Source: Proteobacteria bacterium UBA6503 (lineage in GTDB: Bacteria; Pseudomonadota; Alphaproteobacteria; UBA1280; UBA6503). Taken from it: a stretch of 64,000 nt of DNA. The stretch spans positions 270,001-334,000 of the forward strand of contig DJLZ01000001.1 of assembly GCA_002436405.1 (NCBI GenBank), given 5' to 3'. The stretch's first letter is position 1. Every line of letters starts with the position of its first letter. The notes under the pieces are model-generated. The model worked only from the letters and a program-made list of their open reading frames with translations, made no database searches and was not told where the DNA came from. A program made the translations under genes and the position numbers. Of the stretch, positions 1 to 64,000 are shown piece after piece.

Positions 1-733
1 GGATGTTTGAACCTGCAACAGCACGCACAACAATCTCTTCGTTAAAAGGCCATAGGTCCTCAAGGGAACCACCCCCACGGGCCACAATCAAAACATCAGG
101 CTTTGGCATGCCTTCGGGCAGGTTATTAAACCCTTCAATGGCAGCTGCAATTTGTTCTTTAGCTCCTACCCCTTGTACAGCCACTGGCCATAACACCACA
201 CGGCCAGAATAGCGCTGGCGTAGGCGGTTTAGCATATCATCAATCACGGCACCTGTTGATGAGGTAATAATACCGATCGTATCAGGCATAAAGGGCAATG
301 GCTTTTTACGAGCATCGTCAAACAGCCCTTCAACCGTGAGTTTTTTCTTCAGCTCTTCAAAGCGCTGCATCAACGCACCAAGGCCTGCAGGCTCCATACG
401 GTCAATGATGATTTGGTAGTTTGAGCGGGCACCATAAGTGGTCAGCTTGCCGTAGGCCACAACATGCAGACCATCTTCAAACGGGGCTTTAATACGCTCA
501 GCCGCACTACGCCAGACAATGGCATTTAGCACGCTATCATCATCTTTTAACGAAAAGTACACATGCCCAGATGCGGCACGCTTTAGGCTTGAAATTTCAC
601 CCTCAACCGCCACGCGGTTAAACTGTTTTTCAACCGTAAAACGCAGCTGGTTTGACAACTGCGAAACCGTCAGGACATTATCCTGCGGTTGAGGCGTATC
701 CGTACGGCTAGCAGCTGAGAATAGATCGTCCAT
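1..733 (-). CDS. xseA: Exodeoxyribonuclease VII large subunit, N-terminal part (gene continues past window edge)
   Basis: Minus-strand translation from ATG at 733-731 gives MDDLFSAASRTDTPQ...TVSQLSNQLRFTVEKQF..VAVEGEISSLKRAASGHVYFSLKDDDSVLNAIVW. OB-fold and catalytic-domain motifs typical of XseA. Not in the ORF track because truncated at the window start. Confidence 0.75.
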   Translation of the reverse strand, partial: MDDLFSAASRTDTPQPQDNVLTVSQLSNQLRFTVEKQFNRVAVEGEISSLKRAASGHVYFSLKDDDSVLNAIVWRSAAERIKAPFEDGLHVVAYGKLTTYGARSNYQIIIDRMEPAGLGALMQRFEELKKKLTVEGLFDDARKKPLPFMPDTIGIITSSTGAVIDDMLNRLRQRYSGRVVLWPVAVQGVGAKEQIAAAIEGFNNLPEGMPKPDVLIVARGGGSLEDLWPFNEEIVVRAVAGSNI

Positions 734-742
734 AAAGAATCC

Positions 743-2593
743 TTACAGCCACTCGTCCGCATCCACGTTACGGCGTGTACGTGGCTTAACTTTAGCGTCT
801 TTAAGTTGGCGAGAATCTGTGGCTGAAATTTTCGGCGTTGAAGATGACTTCGTTGCGACAGGTGCCGCTTTTTTACGGCGTTCTTCAGCTTTACGCTCGG
901 CACGTTCTTCAGCGGCACGAAGCTTTTCAGGATCATCCGGAATAATAATTTTACCTGCATTCGGGTTTGGCACCACCGTCACTGGTGCTGCTTTGGCTGG
1001 TGCGGTTGAGCTAACGTTGCTCACACCAGCTGAGACTGACTCTTCTTCAACCAACACATCTTCAGGGATAGGCTGGCTCACAGGTGCGGGTGCTACTTTT
1101 GGTGCTACGGCTACTGGCTTAGGTGTAGGCGCAGGTGCAGTCGTTACAGGCGCAGGTGCGGCAGGTTCTGCCACAGCTTTTGTTGCCACCGCCGCTGCTG
1201 GCACCGCTTTAGGGGCTGCCGCTTCAGGCTTTTGTTTTACAGGGGTTGCTGTTTTTTGCGGTTTTGAAGCTACACCTGGCTGGCCCACCATCACCACAAC
1301 CATATCGTCAGGCTTTAGGTATTTTTTAGCCACTCGATGAATATCATCACGGGTGACCTTGCGCATGTTATCAAGCCATTTATCAAGGTAGTCAGCACCC
1401 ATATTTTCAGTTTGCATAAAGGTGAGGTAGGTCAAAATATCGGCGTTACTATCCAAACGCAGCGGGAATGAACCAATCATGTAGTCCATAGCTTCTTGGT
1501 AGGCCTCATCGCTTACGCCGTTTTCTTTAAGTTTTTCAATTTCAGCTTTCACCAAATCTACAACTTCAAACGCTGATTCGTTTTTAGTTTTCACTGAAAC
1601 TTGGAATGCCCCCCAATGCGGCAGAGGCTCAAAGTAACTGTAAATGCCATAGGCCAAACCACGTTTTTCACGTACTTCTTCCATCAGGATTGATGAAAAA
1701 CCGCCACTGCCAAAAATGTGGTTCATCAGCAGCGTGGCAAAGTAATCTGGGTTCTGGCGAGAAATACCCTTGTGCCCCATAATGATTGAGGTTTGCGGCA
1801 CAGGTAGCGTGATTTTTTGTAGTACTGGTGGCTGCTCTTGTGGCGCTTCAGGGATGTTATAAGTACGGCCCTTCGGCAGCTTCGCGAAGTGCTTTTCAAC
1901 CAGTTCAACGGCTTTTTCAGGGGTAATGTCACCGACGATGCTGACCACCATATTTTTGCGGCCGAACATTTTCTCGTAGTAATCCTCAACGTCTTTGCGG
2001 GTAAGTGCGGGGAGGCTGTAGTCCGTGCCAATGACTGAATGGGCATAAGGGTGGTAACGGCCAAATACCAGTTGGTCAAAGGCTTCGTCAGCCAGTTTGC
2101 CTGGGTTTTCCTGAATGCGCTTTCGTGAGGCAAGCAATGCCTGCTTTACACGCTCAAAATCTTTTTTATTAAAGTCAGGGTTATTAATAACCTCAGCAAA
2201 GTGTGAGAATGACGCTTCAATATTTTCAGATAGTGACTGCAAGCCCACGCTCAAAACTTGGGTATCTGCATCGGCGGCAATGCCCGCACCTAGGCGCTCA
2301 GTTTGTTTTAAAAACTGCTCACTCGATAGGCCACCTGCCCCGCCTTGGGTCAGCATGGCGGCGGTCATGCTAGCAACACCTTCTTTGCCTTGTGGGTCGT
2401 ACATTGAGCCTGCGTTAAAAGCAACCTCAACCGATACCATAGGTAGGGTATGGCTTTCGACCAACCAAACCGAAATCCCCGCAGGGGTTTTAAGTTGCTG
2501 AATAGGTACAACAGGCGTATCAGCAGCACGCGCTGCAAGCGGGTTTGAAAGGGTCATAGCAAGTGTCAGTACAGTTAAAAGTTTTTTCATCAT
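743..2593 (-). CDS. M16-family peptidase-like protein (no HxxEH motif, probably the non-catalytic partner), signal peptide, long Ala/Pro/Lys-rich C-terminal tail
   Basis: ORF track, 616 aa. N-terminal signal MMKKLLTVLTLAMTLSNPLAARA. M16 fold without the zinc motif. C-terminal ~180 aa is low complexity (PAAPAPVTTAPAPTPKPVAVAPKVAPAP, then a basic KAEERRKK stretch). Confidence 0.65.
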   Translation of the reverse strand: MMKKLLTVLTLAMTLSNPLAARAADTPVVPIQQLKTPAGISVWLVESHTLPMVSVEVAFNAGSMYDPQGKEGVASMTAAMLTQGGAGGLSSEQFLKQTERLGAGIAADADTQVLSVGLQSLSENIEASFSHFAEVINNPDFNKKDFERVKQALLASRKRIQENPGKLADEAFDQLVFGRYHPYAHSVIGTDYSLPALTRKDVEDYYEKMFGRKNMVVSIVGDITPEKAVELVEKHFAKLPKGRTYNIPEAPQEQPPVLQKITLPVPQTSIIMGHKGISRQNPDYFATLLMNHIFGSGGFSSILMEEVREKRGLAYGIYSYFEPLPHWGAFQVSVKTKNESAFEVVDLVKAEIEKLKENGVSDEAYQEAMDYMIGSFPLRLDSNADILTYLTFMQTENMGADYLDKWLDNMRKVTRDDIHRVAKKYLKPDDMVVVMVGQPGVASKPQKTATPVKQKPEAAAPKAVPAAAVATKAVAEPAAPAPVTTAPAPTPKPVAVAPKVAPAPVSQPIPEDVLVEEESVSAGVSNVSSTAPAKAAPVTVVPNPNAGKIIIPDDPEKLRAAEERAERKAEERRKKAAPVATKSSSTPKISATDSRQLKDAKVKPRTRRNVDADEWL

Positions 2594-2615
2594 TTTAAGT
2601 TTTGGGCCCTAAATT

Positions 2616-3509
2616 TTAGTTCACCAATAATATAATCCCCGCGCTGCTGGCCACCAAAAGGCCCACTTCACGGAATGAGGCACGGTCGTCAATGCCACGT
2701 AAACGGTTATAGATTGAAAGCCATACCACGGTCAGCAGCGTCAGTGCGCCCACGTAGCCTGGGTTCGGGCTAAGGCCAATCCCCATGTTAATGCAGTATG
2801 AAATCAGCACGCTTAGACCACCCACCAAAATACCACCAATCAATACACGGCGGCGGTTTAGGAATGGCAAATCTACGACTGTATCGGGCCACTCTTCTTT
2901 TTTAATAGGGCGGTATTTCAAGAACCAATAAGCCATTGGGATGTGCGCCATGTTCATCATAAACACAAACAGGAGTGACGTTTCAGCCGCGTTGGTATCA
3001 CGCAGGCCAAGCTTAATAAAAATGTCGGCAAGGCCAAAAGCAATACCTACAGGGAATACCATTTTCATGGCAGGCCATGCGGTGTCGCTTCGTTTAATGC
3101 CCGCCATAGCTAAGCCTGTTAAACCAAGGCAGAATAGAACACCCATAGCGATAATTGGTTGACCCACAAAGCCCTGTAAAAAGCTTGGGTCAATCAACGC
3201 CCAAATAATAAAGGCCACGTAAATTTTAATGGGGAGGAAAATACTCGCAAGGCGGCCACCTAGCTTACGGGCGGCATCAAACAGCACCATATCGCCCACA
3301 AAAAGTGAAAGCACACCACCGGCCATGTACATGTAAAAGTGTGGGTCGGTTGGCCACTCAATTTTAACCACTAGAGGTGACACAACAAGAACAGCAAATA
3401 CAGCACGGGTCAGCACCATCATCGCACCACGTAATTGCAACACGTGATTGGCTTGGGCCAAGACGGCACCAATCAAACTTGCGGCAACTGAAAATGCGAC
3501 CCAACTCAT
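2616..3509 (-). CDS. Polytopic inner-membrane protein, DMT/EamA-like transporter
   Basis: 297 aa, about 10 predicted TM helices, hydrophobic throughout. Lies between the two M16 genes. Family assignment is tentative. Confidence 0.45.
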   Translation of the reverse strand: MSWVAFSVAASLIGAVLAQANHVLQLRGAMMVLTRAVFAVLVVSPLVVKIEWPTDPHFYMYMAGGVLSLFVGDMVLFDAARKLGGRLASIFLPIKIYVAFIIWALIDPSFLQGFVGQPIIAMGVLFCLGLTGLAMAGIKRSDTAWPAMKMVFPVGIAFGLADIFIKLGLRDTNAAETSLLFVFMMNMAHIPMAYWFLKYRPIKKEEWPDTVVDLPFLNRRRVLIGGILVGGLSVLISYCINMGIGLSPNPGYVGALTLLTVVWLSIYNRLRGIDDRASFREVGLLVASSAGIILLVN

Positions 3510-3512
3510 GGA

Positions 3513-4886
3513 TTAGTCCTTTGCATGTGGGCGCAGTACGCCTGTTGCTTTGCGGTTATCAACAAAGGTGCGCTTTGCCATTTTCTGAACGTCTTCAGCG
3601 GTCACAGTTTGCAATTCTTTGAGCCAGTTTTGGTAGCCTTTGAGGGTGCCGCCGGTTGTAAGCCATGAGCCTAGCTCGTAAGCGGTATCAAACACGTCAT
3701 CACGGCCAAAAATATCAGCGCTTTTCATCTGTGTTTTTGAACGGTCAAGCTCATCTTCTGAAACGATTTTGGTTTTGTAGCTTTCAACCACTTTCAAAAT
3801 AGCTTCTTCAAGCTGAGCAATTGTCACACCCGGCTTTGGTTGGGCTACCACATCGAATGTGCTTTCAAAACGGCTAATCGGGCTGTAGTTGGCACTCACA
3901 GAGTCGGCAAGTTTTTGTTTTACCACAAGCTCTTGGTAAAGGTCGCTGGTGGTACCGCCGCCCATAATGTCTGAGAGGACGTAAAGGGCATAAGCCTCTT
4001 CCGCTGTAGGTTTTGGCGCGCCCGCAACGCCTGAATGCAAGCTTGGGGCACGGTAGCTAATGGCCATAATAGGAAGCTGCGTACGCTCGTCCACGTGTTC
4101 AAAACGGATAGGGCCTGAACGCTCGGGCTCAGCCGGGATGGTTGGGCGAATAGCATTAACTTCTGGGTTTTTAAGGGGGGCGTAGTAGGTTTCAGCCAGC
4201 CACTCAGCCTCATCACGGGTGATTGAACCCGCCATAATCACCAATGCATTACGCGGGGCGTAAAAGCGTTTGTACCAGTCTTGCGCATCTGCAAGGGTGA
4301 AGTTCTCAATATCTTTACGCCAGCCAATAATAGGGTTTTGGTAGGGCAATTTTTTGTATTGCTCTTTGTTAAACAACTCAAAAAATGCTGAAATTGGGCG
4401 AGAGTCTACACGCATGTTACGCTCTTCAAGAACTACGTCACGCTCAGGCTGGAAGACCTCATCAGTGATGTTTAGGTTCACCATACGGTCTGTTTCCATC
4501 TCAACGGCTTGGGCCAAATTATCACGTGAGATTTTTTGGTAATACGCTGTGTAGTCGTAGCTGGTAAAGGCATTATCTTGCCCGCCAAGGCGCGCAATGA
4601 TTTTTGAAAACTCACCCGCTGGCACAGTATCGGTGCCTTTAAACATCATGTGTTCAAGCATGTGGGCAATACCGGTTTTACCTTGTTGCTCGTCAACAGA
4701 GCCTGCCTGATACCAAACCATATGCACCACCACGGGGGCACGGAAATCAGGCACCACAACAAAGCGCACGCCGTTATCAATTGTGAACTCATAAGGTTCA
4801 GTTTCAGGTGCCGCATGGGCGACCGATGATGCCATCAGCAATGCTCCGAATAGAAATGTTTTAAACCAGGCGAGAGGTAAGCGCAT
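3513..4886 (-). CDS. M16-family zinc metallopeptidase (pitrilysin-like, active subunit)
   Basis: 457 aa, signal peptide MRLPLAWFKTFLFGALLMASSVAHA, inverted zinc motif HMLEHMMFKG (HxxEH). Confidence 0.8.
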   Translation of the reverse strand: MRLPLAWFKTFLFGALLMASSVAHAAPETEPYEFTIDNGVRFVVVPDFRAPVVVHMVWYQAGSVDEQQGKTGIAHMLEHMMFKGTDTVPAGEFSKIIARLGGQDNAFTSYDYTAYYQKISRDNLAQAVEMETDRMVNLNITDEVFQPERDVVLEERNMRVDSRPISAFFELFNKEQYKKLPYQNPIIGWRKDIENFTLADAQDWYKRFYAPRNALVIMAGSITRDEAEWLAETYYAPLKNPEVNAIRPTIPAEPERSGPIRFEHVDERTQLPIMAISYRAPSLHSGVAGAPKPTAEEAYALYVLSDIMGGGTTSDLYQELVVKQKLADSVSANYSPISRFESTFDVVAQPKPGVTIAQLEEAILKVVESYKTKIVSEDELDRSKTQMKSADIFGRDDVFDTAYELGSWLTTGGTLKGYQNWLKELQTVTAEDVQKMAKRTFVDNRKATGVLRPHAKD

Positions 4887-4888
4887 GA

Positions 4889-5305
4889 TTAGTTATCATC
4901 GCCCCCGAACATACCCAAAAAGCCATTGTCTTTTTCGTCAGTGGCTGGGGCATTTTCAGCGTTTAGTTTTTCACGAATGGTTGGGTCCGCTTTTTTCACG
5001 TTTGCTTGTTCGGCAATCCATGGATCAACCTCACCTTGTGGTGCTGCGGCAGCTTCGCCGACCAAAATGGTTTTGGCCTGTACGCTTGAGTCTTGGCTAC
5101 GCAGTGCATCAGCACGGCTCAGCTTTTGTTCTTGCGGTGGGCGCAGTTCAAAGTTAGGTGGCAATGTTAGTGGTGGGCCTGAAACAACAGCCATTTCGTC
5201 TGGCAAGCTGCGTGTGCCAATAAGCGGTGCACTACCGCCACAAGCAGCCATGCTTAGGGCAAGAACCGCTACACCATATTTTGAGACATTTTTTGTAATC
5301 GTCAT
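4889..5305 (-). CDS. Small lipoprotein of unknown function
   Basis: 138 aa, lipobox LSMAACGG. Pro- and Glu-rich. Confidence 0.4.
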   Translation of the reverse strand: MTITKNVSKYGVAVLALSMAACGGSAPLIGTRSLPDEMAVVSGPPLTLPPNFELRPPQEQKLSRADALRSQDSSVQAKTILVGEAAAAPQGEVDPWIAEQANVKKADPTIREKLNAENAPATDEKDNGFLGMFGGDDN

Positions 5306-5793
5306 GCGTCTGACTCCTTTTTCAAAATGTGTTTAATAGTATCCAACAAAACAAAAGCCACGCCAATGTTAATTGCAATATCGGCAACGTTAAACGTTGG
5401 GAAGTGCCAGTTTTGGTAATATACGCTAATAAAATCGATAACACCGCCGTAGTTAATGCGGTCAAACATGTTGCCAATCGCACCGCCCACAATCAGGCCT
5501 AGGCCCGCTTGGTAAAGGGCACTACCTTGCGCCATGATGTGAATAAAAAATACGCTCACAATCACCGCAAAAACAGCAAGCCCGTATGGCAGCCAATCGT
5601 GCGGCACATCAGCTAAAAAGCTAAACGACACACCGCGGTTCATAGCGAGTGAGTATTTTAAAAACCCATCAATCACGGTTTGCCCCCCCTCGCCTAGCGT
5701 GCCCAGTGCCCAGCTTTTCGTAAGCTGGTCAAAAAGCATAATCAGCAAGCCAAGGCGCAAGCCTAATTTACGGTCGCGGATATAGGTCAACAT
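5302..5793 (-). CDS. lspA: Lipoprotein signal peptidase II
   Basis: 163 aa, 4 TM. FDQLTK and NRGVSF motifs. Start overlaps the ileS stop by 1 nt, the classic ileS-lspA arrangement. Confidence 0.85.
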   Translation of the reverse strand: MLTYIRDRKLGLRLGLLIMLFDQLTKSWALGTLGEGGQTVIDGFLKYSLAMNRGVSFSFLADVPHDWLPYGLAVFAVIVSVFFIHIMAQGSALYQAGLGLIVGGAIGNMFDRINYGGVIDFISVYYQNWHFPTFNVADIAINIGVAFVLLDTIKHILKKESDA

Positions 5794-8636
5794 TAGGCAG
5801 CAGCCTCAGTGTTGCGGTTTTCAGCGTCCGCACAGCGTAGGCACAGCTCAGGGTTATTGGCGTCTTCGCCAACGTCTGGGGTGTGCATACGGCAACGTGG
5901 GCATTTGGCAAGTTCAGTCATACGAACTTCAATATGCTGCTCATTGCCTTCTACCATTTCTAGCTTCGCGCACATTAGTAGCTCGGCTAGGTTCAAGCCT
6001 TCAACAGCGTCAAACACTTCGGTTGTTACTTTCAGGTCAATCTCAGTTGTCGCGTTTGTTTTAACAACGCCCTGCTCACGCAGCACTTCCACTGACTTGT
6101 TAATATCTTCACGCAGTTTCCAGATAGTCTCCCAACGGGTTTCAAGCTCAGGCTGGTGCCATGAAGCTTCGCCATCGTAGAACGGCTGTAGGTGAATGCT
6201 TTCAGCATCTTCACCAAACTGGTAGTGCCAAACTTCATCCATAGTAAAGGCAAGCAGTGGTGCCAAGTGCGTTGCTAGGCCTTGTAGCAAGGCGTAAAGC
6301 ACAGTTTGGCAGCTGCGGCGCACGTGGTTGTCGGCCGTGTTGCAGTACAAACAATCTTTACGGATATCAAAGTATAGGTTTGAAAGTTCCGTTGCACAGA
6401 AGTGGTGCAGCGCTTGGAATACACGGTGGAACTGGTACCCTTCGTAATCAGCCTGTGCTTGCTCAAGGTTTGCACGCAGACGGCTTAGTACCCATTTTTC
6501 AAGCAGCGGCAAATCGTCGTAAGCCACAGTGTGCTCGGCAGGGTTAAAGTCGCTCAGGTTACCAAGTAGGTAACGGAATGTGTTACGCAAACGGCGGTAT
6601 GAGTCGGCAGTGCCTTTAAGAATATCATCAGAAATACGAACATCTTCACGGTAGTCACTTTGGGCAACCCAAAGGCGCACAATGTCCATACCGTATTTTT
6701 CGCAAAGCTCTTGCGGGGCAACAACGTTACCAATTGATTTTGACATCTTACGACCATCCCCATCCACAACAAAACCATGGGTTACCACTTTTTCGTATGG
6801 GGCACGGCCAATAATGGCAGCACCAGTTAGCAGACTGGTATGGAACCAACCACGGTGCTGGTCAGACCCTTCAAGGTATAAATCAGCAGGGGCTTGCTCA
6901 GGTGTGCGGCCACGGTGCAGTTCTTGGCGCTGGCCAAGCACGTGCAGCCATGTGGTACCACTATCAAACCATACATCAAGAATATCAGTTTCCTTGGTCA
7001 GGTTCGCAAGATCACCTTTGTAATCGTAACCTTCAAGCAGTTCGGCAGTGCTCATAGTTTCCCATGCGTCGATGCCGTGTTTTTCAATCTTGGCAGCAAC
7101 AGCCTCAAAGGCACGTTGGTCAAGCAGAGGCTCACCCGTTTCTTTGTTTGTGAAAATGGTAATCGGCACACCCCATGAACGCTGGCGTGACAAACACCAG
7201 TCAGGACGTGCTTCAATCATACTGCGGATACGCTTGTAACCACTGCCTGGGATCCAACCGCCGATAGACTCAATATCGTCAATCGCTTTTAGGGCTTTTT
7301 GGCGGATACCTGATTTATCAAGCTCAAGGAACCACTGCGGCGTGGTACGGAAAATAAGCGGGGCTTTTGAGCGCCAGCTAATTGGGTAGCTGTGCTTGTA
7401 TTTGTAGGCTTTAAGCAAAACACCCTTGGTGCGCATGTGCGCAACAATGTCTTCTTGAGCATCCCAAATGTTACGGCTTGCAAGCTTGATGCCGTCAGCG
7501 GCAGCGTCTTCATCAACCCAAGGCTCGTATAGGCCATTGCCGTCAACAGGGCACTTAAGCTCAAGACCAGCTTCTTTACCAACCTCAAAGTCTTCCGCAC
7601 CGTGAGCAGGCGCTGTATGCACAAAACCTGTACCACTTTCGGTGGTCACATGGTCGCCGTGCAACATTGGCACTTCACGAGCCATAAATGGGTGGTTTAG
7701 CTTGACGCCCGCAAAGCTAGAACCTTTGCGTGAGGCACCTGTTTCAAAACTTTCAAGGCGCAGTGTTTTTGCAAAATCTTCAACAAGGTCTTTGGCAACC
7801 CAGTAGGTTTTACCTGCGTAATGCTCGTTAATGTATGGGGCATGGCTTTCATGCTCGCCAATTACAAACGATACGTATTCAACATCATCACCATAAGCCA
7901 CAGCACGGTTGGCTGGGAGCGTCCAAGGTGTGGTGGTCCAAATCACAACAGCTTCCTGCTCGTTCCCTACCATTGGGAAGGCCACATAAATGGCGGTTGA
8001 GGTATGGTCAGCGTATTCAATTTCGGCTTCAGCCAAAGCCGTACCTTCAACGGTTGACCAGTTGACTGACTTTACGCCGCGGTAAATTGCGCCTGTTGCC
8101 ACAAGGTCGCCCATGGCGCGCACGATACCCGCTTCGTTTGCTTTTTCTTTGGTTAGGTATGGGTGATCCAAGTCAGCCATCACACCAAAACGGCGCCAGT
8201 CTTCGCGCTGGATGTTAATCCACTTATCAGCCTCATCACGGCAAAGGTCACGAAGTTCTTTTACTGAAACATCATCCTTTGTTTTACCTTGTTCGCGCAG
8301 GCCTTGTTCAACCTTCCACTCAATCGGCAAACCGTGACAATCCCAACCCGGCACAAACGGTGTGCGGTAGCCACTCATAGCGCGAGAACGCACAACAAAA
8401 TCCTTCAGCACGTACGAAAGCGTGTGCCCCATGTGCAAGCTGCCGTTGGCATACGGAGGGCCACAGTGCAAAATAAAGTCACCCTTCGGGGCTTCTTTGC
8501 GGAGCATTTTTTCGTAAATTTCTTCCTCAGCCCAGCGCTTTACCCACTTAGGTTCTTGCGTTGGCAAACCCGCGCGCATCGGAAACTCGGTCTGCGGTAG
8601 GTTTACGGTGTATTTTTTGGTGCTGGCGTTTGTCAT
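5793..8636 (-). CDS. ileS: Isoleucyl-tRNA synthetase
   Basis: 947 aa. HIGH motif PPYANGSLHMGH, KMSKS motif KMSKSIGN, C-terminal zinc-binding Cys cluster (CPRCRMH...CLRC). Confidence 0.95.
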   Translation of the reverse strand: MTNASTKKYTVNLPQTEFPMRAGLPTQEPKWVKRWAEEEIYEKMLRKEAPKGDFILHCGPPYANGSLHMGHTLSYVLKDFVVRSRAMSGYRTPFVPGWDCHGLPIEWKVEQGLREQGKTKDDVSVKELRDLCRDEADKWINIQREDWRRFGVMADLDHPYLTKEKANEAGIVRAMGDLVATGAIYRGVKSVNWSTVEGTALAEAEIEYADHTSTAIYVAFPMVGNEQEAVVIWTTTPWTLPANRAVAYGDDVEYVSFVIGEHESHAPYINEHYAGKTYWVAKDLVEDFAKTLRLESFETGASRKGSSFAGVKLNHPFMAREVPMLHGDHVTTESGTGFVHTAPAHGAEDFEVGKEAGLELKCPVDGNGLYEPWVDEDAAADGIKLASRNIWDAQEDIVAHMRTKGVLLKAYKYKHSYPISWRSKAPLIFRTTPQWFLELDKSGIRQKALKAIDDIESIGGWIPGSGYKRIRSMIEARPDWCLSRQRSWGVPITIFTNKETGEPLLDQRAFEAVAAKIEKHGIDAWETMSTAELLEGYDYKGDLANLTKETDILDVWFDSGTTWLHVLGQRQELHRGRTPEQAPADLYLEGSDQHRGWFHTSLLTGAAIIGRAPYEKVVTHGFVVDGDGRKMSKSIGNVVAPQELCEKYGMDIVRLWVAQSDYREDVRISDDILKGTADSYRRLRNTFRYLLGNLSDFNPAEHTVAYDDLPLLEKWVLSRLRANLEQAQADYEGYQFHRVFQALHHFCATELSNLYFDIRKDCLYCNTADNHVRRSCQTVLYALLQGLATHLAPLLAFTMDEVWHYQFGEDAESIHLQPFYDGEASWHQPELETRWETIWKLREDINKSVEVLREQGVVKTNATTEIDLKVTTEVFDAVEGLNLAELLMCAKLEMVEGNEQHIEVRMTELAKCPRCRMHTPDVGEDANNPELCLRCADAENRNTEAAA

Positions 8637-8799
8637 GTAGGGTCTCTAGTTTTTAAAAACTTTATTCATCAAATTACTAATCAATTAGGTGCGCTTTGAA
8701 GGCATATCTTCAAAGGCCTCAAAGGGTAACATTATTCACGGAATTTGGGCAACTTTTCATACGTGAAAAACCGTATTTTTAGGCAGTAAACCTGTGAAT

Positions 8800-9417
8800 T
8801 TATGCAGAGGTGTGCTTTGGCTGATACGTCTTGAAGATTTCAAGCGTATGGCCAAGCAGTTCTTCAGCCAGTGCAAAATCAGCGTCAGCAAGGGCTTTAC
8901 GCACTTCGGTTGAAGAATATACCAAGCCATTTTTTGCCGCTTCTTGCGGGGGCACAATCGTAAGACCATAACCAAGGGCTTTGCCCATCTTTTGCAAGTT
9001 TTCGGCATTGCCCGCACGACCGCGGCCAAAGGCAAAGTCGTACCCGATAACAACCTGCTTTGCACGCAGGGTATTAACCAAAGTTTCACGCACAAATTCT
9101 TCAGGGGTTGTAGCAGCATAAGCCTTGGTAAAATCAATGGCGTAAACAGCATCAGCGCCGTAGTGCTTAAGCAGCTCGCATTTTTCAGGGAAAGTCGTCA
9201 GCTGCACGGGTGCTTTTTCAGGGGTAAGTACAGCACGTGGGTGCGGTTCAAATGTTAAAACAACAACGGGTAAGCCAAGGGTTTTTGCATGTGAAGCTGC
9301 GGTTTTTAACAACGCCTGATGACCCTTATGTACCCCATCAAAATTGCCAATCAACACAACCGACCCTTCGGTACACAGTTGAGTTTCAGCAGGTGTGGTG
9401 TGGCGGTAAATAATCAT
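8800..9417 (-). CDS. ribF: FAD synthetase (FMN adenylyltransferase) domain only; riboflavin-kinase half of RibF absent
   Basis: 205 aa. GNFDGVHKGHQ nucleotidyltransferase motif. Ends LLGHTLEIF...*, exactly at the domain boundary where bifunctional RibF continues into the kinase domain. No kinase-like frame in the 160 bp downstream. Confidence 0.7.
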   Translation of the reverse strand: MIIYRHTTPAETQLCTEGSVVLIGNFDGVHKGHQALLKTAASHAKTLGLPVVVLTFEPHPRAVLTPEKAPVQLTTFPEKCELLKHYGADAVYAIDFTKAYAATTPEEFVRETLVNTLRAKQVVIGYDFAFGRGRAGNAENLQKMGKALGYGLTIVPPQEAAKNGLVYSSTEVRKALADADFALAEELLGHTLEIFKTYQPKHTSA

Positions 9418-9532
9418 AACTACATTACTTCGTTCTTGTGTTGCACTTGTACAGAGGGGGAATATAGACTATTCTGACATTTATTCATATCCTTCCTTCT
9501 CTTTTTCTTTCCTACCTCCGAGGATTTTAACC

Positions 9533-9892
9533 ATGCGATTTAACATCCTAATGTTGATGTTTTTCTTGCTCGTGGCCGCTGGCGTTATTGCTGGTGGTTT
9601 TGTGTGGGGCTACCTGATTGGCAGCCTGATCACCCTGCCCTTTGCGCTTGCAACCTGTGTTTATAAGGCACTGGGGCACTTCAAAGGCAGCACCATCCCC
9701 CGCGTTTACGCCTTTTGGGGCGCAACGCTGACCACCGTCCACTTTGCGATTAACGCAAAAATTGGCTACACGGTCGACGTGATGGGCTTCTTTTTCGTGA
9801 TGGGTGCTTTTGCACTCTTTACGGGATTTTGGGCCGCAAAACACGCCCGCAAGATGACCAGTTACTTCGACAAGGCCGCCACAAAGGTCTAA
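9533..9892 (+). CDS. Small 3-4 TM membrane protein, cassette A, elevated GC, paralog of the next gene
   Basis: 119 aa. ATG preceded by a GAGGA Shine-Dalgarno and a CT-rich leader (ccttccttctctttttctttcc). Promoter-like TTGCAC-16-TATAGA upstream. Strong terminator follows. Confidence 0.6.
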   Translation: MRFNILMLMFFLLVAAGVIAGGFVWGYLIGSLITLPFALATCVYKALGHFKGSTIPRVYAFWGATLTTVHFAINAKIGYTVDVMGFFFVMGAFALFTGFWAAKHARKMTSYFDKAATKV

Positions 9893-9913
9893 CGCAAGTC
9901 ATACCATTCACGA

Positions 9914-9942
9914 AAACCCCTAGTTTGTACTAGGGGTTTTTT
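9914..9942 (+). terminator. Rho-independent terminator (8-bp GC stem cccctagt/actagggg plus T6)
   Basis: aaaacccctagtttgtactaggggtttttt read directly. Confidence 0.7.
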
Positions 9943-10057
9943 ACTTGCGCATTAGCAGGCTGACCCTATAATGCGACCTCATATTTGAAACAGCTTCCTT
10001 TCCTTTTCTCCGCCAAAATTCTCAATCTCTTCTGTTTTTCCAACGAAGGAATTCTTT

Positions 10058-10432
10058 ATGCTTATGGCTCTCTTCGCCATCCTCGTTTTGTGTGGCATGG
10101 CCGCCAACTTTGCTGACATCAGCATTCAACTTGCGGTCTTCCTCGGCACTATGCCCGCCATGCTCTATATGGTTTTTTGCCGCTGGTCGACGCCCAAGCC
10201 GCGCAACCGTCTGTTCATCCTGATGACCCTCGCCACCGTGCACATTGCGCATGCTGGGGCAGGCGCCGCCCTCGATGGCGATACCCTCATCGCCGTTATC
10301 TTGGGCCTGTTTTTGCTAGCCTGGTCCTACGCCACGCTTGGCGTTGCCAGCAAGATGGCCTCGATTCGAGACAATCGCCCGCATATTCTGGCGCCTCGCA
10401 AAGACAAGAACGACGAAAACCACACCGACTAA
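10058..10432 (+). CDS. Small membrane protein, cassette B, GC-rich, paralog of cassette A
   Basis: 124 aa. Shares a TVH[FI]A...G...W pattern with the preceding ORF. Strongly GC3-biased. Own promoter TTGCGC-N16-TATAAT, CT-rich leader and terminator. Confidence 0.6.
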   Translation: MLMALFAILVLCGMAANFADISIQLAVFLGTMPAMLYMVFCRWSTPKPRNRLFILMTLATVHIAHAGAGAALDGDTLIAVILGLFLLAWSYATLGVASKMASIRDNRPHILAPRKDKNDENHTD

Positions 10433-10442
10433 CGAAAACAAC

Positions 10443-10473
10443 AAAGCCCCCGCCATTATGGTGGGGGCTTTTT
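10443..10473 (+). terminator. Rho-independent terminator
   Basis: aaagcccccgccattatggtgggggcttttt. Confidence 0.7.
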
Positions 10474-10540
10474 GCGTGCCCATAATAAAACTCATAACAA
10501 ATAAAAAACGCCCCGAAAAAATTCAGGGCGTTTAAAAATC

Positions 10541-10627
10541 TGGTGCCGGTGGAGGGAATCGAACCCACACATTGTTACCAATACGAGATTTTGAGTCTCG
10601 CGCGTCTACCAGTTCCGCCACACCGGC
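10541..10627 (-). tRNA. tRNA-Leu (anticodon CAA), 87 nt with long variable arm and encoded CCA
   Basis: Reverse complement GCCGGTGTGGCGGAACTGGTAGACGCGCGAGACTCAAAATCTCGT...GGGTTCGATTCCCTCCACCGGCACCA. Anticodon loop CTCAAAA. A weak hairpin with a T6 tract lies just downstream on the minus strand. Confidence 0.85.
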
Positions 10628-10736
10628 AAGTGTGTATAACTGCATAAAGCGAACGAACATTGCCACCATGGCTGTAAAAATGCAAGCAAATTTTACAGGT
10701 GCTGCAGTATGTTAAACACTTGGCTTAGATACCTGA

Positions 10737-11009
10737 TTAGTTGCTTAGGTTATTTACCTGTACGTAACCTGCACCTTCAACTTGGGTATTAAACTGGGCC
10801 ACACCCTTTGACGTATGCTTTTCAAGCACATCCTCGCGCTGAGCAGCTGACGCATAAAACGTTGCTGCCAAACCGCCAAACAACACAAAGCCCGCAATCA
10901 CAAGAGCAATCACAAAGCGGCCAGAGGCGGCTTGGGGCTGCTTTTTAGCTAAGGCTTCAATATGTTCATGTAGCTCTCGGCGTTTGTTGTTTAAGGCGTC
11001 TGTGGTCAT
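10737..11009 (-). CDS. Small single-TM protein of unknown function
   Basis: 90 aa ORF with a central hydrophobic helix. Ends 3 nt before the XRE gene start, so probably co-transcribed. Confidence 0.4.
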   Translation of the reverse strand: MTTDALNNKRRELHEHIEALAKKQPQAASGRFVIALVIAGFVLFGGLAATFYASAAQREDVLEKHTSKGVAQFNTQVEGAGYVQVNNLSN

Positions 11010-11011
11010 TT

Positions 11012-11521
11012 TTATACTCGTTTTAGTTTTTCTTTAATAAAGTCAATAATTTCGGCGCTATCAGGCTGTTGGCCTTCTTTTGTTGCCTCGGTGTAGTAGT
11101 CAAACACACCTAAAATCAAATCTGCCTTTTCTTCAGACGTTGGCTTTGCTTTTAAGACCGCCAAAATTTGCTCTGCATCCTGAATTGCAAGGCGCAGTAC
11201 GTCACGCTCGGCAGGTGTACCCAACAATAGCTCACCAGCTTGTGGGTTACGCTTCCCTTCACCTGTTAACAACCAAGTGGGTGAAACGTTGGCCGTACGG
11301 GCAATAGCTTCAACCATTTTTTGCGAAGGCTTAACGCCACCACGCAGGTAATTACGAATCGCCCCTTCTGTTACGCCAGCAGCTTTTGCAAAACTGTTTA
11401 CACTTTTTTGCTCGGCCATAAGAGTCTTCATACGGTCAGAAAAACCACTGTCATCAACAGTTTTGGCATTTTTCGCGGGCGCAGCTGCGCTTTTCTTAAA
11501 AATCATATGTCTACATTCCAT
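11012..11521 (-). CDS. XRE-family helix-turn-helix transcriptional regulator (phage-repressor-like)
   Basis: HTH segment SVNSFAKAAGVTEGAIRNYLRGGVKPSQKMVEAIARTANVSPTWLL. Start is uncertain: ATG at 11521, 11506 or 11431, none with a good SD, so possibly leaderless. Divergent from the operator-rich intergenic region. Confidence 0.65.
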   Translation of the reverse strand: MECRHMIFKKSAAAPAKNAKTVDDSGFSDRMKTLMAEQKSVNSFAKAAGVTEGAIRNYLRGGVKPSQKMVEAIARTANVSPTWLLTGEGKRNPQAGELLLGTPAERDVLRLAIQDAEQILAVLKAKPTSEEKADLILGVFDYYTEATKEGQQPDSAEIIDFIKEKLKRV

Positions 11522-11650
11522 GCATTTTAATATTGACAAGCTCGTATTATTACGAGTTTAATCAACACATATTCGTATTAATACGTATCTAATATTTGTT
11601 TATACGTACTATTACGAATTTAGCATACACATAACAAGAAGGAAAGCCAC
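11522..11650. promoter_or_regulatory. Divergent promoter/operator region with three inverted-repeat sites of TCGTA..TACGA type
   Basis: Plus-strand promoter TTGACA (11533-38) -N18- TTTAAT (11557-62), with the inverted repeat CTCGTA-TTAT-TACGAG (11541-56) inside the spacer. Further sites CGTATTAATACG (~11574-85) and ACGTACTATTACGA (~11604-17). Confidence 0.55.
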
Positions 11651-11989
11651 ATGACCCCAACACCACTAAACACCTGCAATGTTGTGCCGTTAAAAGTACC
11701 GCTCCCTTATGTTTTATACCGCTGGTTTGACGTGCCTGTTAACCACCCCAACCGAGCTGAAATCCTTTTATTCAGAACCGTTATCCTCGACGCTTTCTAC
11801 GACCTTGCTAAAAAGTGCCCTAAGGCCGAAGCTTGGCTCCTCACCCCTTCTGCTGACTTAGCTGAAGTTGCCGACTTTGCCTGCGTCACCCCTGATCAGA
11901 TTGAGTCTATTGCTCATTCTATTAAAGCAGGCGTTATAAAATTACCTGCCTGGCGTATATGGCGCTACACATGGTCAGACGTCCAATAA
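11651..11989 (+). CDS. Hypothetical protein, divergent from the XRE regulator
   Basis: 112 aa, SD aggaaag, no recognisable domain. Confidence 0.45.
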   Translation: MTPTPLNTCNVVPLKVPLPYVLYRWFDVPVNHPNRAEILLFRTVILDAFYDLAKKCPKAEAWLLTPSADLAEVADFACVTPDQIESIAHSIKAGVIKLPAWRIWRYTWSDVQ

Positions 11990-12144
11990 AAGGTTGGTGT
12001 ATCGCATTTGTGCGATAGTGACTAATGCATTTCTGGAGGGCAACCTTTTGCCGCTTTACCTCTGCAAAAAACAAACTACTTTGTGGCAACAAAACAACAA
12101 CAGCGCTGCACTTCTACAGGCTGTTTAAATAACAAGGGGGAAAT

Positions 12145-12309
12145 ATGAAAAATGCCGTTCTAGGAACTTGCATGATAAATCTATGCTTAGGCTTTGTGAC
12201 GCTGTATAGCATCAACTTAAAGCCGAATAGCTATAACACGCACCTAAATGTGTGCCAAAACAGCCAAGCATTTATTTATAATATTAGCACCACGCCGCAA
12301 TGCCTTTAA
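12145..12309 (+). CDS. Candidate small Cys-containing peptide (54 aa)
   Basis: Strong SD AAGGGGG 7 nt before the ATG. MKNAVLGTCMINLCLGFVTLYSINLKPNSYNTHLNVCQNSQAFIYNISTTPQCL, 4 Cys, hydrophobic N-terminus. Below the ORF-track size cut-off. A bidirectional terminator follows. Confidence 0.3.
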   Translation: MKNAVLGTCMINLCLGFVTLYSINLKPNSYNTHLNVCQNSQAFIYNISTTPQCL

Positions 12310-12335
12310 GGCGCTGGCATAATGAAAGGGAAGGA

Positions 12336-12668
12336 CTAACCCTTCCCTTTCATTTTTTCAACCGTACGTAGCGTGCCATATATCCCTAAAACTGAGCCTG
12401 TTAACCAGACCATCTGCTCAACAGGCATGGCAAAGGTTTTACCTGTGAACATTTCAAATATCGGATTTACCACAAACTGCATCATCCAACCAATCGCCGA
12501 AACCCAAAGTAAAGCTGGCCGGCCACCCGCTACAAACCATGACCGATGCAATGCTGACGCTTTATTTGCCTCAGCCTGAAGAAGTGCAGGCTTATGAGCA
12601 GGCTTCTTTGCAGCCCGCTTTCGCGTTACTTTTTCAGGTGTTTTTGGGGTGGTGGTTTTCTTTGTCAT
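12336..12668 (-). CDS. Small membrane protein with basic N-terminal tail and 2 TM helices (holin-like architecture, unverified)
   Basis: Start taken at the internal Met (MTKKTTTPKTPEK...). Lys- and Pro-rich N-terminus, then two hydrophobic helices. Confidence 0.4.
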   Translation of the reverse strand: MTKKTTTPKTPEKVTRKRAAKKPAHKPALLQAEANKASALHRSWFVAGGRPALLWVSAIGWMMQFVVNPIFEMFTGKTFAMPVEQMVWLTGSVLGIYGTLRTVEKMKGKG

Positions 12669-12734
12669 AAAAACATCATAAATTACACACCTCGCCGCTT
12701 GCAACTTTGCCCCCAATCTTCTAGGATAGCCGCC

Positions 12735-13652
12735 ATGAAAAACGATACGCAAAACACCGCTAACACCCCAGAAAACATGCAAGGCTCAATGCGCCCTTTC
12801 ATGTTTGAAAGCCTTCCTATTCGTGGGCGCCTTTTGCGTATGCCAAACATTACCGACCAAGTGGGCAGCCTTAAAACAGGCGAAGATACTGTTGCCCAAC
12901 TTTTGGCCGAGATGCTTGCCGCCTCAGTTGTGCTTGCTTTTGACATGAAGGACAAAGCCAACATCACACTGCAAATCACCTCAAAAGGCAAACTGCCTGT
13001 GCTTCTTGCTAAGTGTAACTACAAGGGCGAGCTACGTGCGTTTGCTAAAAAAACAGCACCACTGGGCAGCGAAGAAGAAGCCCTTGAGCAACAACAAGAG
13101 AGCGTTTTCACTGTAACGGTTGATTACGGCAGCGACCGTGAGTCTTACCAATCAATCGTACCGATTGACACAAGCTCAATCAGCAGTACCGTTGAAACCT
13201 ACTTCCAACAATCAGCGCAGTTGCCAACATACTTCAAAGTATTTAGCCACGCCGATAAAGACGGCCGCACCTCATGTGGTGCCATGTTCTTGCAAGCTTT
13301 GCCAAACAAAGAACCTGTGAGCGATGATGACTGGCGCCGTATGGGTTTGTTGCTATCAACCCTTAAGCCAGAAGAAGTCCTCCCTGGTGAAAAACAAGAT
13401 ATGGAACTAATTGGCAGCCTGTTTGCTGAAGATGACGTGCGTGTTTTCCATAAGCAGCCATTGTCATTTGCATCGTCATCAAACCGCCAACGCATGCTTG
13501 AAGCCTTGAAAAACCTTGGTGTGGACGAATGCCGCCAACTGCTTGAAGCTGAAAACGGCAAGCTTGAAGTCACCGACGAATACACAGGTGCAGCTGAAAC
13601 TTTTACCGAGGCTGACATTGCAGCCCTCTTTGGCGACGACTGGCAAAAATAG
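12735..13652 (+). CDS. hslO: Hsp33-like chaperone lacking the C-terminal zinc/cysteine redox switch
   Basis: Alignable to HslO (IRGRLL, YFQQSAQLPTYFKV, GAMFLQALP). The position of the CxC...CxxC zinc centre reads ASSS...DECRQ. Start at ATG 12735 after agccgcc. Confidence 0.6.
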   Translation: MKNDTQNTANTPENMQGSMRPFMFESLPIRGRLLRMPNITDQVGSLKTGEDTVAQLLAEMLAASVVLAFDMKDKANITLQITSKGKLPVLLAKCNYKGELRAFAKKTAPLGSEEEALEQQQESVFTVTVDYGSDRESYQSIVPIDTSSISSTVETYFQQSAQLPTYFKVFSHADKDGRTSCGAMFLQALPNKEPVSDDDWRRMGLLLSTLKPEEVLPGEKQDMELIGSLFAEDDVRVFHKQPLSFASSSNRQRMLEALKNLGVDECRQLLEAENGKLEVTDEYTGAAETFTEADIAALFGDDWQK

Positions 13653-13767
13653 CACACAACTGTTGCTTAACCTTCCTTATAGCCTGCCTTACATTTGACA
13701 AAGTGGCGCAAATGAGCCGAAAATGAATCTACAGATTTCTAAATTTAAAGAAGGACGCATTGCTCGA

Positions 13768-14238
13768 ATGAACAAGGCTACTACAAAATCACTTTCTAAA
13801 GTCTTCGGCTTTTTGGCGCTAATGGTCGTTGTTGGCGGTCTATACGGCTGTAACGGCAACATGTACTTCCGTCCTGACCGTACTGCAGTTGATGAATCAG
13901 GTAACCCACGTACAGTGACCGAAGCCCGCTCACTAGAAGAAGGCATCATTCAGGCCTTCCCTGATCTACCTGTTCCGGCAAGCCACAAAATTGACCTTGT
14001 TGAGAGTGTCATCTTCTCAAGCCCAACCCAAACCGTTGGTAAAATTGTTCTACGTGGCCGTGCCGACAGCGCAAGCCTATACCGCTTCTTTGAAGATTCA
14101 ATGGCCGCTAAAGGCTGGAGCACCGTTAACGCGTTCCAATCTTCAGTGTCATCACTTTACTTTGCAAAACCAGGCCGCTTTGTAGCGATTGTTATTACGC
14201 AAGATAGCACCGTTTACATTAACATTGGCCCTGAGTGA
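13768..14238 (+). CDS. Lipoprotein of unknown function
   Basis: Lipobox VVGGLYGCNG. ~156 aa from the internal Met with an AAGGA SD. Confidence 0.45.
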   Translation: MNKATTKSLSKVFGFLALMVVVGGLYGCNGNMYFRPDRTAVDESGNPRTVTEARSLEEGIIQAFPDLPVPASHKIDLVESVIFSSPTQTVGKIVLRGRADSASLYRFFEDSMAAKGWSTVNAFQSSVSSLYFAKPGRFVAIVITQDSTVYINIGPE

Positions 14239-14242
14239 TCCT

Positions 14243-14395
14243 ACAGACAGCGGCGCACAGGCAAAGCCTGACGCTTGCTGCAAGCCTTCGGCTTGACCGT
14301 CGGTAACCTCGGGCTTTGGCCCTTCCGGATACCGTCCTACTCGCTCTCGGCTCGCAGTGCCCCATTAAAAAAGGCTCCGGAAGGAGCCTTTTTCT
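14243..14395 (+). ncRNA. Candidate structured small RNA ending in a bidirectional terminator (identity unknown)
   Basis: GC-rich intergenic segment with nested pairing potential: ggcaaagcc...ggctttggcc, and gcaagcc-ttcg-ggcttg. Ends in the hairpin aaaaaaggctccggaaggagccttttt. Strand and ends are uncertain. Confidence 0.2.
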
Positions 14396-14509
14396 TATTC
14401 ATCAACATTTATTGCCATTTGAGAGGGATAAATTCTTTTTCGCAGGGTAACGTGTATTTCTATACACGCGCCCAAGAAAGAGGGTTTAACACCTCAAACT
14501 GGCAGTAAA

Positions 14510-14908
14510 TTATCGATTATCGCCGCTGCCGGTGATAACACCACGTGCCTTACGGCTTTCTAGCTTCGCTACGTTCTTGGCTAGAGTTTCGGTAAGGTCA
14601 ACGTCAAGCACGCTTGATAGGCGGCCCATGTACCACATTACGTCGCCTAGTTCTTTTGCGAGTTCGGTACGCAGGTCTTGGTTGTCGCCATCACGGAAAA
14701 GCTTTTTAACTTTGTTTGCAACTTCACCAGCTTCGCCAACTAGGCCCAAAGCAAGGTACATCAACTCTTCAACGTTGCCAGTTTCAGCGTGTGGGTACAT
14801 GGCTGTTGTTACTGTCCAATCTTGGTACTCTTTTAGAGTAATTGTTGGCGCTGAGGTTGTGTCGGTGGTTTTTTCTGCAAGGTTGCTCATAGTAAGCTCC
14901 ATTCCCAA
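14510..14908 (-). CDS. MazG-like nucleoside triphosphate pyrophosphohydrolase (small all-alpha type)
   Basis: 132 aa. EELMYLALGLVGEAGEVANKVKK...ELGDVMWY motif pattern of MazG/HisE-type NTP-PPases. Confidence 0.65.
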   Translation of the reverse strand: MGMELTMSNLAEKTTDTTSAPTITLKEYQDWTVTTAMYPHAETGNVEELMYLALGLVGEAGEVANKVKKLFRDGDNQDLRTELAKELGDVMWYMGRLSSVLDVDLTETLAKNVAKLESRKARGVITGSGDNR

Positions 14909-15035
14909 ATTTGATATTACGGTTGCACCTTTATAGGTACGTTTCGATTGCGTGCCTATATTACAACACCTCTTCGATTATGGCTATGCCCTAATTATAT
15001 ATTCACGCCCTTAAATAAACTTGGTACTTTTAAGT

Positions 15036-15938
15036 ATGAACACACAACAGCACCGCACCCGTATTGCCCCTTCGCCCACAGGTTATTTACACCTGGGGCA
15101 TGCATACTCTGTGTGGCTAACGCAGGCTTTGGCTAAAGCCATGGGGCTTGAGGTTATTCTGCGGATTGAAAACATCGACCACACCCGCTGTAAGCCTGAG
15201 TATGTGGCCGCTATTCCTGAAGACTTAGCGACCCTAGGCTTTACCTCAACAGACCCCATCTGGCATCAGGCTGACCGTTTTGAGGTCTACCAAGATGCCC
15301 TACACCAACTGAGTGATTTTTTATACCCGTGCACATGCACCCGTGCTGATTTGCAAGATTATACAAGCGATGTTTACCCTGGCCTCTGCCGCCATAAAAC
15401 CATGGCAGATATTACGCCAGACTCACCGCCTTATGCCCTACGCCTAAACATGGCAAAAGCCATCCAACACCTGAAAGAAAAAGGCCAATGGCCCCTCACC
15501 TTTCATGATGCTAAAAAAGGCGAAGTTACCGCCGAGCCTGAAATGCATGGCGACGTTGTACTAGCAAGGAAAGAATTTAAAACAAGCTACCATTTGTCAG
15601 TGGTGGTTGACGATGCGGCACAAAACATCACCCATATTATTCGCGGCGCAGACCTCTATGACATGACGCATATTCACCGCTTACTGCAAGCCCTCCTAGA
15701 CCTACCAACACCGCAGTACATCCACCACGGGCTTATTGCAGAAGACGGCAACGAGAAGCTTTCAAAATCAAAAGCCTCAATGCCACTACACACACTGATT
15801 CAAAACGGGCTAGACCTTGCCCCACTCAAAGCTGTTTTTGATGATGTACAAAAGATTCAGAACGAACCTGCCGAGGCCTTCTTAAAAGCCTTACCTACAG
15901 AGATTGCGGCACCGCTGTACTTTAAGGAATTTGCGTAG
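15036..15938 (+). CDS. gluQ: Glutamyl-Q tRNA(Asp) synthetase
   Basis: TRIAPSPTGYLHLGHAYS HIGH-class motif. Truncated GluRS-like catalytic domain only (~300 aa). KLSKS-like KLSKSK present. Confidence 0.8.
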   Translation: MNTQQHRTRIAPSPTGYLHLGHAYSVWLTQALAKAMGLEVILRIENIDHTRCKPEYVAAIPEDLATLGFTSTDPIWHQADRFEVYQDALHQLSDFLYPCTCTRADLQDYTSDVYPGLCRHKTMADITPDSPPYALRLNMAKAIQHLKEKGQWPLTFHDAKKGEVTAEPEMHGDVVLARKEFKTSYHLSVVVDDAAQNITHIIRGADLYDMTHIHRLLQALLDLPTPQYIHHGLIAEDGNEKLSKSKASMPLHTLIQNGLDLAPLKAVFDDVQKIQNEPAEAFLKALPTEIAAPLYFKEFA

Positions 15939-16469
15939 TTATTTACGCTTACGGTTTTTAAAAACGAAGAACAATACCGTGAGCATCACGGCCATAATAA
16001 TGGCGTTCCATGCGGCCAGCGTGAGGCCAAAAATCATAAAGTCAATTTTATCGCACGGTGGGGCCATCACAGGGTTCTGTAGTGAGGCCATAAAATCTTC
16101 CACGTTTGCAGGGATTTCAATATTCGCGCTGCTGCATCCTTCTGGCGCAGGAACAATTTTATACTGCACAAGCACCTGATACACACCCATACCAAGGCCG
16201 TAAAGCGCTGTGCCTACAACACCTAAAAACCCAAGGCAGGCCACAACAGGTACAAAGCCACCCACAATACCGCCAACCAAACCAAAACCAGCCATAGCCC
16301 AGTGGCCATAGCGCTGCAACCAGCACAAGTGACAAGGGCGCGCACCAAAGCCGTACTCAATAATAAAAGCTGAGGCAATTAACCCAAGGGCAAATACGCC
16401 TGAAATTAAAACCTGTTTATGGAGTGGCAACGCCATGCCCCATTGCCATAGTTTTTTAATTGCTTTCAT
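15939..16469 (-). CDS. dsbB: Disulfide bond formation protein B-like
   Basis: 176 aa, 4 TM. First periplasmic loop PCHLC, second loop Cys pair (EGCSS...PPCDK). Confidence 0.6.
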   Translation of the reverse strand: MKAIKKLWQWGMALPLHKQVLISGVFALGLIASAFIIEYGFGARPCHLCWLQRYGHWAMAGFGLVGGIVGGFVPVVACLGFLGVVGTALYGLGMGVYQVLVQYKIVPAPEGCSSANIEIPANVEDFMASLQNPVMAPPCDKIDFMIFGLTLAAWNAIIMAVMLTVLFFVFKNRKRK

Positions 16470-17781
16470 CTTCCGTACGCTCCAGCACTGTTAAAAAGAA
16501 ACCGTCTGTTTTAGTGGTGTGAGGGGCAAGGCGCATCATCGGCCCGCTTACAGGGCAACGACCATGCACAGTCTCTGCCTTTAGAGCTTCGGCCCAAACC
16601 TCAGCCACTGGAATAATTTTAAAACCTTTATTTTCAGAAAGGAAGCGTTCAATTTGCGCCTCGTTTTCTTCTTCAAATACCGAGCATGTGGCGTAAACCA
16701 AGCGCCCGCCTTTTGCAACCAGCGCACTAGCCTGCTGCAAAATACTTTGCTGAATTTCACACAGCTCGTCTAAACGCTCTTGGGTTAACACCCACTTAGC
16801 ATCGGGGTTGCGGCGCCAAACGCCACTCCCACTACATGGTACGTCCAGCAGCACAATATCCTGCGTTTGTTTGCGGCGTTTAAGCCAGGTGTTCTTTGTT
16901 TCGATAGGCCAAACTTGGGTTTGCACATTATCAACACCCGCGCGGCGTAGGCGCTTTTTAAGTTCACCAATTTTAGGCTCAATAATATCGCCAGCGATTA
17001 GCATACCTTTATTATCCATAGCAGCAGCAAGGGCTAGGGTTTTACCGCCAGCACCTGCGCAGTAGTCGGTAACTTTCATACCAGGCTGGGCAAGGCACAA
17101 GGCTGCAATAATTTGCGAGCCAGCGTCCTGCACTTCAAACAAACCATCACGGAAAGCCTGCATGCCAAACAGGTTGCCTGGGTTACTAAGGCGCACGCCA
17201 TTAGCACTTAGCGGTGTCACTTCACCTTCAAGGCCATCGTCTGCCAAAATCATGGCGACGCGGTCTTTTTTGCCTTTAAGCAGGTTCATACGAATATCAG
17301 TTGGGGCTTGCTCGTTTAGGGCTTCCATTGCCTCGTGCAAGCGCTCATCAAAAGCTTTAAGAAGTAGCTTACCTGCCCATGCTGGGTAGTTTAGCTTAGC
17401 GTAAGTTGGGGCATGTTCCATTTTTTCAAGAATACCTTCAACGGCTTTTTCAGTGCCATTAAGGGGGCGTGGGGCAAAACGTTCACCGTGGAACGTTTGT
17501 GATAAGTCTTGGCCTTCTAGTAGCATTTGACCAGCCACCCGCAGGCGTGCCGTTGGCTGTAGTTCAACCTGCTGCAAAGCCCAATCAATCAAACCTTGTT
17601 GGCGCAGCGTGCTGTACACCTGCTCGGCAATCGCTTTTTTATCTTTGCTGCCAATGTAACGGTTATTACGGAAGTAAAATGACATCACACGGTCAACAGG
17701 GCGTGAGATTTCTTCAGCTTCAGCTAAAATTTCGATAGCGGCTTGGGTTTGTGCATACGGCTGCATATTGAGCTCCTTCAT
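16456..17781 (-). CDS. rsmB: 16S rRNA m5C methyltransferase RsmB/Sun family
   Basis: 441 aa. SAM-binding DYCAGAGGKT, catalytic DVPCSGSGVWRRNPD, N-terminal NusB-like domain. Confidence 0.85.
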   Translation of the reverse strand: MKELNMQPYAQTQAAIEILAEAEEISRPVDRVMSFYFRNNRYIGSKDKKAIAEQVYSTLRQQGLIDWALQQVELQPTARLRVAGQMLLEGQDLSQTFHGERFAPRPLNGTEKAVEGILEKMEHAPTYAKLNYPAWAGKLLLKAFDERLHEAMEALNEQAPTDIRMNLLKGKKDRVAMILADDGLEGEVTPLSANGVRLSNPGNLFGMQAFRDGLFEVQDAGSQIIAALCLAQPGMKVTDYCAGAGGKTLALAAAMDNKGMLIAGDIIEPKIGELKKRLRRAGVDNVQTQVWPIETKNTWLKRRKQTQDIVLLDVPCSGSGVWRRNPDAKWVLTQERLDELCEIQQSILQQASALVAKGGRLVYATCSVFEEENEAQIERFLSENKGFKIIPVAEVWAEALKAETVHGRCPVSGPMMRLAPHTTKTDGFFLTVLERTEDESN

Positions 17782-17802
17782 CTTTCACGTTACAATGCCA
17801 GT

Positions 17803-18198
17803 ATGTATTACAGATGTATAGCGCTTTCAATGTTTGTTGTGTTTTCAGTGGGGACTGCCGTTGCCCAAACGCATACGCCTGCTCATGCACCAATGCAGCC
17901 TCAAGCTGATATTTCACCACAGAAGATGCAAGCCCTGCTCGATGCCTCGGCTGAGCTTGACCGCTTTTTTGAATCACATTACCGTAAGCTTGAGCGTGCC
18001 CGCCCAGATGAAATCCCAGCCTTGCAAGAAGCTCTTACAACCGAGCCTAAGGCCATTCTTCAACGCCATAACCTGACCCGTGAAGACCTTACAGCATGGC
18101 GCCAGCGCCTTGAAGCCCATGGCGATATCCCGACAGAGGACATGGAAGACCCGCACTATAACCACGTTGTAAAACGACTCATGCCACGCCAGCCCTAA
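17803..18198 (+). CDS. Periplasmic protein of unknown function
   Basis: Signal peptide MYYRCIALSMFVVFSVGTAVAQ from the internal ATG. ~131 aa. Confidence 0.4.
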   Translation: MYYRCIALSMFVVFSVGTAVAQTHTPAHAPMQPQADISPQKMQALLDASAELDRFFESHYRKLERARPDEIPALQEALTTEPKAILQRHNLTREDLTAWRQRLEAHGDIPTEDMEDPHYNHVVKRLMPRQP

Positions 18199-18246
18199 TT
18201 GCTTAGGTGCCCACGTGGCATGTTTTTAAACGTACGTTCTGGGTGT

Positions 18247-18486
18247 CTAGAAGATAAGTGTTAGCAGAAGCGCTACCATAAAGGTAATACCCATCGCAAT
18301 GAATGGGTTTTCTTTTACCCAGTCACGCACTTCATCTTTTGTTGGGCAGCCACCCATAAACAGATCGCCAAACACTTTGCTATGGCTGTTTTCCATCATC
18401 GACTCAATTTTCGCGATGCGTAGCTCAAGCTCAGCAATTTGTTTATCAGTGTCTTTTACCACTTCGTTTTTCTTTTTCTCAGCCAT
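18247..18486 (-). CDS. Small C-terminally membrane-anchored protein (coiled-coil N-terminus)
   Basis: 79 aa. Charged N-terminal helix, C-terminal TM FIAMGITFMVALLLTLIF. Confidence 0.4.
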   Translation of the reverse strand: MAEKKKNEVVKDTDKQIAELELRIAKIESMMENSHSKVFGDLFMGGCPTKDEVRDWVKENPFIAMGITFMVALLLTLIF

Positions 18487-18520
18487 TGTTATGCTCCTCA
18501 GCGTATAGGGTTAATAAGAG

Positions 18521-19144
18521 TTAAAGGTTGTAATCTAATTCTTGGGCACGGGTCAGCCACAGTTTGGCCTCGTCCATCATATCATTCCCAAAGTAGCGGT
18601 TATCAAGGTGGTGGAACGCCAAAGCCATAGAGGCTGCAAGCGCCACACGACTGTCTTTTTCAGTTTCAAACATCAGGTAAATACGGTCTTCTTCAGTAGC
18701 AACTGGGGCCACACGCACATCACGTAGCAGCTGGCTAAGGGCGACGGTTTTTTTGTCGCCTTCCATTTTACGCGCCCAGTAAAATGCCTTTTGGCTTTGT
18801 TCACGGGTAAAGGCTTTTTCGCCCTTTGGGCAACCTTCAGGATTGGTACAGTAAAACTTGTTTGGCTGTGCATAATAAATAAATGCTGTATCGATGGCTT
18901 CGGATACATCGCCATTTTCAGCAAGTGCTTCCAAACGCTCAAGCGCTGATTCGCGACGGAATTTATACATTGGGCTGCGCAGTAGAGCCGTTACAATTTT
19001 AAGCTCTTTAATTTGGCTGCGGTATTCAGCCACCACATTTTGATACATTGACATATCAACAGCAGGGTCACGCATTACAAATGTTGCGGCAAATGAGGCT
19101 ACAAAAATAACCAGTGCAAGCACAATGAACTTAAAAACTTTCAT
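18521..19144 (-). CDS. Membrane-anchored or secreted protein of unknown function
   Basis: 207 aa, N-terminal hydrophobic anchor, no clear domain. Confidence 0.4.
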   Translation of the reverse strand: MKVFKFIVLALVIFVASFAATFVMRDPAVDMSMYQNVVAEYRSQIKELKIVTALLRSPMYKFRRESALERLEALAENGDVSEAIDTAFIYYAQPNKFYCTNPEGCPKGEKAFTREQSQKAFYWARKMEGDKKTVALSQLLRDVRVAPVATEEDRIYLMFETEKDSRVALAASMALAFHHLDNRYFGNDMMDEAKLWLTRAQELDYNL

Positions 19145-19188
19145 GGGGGTACCTTTTATTTTTCTTGTTGCTTAAGAGTACGCAGGTT

Positions 19189-22100
19189 TTACGAAACGTC
19201 AACCCATTGGCTTATGGCAGCTTCTAAATCAGCGCGCTTAATAGGCTTTGTTAAGAAGTGGTCCATCCCGACGGCAATACATCGTTCGTGGTTATCTGAC
19301 ATGATATCTGCTGTGAGCGCAATCACTGGCGTCTTAGGCAAACCCTTCTCAAGCTCATGCGCTCGGATTTGCAAGGTCGCCTCAAAACCATCCATTTCAG
19401 GCATTTGGCAGTCCATAAAGATAATATCGACCTGCTCATTCTTATACAAGTTCACAGCCTCAACACCATTGCTTGCAAAAATAGCCGTACAGCCCATAGC
19501 CTCCATATATTTAGCCATCAGAATGCGGTTTACATCCACATCTTCTACAACCATAACTCGGGCGCCTTGCACGCCTGCGGCTCTCGGCTTAGGCGCAACA
19601 ACCTCAGCTTCTTTTACTTTAGCTTCTGGCAGGCTTACTTCAAACGAGAATGTACTTCCCTTGCCTTTTTTACTCACCACTTTCATCTCGCCACCCATAA
19701 GGTCAGCCAGTGTTAGGCAAATATTTAGGCCAAGCCCCGTCCCACCAAAACGACGTGTTGTTGACTCTTCTTCTTGGGCAAATTTATCAAACACGTATTT
19801 AAGTTTATCCTGCGCAATACCAACACCAGTATCCTCTACTGAGATTACGATTGGCACTTTTTTACCTTTTGCATGTTTGCCTGCCGTAATTTTAATAAGC
19901 ACGTGCCCTTCAGCTGTAAACTTAATGGCATTACTTAAAAGGTTAGTCATAATTTGGCGTACACGCACAGGATCGCCCAAAACATACTGCGGTACATTGG
20001 GGTCAATGTGCATCAGCAAGGCCACGCCTTTTTGCTCAGCACTGTTTGCAAAAAGAATGCTGATTTCTTCTAGAATATTGCGGAGTGAGAACGGGATTTT
20101 TTCAAGAGTTAGGCGCCCAGCACGAATTTTAGAAATATCCAAAATATCATTAATAATAGACAACAATGCATCACCTGATGACTTAATTGCCCTTGTAAGC
20201 TGCTGCTGTGTTTCGTTTAGTTTTGTATCAAGAAGCAGGTCTGCCATGCCCAATACGCCGTTCATCGGGGTACGGATTTCGTGGCTCATATTTGCCAAGA
20301 AGTCATCTTTCGATTGGTTCGCATGCTCGGCCAGTTCTTTTGCCTCAATCAACTCAGCTTCTTTATTTTTCTGATCGCTAATATCGCGAATAAGTTCAAT
20401 GTAAACAGGCTGATTATCCAAAACAACCTTGGCCACACTTAAGCGGAATGGGAATGTGTCACCATTTTTACGAACACCCATAATTTCACGCCCGCTCCCA
20501 AAGGTATCTTCTTCACCAATTTTCAGGTAGCTGGTGTGCTTTGTTAAGGCCTCGCCCACCATAAGGTCTGTCACGTACTTGCCAATCACTTGGCGTTCTG
20601 AGTAACCAAAAATATGCTTAGCGCCGATGTTAAAACTCAAAATCCGTCCGTCGGCATCGACCGAGATTACACCCTCTTGCACGTTATCCATCAGTGTTTT
20701 AAGGCGTTTTTGCTCGTTCTCAAGCTGGTTGTTTACCTGACGAATATTCTGCGCAGCTTCCTCAAGGTCACGGTTTAAGAGTTCTTTTTGCGCAACCTGT
20801 TTTGAAAGTTCTCGCTGGGTTCTAAAGTCAGCCTCCTGTCGGCGCAAAAGGTTATAAAAATAGGCCGCAACAAGGGCCGTCAGTACGGCGCAAATAACCA
20901 GAACAGCCCAAGCCACATATTCAGTAAAGCTTAAAAACCTGTGTGTTGGTACAAAGGTTATATCCCAAGACTTACCCATAAATTTGCGTGAGGATACAAG
21001 TTTAATATGGCTATTTTCATTCATGCCAACAGACTGATAAACATGTTCACCATTCACATCAACATCAATAGCCAAACGGTTCGCACGGGCGCTATGCTTT
21101 ACCTCTTTAATCAAAGCGTTGAGGTCCAAGGTCAGCACCAAATACCCCTCGACGTTCTGATCCATATACTCTTCAAGGCTTTGTGTATCTATGCGCGACT
21201 TTTTAAAGGGCTTATGCCCCTCTTTATAAACAGGGTGCACAAAACGCAAAAGGCGTTGCTCAGGCGCATGCTCAGAGGTTAAAACCTCCGCACGTACAGC
21301 ATGTTGAAATACAGCTAAAGCACCTTCATAAATAAAAGCGCGCCCCTTCTCTGGCTTTTCATTCCTAAAGTAAGAGAGCGGCACCTTGTATTTTTCTCCC
21401 TCAGCCTTCGCATAATAAAGCCCCTGAAATGACGGCTGCTCCTCAAAAGAAGGAGAAACAAAGCGCTGAAATTCTTTAAATGTCACGTCCTCAGAAGCTT
21501 TAAAAAAGGCCTCTACACGGTCCATAACAACAACGGTGTTATCAAGTTTTTGGTTTAACTCTTGAAGAAACCCAACAGCTTCGTATCTAAAGCGCTCAAC
21601 TGTATTTTCGTGTGCAATATTTTGCGTCGCCCAAAATAATAGCATCGACGCACTACCACCAAAAACAAGCACGGTTGCCAAGGTTAGCGTATAACGCTGA
21701 CTACGGCCAAACACACGAATAGCGCCTAAACTACGGAAGAAAACAGCATCGACGAGAACCCACAATGCAATCAACGCTAAAAGGCCGACAAAACTCATCC
21801 CCACAATGAATGAGTAGTTGGTGCCCACAATTTTAAATAGGTCGTACTCAGGCACAAAAACAACAGATGAATACATACCCATTTGCGTGGCCAAAACACC
21901 AATACCCGTCACTAAAACAGCCAAAAACGCTAGTAAGTTTCGGCGGCGGCTGTAATGAGGGCTCATGCCAAAGAAGTGCCACACAATAACGGCACACGGT
22001 AGAATAAACCCAGCCAATGCCAACGATAAACTAAATAGCATCGGTATAAAACCTGTGCGTCCATCAAATCCTAACGCATAGACCGAAAGCAGCGTGCTCA

Positions 22101-22503
22101 AGCAAACTCCGGTTGTTAACACAAGGCACATAGGCACAATCTGAGAATCTGTATAAGTCCGGCGGCGCCACAAGCGTATGAGTGACCACACCATAACCAT
22201 ATTCACGGTGTACCACACCCCTGAAAGGATAGGGTCTAGTGAAACTGCAAATTCAAAATCAAACGCCCAGATAGATTTATACTGAGCGCCAAACACAGCG
22301 CCACCCACCAAGAAAACAGCAAAAATTTCCATCACATTCCGCTGTAGGCCACTTACTTTACGGCGCAAGTTCAGAACATGCAGCCCCGCAAAGCTGAGGA
22401 GAATAAAGAAATCAATCGCACACAAGCCATACCACGAGACGTACTCACCCGCGCGAATCGCATTCGCTGGGAGAATAAAAATCCAGAAGTTATCTAAAAG
22501 CAT
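19189..22503 (-). CDS. Hybrid sensor histidine kinase: multi-TM N-terminus, periplasmic CHASE-like domain, PAS, HisKA, HATPase, receiver
   Basis: 1104 aa. H-box SHEIRTPMNGVLG, N/G boxes (NLLSNAIKFT, DTGVGI, GGTGLGL), C-terminal receiver (DIIFMDCQMPEMDG...LTKP). Confidence 0.85.
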   Translation of the reverse strand: MLLDNFWIFILPANAIRAGEYVSWYGLCAIDFFILLSFAGLHVLNLRRKVSGLQRNVMEIFAVFLVGGAVFGAQYKSIWAFDFEFAVSLDPILSGVWYTVNMVMVWSLIRLWRRRTYTDSQIVPMCLVLTTGVCLSTLLSVYALGFDGRTGFIPMLFSLSLALAGFILPCAVIVWHFFGMSPHYSRRRNLLAFLAVLVTGIGVLATQMGMYSSVVFVPEYDLFKIVGTNYSFIVGMSFVGLLALIALWVLVDAVFFRSLGAIRVFGRSQRYTLTLATVLVFGGSASMLLFWATQNIAHENTVERFRYEAVGFLQELNQKLDNTVVVMDRVEAFFKASEDVTFKEFQRFVSPSFEEQPSFQGLYYAKAEGEKYKVPLSYFRNEKPEKGRAFIYEGALAVFQHAVRAEVLTSEHAPEQRLLRFVHPVYKEGHKPFKKSRIDTQSLEEYMDQNVEGYLVLTLDLNALIKEVKHSARANRLAIDVDVNGEHVYQSVGMNENSHIKLVSSRKFMGKSWDITFVPTHRFLSFTEYVAWAVLVICAVLTALVAAYFYNLLRRQEADFRTQRELSKQVAQKELLNRDLEEAAQNIRQVNNQLENEQKRLKTLMDNVQEGVISVDADGRILSFNIGAKHIFGYSERQVIGKYVTDLMVGEALTKHTSYLKIGEEDTFGSGREIMGVRKNGDTFPFRLSVAKVVLDNQPVYIELIRDISDQKNKEAELIEAKELAEHANQSKDDFLANMSHEIRTPMNGVLGMADLLLDTKLNETQQQLTRAIKSSGDALLSIINDILDISKIRAGRLTLEKIPFSLRNILEEISILFANSAEQKGVALLMHIDPNVPQYVLGDPVRVRQIMTNLLSNAIKFTAEGHVLIKITAGKHAKGKKVPIVISVEDTGVGIAQDKLKYVFDKFAQEEESTTRRFGGTGLGLNICLTLADLMGGEMKVVSKKGKGSTFSFEVSLPEAKVKEAEVVAPKPRAAGVQGARVMVVEDVDVNRILMAKYMEAMGCTAIFASNGVEAVNLYKNEQVDIIFMDCQMPEMDGFEATLQIRAHELEKGLPKTPVIALTADIMSDNHERCIAVGMDHFLTKPIKRADLEAAISQWVDVS

Positions 22504-22667
22504 GGCTTTAAAATTCTTGTTATCGTTTCCATATAATATAGGTATGCATTGCTTTTACCACACCCCCCTTCGGGGAAAAGTAAGCGAGGTGATTTACCAC
22601 TTATGGCAAACCCCACCATGCGGTATAGTTTATATGCATTATTACAATAAGAACAAGAAACATCCCC

Positions 22668-24989
22668 ATGGCAGATAACAAGGCGCGTCCTATTAACACC
22701 AAAAGTTACGACTTTGCGGCCAGCACTTTCCGCCGTTTTGAGCGCATTTTTGGCCTCAACATTAAAGTTGTCGGCAACGAAAACGACGCCCTTAAAAATG
22801 GTGAGATTTTTCTTTTCAACCACTTTGCTCGCTTTGAAACACTCATTCCGCCTTACATTATTCACCGTGAAGAAGGTGCATATTGCCGCTCGGTAGCCGA
22901 TGCAGGCCTCTTTGCTGGTGGCGGCAAATTTGCTGATCTCCTGCATGATGTAGGTGCTGTGCCTAACAACCTCCCAGGCCTATTGCCGTTCCTTGCGGCT
23001 GAAATTTTGCGAGGTCGTAAGGTGGTTATTTTCCCTGAAGGGGCAATGATTAAAGACCGCCGTATTACCGATGACATGGGCGAGCTAGGTATTTTCTCGC
23101 ACAAGCACAATCTTTTCCGTAAGCACCACCGCGGTGCTGCTGTACTGGCCTTTACGCTAGAAATGTTTAAACGACGTATTTTGTCAGTTTTTGAAGCTGG
23201 TAATGAGCGCCGTATTAAACACTGGCAAACAGCCTTGGGCCTTCCAAGCAAAGAAGCGTTGTTTGAAGCTGCGTCAAAACCAACACTGATTGTGCCGGGC
23301 AACATCACGTTTTACCCTGTACGCATTGACGACAACATTCTGACCAAAGGCGCAAACCTTTTCGCCAAAAAGCCTTCAGCCCAAATGATTGAAGAGCTTA
23401 TTATCGAAGGTAACCTTATTTTCAAAGAAACCGATATGGACATTCGCTTAGGCGAGCCTATCAGCGCCAAACATAGCTGGAAGTGGGTCGACGGTGTCTT
23501 GATGCGTCATTACTTTAAGAACATTGACTCGCTTGAGCAGTTCTTTGGCCTCAAAGAAACGGCCGACCGCCTGACCGAAAAACTTATTGTGCGCCGCATC
23601 AGCAAAGAAGCTGACCGCATTCGCGATAAATACATGGAAGGCATCTATAAGCAAACCACTGTAAACTTGGCGCACCTTGCGTCAGTGCTTTTGCAGGAGC
23701 TTATGGGCCGTGACATCCGCACTGTTGAGATGAAAGACTTCCACAGCGTGCTATACCACGCCATGAAAGACCTACAAAAGCAGCCGCACATTGCGCTACA
23801 CCGTAGCTTAACTTGGCCTGACCGCTACCGTGGCCTTGTTGAAAGTGACTGCCCAGACCTTGGCCGCTTTATTGAAACTTGCCAAAAGGCAGGCCTGCTG
23901 TTGACCACGGGTACATGCTACAAGTTGCTTGATAAACTGAATGAGCAAAGCCAGTTCCACGCAGTACGCCTTGAAAACCCTGTGCTTGTTTCAGCCAACG
24001 AAGTGGCACCACTGCACGAAGTCCGTGCCAGCGTGGCAACTGCTCTTGACCGCTCACTGGACAAGAAAATCACACCAGAAGAAACAGCAAACAACCTGTT
24101 TGACGATGAAGTGCGTACTCATAAGTGGAACAAAACCTACTACACCCGCCCACGCTTTGAAGACCTTAATAAAAAAGAAACGGCCACCCGCAGCGGTGCC
24201 CCGTTTATGTATGCCCCGGCTGACGGTGTAGAGCCTAAAAACATTGGTATTTTGTTGGTGCATGGGTTCTTAGCGTCACCGGCTGAGCTTCAGTCATACG
24301 GTGAAGAACTTTCACGCCAAGGCTACCACGTTTACGGTGTACGCCTTGCTGGCCATGGCACCTCACCTTGGGAGCTGCACAGCCGCACATGGCGTGACTG
24401 GCTTTCATCAGTGCGTCGTAGCCACCGCATTTTGTCAGCCTTTGTTGATAAAGTTGTGGTTGTTGGCTTTTCAACAGGTGGCGCATTGGGTCTACTATTT
24501 GCTGCCGAAAACCCGCCTAAACTTGCAGGCGTTGCCAGTGTTTCAGCCCCGCTACAAGTGCAGGACAAAAACATGATTTTTGTACCGCTTATGAACCAAA
24601 TTAATAACCTTGTAAGTTGGCTTCCTGGTGTTGAAGGGGTGATTCCGTTTTACGATAACAACCCAGAAAACAAAGACATTAACTACCGCACCATGCCTGT
24701 AAAGGCCGTGAACGAGCTGCGTGGCGTTATGTCGATGCTGAAGCGCTCGCTCAAGCAAATCAGCCTGCCTGTAACAATTATTCAAGGCGACCACGACAAG
24801 GTTGTAAAATCATCAAGCGCTGAAATTATTTATAAGGGTCTAACGAACTGCCCTGATAAGACTCTGCATTGGATTAAAACCAACGAGCATGCGCTGATTT
24901 ATAAAAACATCGGGGATACATTTAAACACCTCGAAGACTTTATTAACCGAACTTCAAAAACCAAACTTCTGGAAAACACGCCAGAATAA
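22668..24989 (+). CDS. Fusion protein: PlsC-like acyltransferase domain plus alpha/beta-hydrolase (lysophospholipase/esterase) domain
   Basis: 773 aa. N-terminal NHFARFE (HX4E) and FPEG acyltransferase motifs. C-terminal VHGF...GHG and GFSTGG (GxSxG) nucleophile elbow. Confidence 0.65.
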   Translation: MADNKARPINTKSYDFAASTFRRFERIFGLNIKVVGNENDALKNGEIFLFNHFARFETLIPPYIIHREEGAYCRSVADAGLFAGGGKFADLLHDVGAVPNNLPGLLPFLAAEILRGRKVVIFPEGAMIKDRRITDDMGELGIFSHKHNLFRKHHRGAAVLAFTLEMFKRRILSVFEAGNERRIKHWQTALGLPSKEALFEAASKPTLIVPGNITFYPVRIDDNILTKGANLFAKKPSAQMIEELIIEGNLIFKETDMDIRLGEPISAKHSWKWVDGVLMRHYFKNIDSLEQFFGLKETADRLTEKLIVRRISKEADRIRDKYMEGIYKQTTVNLAHLASVLLQELMGRDIRTVEMKDFHSVLYHAMKDLQKQPHIALHRSLTWPDRYRGLVESDCPDLGRFIETCQKAGLLLTTGTCYKLLDKLNEQSQFHAVRLENPVLVSANEVAPLHEVRASVATALDRSLDKKITPEETANNLFDDEVRTHKWNKTYYTRPRFEDLNKKETATRSGAPFMYAPADGVEPKNIGILLVHGFLASPAELQSYGEELSRQGYHVYGVRLAGHGTSPWELHSRTWRDWLSSVRRSHRILSAFVDKVVVVGFSTGGALGLLFAAENPPKLAGVASVSAPLQVQDKNMIFVPLMNQINNLVSWLPGVEGVIPFYDNNPENKDINYRTMPVKAVNELRGVMSMLKRSLKQISLPVTIIQGDHDKVVKSSSAEIIYKGLTNCPDKTLHWIKTNEHALIYKNIGDTFKHLEDFINRTSKTKLLENTPE

Positions 24990-25027
24990 GTTACCATTTT
25001 AATAAATAACAAAAAGGAACAGTCCAC

Positions 25028-26173
25028 ATGTCACAAACTAAATCAATCGTGATTGCTGCTTACAAACGTACGCCGTTTACCCGTGCCTACAAAGGTGACC
25101 TTTCAAAAGTTCGCTCAGACGACTTTGGCGCCCAACTTATTCGCGGCCTTGTGGATCAAACCAAAATTGACCCTGAAACAATCGAAGACCTATTGGTAGG
25201 TAACGCCTTCCCTGAAGCTGAGCAAGGCTTTAACGTGGCCCGCCTTATGGTATTCCTTGCTGGTCTTAGCAACAGCACAGCAGGTGCTACTGTTAACCGC
25301 TTTTGTGGCTCATCAATGACCACCATCCACCAAGCGGCAGGTAACATTGCCATGGGCGCAGGCGAAGCTTACATCTGTGCAGGCATTGAATCTATGAGCC
25401 ACGTCCCGATGACTGGCTTTAACCCAATGCCAAACCCAGAGCTGATGGAACGTATGCCGCAAGCTTACATCGGCATGGGCGAAACTGCTGAAAACCTTGC
25501 CAAGAAATACAAAATTGACCGCACCGCTCAAGACGGTTTTGCTGTCGCTAGCCACCAAAAGGCTGCTAAAGCACAAGCTGATGGCAAATTTAAAGATGAA
25601 ATCGTAACCGTTAAGCACGGCGGTAAAGAAATTAAAGAAGATGGCTGCATCCGTGGTGATAGCTCACTCGAAAGCCTCTCAACCCTAGACCCAGCGTTTG
25701 ATAAAAACGGTACTGTAACAGCGGGTACATCATCACCTCTGACCGATGGTGCGTCAGCTGTATTGGTATGTACCGAAGAATACGCCAAGAAAAACAACCT
25801 TGAGCCTTTGGCCCGCATTCGTTCAATTGCGGTTTCAGGCTGCTTGCCAGAAATCATGGGTATTGGCCCTGTTAACGCCACTAAAAAAGCCCTTGAGCGT
25901 GCAGGCCTTACTGTTGACGATATTGACGTATTTGAACTTAACGAAGCCTTTGCCGCACAGTCACTCGCTGTGATTGAAGAGCTTAAAATCCCACTTGAAA
26001 AGCTAAACCTTGATGGGGGTGCCATTGCACTTGGCCACCCACTTGGGGCTTCAGGTGGTCGTATTACTGGTAAGGCTGCGCAACTGCTTAAACGTGAAAA
26101 AGGTAAGTACGCCCTTGCCACCATGTGTATTGGTGGTGGTCAAGGTATCGCCACTGTATTGGAGGCACTATAA
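25028..26173 (+). CDS. fadA: Acetyl-CoA C-acyltransferase (thiolase), beta-oxidation
   Basis: 381 aa. Thiolase signatures NRFCGSSM (active Cys), GGAIALGHPLGASG, CIGGGQG. Confidence 0.85.
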   Translation: MSQTKSIVIAAYKRTPFTRAYKGDLSKVRSDDFGAQLIRGLVDQTKIDPETIEDLLVGNAFPEAEQGFNVARLMVFLAGLSNSTAGATVNRFCGSSMTTIHQAAGNIAMGAGEAYICAGIESMSHVPMTGFNPMPNPELMERMPQAYIGMGETAENLAKKYKIDRTAQDGFAVASHQKAAKAQADGKFKDEIVTVKHGGKEIKEDGCIRGDSSLESLSTLDPAFDKNGTVTAGTSSPLTDGASAVLVCTEEYAKKNNLEPLARIRSIAVSGCLPEIMGIGPVNATKKALERAGLTVDDIDVFELNEAFAAQSLAVIEELKIPLEKLNLDGGAIALGHPLGASGGRITGKAAQLLKREKGKYALATMCIGGGQGIATVLEAL

Positions 26174-26175
26174 TC

Positions 26176-28563
26176 ATGCCTAAAAACACCATTAAACCGA
26201 TTGAAAAAGTTTGTGTGATTGGTGCGGGCGTTATGGGCGCCGGCATTGCCGCACAAATTGCCAACGCAGGCGTTGAAGTTCTGCTGCTTGATATTGTGCC
26301 GAAAGACACCCCAAAAGATGGCAACCGTAATGCCATTGCTGAAGGGGCTATCCAAAAGCTATTGAAGCAAAACCCAGCACCTTTGATGACCAAGCGTGCT
26401 GCAAAACGCATTACCCCTGGCAACATTGATGATGACCTTAAAAAAGCGGGTCAGTGCGACTGGGTGATTGAAGCTGTTATTGAGCGTTTAGACATTAAGC
26501 AAAACCTTTATGCAAACCTTGATAAGTTCCGTTTGAAGGACACGATTGTTTCGTCAAACACTTCAACCATCCCAATGGATGAGCTTATTGCAAAGTCTAA
26601 AGCACCCTTTAAGAAGAAGTTTATGATTACCCACTTCTTCAACCCGCCACGCTACATGCGCCTTCTTGAGTTGGTCACGAAAAACGATACTGACCCTGAA
26701 GCCGTTGAGCGTATTCGCCATTTTTGTGATTACCGCTTAGGTAAAACCGTTGTGGAGTGTAACGATACGCCGGGCTTTATTGCCAACCGTATCGGCACCT
26801 ACTGGCTACACTGCGCCGTAACCGAAGCTATTAAACAAGATATTGACGTTGAAACTGCCGATGCTGTGCTTTCAAAGCCTGTGGGCTTCCCTCGTACAGG
26901 TGTTTTTGGCCTGATGGATATGGTCGGTCTTGACCTTATGCCTCACGTGCTAAGCAGCCTTTCAAACGCGCTTGATAAAGACGATCCATTCCATGCACTG
27001 GGCGACGCCCCTAAACTGCTTGAGAAGATGATTGAAGACGGCTACACAGGCCGTAAAGGTAAAGGTGGTTTTTACCGCCTAACGAAAGATAAAACCAAGC
27101 AAGCCCTTAACCTGAATGACGGTAGCTACTTTGACGCAAAGCGCCCTAAAGTTGATGCTGCAAAAGCAGGTAAAAAAGGCATGCGTGATGTGCTGACGCA
27201 CGATAGCGCTGCAGGTAAATACGCTTGGACGGTCATTTCTAAAACCCTATCGTACGCAGCTTCACTGCTGCCTGAGATTGCCGATACAATCGTTGAAGTT
27301 GATGACGCCATGAAGCTTGGCTACAACTGGAAATATGGCCCATTTGAAATGCTCGATAAATTGGGCACCGAATGGTTCTCGGAAAAACTACGTGCTGAAA
27401 ACCGCCCACTGCCGCCACTATTGGGCATTGCTAACGGCCAGCCGTTCTACAAAAACATTAAAGGCGTGCGCCACTACCTTGGCGGCAACGGTGAATACCA
27501 CCCAGTACCACGCCCAGAAGGTGTGCTACTGCTTGAAGACATTAAGCGTACGCAAAAACCACTGCTACGCAACAAGTCAGCTAGCCTTTGGGATATTGGC
27601 GATGGCATTACCTGCCTTGAGTTCCACTCAAAAATGAACTCACTTAACCCGCTGACTATGTGCCTGATTAATAAGGCTGTAAAATACATCCCTGAGCATG
27701 GCTATAAAGGTATGGTGATTTACAACGAGGGGGCGCACTTCTCAGTTGGGGCTAACCTTGCCCTGCTTTACGGTGCGGCTAAGTTGCACATTTGGCCTTT
27801 TATTAACTGGTTCCTTAACTACGGCCAACAGTCATACAACAAGTTGAAGTACGCAAACTTCCCTGTTGTGGGTGCGCCTTCAGGCATGGCCCTCGGTGGC
27901 GGTTGCGAAGTGCTGCTGCACTGTGACGGCATTGAAGCCCACGCCGAAACCTACATGGGTTTGGTTGAAGCTGGCGTAGGGATTATCCCTGGTTGGGGCG
28001 GCTGTAAAGAGCTACTCGAGCGTGCCCAAGTTAAACAAAATGCCCGCATTAAACCGCTTAAAGGTTGGGTCGCCCCTAACTTTGTACCAGGTGGCCCAAT
28101 GGCTGGCGTGCTTGAGGTCTTCCCTAAAATTGCGATGGCAGAAGTGCCAAAATCAGCCTTTGAAGCACAGGAAAGTTTGTTCCTCCGCAAGGCCGACCGT
28201 GTGGTGATGAACAAAGATCGCCTACTCTTCCAAGCGAAAGAGCGTGCGCTCCTAATGGCCGAAGGCTACACCCCACCTAAACCACCAGTGTTCCGCTTGG
28301 CGGGCCAAAGTGGTGTGGCTGCTATTAAACTTGGCGTAAGCGACTACGTTAAAAAAGGCGTAGCGTCTGAGCATGATGCCTACATTGGCGAAGTTTTGGC
28401 AGGCGTACTGTGCGACGGTAAGCGTGGCGATATTAACCACGAAACCACCGAGCAAGACATCCTCGATTACGAACGTGCTGGCCTTATTAAACTGGCTAAA
28501 ACTAAAAAGACCAAAGCCCGTGTTGTGCACATGCTGAAAAAAGGTAAGCCGCTACGTAACTAA
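26176..28563 (+). CDS. Bifunctional 3-hydroxyacyl-CoA dehydrogenase (N-terminal) / enoyl-CoA hydratase (C-terminal), FadN-type domain order
   Basis: Start at ATG after GGAGG. Rossmann VIGAGVMGAGIA and HFFNPP motif N-terminal. Crotonase-fold region C-terminal. Confidence 0.8.
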   Translation: MPKNTIKPIEKVCVIGAGVMGAGIAAQIANAGVEVLLLDIVPKDTPKDGNRNAIAEGAIQKLLKQNPAPLMTKRAAKRITPGNIDDDLKKAGQCDWVIEAVIERLDIKQNLYANLDKFRLKDTIVSSNTSTIPMDELIAKSKAPFKKKFMITHFFNPPRYMRLLELVTKNDTDPEAVERIRHFCDYRLGKTVVECNDTPGFIANRIGTYWLHCAVTEAIKQDIDVETADAVLSKPVGFPRTGVFGLMDMVGLDLMPHVLSSLSNALDKDDPFHALGDAPKLLEKMIEDGYTGRKGKGGFYRLTKDKTKQALNLNDGSYFDAKRPKVDAAKAGKKGMRDVLTHDSAAGKYAWTVISKTLSYAASLLPEIADTIVEVDDAMKLGYNWKYGPFEMLDKLGTEWFSEKLRAENRPLPPLLGIANGQPFYKNIKGVRHYLGGNGEYHPVPRPEGVLLLEDIKRTQKPLLRNKSASLWDIGDGITCLEFHSKMNSLNPLTMCLINKAVKYIPEHGYKGMVIYNEGAHFSVGANLALLYGAAKLHIWPFINWFLNYGQQSYNKLKYANFPVVGAPSGMALGGGCEVLLHCDGIEAHAETYMGLVEAGVGIIPGWGGCKELLERAQVKQNARIKPLKGWVAPNFVPGGPMAGVLEVFPKIAMAEVPKSAFEAQESLFLRKADRVVMNKDRLLFQAKERALLMAEGYTPPKPPVFRLAGQSGVAAIKLGVSDYVKKGVASEHDAYIGEVLAGVLCDGKRGDINHETTEQDILDYERAGLIKLAKTKKTKARVVHMLKKGKPLRN

Positions 28564-28626
28564 CGTAAGGCCCACAGCGCATAATAAATATAACGGAATA
28601 TAAAGATATAAAAGGAGTTCCGACAA

Positions 28627-31062
28627 ATGACACCCATTAGCATTGCCTTGGCCATTGTGGCCGTATACCTGCTAACCTTCTGGGGCCGTGCCTACGGCGC
28701 CGTGGTTACAGCGGCAGGTTTCTTGTTTTATGCATGGTATGAAGCCAAACCAGCTGACCCAGCCTTTTTTGAAATGTGCCTTTGGGTCGCTGTAGCGGTT
28801 GCCATTGTGTTTGGCGTAAAGCCAATCCGCCGTGTGCTGGTTTCTCGCCATCTGATGAAAGTTGCCCGTAAAGCAATGCCAAAAATGGGTGACACTGAGC
28901 GTATTGCCCTTGAAGCTGGTACCGTGTGGTTTGATGGTGACCTTTTCTCAGGTAAGCCAAACTTTAAAAAACTTCTGGATACCAAGTTCACTAAACTTAC
29001 TAAAGAAGAAAAAGAGTTTATTGAAGGCCCAACCGAAGAACTTTGCGCCATGCTTGACGACTGGCAAATTGCCCAAGAGCGTGACCTACCAAAACCAGTT
29101 TGGGACTTTATTAAGAAACACAAATTCCTCGGTATGGTTATCCCGAAAGAGCATGGCGGCCTTGGCTTTGGTGCCCTTGCCCACTCAGAGGTGATTAGCC
29201 GAATTTCAAGCCGTAGCATTACGGCTGGTGTTACCGTTATGGTGCCAAACTCATTAGGGCCGGGTGAGCTTTTGTCTCACTACGGTACTGACGAGCAGAA
29301 AAAACAGTACCTACCAAACCTTGCTATTGGTAAGGAAATCCCATGTTTTGCCCTAACCGAACCTCACGCAGGTTCTGACGCTGCTGGCATGCGCAGTGTT
29401 GGTATTGTAGAAGAAGGCACTTACAAAGGTAAAAAGACACTAGGTATCCGTATCAGCTTTAACAAGCGCTACATTACCCTTGCCCCTATTGCCACTGTGA
29501 TGGGCTTGGCCTTTAAAATGTATGACCCTCAAAAACTTTTGGGCGGTGAAGAAGAATACGGCATTACATGTGCCCTTATCCCGACCGACCACAAAGGGGT
29601 TAAAATTGGTAACCGCCACGACCCTATGGGCGTGCCATTTATGAACGGCCCTATTCAGGGTGAAGATGTGTTCATCCCGATTGATTGGATTATTGGTGGT
29701 AAAGAATACGCTGGCCAAGGCTGGAAAATGCTTATGGAACAGCTTTCAGCTGGCCGTGGTATTTCACTGCCATCACTTTCAGTAAGTGGTACGCAACTTG
29801 CCGCCCGCACCATTGGTGCTTACGGCACCGTGCGTGAGCAGTTTGGTATTGCTATTGGTAAAATGGAAGGCGTACGCGAGCCTGCAGCCCGTATTGCCGC
29901 CCACGCCTACTTTATGGATGCGACACGCCACCTAGCGTGTGCTGCTGTTGATGCTGGTGAAAAACCATCTGTGATTTCAGCCATCTCAAAAGCCTACATG
30001 ACTGAAGGCATGCGTGCCTGCGTAAACGACGCAATGGACATCCAAGGTGGTGCTGCCATTTGTCGTGGCCCGAAAAACATCTTTGCCCGTGGGTACGATG
30101 CTATCCCTGTGGGGATTACTGTTGAGGGTTCAAACACCCTAACACGTTCGATGATTATTTTCGGCCAAGGGGCAATCCGTTGCCACAAGCACATGCAAAA
30201 CCTTGTTGAAAGCCTTGCCGATAATGACGTGAAGAAGTTTGACCTTGCCCTATTTGGCTGGATGAACGACATGGCGAAACATAAGGTACGTTCGTTCTTC
30301 TACGGCGTGACTGGTGGTGCATTTATTACCCCACCTCAAGGCCTACCGAAAAAAGGCAAGAAGTATACAAACGACTATAAACGCCTAACGCATTTCTCTA
30401 CCAACTTTGCGTTCTTGGCTGACGTTGCCTTGCTAAGCCTAGGTGGTGGCCTAAAAGCCAAACAACACCTAAGCGGCCGCTACGCTGATGCCCTAAGCTG
30501 GATGCTGATTTGCTCGGCCACACTAAAACGCCATCATGACAATGGCTACCCGAAAGAGCATGAGCCTCTCGTGCGTTGGACGCTAGAACACGGCTACAAG
30601 GAAATTGAAGATGCCTTTGACGGCATTACCCGCAACTTCCCGAACCGTGCTATTGGCGCTGCAAGCACCATGATTATGTGCCGCCTATGGAACAAATCAG
30701 AAGGCCCAAGCGATAAACTTACAGCCAAAGTGGCTAGTGCCCTGTTTAACGAAGACGACAAGGTCCGTGAAGCAATTACACAGACTGTTTTCGTCCCTTC
30801 AGCAAACGACCCTAGCCTAGGTATGCTTGAAGCTGCCTATAAGGCGATTATCGATGCTGCTGACGTTCGTAAGAAGATCGAACGTGCACGCCGTAAAGGC
30901 ACGATTGAGAAATCAGCCGTGTTGGTTATGGCAAAGCAAGCGCTTGATGCCAAAGTTATTACAAAAGCTGAGTACAACAAGATTGAAAAAGCTGAAACCC
31001 TGCGCGACCAAGCCGTGCAGGTTGATAACTTTGAACCTAAAGCCTACAAAGGTATGCGCTAA
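28627..31062 (+). CDS. fadE: Long-form acyl-CoA dehydrogenase (FadE type)
   Basis: 811 aa. N-terminal membrane-associated segment, ACAD core motifs (TEPHAGSDAAGM). Size and architecture match FadE. Confidence 0.8.
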   Translation: MTPISIALAIVAVYLLTFWGRAYGAVVTAAGFLFYAWYEAKPADPAFFEMCLWVAVAVAIVFGVKPIRRVLVSRHLMKVARKAMPKMGDTERIALEAGTVWFDGDLFSGKPNFKKLLDTKFTKLTKEEKEFIEGPTEELCAMLDDWQIAQERDLPKPVWDFIKKHKFLGMVIPKEHGGLGFGALAHSEVISRISSRSITAGVTVMVPNSLGPGELLSHYGTDEQKKQYLPNLAIGKEIPCFALTEPHAGSDAAGMRSVGIVEEGTYKGKKTLGIRISFNKRYITLAPIATVMGLAFKMYDPQKLLGGEEEYGITCALIPTDHKGVKIGNRHDPMGVPFMNGPIQGEDVFIPIDWIIGGKEYAGQGWKMLMEQLSAGRGISLPSLSVSGTQLAARTIGAYGTVREQFGIAIGKMEGVREPAARIAAHAYFMDATRHLACAAVDAGEKPSVISAISKAYMTEGMRACVNDAMDIQGGAAICRGPKNIFARGYDAIPVGITVEGSNTLTRSMIIFGQGAIRCHKHMQNLVESLADNDVKKFDLALFGWMNDMAKHKVRSFFYGVTGGAFITPPQGLPKKGKKYTNDYKRLTHFSTNFAFLADVALLSLGGGLKAKQHLSGRYADALSWMLICSATLKRHHDNGYPKEHEPLVRWTLEHGYKEIEDAFDGITRNFPNRAIGAASTMIMCRLWNKSEGPSDKLTAKVASALFNEDDKVREAITQTVFVPSANDPSLGMLEAAYKAIIDAADVRKKIERARRKGTIEKSAVLVMAKQALDAKVITKAEYNKIEKAETLRDQAVQVDNFEPKAYKGMR

Positions 31063-31084
31063 GTTATAGCCATGCCTATGTATT

Positions 31085-31118
31085 AAAAAACCGCCCGTAG
31101 CAATACGGGCGGTTTTTG
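31085..31118. terminator. Bidirectional rho-independent terminator between fadE and sulP
   Basis: aaaaaaccgcccgtagcaatacgggcggtttttg. Confidence 0.65.
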
Positions 31119-31161
31119 TTTGGCTAGAAGTATAACCAGAAGTATGGCCAGAAGCTGAGGA

Positions 31162-32784
31162 TTACTCTTCAGCCTCTTCGTATTTACCACTCTTCGTCGC
31201 AGCTTCAAGCGCCTTCAAACGTGATGGGAACCATTGGCAACCCTTCTCGTAATGAGCATCATCAAGCACAGCCTTTAGGCCTTTTTTCACAGCGTCATTT
31301 GCGCCAGCAAGGTAAAGGTCTTGTTTTGACGTTACAGCGTCACGAATAATATCTTCAATCGCTTTTGCGGCTGATAGATCAAGGAATGGCACTGTACTAA
31401 AGTCGATAATAATCAGGCCATTTTTACTCATGTTGCTACGCATGCGGTGTGAAAGTTCAGCCGCTGCACCAAAGCTAAGTGGGCCACTAAAGGCGTACAA
31501 TGTTGTACGGCTGCGGATTTTAGCAAACAGCTTACGCTCTTTGTCGCTGCTTAGGCTTTCTGGGGTTTGGGCAAGGCTTTCAAGCTGAAGGTCAGCCATT
31601 TGCTTTACAAACGCTAGTGAAGCCAAAACCACACCCACAGCAACCGCTGTAATAAGGTCAACAAAGATGGTCATCACCAAAACCAGCGCCATCAAGGCAA
31701 GGTCAAAGCGTGGGCCACGGTGCGCCATTTTTAGGTAGTTCCAGTCAATAATGTCGTAACCTACCTTAATCAAGATAGCCGCCAACACTGTATGCGGGAT
31801 TTTTGCCGCCAATGGGCTTAGCGCCAACACAACACCTAATAGCAAGAGTGCATGCACCATACCTGATAGGCGTGATACACCACCTGAACGGATGTTAATC
31901 ACCGTACGCATGGTTGCACCCGCACCTGGAATCGCACCAAACAAACCAGCTACAGCGTTACCCAAACCTTGACCAAACAACTCTTTGTTTGATTTATGCT
32001 TGGTGCTGGTCATGTTGTCAGCCACAAGTGAGGTCAGCAGGCTATCAATACTACCCAGTACTGCTAGCAAGAAGGCCGCCTCTACAATAATAAAGGCATT
32101 GCCCATATCAATGGTTGGCATTACAAAATCAGGGAAGCCTGTTGGGATATCACCCAAAATTGGTGCACCTGTAAAGAACAAGCTCAGCACAGTACCTACA
32201 ATCAGCGCCACCAACGGTGTTGGGATGAAGCGTGAAAGGCTCTTCGGGTAGAAGAACAAAATACCTAGCGTAATGGCACCAAGGGCTGTCGCCACAAGGT
32301 TAGGGTCCATCACAGCACTCGGGATTGAGGTTAGCGCCGGAATTGTCCCCGCTTCGGCAGGCTCATGGCCAAACAAGCGTGACACTTGCAGCGCAATAAT
32401 AATGCCGCCAATACCGCTCATGAAGCCTGAAATTACTGGGTATGGCACTAGGCGAATGTAGTTACCTAGCTTAAACACACCAAAAGCAATCATCATCAGA
32501 CCACCAAGGAAGACCGATGTAAACACAAGCTCAGGGTTACCGTTAAGGCTTGCGTACAAGCCCGCAAAGACCACAACCATTGGGCCGGTAGGGCCTGTAA
32601 TTTGGGTATTGGTACCACCAAAAGCAGCGGCCAAAAAGCCCACAATAATCGCACCCCATAGGCCAGCAATTGGGCCAGCACCTGAGGCTTCACCAAAGGC
32701 AAGTGCCAATGGCAGGGCAATTACACCGGCAATAATACCGCCGTAAAGGTCACCCTTTAGGTTTTTCATGTCATATTTAAGCAT
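31162..32784 (-). CDS. SulP-family anion transporter with C-terminal STAS domain (BicA-like)
   Basis: 540 aa. Multi-TM core plus STAS. Co-directional with the beta-carbonic anhydrase 54 bp upstream. Confidence 0.8.
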   Translation of the reverse strand: MLKYDMKNLKGDLYGGIIAGVIALPLALAFGEASGAGPIAGLWGAIIVGFLAAAFGGTNTQITGPTGPMVVVFAGLYASLNGNPELVFTSVFLGGLMMIAFGVFKLGNYIRLVPYPVISGFMSGIGGIIIALQVSRLFGHEPAEAGTIPALTSIPSAVMDPNLVATALGAITLGILFFYPKSLSRFIPTPLVALIVGTVLSLFFTGAPILGDIPTGFPDFVMPTIDMGNAFIIVEAAFLLAVLGSIDSLLTSLVADNMTSTKHKSNKELFGQGLGNAVAGLFGAIPGAGATMRTVINIRSGGVSRLSGMVHALLLLGVVLALSPLAAKIPHTVLAAILIKVGYDIIDWNYLKMAHRGPRFDLALMALVLVMTIFVDLITAVAVGVVLASLAFVKQMADLQLESLAQTPESLSSDKERKLFAKIRSRTTLYAFSGPLSFGAAAELSHRMRSNMSKNGLIIIDFSTVPFLDLSAAKAIEDIIRDAVTSKQDLYLAGANDAVKKGLKAVLDDAHYEKGCQWFPSRLKALEAATKSGKYEEAEE

Positions 32785-32837
32785 TACAAAATGCTCCTTT
32801 TTATAAAAAGGTTAAAATTCGGATATGTTCAGATTGG

Positions 32838-33506
32838 TTACGCTTCTTTAGGCGCGCGGTCAGCATGCAGTGATGCTTGCTCGGCTTCCATCAATAGCTC
32901 TTCAAACGTATCGGTTTTTTCGTTGTAGGCTTTAAATGTGCCTTTACCAATATCGTAAACCCAACCGTGCAGCTTCACTTTGCCTGATTGCAGGCGTGCC
33001 GCAACATACGGGTGTGTGCGTAGGTGCTGCAACTGTAGCAAAACGTTACGCTCGATAAGGTTTTCCAAAACTTTATCTTCATCGTCTGAGTTAAAGTTTT
33101 CTTGCACGTTCAGAACAGCCGCTTCGCAGTGGCCTAGCCATTCGCACACGTGTGGCAGCTTCGTTAGTGCATCACGGTTTAGGGCACCTTTCATGGCGCC
33201 GCAGTCAGTATGGCCACATACAACAATGTGCTTAACACCAAGTACGCCCACGGCGTATTCGGTCGAAGCTGTTGTACCGCCCGTTGCAAGGGCGTGTGGT
33301 GGCACAATGTTACCCGCATTACGGATAATAAACAGGTCACCCGGGTCACTTTGTGTAATAAGGCTTGGGTCTACTCGTGAGTCAGAGCAGGTAATAAACA
33401 AAACATCTGGGCTCTGTCCTGTTGCAAGCTTGTTAAAAAGCTCTTGTTGTTCTTGGTATGCGCCCTCTTTAAATCGTCTGGCACCATCAATAATCTTATC
33501 GACCAT
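32838..33506 (-). CDS. can: Beta-class carbonic anhydrase
   Basis: 222 aa. CSDSRV and HTDCGA zinc-ligand motifs. Confidence 0.85.
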   Translation of the reverse strand: MVDKIIDGARRFKEGAYQEQQELFNKLATGQSPDVLFITCSDSRVDPSLITQSDPGDLFIIRNAGNIVPPHALATGGTTASTEYAVGVLGVKHIVVCGHTDCGAMKGALNRDALTKLPHVCEWLGHCEAAVLNVQENFNSDDEDKVLENLIERNVLLQLQHLRTHPYVAARLQSGKVKLHGWVYDIGKGTFKAYNEKTDTFEELLMEAEQASLHADRAPKEA

Positions 33507-33543
33507 GTCTCGTATTTATCCTCGTGTTTTATTATGTTTTTAA

Positions 33544-33564
33544 ACAGTATGATTTTGATACTGT
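33544..33564. promoter_or_regulatory. Inverted repeat ACAGTAT-N7-ATACTGT in the can-sulP promoter region (candidate operator)
   Basis: Read directly. Lies ~40-60 nt upstream of the can start on the minus strand. Confidence 0.3.
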
Positions 33565-33757
33565 ATTGAAAGGTTATACGAATCCGCCTCAAATGAAAAC
33601 AAAAACCGAACGTTGGGGGGGGTGCTGCAAAGCAGTGTTCAGTATTTGCTTACAGGGTTGAGACGGATCCACTGTTGCATAATACTAGTGTGACGCCTGC
33701 CCAAAACAAAACCCCGCACATAATCGTACGGGGTTTTATAAAAAGCTTATTTTTACT

Positions 33758-34216
33758 TTAAACGGTAGCTTTACGGGGCATGAGCATCAGCCATTCTTGG
33801 CTTAGTAGTGGTTGGCCATCCGCAAGTGTCGTTACATGGACACGCACATACCCACGCTCTGAACGTTTTGAGGCGCGTAGGTCTACCACTTCCATTTTTG
33901 CCTGCAATGTCGCACCTGGCAAAAGCGGCTTCATAAAGCGTACTTTATCAACTTCCATCCCGATAAGGGGTGTATTGCCAAATGGCTTAGCTTCAGCCAT
34001 TAGGCGAATTGTGCTTGAAAGCGTATGCCACCCGCTGCCCACAAGTTGGCCAAAAAAGGTGTCTTTGGCTTGTTCTTCATCGGTGTGCATTGGCTGCGGG
34101 TCAAAGGTTGAGGCAAACTCAATAATCTGGTTTTTATCAAGCTTTAGTGTGCCCGATTCATAAACCTGACCAATTTCTAAATCATCCCAGTAAATGTCTT
34201 TTGCTGCGTTTGCCAT
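33758..34216 (-). CDS. MaoC-like (R)-specific enoyl-CoA hydratase / hot-dog fold dehydratase
   Basis: Start at the internal Met MANAAKDIYWDDLEIGQ. ~152 aa, hot-dog fold signature. Terminator downstream. Confidence 0.65.
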   Translation of the reverse strand: MANAAKDIYWDDLEIGQVYESGTLKLDKNQIIEFASTFDPQPMHTDEEQAKDTFFGQLVGSGWHTLSSTIRLMAEAKPFGNTPLIGMEVDKVRFMKPLLPGATLQAKMEVVDLRASKRSERGYVRVHVTTLADGQPLLSQEWLMLMPRKATV

Positions 34217-34306
34217 GGGTATACCTTTTTCATGTGTATTTGTTTGAGGGTCAAAATAGTATAAACTGCGTATAAAGAATAGCCCAAACAAAGGATAACC
34301 CGCAAT

Positions 34307-34882
34307 ATGGCGCAAGCCCTTCTTCAAAAAACCAAGCAGCACCTTGCCCCTGCCCCGTCAATTTTCCTGAAAATTTTGGCCGTTATTTGGTTTACACCTA
34401 TTTATGCAGGTGCAATGATTTGCCTTGGCCGGCTTATCCTTTTCCTTGACCGTAAAGCAGGCTTATGGATTTTGGGCGAGTCTTTCCAAAACACTGTTTT
34501 ATACACCAGTGCCGTATACTACCTCCTTTTGCTGACCTACCTTGCCTTTACTAAACGTGTTTGGGTGCCTAACAATTTTTTACGTTACAGCGTTCGCTAT
34601 CTATTTGCGCTTCCTAAATGGCTTAAAAGACTGCCTGCATATGGCTTGTCATTCTTCCCGGGCTTCGTTTATGTGTTTATTGTTATGATGGATATTATCA
34701 GCACCCTACGCACGTACGTTGGGCCAACCATTACCGATGAAAATGTTGGACTTCAGACAGCTATCGTAACGCTTATTTCAATAAGCCTAAGCTGGGCCTT
34801 TAGTGCTTACATTACTCACCGTCTATTAAACCGTGTGCATTTTTTAAAAGTACACGCCCTGCACGACCTGAAGAAACAATAG
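34307..34882 (+). CDS. Polytopic membrane protein of unknown function
   Basis: 191 aa, 4-5 TM. Confidence 0.4.
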   Translation: MAQALLQKTKQHLAPAPSIFLKILAVIWFTPIYAGAMICLGRLILFLDRKAGLWILGESFQNTVLYTSAVYYLLLLTYLAFTKRVWVPNNFLRYSVRYLFALPKWLKRLPAYGLSFFPGFVYVFIVMMDIISTLRTYVGPTITDENVGLQTAIVTLISISLSWAFSAYITHRLLNRVHFLKVHALHDLKKQ

Positions 34883-34892
34883 AGGTTTAACC

Positions 34893-35507
34893 ATGCGCTT
34901 TTTCAAACTTGCTGCTTTTATTCTGCTTCCCCTCATGCTGACGGCATGCGGCATCAAGGTCGTTTCACGGGTGACCAATTTTTATGACGCCCCTAAAATG
35001 ACAGCGGGCGGCACTTATTACATTGCCCCAACGGCTGATAAAGACACCAGCCTAGAACACCAAAGCCATATGGCGGCTATTAAGCGCAAACTAAATGCGG
35101 CTGGCTTTACTGAAAGTACACAAGAAAAGGCCGACTATGCCGTTGCCATTTCATACGGTATTGACGGCGGCAAAACCACAACCTCGATTGCGCCTATTTA
35201 CGGTCAAATTGGGGGTGGGTATTCAGCAGGTTCAGTTTATGTAGCCCCAACCTACGGCATGATTGGTACCGACTACGAAACCACAACCATCTTCACCCGC
35301 TTTGTGCAGATGGATATTTTTGACCAAGCCGCCAGTACTGCTAATAAACCCGTCAAAGTATTTGAAGGCAAAGCCATTAGCCAAGGCACCGCCCCCAGCT
35401 TTAACCAAGTTTCACAATGTCTGATTGATGCCTTGTTCTTCAATTTCCCCGGCGAAGATGGCAAAACCAAGGTCATCAAAATCAAAGGCAAAGAGTGTAT
35501 GAAGTAG
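34893..35507 (+). CDS. Lipoprotein of unknown function
   Basis: Lipobox LMLTACG. 204 aa. Confidence 0.45.
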   Translation: MRFFKLAAFILLPLMLTACGIKVVSRVTNFYDAPKMTAGGTYYIAPTADKDTSLEHQSHMAAIKRKLNAAGFTESTQEKADYAVAISYGIDGGKTTTSIAPIYGQIGGGYSAGSVYVAPTYGMIGTDYETTTIFTRFVQMDIFDQAASTANKPVKVFEGKAISQGTAPSFNQVSQCLIDALFFNFPGEDGKTKVIKIKGKECMK

Positions 35508-35508
35508 C

Positions 35509-36234
35509 ATGGATGATTTTTTCTCAACATTAGTAGGGGCTGTCCTAGCTTTTTATTTTGGTTTAGGGCTCTACAAACGCCAAAAAAAGCAAGAAAATAT
35601 ATCATATTTGCACCATTGCATCGCTGCCCTAAGTCAGCTCAACAACCACGCCTATGGCTTCAAAAAACAAGTGGTCATGGATAGAAAAAACGAGGCCATA
35701 TCTGTCTTCCTTATTCTCAATGGGCACATCCCGCTAACAGCACCTACTAAGCTCTCAATATCAAATAATTCTAACTACATCTTTTCAGGAACATTCAAAC
35801 ATGGACTCTCTATAGAAAGACTAAGTTTCATCGCGGAACATTCACCCAATATTCTAATATTAATTGGCTCATTGATTAACTCGGTTGAAAAACTAAATCT
35901 AATGGTAGATGAGATAAACTCAGAAATACTAAGTCTTATGGATAGAAATGAGCCACTTCCGTTGGAAAGAGTGAAATTCATTCTCCAACGAGGGTTACTA
36001 CTAAGTGAACAAGTTGATGAGCTCATTTCTTTCAACGAAAAGACCTTAAAAGTCCTTATTTCTTTTGGATATAAGCGATATCGTAAAAACATGTCTATTA
36101 GCAAATCTGATATCATTGAAGAATACGAAGAGTTCCGACCTGCACCCCTTAAGGGTTGGGGTGATGATTCTGGATGGATCAGTACTAAACGACCCGTCTG
36201 GCACAAGCTTTATAAATGGTTCATGACTCAATAA
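35509..36234 (+). CDS. Low-GC orphan protein with N-terminal TM helix, adjacent to tRNA-Ala
   Basis: 241 aa. DNA about 36-38% GC against a 47-50% background. One N-terminal TM, then a helical cytoplasmic domain. No recognisable family. Confidence 0.45.
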   Translation: MDDFFSTLVGAVLAFYFGLGLYKRQKKQENISYLHHCIAALSQLNNHAYGFKKQVVMDRKNEAISVFLILNGHIPLTAPTKLSISNNSNYIFSGTFKHGLSIERLSFIAEHSPNILILIGSLINSVEKLNLMVDEINSEILSLMDRNEPLPLERVKFILQRGLLLSEQVDELISFNEKTLKVLISFGYKRYRKNMSISKSDIIEEYEEFRPAPLKGWGDDSGWISTKRPVWHKLYKWFMTQ

Positions 36235-36367
36235 CCATAGCCTCTACAGCGCGCACTTGGTTTACGCCACGCTCGCGGTTGGGCAATATCTTCACGAGGT
36301 GGCACAATTCACGTAGCCGACTGCCACAAACAAAAAAACGCCCCTAGTCGGGGCGTTTTTGAATTTT

Positions 36368-36444
36368 TGGTGGAGCTAAGCGGGATCGAACCGCTGACCT
36401 CATCGCTGCCAGCGATGCGCTCTCCCAGCTGAGCTATAGCCCCA
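36368..36444 (-). tRNA. tRNA-Ala (anticodon GGC), G3:U70 identity pair, encoded CCA
   Basis: Reverse complement GGGGCTATAGCTCAGCTGGGAGAGGCGCATCGCTGGCAGCGATGAGGTCAGCGGTTCGATCCCGCTTAGCTCCACCA. Anticodon loop CTGGCAG. Confidence 0.85.
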
Positions 36445-36701
36445 CACCATGTAGGAAAGTAAATTCTTTTTACTCAAGCCCTGTTTAAATTGCAACTGTT
36501 TTTTACATTCCCCTTCATACGGGGCGTTTAATTAAGGGCCCCACCCCCGCTTGAAAAGGTAAAAAACTTGACTATCTAGTATCTGCTATGACTATATTAA
36601 GGCCTAGTTCTTAATATCTTCCTTCTTACATTTTCTCTTTTTTCTCTTACTGAAGAGGCCGAAATTCTTCGTCCTCCCTCCAAACTTTAAGGAACTCAAT
36701 T

Positions 36702-38165
36702 ATGACGACCCTTTCTGGTGATATGAATGTGCTCGACGTTCGCGTGGGCAAAGTTGCAACCGCCGCTACGCTGCAAATCGTCCTCGCGACGACTGCCGGC
36801 AAGCTGCTGAGCAACGGTGCCGACTACATGGGCTCGGAAGCGAAAAACGTGACCAAGTTCATCAAGGAATCGCGCCCGTCGGTTGGCGATGTTGTGCATC
36901 TGCCGATGCCCGGCCGCGCCAAGGTGTGTGCCATCATCGTTGCGGAAACGCAGACCGAAGCCACGCTCGAAGCCCTTGGTGAGAAAATCACCAAGCTCGC
37001 CAACAGCAAGGACTATACCGCGGTAACGCTGGTGATCGAAACCTTCGGCCTCAACGCCGATGTGGTCGCCGCCAAGCTGACCTACGGTATGCAGTTTGCA
37101 ACCAACGCCCTTTCGATGAAGAGCGATGCGAAGCAGGACGTGCTGAAGAAGGTCTACCTTTATGGTGAAGAGCTGACGTCGAACAGCGCTGCGGCTACCG
37201 CAGCTATCGAAGACGCCACGCACAACGCCATGGGCAGCATCCTGATGCGTACGCTGATTCAGCTTCCGCCGAACGTACTGGGCACCCGCCAGCTGCTTGC
37301 AGTTGCGCAGGGCCTGAAGAAGTACAACAAGGATGTGAAGGTCAGCGTCAAGGTGGTCAAGGACGGCATGAACTTCGGCGCGATGGCCGCGGTTGGTCGT
37401 GTTTCGAACCAGGATTCGCTCCTGATCGAAATCCGCTACGAAGGTGATGCCAATGCACCGCTGACGGCACTCGTCGGCAAGGGCCTGGTGTTCGATACCG
37501 GTGGTATCAACCTGAAGTCCAACGGTGGTACTGGCATGAAGGGCGACATGGGCGGCAGCGCCATGGTTCTGGGAACGATGTTCTCGGCCATTCTCCGCAA
37601 GGAGAAAGTCAACCTCATCGGTGTGATTGGTGCTGTGTGTAACGACATCGGCCCCGATGCGTATCGCCCGGACGAGGTTCTGACGGCCCGCAACGGCACG
37701 ACGATCGAAGTCACGAACACGGATGCCGAAGGGCGTCTGGTGCTGGCCGACTGCCTCAGCTACACTGAGGAAAAGTACAGCCCTGTGCGTATGTTCAGCT
37801 TTGCGACCCTAACGGGCGCAGCTGTGGTGGCCCATGGTCGCCGTGCGCCTGTGTTCTCGGACGATGATACGTTCGCCGCTGACCTTGTCGACTCGGCCAA
37901 TGCCGCAGGCGATATGGTGGCGCACGTCATCATGGACGACTACCTGAAGCCGAGCCTCAACAGCTCGATTGCGGATACGCGCAATACCTCGACGGGCCGT
38001 ATGTGTGGTCATACCACGGCAGCGATCTTTTTGAACAAGTTCGTCGCCAAGACCCCGTACATGCACGTCGACATTGCTGGTGCGTCTGACATCAACGGCC
38101 CCGGTGGTGGTGCCTTTGGTGTTCCGATGATGCTTCGCTATCTGACGACCTACGCTCGTGGGTAA
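36702..38165 (+). CDS. M17-family leucyl aminopeptidase-like protein, cassette C, strongly GC3-rich (foreign composition)
   Basis: 487 aa. VGKGLVFDTGGINLK and the NTDAEGRLVLAD signature of cytosol aminopeptidases. GC clearly above surrounding genes. CT-rich leader and own promoter-like element. Confidence 0.8.
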   Translation: MTTLSGDMNVLDVRVGKVATAATLQIVLATTAGKLLSNGADYMGSEAKNVTKFIKESRPSVGDVVHLPMPGRAKVCAIIVAETQTEATLEALGEKITKLANSKDYTAVTLVIETFGLNADVVAAKLTYGMQFATNALSMKSDAKQDVLKKVYLYGEELTSNSAAATAAIEDATHNAMGSILMRTLIQLPPNVLGTRQLLAVAQGLKKYNKDVKVSVKVVKDGMNFGAMAAVGRVSNQDSLLIEIRYEGDANAPLTALVGKGLVFDTGGINLKSNGGTGMKGDMGGSAMVLGTMFSAILRKEKVNLIGVIGAVCNDIGPDAYRPDEVLTARNGTTIEVTNTDAEGRLVLADCLSYTEEKYSPVRMFSFATLTGAAVVAHGRRAPVFSDDDTFAADLVDSANAAGDMVAHVIMDDYLKPSLNSSIADTRNTSTGRMCGHTTAAIFLNKFVAKTPYMHVDIAGASDINGPGGGAFGVPMMLRYLTTYARG

Positions 38166-38181
38166 CCACTTGTAACGATGA

Positions 38182-38228
38182 GAACCGCTCCCCTAAGTTT
38201 TATACTTTTGGGGGGCGGTTCTTTTTTT
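38182..38228 (+). terminator. Rho-independent terminator (12-bp stem with G-U wobble, T7 tract)
   Basis: gaaccgctcccctaagttttatacttttggggggcggttcttttttt. Confidence 0.7.
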
Positions 38229-38427
38229 GTACCTACATGCCCAAAACGCTTAAATATCTAATTTACTTGCACAAATAGGCAAAATTCAATAAATTGAGGT
38301 TATTGAATTTTTCTTATTTTTCGTTTTCCCCATTTCTCATTCTCTACATCCCCACTGTTTGGGGTGGTGACATATAAGGACATTTGTCACGACGTAACCG
38401 GAAGGGCTCCCTTCCTAGGAGACTCAT

Positions 38428-38880
38428 ATGAAAATCCGTATTCCCCTTTTGGCGGCAGGCATTCTGTCGCTCACGCTGTTGGGTGGTTGTTCAACCATGA
38501 ATCAGCATGAAGGCACTCTGCTGCAAACGGCCCGTTTGGGTTGTAACCTTGCAGGCTTCGGCCGCGGGATTTGCCGCATGGGTATGGATTACTTCATTGA
38601 AAAAAATGAAAACGAGATGTACGACGCCCTCGGCAACATTATTGTTACCGCAGAGCTGAATACCCTCACCCCTTGGGTCACTGATAACGAAACAGGCGAA
38701 GTTGTGGTGCGAGAAATCCGCCCGACCGAGTTTGAAGGTGTGGTCATCTATAACGTGGCGTATACCACCCACCGTGAAGATGGCACCATCAAAAGCTACC
38801 AAGAGGTACGCATGCTCGCCCTCACCAACAGTGAAGGCACACGCTACTTGTGGCAGCAAAATATAGTGCCCGCAGGTTAA
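38428..38880 (+). CDS. Lipoprotein of unknown function, cassette D
   Basis: 150 aa. Lipobox LTLLGGCS. CT-rich leader carries the inverted repeat GTGACA-N12-TGTCAC. Terminator aaacccccacctttgtgggggctttcttttt follows. Confidence 0.5.
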   Translation: MKIRIPLLAAGILSLTLLGGCSTMNQHEGTLLQTARLGCNLAGFGRGICRMGMDYFIEKNENEMYDALGNIIVTAELNTLTPWVTDNETGEVVVREIRPTEFEGVVIYNVAYTTHREDGTIKSYQEVRMLALTNSEGTRYLWQQNIVPAG

Positions 38881-48739: not shown

Positions 48740-48976
48740 GTGCTTTTCGTTTGGCTTAACCGCATTCTTTTCGCCCTATTTGTGGCCATTGGTGTGCTGT
48801 TCAGCTTCGAAAACCGTCAGCCGCTTACATTTACTGTAGCCGGCGCTGACTACACCACCAAAGCGTACCTAGTGCTTATTGGCGCTGTGGCGATTGGGTT
48901 TACAATTGGCGTTGTTCTTTCAGCGTTAAACACCAAAGCCAAACAAGTTAAAAAGCTGATGTCTAAAAACCAATAA
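48740..48976 (+). CDS. Small 2-TM inner membrane protein (LapA/DUF1049-like, follows ihfB)
   Basis: 78 aa, two TM helices. A position conserved for lapA in many proteobacteria. Terminator downstream. Confidence 0.45.
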   Translation: MLFVWLNRILFALFVAIGVLFSFENRQPLTFTVAGADYTTKAYLVLIGAVAIGFTIGVVLSALNTKAKQVKKLMSKNQ

Positions 48977-49061
48977 GCTTTTAACACACCATTAAAAAAG
49001 GCTCCCGAGGGATAAAACCCGGGAGCCTTTTTAGTACTTAAGCTAACTTAAGCAGCCAAGC

Positions 49062-49610
49062 TTACGCAGCCTTACCGTCTTCTTCACGCTTGATTGCTTC
49101 AACAATCATTTCTTTTGCGCGAGCAGCATCAGCCCAGTTAGAAACTTTCACCCATTTGCCTGGCTCAAGTGCTTTGTAGTTTTCGTAGAAGTGACGAATA
49201 CGATCACGTAGCATTGAGTCAAATTTGTCTAGGTCGGCCATGTCTTTAATGTCTTTAAAGCGGGCATCTAGTTTTTCGTGTGGTACACATACGATTTTAG
49301 CATCTACGCCTGATTCGTCTTCCATTTCAAGAACAGCTACAGGGCGGGCACGTACAACACAACGTGGCACTACAGGGATGTCTGTTACCAACAAAGCGTC
49401 AATCGGGTCACCGTCTTCACCTAGGGTGTGTGGCACGTAGCCGTAGTGACATGGCATAAACATTGGTGTTGGCATAAAGCGGTCAACCACTAGCTCGCCT
49501 GAGTCTTTGTCGATTTCGTATTTAATGTGAATCTGCTGGGCAGGAATTTCGATGATAACGTTTACGTCGTTTGGTACATCTTTACCTGCAGGCACTTTAT
49601 GAACAGCCAT
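49062..49610 (-). CDS. ppa: Inorganic pyrophosphatase
   Basis: 182 aa. Family I PPase motifs (DGDPIDAL, HYGYVPHT). Confidence 0.9.
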   Translation of the reverse strand: MAVHKVPAGKDVPNDVNVIIEIPAQQIHIKYEIDKDSGELVVDRFMPTPMFMPCHYGYVPHTLGEDGDPIDALLVTDIPVVPRCVVRARPVAVLEMEDESGVDAKIVCVPHEKLDARFKDIKDMADLDKFDSMLRDRIRHFYENYKALEPGKWVKVSNWADAARAKEMIVEAIKREEDGKAA

Positions 49611-49848
49611 TTGTATAGACCTCTTGTTGGTTTAAATTCTGGTGGTTATTTAACCCCAAACCCACCTAAAAAACCAGTAAAAACATAGAAAAGCACGCAC
49701 CTGCCACCCTTAAACAGAGCCCAAGCTTGTATTTCCATAAGGCCACACCTATAACAAGGGCGCTGTGGCCATTCGCTTTTTGTTTTTGACGCCGCAAGCC
49801 GCGCAGTTTATAAAGAGACCCCTACTAAAAAACCTAAAGGTTAAGTTA

Positions 49849-50709
49849 ATGAGTTGGTTAAAGAACATCATCCGCCCCAAAATCGCGACTAAAACCAAAC
49901 GCGATATGCCAAGCAATATCTGGGAAAAATGCCCCGGCTGTGGCGACATGCTTTACGGCAAAGATCTTGAGATTTCAGCCCGTGTATGTAACGGCTGCGG
50001 ACACCACCTAAAATTTTCAGTTGAGCAACGCCTTGAGCACCTTCTTGATGAGGGCACATGGTCTGAAGTTGAGCAACCACACCTTAAAGCCGACCACCTT
50101 AAATTTAAAGACCGTAAGTCATACTCTGACCGTTTGCGTGTTGCCCGCCGTGATCGTGGCCGCCGTGATGGTATTGTTGTAGGGAACGGCAAAATTGAAG
50201 GCTACCCCCTCACCCTTTGCCTGATGGATTTTGACTTTATGGCAGGCTCAATGGGTACAGCCACTGGTAACGGCATTATTAACGCTGCTGAAATTGCCTA
50301 CGAGAAAAAACAACCGCTACTGCTTGTTGCAGCCTCAGGCGGTGCCCGTATGCAAGAGGGCATTTTGTCGCTGATGCAAATGGCCCGTACATCAGCTGCG
50401 CTCCTTAAACTTAAAGAAGCTGGCATCCCTTACTTTGTTATGCTGACCAACCCAACAACAGGTGGTGTAACTGCAAGTTTTGCCATGCAGGCTGACTTTA
50501 CCTTGGCCGAGCCTCGTGCCCTTATTGGTTTTGCTGGCCCACGTGTTATCCAGCAAACTATTGGTGCAACCTTGCCTGAAGGCTTCCAAACAGCTGAGTA
50601 CCTGCTTGAAAACGGTATGATTGATGCCGTCGTACCACGCCAACAACAGCGCCAATACCTTGGCAACCTGATGAACACTTTATCGCTTCCAAAGGCATTT
50701 AAGGCCTAG
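49849..50709 (+). CDS. accD: Acetyl-CoA carboxylase carboxyltransferase beta subunit
   Basis: Start MSWLKN. N-terminal Cys4 zinc finger CPGCG...CNGCGHH. Carboxyltransferase fold. Confidence 0.9.
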   Translation: MSWLKNIIRPKIATKTKRDMPSNIWEKCPGCGDMLYGKDLEISARVCNGCGHHLKFSVEQRLEHLLDEGTWSEVEQPHLKADHLKFKDRKSYSDRLRVARRDRGRRDGIVVGNGKIEGYPLTLCLMDFDFMAGSMGTATGNGIINAAEIAYEKKQPLLLVAASGGARMQEGILSLMQMARTSAALLKLKEAGIPYFVMLTNPTTGGVTASFAMQADFTLAEPRALIGFAGPRVIQQTIGATLPEGFQTAEYLLENGMIDAVVPRQQQRQYLGNLMNTLSLPKAFKA

Positions 50710-50892
50710 AAACCACTCTTAAACCGCCTAAAAGCTAAAAACTTTATAAATTCGCCCCCTTTTACATAAAAGGGGGTTGATTTTTTGTGTCATATGCCGC
50801 ATAAACCCTGCTCATTCATATCTTCATTCATTTTTATAATTCTTATTTTCCTCTGATTTTATTCCGTAAAAAACAAGAAGGATGTATTGCCC

Positions 50893-51264
50893 ATGGCAAA
50901 TTTCAAACTTTCCCCCGCACAAGTCGGCACCCTCAACGAGGCGATTGTCGCACTTGATGCCATCGGCACCCAGCACTCGACCGAGTCGGTCTTCGGTGAA
51001 TATGGTTTTTACCGCCGGCAAGATAATTCCGAGCGCAAGGTCATGGCCATCGGCCAATTCTGCGAAACCCTTGAGGACATTCGCACCCAACTGCACGAAG
51101 CTGCGGTCGATAATGACCTCTCCGAAGATGAGCGCCGCCATTACAAGCTGCTTGAAGGCCGTATCGATACGCTGATTACCGCCGTCAAGCTGGTGGCCAG
51201 CCGCCACAAGGCCCGCCGCCTGCTGAGCCGCATGGGTGATTCGCTCTTCGGCCCGGGGCACTAG
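50893..51264 (+). CDS. Hypothetical cytoplasmic protein, cassette E, GC-rich
   Basis: 124 aa from the ATG (ORF track used a TTG 6 nt upstream). AAGGA SD, CT- and AT-rich leader, own terminator. The overlapping minus-strand ORF 50824-51261 is judged a shadow. Confidence 0.5.
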   Translation: MANFKLSPAQVGTLNEAIVALDAIGTQHSTESVFGEYGFYRRQDNSERKVMAIGQFCETLEDIRTQLHEAAVDNDLSEDERRHYKLLEGRIDTLITAVKLVASRHKARRLLSRMGDSLFGPGH

Positions 51265-51299
51265 CCTCTATCGGCTTTAATACCCCTTAACGTTCCCCT

Positions 51300-51332
51300 G
51301 ACCGGCTTACCTTTGTGTAAGCCGGTCTTTTT
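51300..51332 (+). terminator. Rho-independent terminator (11-bp stem gaccggcttac/gtaagccggtc, T5)
   Basis: Read directly. Confidence 0.7.
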
Positions 51333-51377
51333 ATTGGGTTTTCCCCTGATTTATTTAGCTTTTTTTGCCTTTTTTTG

Positions 51378-51586
51378 TTGCACAGACCTGATAAATCACG
51401 TAAATATGCCTCCCTATAGTGCAGTTTTGGCTTATAGGGTTACCAGTTCAAACAACGAACCTTTCGCCCTTAAAGTGGCTGCGGCGCTGGATAAGCGCCC
51501 CAACCCGCCTCTGCTGCCCGCTCTAAACAACGGTGTTGTTTTGGGGTTCTACCCAAGACCAACGCTAGAAATGAAAGGATAGGCAC
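51378..51586 (+). promoter_or_regulatory. rpmI-rplT promoter (TTGCAC-N17-TAAATA) and ~175-nt structured leader, candidate L20 autoregulatory site
   Basis: Long untranslated leader with hairpins (ggcgctggataagcgcc and others) before rpmI. E. coli L20 represses rpmI translation through such a leader. Confidence 0.4.
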
Positions 51587-51784
51587 ATGCCAAAAATGAA
51601 GACCAAGCGTTCTGCTGCTAAGCGTTTTAAAGTAACGCCAAACGGCAAAATCAAGCGTGCACAAGCATACCACAGCCACGAACTAAGCAAGATGGGCCAA
51701 AAAGCTGGCAGCCTTGCAGGCACAACACTAGTAAGCGATGCCGATGCTCCACGCATCAAGCGCATGCTTCCTTACGCCAAGTAA
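51587..51784 (+). CDS. rpmI: 50S ribosomal protein L35
   Basis: 65 aa. MPKMKTKRSAAKRFK... Confidence 0.9.
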   Translation: MPKMKTKRSAAKRFKVTPNGKIKRAQAYHSHELSKMGQKAGSLAGTTLVSDADAPRIKRMLPYAK

Positions 51785-51806
51785 TTCAAGATAAAGGGTA
51801 TAAAGT

Positions 51807-52163
51807 ATGTCACGCGTTAAAACTGGCGTAGTACGCCGCCAAGCACACAAAAAAGTTATCAAAGCTGCCAAGGGTTTCCGTGGTCGCCGTAAAAACACAA
51901 TCCGCGTTGCGAAGCAAGCTGTTGAAAAATCACTACAGTACGCTTACCGCGACCGTCGTACGAAGAAACGTGAATTCCGTTCACTATGGATCGTACGTAT
52001 CAACGCTGCCGTGCGTGAGCAAGGCATGAGCTACTCAACATTCATGAACGGCCTGAAAAAAGCTGAGATTGATGTTGACCGTAAGGTACTAGCACACATC
52101 GCTATGAACGACTCAACAGCGTTCGAAGCTATTGTGAAGCAAGCTAAAGCCGCTCTTAAATAG
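51807..52163 (+). CDS. rplT: 50S ribosomal protein L20
   Basis: 118 aa. [17 protein letters not shown]... Confidence 0.95.
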
Positions 52164-52180
52164 TAGCCGCTTACAGCATT

Positions 52181-52211
52181 AAAAAGCCCCGAGGCAACTC
52201 GGGGCTTTTTG
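52181..52211. terminator. Bidirectional rho-independent terminator
   Basis: aaaaagccccgaggcaactcggggctttttg. Serves rplT on the plus strand and the convergent hydrolase gene on the minus strand. Confidence 0.7.
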
Positions 52212-52231
52212 TTATTTATTGTGCCTTCTCG

Positions 52232-53023
52232 TTATTCCCAAACAGGCAGTGTTTCAAGTGCTGCGCGCAGGGCATCAAGGTTTTGAGGTTCGCTAAAACG
52301 GTGGTTCGCATGGGGGAAAATGCGGACTTCAACATCGTCACCGCCCAACTGCTCGGCCACTTGCACTGAAGTTTGCCACGGCACAGCGTCATCGGCCGTT
52401 CCATGCAGGAGGCGTACAGGGCATTTAATTTTATCTAGGTGTTTATCCATCAATAGGTGTGTGCGGCCATCACGGATAAGCTCAAACCCAATGTGCCATT
52501 CGCTGCCATCCCATGAAGGTTCAGCCTTATAGCCTTTTGCTTCCCAGTCTTTTTGCTCAGCTTCAGATAAGGGTTTCCAGTAAAGCTCTTCGGTAAAATC
52601 GCAGGCGTTAGCAACGCTCACAATGCCCTTAACTTTATTAGGCAGGGCTTTTGCCAATAGCAATGTAAGCCAACCACCTGTTGAGCTGCCGACCACCACA
52701 ACAGGCTTTTTAAGAATATTTTCGATAAGGTGGGTTGCCGCTTCTAGGGCGTGCGTAATAGTAAAATCAATAAACTCACCGTCAGAGTCGCCATGGCAAG
52801 GGTAGTCTAGTGTCGCAAAATCAATACCGTTTTTAGCGCACCACGCTTTGCCTGTTTCAATCTTCCCGCCTAGGCGGTCAGAGTGCAAGCCATGCAAAAA
52901 TAATACAGCTGGTTTACTGCGGCCTTGAGTTTGCGGAATAGACTCATAAACCACTTTATAATCTTTTTTGCTGCCCTTCTCGCTAATTGCCAAGGTGAAG
53001 GTGTTTGCTGTATGCTCTGTCAT
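52232..53023 (-). CDS. Alpha/beta-fold hydrolase (esterase/lipase family)
   Basis: 263 aa. HGLHSD, GSSTGG nucleophile elbow, His near the C-terminus. Confidence 0.65.
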   Translation of the reverse strand: MTEHTANTFTLAISEKGSKKDYKVVYESIPQTQGRSKPAVLFLHGLHSDRLGGKIETGKAWCAKNGIDFATLDYPCHGDSDGEFIDFTITHALEAATHLIENILKKPVVVVGSSTGGWLTLLLAKALPNKVKGIVSVANACDFTEELYWKPLSEAEQKDWEAKGYKAEPSWDGSEWHIGFELIRDGRTHLLMDKHLDKIKCPVRLLHGTADDAVPWQTSVQVAEQLGGDDVEVRIFPHANHRFSEPQNLDALRAALETLPVWE

Positions 53024-53104
53024 CGTAAAAAGGCTTTATCTTGTTTTTATTTTAAGAACACCCATAGCCTACACTAAAAAATAAAAATCATCTAGGTTAC
53101 CCAC

Positions 53105-54286
53105 GTGAGCGAACAACCTGAACAGCAGCAGCCTCAAAGCCCCCAGAAAGACCCTCAAAAAGGCATAGGGCTTAAAGTTTTGCACACCTGTGCCACTCTA
53201 GATGGCCATGGGTATCAAATGCTGCAAATTGCCCAGTACGCCACTGAACATAACCACATGAGTTATGTGGCCTGTGCCGAGTCTAGCTCAGCAACTCCCT
53301 ACCTTGAAAAGCTTCTTCGTGTGGGTGGCATGCATATTCCTAGCCCGTTTGATACACCAAGCTCAGCCTTAAAAGCACCTGTTGAAGGCTACAAGCTTGC
53401 AGCACACATTAAAGAAAATGGCATCGATATGATTCACGCCCACGATGCCCGCACCATTCCGGTAGCGCTTTGGGCCAGTAAGTTTAGCGGCGTGCCTGTA
53501 GTGGTGAGCGCCAATACAACCGAAACGCCAAATCGCGTATTGCGTAAGTCATACGGTATTGTTGCACCAAGCCTTTACATGGCTAAAAAAGTAGGGCTCA
53601 AGGGCGTCCATATTTTGCCTCCAAGCTATGACCCTGTTGACTTGCATAATAAGAACATTGACGCCGATGCAGTTGATGGCCTTTGGGCCGAATGGGACGT
53701 GCCCACAGCCACCAGCGTGATTTTGGTGACCGAGCCTCTACGTGAAGAAAATGGCTATCGCCACCTTATCGAAGCCTTTGGCCTGATGAAAAAGATACCG
53801 TTTAAAGCGATTATTTGCGCCAACTACACGGAACAACAAGCCCTGTTTACTGACCTTTGGAAGCGCATTGAAGCACTAGGCATTAGTAAAGAGGTTTTGT
53901 TTATCGATAAACCGACCGATAGCAACGCTATGAAAAATGTTTTATCGGCGTGTGATGTTGTGGTTTTCCCTAATAACAACCCAGACGCCGAAGCCCAAAG
54001 CGTTGTGAATGCACAAGCCATGGGTAAAGCCGTTGTTGTGCACTCACCAAGTAACCGTGCCGAGGTTGTAGACTCGGGTAAAACTGGCTGGCTTGTGAAC
54101 CTTGAAAACCCTGAAACGGCCGCCAACAAGCTAAGCCTTGTTTTAAAAGACGCCACTACCGACATGACGCGCCTCCAAAAAATGGGCACAACTGCAACAA
54201 GGCATTGCAAAGAACACTACACAACCGCCGCCGTCTGTACGGAACTATTTGCTTTTTACGACCAAATTCGCCACGCTAGTAGCTAA
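53105..54286 (+). CDS. GT-B glycosyltransferase, group 1 (GT4-like)
   Basis: 393 aa. C-terminal EAQ...G..VV...S...EVV..G.TGWLV pattern of GT4 enzymes. Gln-rich N-terminus. Confidence 0.6.
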   Translation: MSEQPEQQQPQSPQKDPQKGIGLKVLHTCATLDGHGYQMLQIAQYATEHNHMSYVACAESSSATPYLEKLLRVGGMHIPSPFDTPSSALKAPVEGYKLAAHIKENGIDMIHAHDARTIPVALWASKFSGVPVVVSANTTETPNRVLRKSYGIVAPSLYMAKKVGLKGVHILPPSYDPVDLHNKNIDADAVDGLWAEWDVPTATSVILVTEPLREENGYRHLIEAFGLMKKIPFKAIICANYTEQQALFTDLWKRIEALGISKEVLFIDKPTDSNAMKNVLSACDVVVFPNNNPDAEAQSVVNAQAMGKAVVVHSPSNRAEVVDSGKTGWLVNLENPETAANKLSLVLKDATTDMTRLQKMGTTATRHCKEHYTTAAVCTELFAFYDQIRHASS

Positions 54287-54310
54287 GAGTTGAATTTTTA
54301 AAGAGCACAC

Positions 54311-54598
54311 ATGCCTAAATTTTTAATTGTTTTCTACATGCTACTGGCCACAACGCCGCTGCTTTTGCAGGGGTGCTCGCCTGCTTTTGAATGGGACGAT
54401 GCCCGCACTTGGGGCCCTGAAAGCAACCACGCCCGCTATGCGCGTGAAATCCGCGAGTCATGCGAAGAAGCTGCCCACACCGACCAAAGCAAACGTATTG
54501 TTGCCGTAAACGGTGTTGATGAAAACTACTACCACACCGAGTGCATCCCCTACACCTCAGCGCCGCCACAATACATGAACCGTATGGAAGGCCGCTAA
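54311..54598 (+). CDS. Small lipoprotein
   Basis: 95 aa. Lipobox LLLQGCS. Confidence 0.4.
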   Translation: MPKFLIVFYMLLATTPLLLQGCSPAFEWDDARTWGPESNHARYAREIRESCEEAAHTDQSKRIVAVNGVDENYYHTECIPYTSAPPQYMNRMEGR

Positions 54599-54599
54599 G

Positions 54600-54911
54600 A
54601 TGAAAGGTAATCTTCAAGAAACCGTTGCACATTACAACGATTCATTCGCTACAGCTATTTTGGTGTTCGTGGAAGACACCACCATTGGCCTGCTAGTTTT
54701 CTTGTTCTGGATTTTCATCCTCATGCGTGCTTCACGCCCGCTGCGCACCACAAGCAAAGGCACCACACGCGATAACTCACTGTGGGTGATTGCAACTGTG
54801 GTTTCATTAGCATTGCTCTGCACCATCATGACGATGGGCATCTACTTAGATATTAAGTTTGCGATTTTTGGTGCCTTTAAAGGCTCGATTATTCAGGCAA
54901 TATTTTCTTAA
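54600..54911 (+). CDS. Small 2-3 TM membrane protein
   Basis: 103 aa. Start abuts the previous stop. Confidence 0.4.
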   Translation: MKGNLQETVAHYNDSFATAILVFVEDTTIGLLVFLFWIFILMRASRPLRTTSKGTTRDNSLWVIATVVSLALLCTIMTMGIYLDIKFAIFGAFKGSIIQAIFS

Positions 54912-54919
54912 CAAAAGAC

Positions 54920-55534
54920 TTAGAAGCTTGCCTGCTGGCGAACCTGCTCACCCTCATACCACTGGATCATCTTCGCACCGGCTTGTTTGCCGCAAGCCTG
55001 CACAACCTCGCGTGCCGTAATGTAGTCACGGGCAGGGTCAAAAGCTGTGTTTGAAGCATCAGCCAAAGTGGCTTTCATCACCAAGTGCATTTGAGCACAC
55101 ACTTTGTTGTGGCCTGTCGCTGCACCGCTTAAGGCCATCGCCTCGCCCGCTGGGCCGCTGGCTGTTTTAGCTGCTTTTTCAGCTGCAGCAGGGTCTGCCA
55201 AGAAGTGCAAACCAGGAATAGCCGCAAGGCGCTTAATGGTTTCGGCAAATTCGTCGTTTGATTGCATGCCTTCGGCAGGCTTCAGAATATTATGCGTGGT
55301 CACAGGGCCAGTCGCCGCCTTTTCGGCCTGGTTCAGCGTAAGGCGCAAAATGCCCTCGGTGCGGTTAGAATCTTCAACGGTTTGCAAAACCATATTGTTG
55401 GCTTCATCTAACGTAAAAATAACATGACATGGTTCAGTCTCTGGGTTGCAGGCAAGTGCTGACTCAACAGCTACAAAACTTAAAATAATCCCCCAAAAAA
55501 TGGCCATCCCTAGCCTGAAATGTGTGCTCATCAA
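54920..55534 (-). CDS. Secreted protein of unknown function
   Basis: 204 aa. Signal peptide with ALAC. Ala-rich. Confidence 0.4.
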   Translation of the reverse strand: MMSTHFRLGMAIFWGIILSFVAVESALACNPETEPCHVIFTLDEANNMVLQTVEDSNRTEGILRLTLNQAEKAATGPVTTHNILKPAEGMQSNDEFAETIKRLAAIPGLHFLADPAAAEKAAKTASGPAGEAMALSGAATGHNKVCAQMHLVMKATLADASNTAFDPARDYITAREVVQACGKQAGAKMIQWYEGEQVRQQASF

Positions 55535-55628
55535 CCTATTTCTTTAATTTTGTTTTTATATTGATATACATATAAGCATTCTTAAAATGCTTTTAAACCC
55601 CTGTCATCAAAGGTTTTTTGAGCCTTTA

Positions 55629-56192
55629 CTATGGGCTTGGTGCAATCACAACGCTCAAGGTATCGGTATGTAGCCCGTTACTGCTAGAGCCTGATACATC
55701 TGCATTGGTTACACGCACACGAATACGAGCATTATCAGCGCCCAATGTCACACATGAGTCATTGGTTGTGGCGGCATTCGCACGTGTTGTAATCGGCACA
55801 CCTTCAGTGGCAGCAACATAGTTAGCGCCAGTGCCAGAGTCATCATACTCAACCGAATAGGTCACAACGCTGGTGCCATTTTCCATCTGAAACTGGCCAA
55901 CGCCATTTGCGCTTGAAAGGGTTACTTGGTAGCCGCCAAGGCCATTATCGTAAACACAAAGAGGGTCAAACCCTGTCAGCGGCGAGGTTGCGGCGTCAAA
56001 AGTACCGAGTGGAATATCGTTAATATTGTTCACGCGCATTTCGCGCTGAACGGTAATGATAATGTTTGAGCGCCCCGTTGAGGTTGGGCCCAATGTACCA
56101 TCAGTTGCGGCATGCGCAACATAACCAGCCCCAACCCCTAGTGCAGAAGTTGCGACAAAAAAGACACTGAATAAACCTGTACGGAATGCCAC
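55629..56192 (-). CDS. Secreted SCPU-domain (spore coat protein U / Csu-type pilin-like) protein, long form
   Basis: 187 aa. Signal peptide. GTLGPTSTG...NIIITV...DIPLGTFD N-terminal strand, conserved Cys pair, C-terminal SVVIAPSP. Paralog of 56789-57346. Confidence 0.6.
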   Translation of the reverse strand: MAFRTGLFSVFFVATSALGVGAGYVAHAATDGTLGPTSTGRSNIIITVQREMRVNNINDIPLGTFDAATSPLTGFDPLCVYDNGLGGYQVTLSSANGVGQFQMENGTSVVTYSVEYDDSGTGANYVAATEGVPITTRANAATTNDSCVTLGADNARIRVRVTNADVSGSSSNGLHTDTLSVVIAPSP

Positions 56193-56282
56193 TTTTTATT
56201 TTCCTGTGTTACCATAAGCATTAAGCCAATACACTGACTGATGAAACTATATCACAGCTAATTACAACTAAGAACGGACCTT

Positions 56283-56756
56283 ATGATGCGCGCCCTACCT
56301 TTTACATTAGCTATGTTGTTTATGTGTGCCACTGTTGGTTTTGCCCTGACACCCTCAGCCTACGCCCAAAACGTGATTATTACTGGGATGGACGATTATA
56401 ACTTCGGTACCCACGTTGCAGGAAGCGGAACAAAGCAGCAAACCCAAGCTTTTTGCGTTGGTAAATCAGCTGGTAACAAAAACTGGAATGGTACCATCAA
56501 CGGCAGTGGTGCAGGTGGTGCCTTCACCATTACAGATGGGGCCGGCAACACCATACCCTTTACAGTGCGCCGCCTACCAAACCCAACATATACAGCAGGT
56601 GTTTCAAATAGTGCCAACCAAGCTGATAATAACGCCCCTCTAGATTGCAACGGCACAGACAACCAAGACCTTAGGATTGAAATGACGGGGGCCAACCTTG
56701 ATGGCGTACCAGCTGGTACCTACACAGGTTATATTGATGTCACTGTTAGCCCATAA
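56283..56756 (+). CDS. Secreted SCPU-like protein, short form
   Basis: 157 aa. Signal ...AYAQ. GAGGAFTITDGAGNTIPFTV, Cys pair, PAGTYTGYIDVTVSP C-terminus. Paralog of 57424-57888. Confidence 0.6.
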   Translation: MMRALPFTLAMLFMCATVGFALTPSAYAQNVIITGMDDYNFGTHVAGSGTKQQTQAFCVGKSAGNKNWNGTINGSGAGGAFTITDGAGNTIPFTVRRLPNPTYTAGVSNSANQADNNAPLDCNGTDNQDLRIEMTGANLDGVPAGTYTGYIDVTVSP

Positions 56757-56788
56757 TACTTTTTAAATTGGCTTAGATAAAATACTGA

Positions 56789-57346
56789 CTATGGGTCTGG
56801 CGCAACAGTAATAGAAAGAACATCGGAATAACTTCCAGCAGGGGCTCCTGTTGCGGCACTATTCAAAACTGTTACTCGTACCATCGCATTATCAGCAGCA
56901 CCTGTAGGGGTGCAGTTCCCTGTATTAGGTGAAGGGTTTGTATTTCCACTAATTGGCACACCCGCCATAACCGGCACAAGGCCTGACCCCGTGTTGGTGT
57001 CATCAAACGCAACCTCATAAGCAATGGTGTTTCCAGCTGAATCCAATTCAAACGCACCCGGTGTATTTGTTCCGTTAAACGTAATATTATAGGTGTAACC
57101 ACTTGCCGCACCGCTATCATGCACACAGAATAAATCCTGAGCAGACTGGGCCGGCTGAGAGAAATCAAATGTTCCCAAGTTAATATCAGTCAGCCGAAAC
57201 ACGCGAACACGCCGGAAAATTTCGACTTCCAAGTTAATCATAAATGTTGAGGTGGCACCAAGAGTGCCTTGAACAACAGCTCCCGCATATGGCGCAGCCA
57301 TGTTCCCTAATAAAGCTGAGAAAAGTAGTATAAATGCCTTCATCAC
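56789..57346 (-). CDS. Secreted SCPU-domain protein, long form (paralog)
   Basis: 185 aa. GTLGATSTFMINLEV...DINLGTFDF, PGAFELDSAGNTIAYEVAFDD, C-terminal SITVAPDP. Confidence 0.6.
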   Translation of the reverse strand: MMKAFILLFSALLGNMAAPYAGAVVQGTLGATSTFMINLEVEIFRRVRVFRLTDINLGTFDFSQPAQSAQDLFCVHDSGAASGYTYNITFNGTNTPGAFELDSAGNTIAYEVAFDDTNTGSGLVPVMAGVPISGNTNPSPNTGNCTPTGAADNAMVRVTVLNSAATGAPAGSYSDVLSITVAPDP

Positions 57347-57423
57347 ACATAAAAATATGGCTTAAACACACTGCACCGCAACAAAATAATGACTTTAAAT
57401 AACAAACAAGCTATTTTTTAAGA

Positions 57424-57888
57424 ATGCGATTAAAGATATTTACAACACTATTCCTTTTTCTTGTAGCAAGCGCTCCGCTTGACGTATATGCGCAAAATAT
57501 TCAGGCCTTCAACGCCGAAGATATCGACTATGGCAGCTGGATTCCTGGTGATGGTAACTTACAAAACAATGACTTTTTTTGTGTTTATAAAGATGCAGGC
57601 AACCGCCGATGGGACGTTGTTGCCAACGGCGATGGGCCAGGTGGTGCATTTGAACTTAACGATGGTATGGGCAACACCCTAACCATTAACCGTGTACGTG
57701 TTAAAGCCGTTGACCTTACCCCTGGCGTTACCGCAACAAACCTTGGCGGGGCTGATAATTCGGCACCTGCCGACTGCGGCGGGTCCGACAACCAGCGCCT
57801 TCGCGTTCGCCTACTTCAATCAGATATGGTTAACGTTCCTCCTGGCACATATACAGGTACCCTTACCTTTACTGTGAGTCCAAACTAA
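57424..57888 (+). CDS. Secreted SCPU-like protein, short form (paralog)
   Basis: 154 aa. GPGGAFELNDGMGNTLTINRV, PPGTYTGTLTFTVSPN. Confidence 0.6.
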   Translation: MRLKIFTTLFLFLVASAPLDVYAQNIQAFNAEDIDYGSWIPGDGNLQNNDFFCVYKDAGNRRWDVVANGDGPGGAFELNDGMGNTLTINRVRVKAVDLTPGVTATNLGGADNSAPADCGGSDNQRLRVRLLQSDMVNVPPGTYTGTLTFTVSPN

Positions 57889-57995
57889 AAAAACCCGAAA
57901 AACGCCCCTTTTTTGGCTTTACAGCCTTGATTTTTAGGGGTAATCGGTCACAATACTTTCCTAAAGTTTAATTTATATAAAAATAGGTGTTTTAA

Positions 57996-64000: not shown

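What the first reader, a model, noticed from the sequence alone, without database searches (positions are those of the whole stretch)
55629..57888. Four SCPU/Csu-pilin-like secreted paralogs arranged as two tandem divergent pairs, without chaperone or usher
Four signal-peptide proteins share the spore-coat-protein-U/Csu pilin signature: a conserved Cys pair, GxGGAF[ET][IL]xDGxGNT[IL] cores, and a C-terminal TYTG..[TV][TV][SA]P motif. Two long forms (185-187 aa, minus strand) retain the N-terminal GTLG-T/S-rich strand typical of donor-strand pilins. Two short forms (154-157 aa, plus strand) lack it. The order is long(-), short(+), long(-), short(+), so a two-gene divergent module has been duplicated. 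Archaic chaperone-usher (Csu-type) operons are normally unidirectional and include a PapD-like chaperone and an usher, and none is present within at least 5 kb. Possible explanations are a trans-encoded assembly system, a non-pilus role for SCPU proteins, or a capped two-component fibre (a long polymerising subunit plus a short terminator or tip lacking the donor strand).
Basis: partly seen in the sequence, partly recalled or inferred. Interest (0 to 1): 0.55.

Follow-up and report, generated by a model that had tools for sequence, protein, structure and literature searches.

The report
Orphan chaperone-usher-type pilin gene cassette
Four genes in a marine alphaproteobacterium encode subunits of hair-like adhesive fibres from a large unannotated pilin family, but the machinery that normally assembles such fibres is missing nearby and a small unknown secreted protein always accompanies them instead.

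Summary
Four signal-peptide paralogs lie at 55629-57888 as long(-), short(+), long(-), short(+). An AlphaFold model of one long form matches only chaperone-usher (CU) pilins in PDB: CfaE, CupE1, CsuE and CsuA/B.

They are not Pfam SCPU members (best E=0.26). They belong to a large Pfam-uncovered family (1,933 clusters) with three forms:
- long forms with an N-terminal donor-strand-like extension;
- short forms without it;
- tandem two-domain forms without it.

In all five distant relatives with enough flanking DNA, the genes sit beside a CfaA-like chaperone and/or a TcfC/CooC_C-type usher (both in four, the usher alone in truncated L030). That is the alternate pathway, not Csu.

In the window's clade (marine MAGs labelled Magnetococcales), no chaperone or usher occurs in 192 kb searched. 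Instead a clade-specific exported 204-aa protein (X, 54920-55534) accompanies every long/short pair where that position is on the contig, and it is not PapD-like.

All five genes are under purifying selection. The pilin genes form a sharply bounded, strain-variable island (55580-57895).

Most likely these are two serotype-like sets of major plus tip subunits, assembled by machinery encoded elsewhere. X-dependent, usher-independent assembly is the more novel alternative and is not excluded.

The parts
54920..55534 (-). X204: an exported 204-aa protein (203 aa from the ATG at 55531) with 4 invariant Cys. It is a clade-specific partner of the long/short pilin genes.
   Evidence: X is present next to the long gene in every clade locus whose contig reaches that position. 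In L004 it overlaps the long gene by 8 nt and the trio sits in a different neighbourhood. It has no Pfam, NCBIfam or PADLOC hit. Only 7 homologs were found among 5.8 billion proteins. The AF2 model (pLDDT 69.6) shows an N-terminal helix, a 3-stranded sheet and a helical domain, not a PapD-like fold, and it has no Foldseek match. dN/dS is 0.03-0.04. X is absent from all CU-containing relatives.
55629..56192 (-). L1: long pilin-like subunit (187 aa) with a signal peptide, a GTLGPTST N-terminal extension and a pilin core. It starts at GTG with an AGGAAA Shine-Dalgarno motif.
   Evidence: Its ortholog in MAG OFTM141 is 64% identical. dN/dS is 0.044 against L001.
56193..56282 (.). Divergent 90-bp spacer between L1 and S1. 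The L1 5' leader is conserved in L026.
   Evidence: The promoter scan was not above chance.
56283..56756 (+). S1: short pilin-like subunit (157 aa) with a signal peptide and no N-terminal extension.
   Evidence: It is 55% identical to the OFTM141 short form and 100% identical in L001.
56789..57346 (-). L2: long pilin-like subunit (184-185 aa). This is the protein that was modelled.
   Evidence: The AF2 core has pLDDT above 83. Foldseek hits include CfaE (5e-6), CupE1 (8e-5), CsuE (3e-4) and CsuA/B (5e-4, TM 0.63). The weak PF05229 match has E=0.26.
57347..57423 (.). Divergent 77-bp spacer between L2 and S2, containing the conserved motif GCAACAAAATAATGACTT (57377-57396).
   Evidence: The motif is shared with the equivalent spacers of L006 and L014. 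Its function is untested.
57424..57888 (+). S2: short pilin-like subunit (154 aa) with no N-terminal extension.
   Evidence: dN/dS is 0.04.
55580..57895 (.). Strain-variable island holding exactly the four pilin-like genes.
   Evidence: Flanks are 96.5-100% identical to L006. Inside the island, L1 and S1 are absent from L006 and the L2/S2 region is 32-85% identical in 60-nt windows, with sharp boundaries. dS is 2.5-3.6 inside against 0.09-0.27 outside.

Best explanation
The four genes encode two sets of subunits for a thin, non-classical chaperone-usher-type pilus.

Each long protein is the polymerising major subunit. After Sec export, its N-terminal extension (A-[TV]-[DQ]-G-T-L-G-x-T-S-T followed by an alternating hydrophobic strand) would insert into the open Ig-like groove of the preceding subunit by donor-strand exchange.

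Each short protein has the same groove-bearing core but no extension. It can accept a strand but cannot donate one, which places it as the first-incorporated distal tip or initiator subunit. That is the role played by the two-domain, extension-less members (CfaE/CsuE-like) in other operons of the family.

The two long/short pairs are old, serotype-like alternatives held in a recombination-prone island, as expected for a surface-exposed antigen.

The chaperone and usher needed for periplasmic capping and outer-membrane export are not in the locus. The most likely case is that they are encoded elsewhere in the genome. X204, the conserved exported partner, would then act as a clade-specific accessory factor, for example a periplasmic holdase or adaptor, an anchor, or a regulator.

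Shown: paralogy, pilin fold, family membership, the family-wide long/short/two-domain architecture, CU adjacency in distant relatives, absence of CU locally, X linkage, purifying selection and island boundaries.

Inferred: donor-strand exchange, the tip role of the short form, surface exposure, trans-encoded machinery, and any role for X.
For: - **Fold:** the top ~40 PDB Foldseek hits are exclusively CU pilins, from a model with a confident core.
- **Family size:** 1,933 representative clusters at E<=1e-3 and 883 at E<=1e-10.
- **Architectures:** of the best 148 relatives, 69 are two-domain proteins and none of those has the extension motif. Single-domain members occur with the motif (median 180 aa) and without it (median 164 aa).
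- **CU adjacency in relatives:** all five informative distant loci (L015, L028, L029, L030, L033) have a chaperone and/or usher adjacent: both in L015, L028, L029 and L033, the usher alone in L030, whose contig ends there. Pfam on three chaperones (L015, L028, L029) and the two full-length ushers gave PapD_N at E=1e-6 to 2e-3, with only the L015 chaperone above Pfam's cutoff, and TcfC at 2e-14 and CooC_C at 8e-10 in the ushers. The L029 chaperone matches CfaA at 3e-4. L029 and L030 have long, long, short plus usher and no two-domain adhesin, so the short form fills the tip slot there.
- **Extension conservation:** the extension is the most conserved part of the long forms, with G27 T28 L29 G30 T32 S33 T34 invariant.
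- **Selection:** dN/dS is 0-0.14 for all four pilin genes and X.
- **Variable island:** it has sharp boundaries and saturated dS.
- **Literature:** archaic and alternate systems form one structurally related non-classical group (PMC4654587).
Against: - No chaperone or usher was found in 64 kb of window, 10 kb beyond each relevant edge, or any of 12 clade loci (192 kb in total).
- The distribution is strictly complementary: X only where CU is absent, CU only where X is absent. This is what functional replacement would look like, not trans-encoded machinery.
- The rest of the genome (contigs up to 1.12 Mb exist) could not be searched.
- The extension has low pLDDT in the monomer model, and no multimer model could be run, so donor-strand exchange is untested.
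- The Cys pair is placed differently from what I recall for Csu/SCPU pilins.
Confidence: 0.5

Rival explanations
1. X-dependent, usher-independent assembly. In this clade the chaperone-usher pair has been replaced by X204. X would cap or hold the subunits in the periplasm, for example by lending one of its N-terminal beta-strands (VIFTL, ILRLTL) to the pilin groove. The fibre would then polymerise by donor-strand exchange without a dedicated usher, either exported by another route or built as a periplasmic or cell-envelope structure.
For: - CU and X have complementary distributions. All five informative out-of-clade loci have CU and none has X. No clade locus has CU, and every one whose contig reaches that position has X.
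- The trio S-L-X stays together when the neighbourhood changes, and L and X overlap by 8 nt in L004.
- X is exported, under strong purifying selection and restricted to this clade.
- Chaperone-free donor-strand polymerisation exists in other systems, the archaeal cannulae (PMC12518558). EcpA needed a W11A mutation to abrogate self-polymerisation (PMC4654587).
Against: - A ~175-aa, largely helical protein cannot plausibly form an outer-membrane export pore.
- X does not co-vary with the pilin alleles: it is 97.5% identical where L2 is 78% identical.
- No structural similarity to any chaperone was found.
- No precedent is known to me for usher-free export of CU-type pilins in a diderm.
- The X model has only moderate confidence.
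Confidence: 0.2
2. Non-fibre role. The proteins have kept the pilin-like Ig fold but act as monomeric or dimeric exported proteins, for example periplasmic or outer-surface binding proteins, or a long-short heterodimer in which the long form's extension complements the short form. No polymerisation machinery would be needed.
For: - There is no local assembly machinery.
- The long:short ratio is 1:1 in the minimal module, which fits a heterodimer.
- Divergent transcription is unlike typical CU operons.
Against: - The donor-strand-like extension is the most conserved segment of the long forms and is identical in type to that of relatives in real CU operons.
- A deep allelic cassette structure is typical of abundant surface antigens.
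- L006 has one long and two short genes, so the ratio is not strictly 1:1.
Confidence: 0.15
3. Ordinary Csu-like (archaic, SCPU) operon fragment whose chaperone and usher lie just outside the stretch inspected.
For: - A weak PF05229 match for L2 (E=0.26).
- CsuE and CsuA/B are among the Foldseek hits.
Against: - 55 kb upstream and 6 kb downstream in the window contain only housekeeping genes. So do the 10 kb beyond the window start and the 10 kb downstream of the short gene in syntenic L006.
- The same CU-less synteny holds in genomes whose ThrS is only 81% identical.
- The relatives' machinery is CooC/TcfC/CfaA-type, not Csu-type.
Confidence: 0.03
4. Decaying remnants of a lost pilus operon, that is, non-functional genes.
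For: The loss of adjacent chaperone and usher genes relative to other family members.
Against: - All ORFs are intact in many independent assemblies.
- dN/dS is 0-0.14.
- The module is retained across genomes whose thrS is only about 72-73% identical at the DNA level.
Confidence: 0.02

Closest known systems
Alternate (alpha, class 5) chaperone-usher pili: CFA/I (CfaABCE), CS1 (CooBACD), Tcf, Cbl
   Same: - The best structural hit is CfaE in its CfaA complex, and CfaB also matches.
- Distant family members sit beside ushers with TcfC and CooC_C domains and beside CfaA-like chaperones.
- The layout is a major subunit with an N-terminal donor strand plus an extension-less tip or initiator subunit.
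   Different: - No sequence match to the CS1 or CblD pilin Pfam families.
- The tip subunit here is a single domain rather than adhesin plus pilin domains.
- Genes are divergently transcribed.
- There is no chaperone or usher in the locus, and an unrelated exported protein X is present instead.
Archaic (sigma) chaperone-usher pili with SCPU-domain subunits: Acinetobacter Csu, Pseudomonas CupE, Myxococcus spore coat protein U
   Same: - CupE1, CsuE and CsuA/B are among the top Foldseek hits.
- PF05229 is the only pilin Pfam family that any relative touches (6 of 89, best E=1e-4).
- The CsuE pilin domain is the recurring weak PDB sequence hit.
- The '..nfGt..' and 'G.Y.d.l.v.V' motifs are similar.
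   Different: - The proteins fall below the PF05229 threshold.
- The Cys pair links the B-strand Cys to a C-terminal loop Cys, rather than the A-B pair I recall for Csu pilins (from memory, not tested).
- The relatives' ushers are CooC/TcfC-type, not PapC-type.
- Csu and CupE operons are unidirectional and contain the chaperone and usher.
Strain-variable major-pilin loci (for example fimA alleles or type IV pilin islands)
   Same: A sharply bounded island of highly divergent pilin alleles sits between nearly identical flanks, with low dN/dS within alleles.
   Different: The comparison rests on my general knowledge of those systems. Here two allele sets coexist in tandem, and copy number differs between strains (L-S-L-S against L-S-S).
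Chaperone-free donor-strand fibres (archaeal cannulae CanA; Bacillus TasA)
   Same: They are a possible analogy if no chaperone or usher exists in this genome. Their subunits polymerise by donor-strand complementation without a PapD-like chaperone (PMC12518558).
   Different: No sequence or fold relationship was tested. Those organisms lack an outer membrane barrier of the proteobacterial kind.

Membership tests
Pfam PF05229 SCPU / archaic Csu-type pilins | Significant match to the SCPU domain model (gathering score 22.4 bits) | tested here: not met
   L2 scores 12.1 bits (E=0.26). L1, S1 and S2 have no hit at E<=1. Only 6 of 89 relatives reach E<=0.01, with a best of 1e-4.
Pfam PF05229 SCPU / archaic Csu-type pilins | Operon with a Csu-type chaperone and a PapC-like usher | tested here: not met
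   None was found in the window or the clade loci. Relatives' ushers carry TcfC and CooC_C domains with only weak PF00577.
Chaperone-usher pilin superfamily (incomplete Ig-like pilin fold) | Pilin fold similar to solved CU subunits | tested here: met
   Foldseek hits: CfaE 5e-6, CupE1 8e-5, CsuE 3e-4, CsuA/B 5e-4 (TM 0.63 by target), then FimG, PapH, PapA and CfaB. Ranks 1-41 are all CU pilins. The model core has pLDDT above 83.
Chaperone-usher pilin superfamily (incomplete Ig-like pilin fold) | N-terminal donor strand that complements the neighbouring subunit's groove | tested here: inconclusive
   Long forms have a conserved extension with an alternating hydrophobic pattern directly after the signal peptide, shared with relatives in CU operons. 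It has pLDDT below 50 in the monomer model, and no multimer prediction was possible. Short forms lack it.
Chaperone-usher pilin superfamily (incomplete Ig-like pilin fold) | Cognate periplasmic chaperone and outer-membrane usher in the same genome | not testable with these tools
   They are absent from 64 kb of window plus flanks and from 192 kb of clade loci. The remaining genome (contigs up to 1.12 Mb) could not be scanned.
Alternate (CS1/CFA-I type) CU pili | Subunit matches the CS1 or CblD pilin families in Pfam | tested here: not met
   No such hit for the four proteins at E<=1, nor for 89 relatives at E<=0.01.
Alternate (CS1/CFA-I type) CU pili | Usher with TcfC/CooC_C domains and a CfaA-like chaperone next to the subunit genes | tested here: not met
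   Met only in distant relatives: L029 and L030 ushers have TcfC at 2e-14 and CooC_C at 8e-10, and the L029 chaperone matches CfaA at 3e-4. L015, L028 and L033 also have CU genes. It is not met in the window or its clade.
Alternate (CS1/CFA-I type) CU pili | Extension-less tip or initiator subunit alongside an extension-bearing major subunit | tested here: met
   Short forms lack the extension and long forms have it. The pattern holds family-wide, including the two-domain forms. The functional role itself is inferred.
PapD-like chaperones (candidate identity for X204) | Two Ig-like beta-sandwich domains with a PF00345/PF02753 match | tested here: not met
   X204 has no Pfam hit. The AF2 model is mostly helical with a 3-stranded sheet. 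There is no Foldseek match (best E=0.84) and no hit with the chaperone HMM.

The most novel reading that the evidence does not exclude
In this marine alphaproteobacterial clade the chaperone-usher pair of a non-classical pilus system has been functionally replaced by one small exported protein of novel fold (X204). Donor-strand-exchanged fibres, or a long-short capped complex, would then be built in a diderm without a PapD-like chaperone or a dedicated usher.
Probability: 0.17. Interest if true: 0.8.

Novelty: new variant of a known kind. Interest (0 to 1): 0.5.

Why it matters
- **An unannotated pilin family.** The work defines a large family of non-classical CU pilins (about 1,900 clusters at 50% identity) that Pfam and NCBIfam do not recognise and that public records call 'hypothetical protein'. 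Surface-adhesin repertoires of environmental bacteria are therefore under-counted.
- **A single-domain tip subunit.** The family has a recurrent single-domain subunit without a donor strand. It is a simple model for how a CU fibre is initiated or capped.
- **A natural experiment on CU dependence.** The CU-less module with its exclusive partner X bears on whether CU-type subunits strictly need a chaperone and usher. If the genomes truly lack both, this would be a new assembly route.
- **A candidate surface antigen.** The sharply bounded allelic island marks these proteins as likely surface antigens under population-level diversifying pressure, presumably from phages or grazers, in an abundant uncultured marine lineage.

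Tried and rejected
- **NCBIfam and PADLOC** scans of the pilin-like proteins and X gave nothing usable.
- **Sequence-profile searches of PDB** with 4-, 15- and 89-sequence alignments found nothing significant. There was only nanobody or lectin noise and CsuE at E about 1.
- **The GTDB genome scan** with short-form peptide patterns found no relative.
- **The sigma-70 promoter and terminator scan** of the locus was not above the shuffled expectation, so nothing is claimed about promoters.
- **The repeat search** found no inverted repeats flanking the spacers that would suggest an invertible phase switch.
- **Foldseek of the X model** gave no match.
- **The usher from L029** has no sequence match in PDB.
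- **'Recent tandem duplication of a two-gene module'** was considered and rejected. The pairs are 35-41% identical and each has closer orthologs in other genomes.
- **'Accelerated evolution by positive selection'** was rejected as the cause of the island's divergence. dN/dS stays at 0.04-0.06 while dS is saturated, so the alleles are old and were exchanged by recombination.
- **'X is only a syntenic bystander'** was rejected on the L004 evidence.
Full report

| Gene | Coordinates | Strand | Length |
|---|---|---|---|
| L1 | 55629-56192 | - | 187 aa |
| S1 | 56283-56756 | + | 157 aa |
| L2 | 56789-57346 | - | 185 aa (184 aa from the ATG at 57343) |
| S2 | 57424-57888 | + | 154 aa |

- L1 and L2 are 35% identical (E=9e-33).
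- S1 and S2 are 41% identical (E=2e-38).
- Long versus short is 23-31% identical (E=1e-3 to 3e-11).
- Each protein begins with a typical Sec signal (AHA|A, AGA|V, AYA|Q, VYA|Q), read from the sequence.
- The alignments show the invariant Cys pair, the GGAF..DG.GNT core and the G.Y...TV.P C-terminus.
- The long forms carry about 21 extra residues right after the signal peptide: GTLGxTST followed by an alternating hydrophobic strand. The short forms lack this stretch.

**Is it SCPU?** Not by the family's own test.
- Pfam gives no hit for L1, S1 or S2. L2 scores only 12.1 bits (E=0.26) against PF05229, whose cutoff is 22.4.
- NCBIfam gives nothing relevant.
- Sequence-profile searches of PDB find nothing significant. 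The CsuE pilin domain recurs at E about 1.

**Fold.** An AlphaFold2 model of L2, built on a 15-sequence alignment, has mean pLDDT 77. Its core (residues ~45-185) is mostly above 83, and its N-terminal 40 residues are of low confidence. Foldseek against PDB returns only chaperone-usher pilus subunits through rank 41:
- CfaE, in complex with CfaA (5e-6)
- CupE1 (8e-5)
- CsuE (3e-4)
- CsuA/B (5e-4, TM 0.63 normalised by target)
- then CfaB, FimG, PapH, PapA, PapK and FimI

The CU-pilin fold is therefore supported, with the two non-classical classes (alternate and archaic) on top. Those two classes are known to be structurally related (PMC4654587).

**The family.**
- Word-indexed searches found only 4 and 7 close homologs, none with a Pfam domain.
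- An exhaustive HMMER profile search of 1.84 billion representatives found 1,933 clusters at E<=1e-3 and 883 at E<=1e-10.
- Of 89 of these scanned with Pfam, only 6 touch PF05229 weakly (best E=1e-4). None hits any other fimbrial-subunit family; one has a lone weak ComP_DUS match (E=0.008).
- This is therefore a large pilin family that current domain libraries do not cover. NCBI labels the window's five genes 'hypothetical protein' (MBA44279-83).
- Among the best 148 relatives, 69 are tandem two-domain proteins of 300-350 aa, and none carries the N-terminal extension motif.
- The 79 single-domain relatives split into those with the motif A-[TVSN]-[DQ]-G-[TS]-[LV]-G-x-[TS]-S-T directly after the signal peptide (median 180 aa) and those without it (median 164 aa).
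- The long/short dichotomy is therefore a family-wide feature, not a peculiarity of this locus.

**What relatives sit next to.**

| Locus | Gene content |
|---|---|
| L015 | long, two-domain, chaperone (PapD_N 1e-6), start of an usher |
| L028 | fragment, short, chaperone (PapD_N 4e-4), start of an usher |
| L029, L030 | long, long, short, then a convergent 850-aa usher; followed in L029 by a 242-aa chaperone, while L030's contig ends within the usher |
| L033 | two family members, usher and chaperone |

- The L029 and L030 ushers have TcfC at 2e-14, CooC_C at 8e-10 and only a weak PF00577 match.
- The L029 chaperone's best PDB sequence matches are CfaA (3e-4).
- Every out-of-clade locus with enough flanking DNA (5 of 5) therefore has CU machinery. 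That machinery is of the alternate (CS1/CFA-I/Tcf) type, not the Csu type.
- In L029 and L030 the short form is the only extension-less subunit, so it occupies the slot that the two-domain protein fills in L015. This is the basis for reading the short form as the tip or initiator subunit (inference).

**The window's clade.**
- The organism is an uncultured marine alphaproteobacterium. Tara Oceans assemblies carry it, and NCBI labels the MAG 'Magnetococcales bacterium'.
- The nearest GTDB genome is MAG OFTM141, with ThrS 81% identical. The next nearest is only 55% identical.
- Across the clade the pilin genes lie between a GT4 glycosyltransferase with two small membrane or lipoprotein genes on one side, and thrS-infC-motAB on the other.
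- Pfam on all large ORFs and chaperone-sized candidates of the window found only housekeeping functions.
- HMMs built from the relatives' chaperones and ushers found nothing at E<=1 in any ORF of at least 50 aa in the window or 12 clade loci, 192 kb in total.
- The 10 kb beyond the window start and the 10 kb downstream of the short gene in L006 are also negative.
- This removes the refutation condition of a standard pair immediately outside the window.

**The missed component.**
- The 204-aa ORF at 54920-55534(-), called X204 here, lies directly downstream of the long gene in every clade locus whose contig reaches that position.
- The genes first taken for second long forms in L012, L014 and L004 are in fact X homologs.
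- The conserved unit is therefore short(+) <-> long(-)-X(-).
- In L004 the trio sits beside a different neighbour, the homolog of window gene 63319-63834, and the long and X ORFs overlap by 8 nt. X therefore travels with the pilin genes.
- X has a signal or anchor helix, four invariant Cys and no family match. It has only 7 homologs, all from this clade's type of locus.
- Its AF2 model (pLDDT 69.6) shows a small 3-stranded sheet and a helical domain, with no Foldseek match. It is not a PapD-like chaperone.
- X is absent from all CU-containing relatives. X and CU thus show a complementary distribution.

**Selection and population structure.**
- Against the close strain L001, dN/dS is 0.04 (L1), 0 (S1), 0.14 (L2), 0.04 (S2) and 0.03 (X). 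The genes are functional.
- Against L006, whose flanks are 96.5-96.8% identical in DNA, L1 and S1 have no counterpart. L006 has long, short, short instead.
- L2 and S2 have dS of 3.6 and 2.5, against 0.09-0.27 for the flanking genes. dN/dS is still 0.04-0.06.
- Sixty-nucleotide windows put the boundaries at about 55580, just upstream of the X start codon, and about 57895, at the S2 stop.
- OFTM141 carries L1/S1-type genes (64% and 55% identical), while L006 carries L2/S2-type genes (78% and 77% over the full-length alignments; 84% for S2 in the 135-aa BLAST local alignment).
- The window therefore combines two old cassette lineages in tandem. It is not a recent duplication, and the island behaves like a recombining surface-antigen locus.

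**Mechanism.** The best-supported reading is that the long proteins are polymerising major subunits that use the conserved N-terminal extension as a donor strand. The short proteins are extension-less distal tip or initiator subunits. The two pairs are alternative serotype-like sets.

How they are assembled is unresolved.
- I rate trans-encoded non-classical chaperone-usher machinery, with X as a clade-specific accessory, as most likely. The overall statement has confidence 0.5. The pilin identity itself is about 0.85.
- X-dependent, usher-independent assembly is at about 0.2.
- A non-fibre role, for example a long-short complex, is at about 0.15.
- An ordinary Csu operon fragment and gene decay are effectively excluded.

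**Limits.**
- No multimer prediction could be run.
- The rest of the genome could not be scanned.
- The promoter scan was uninformative.
- The statement about where the Csu/SCPU disulfide lies rests on my memory of those structures, not on a test here.

Noticed in passing
window 62737-63240 (+): A 167-aa membrane protein just downstream of motA/motB. Its L006 ortholog hits PF09685 (MamF_MmsF). NCBI labels the MAG 'Magnetococcales bacterium'. Whether this reflects magnetosome biology or only the broad family was not examined. A long antisense ORF (62671-63282, -) overlapping it looks spurious.
   Followed up: no
window 57377-57396; also the L006 and L014 long/short spacers: An 18-nt motif, GCAACAAAATAATGACTT, is conserved in the divergent spacer of L2/S2-type modules across genomes whose thrS is only ~72% identical in DNA. 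Degenerate copies lie at 56777-56792 and 57561-57576. It may be a promoter or an operator.
   Followed up: partly
window 54311-54598 (+) and 54600-54911 (+): This is a conserved pair. The 95-aa protein has a lipoprotein-like LLQGC signal. The 103-aa multi-pass membrane protein has a weak DUF1345 match (E=0.006). Both are 100% identical in protein to L006 despite dS of 0.09-0.19. In L012, L014 and L017 a carbohydrate-kinase gene (PF01256) is inserted between them.
   Followed up: no
L006 8890-10465 compared with window 55629-57888: Copy number and order of the pilin genes differ between strains that share ~96.5% flank identity. L006 and its group have long(-), short(+), short(+), while the window and L001 have long, short, long, short.
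   Followed up: yes
P0012-P0159; L015 2419-3354: Nearly half (69 of 148) of the best family representatives are tandem two-domain proteins in which both halves match the pilin profile. None has the N-terminal extension. They are probably CsuE/CfaE-like tip adhesins built by internal duplication.
   Followed up: partly
window 36001-38000: Local GC rises to 0.536 against ~0.48 elsewhere. A tRNA lies at 36371-36443(-), and a second tRNA at 10544-10627(-). The 487-aa ORF at 36702-38165 was not characterised.
   Followed up: no
L029 5627-8278 (-): In the distant CU-containing relative, a PAS-rich histidine kinase (883 aa) and a response-regulator-like ORF directly follow the chaperone gene. L015 has an OmpR-type response regulator upstream of its pilin genes. 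Two-component control of this pilus family is possible.
   Followed up: no
L001 (GCA_035092525.1, contig JAYKCN010012339.1): A near-identical copy of the whole five-gene locus (96% DNA identity) lies on a 4.9-kb contig of an NCBI assembly with more than 12,000 contigs. This suggests the bacterium is present in, or contaminates, a larger and possibly host-associated or community assembly.
   Followed up: no
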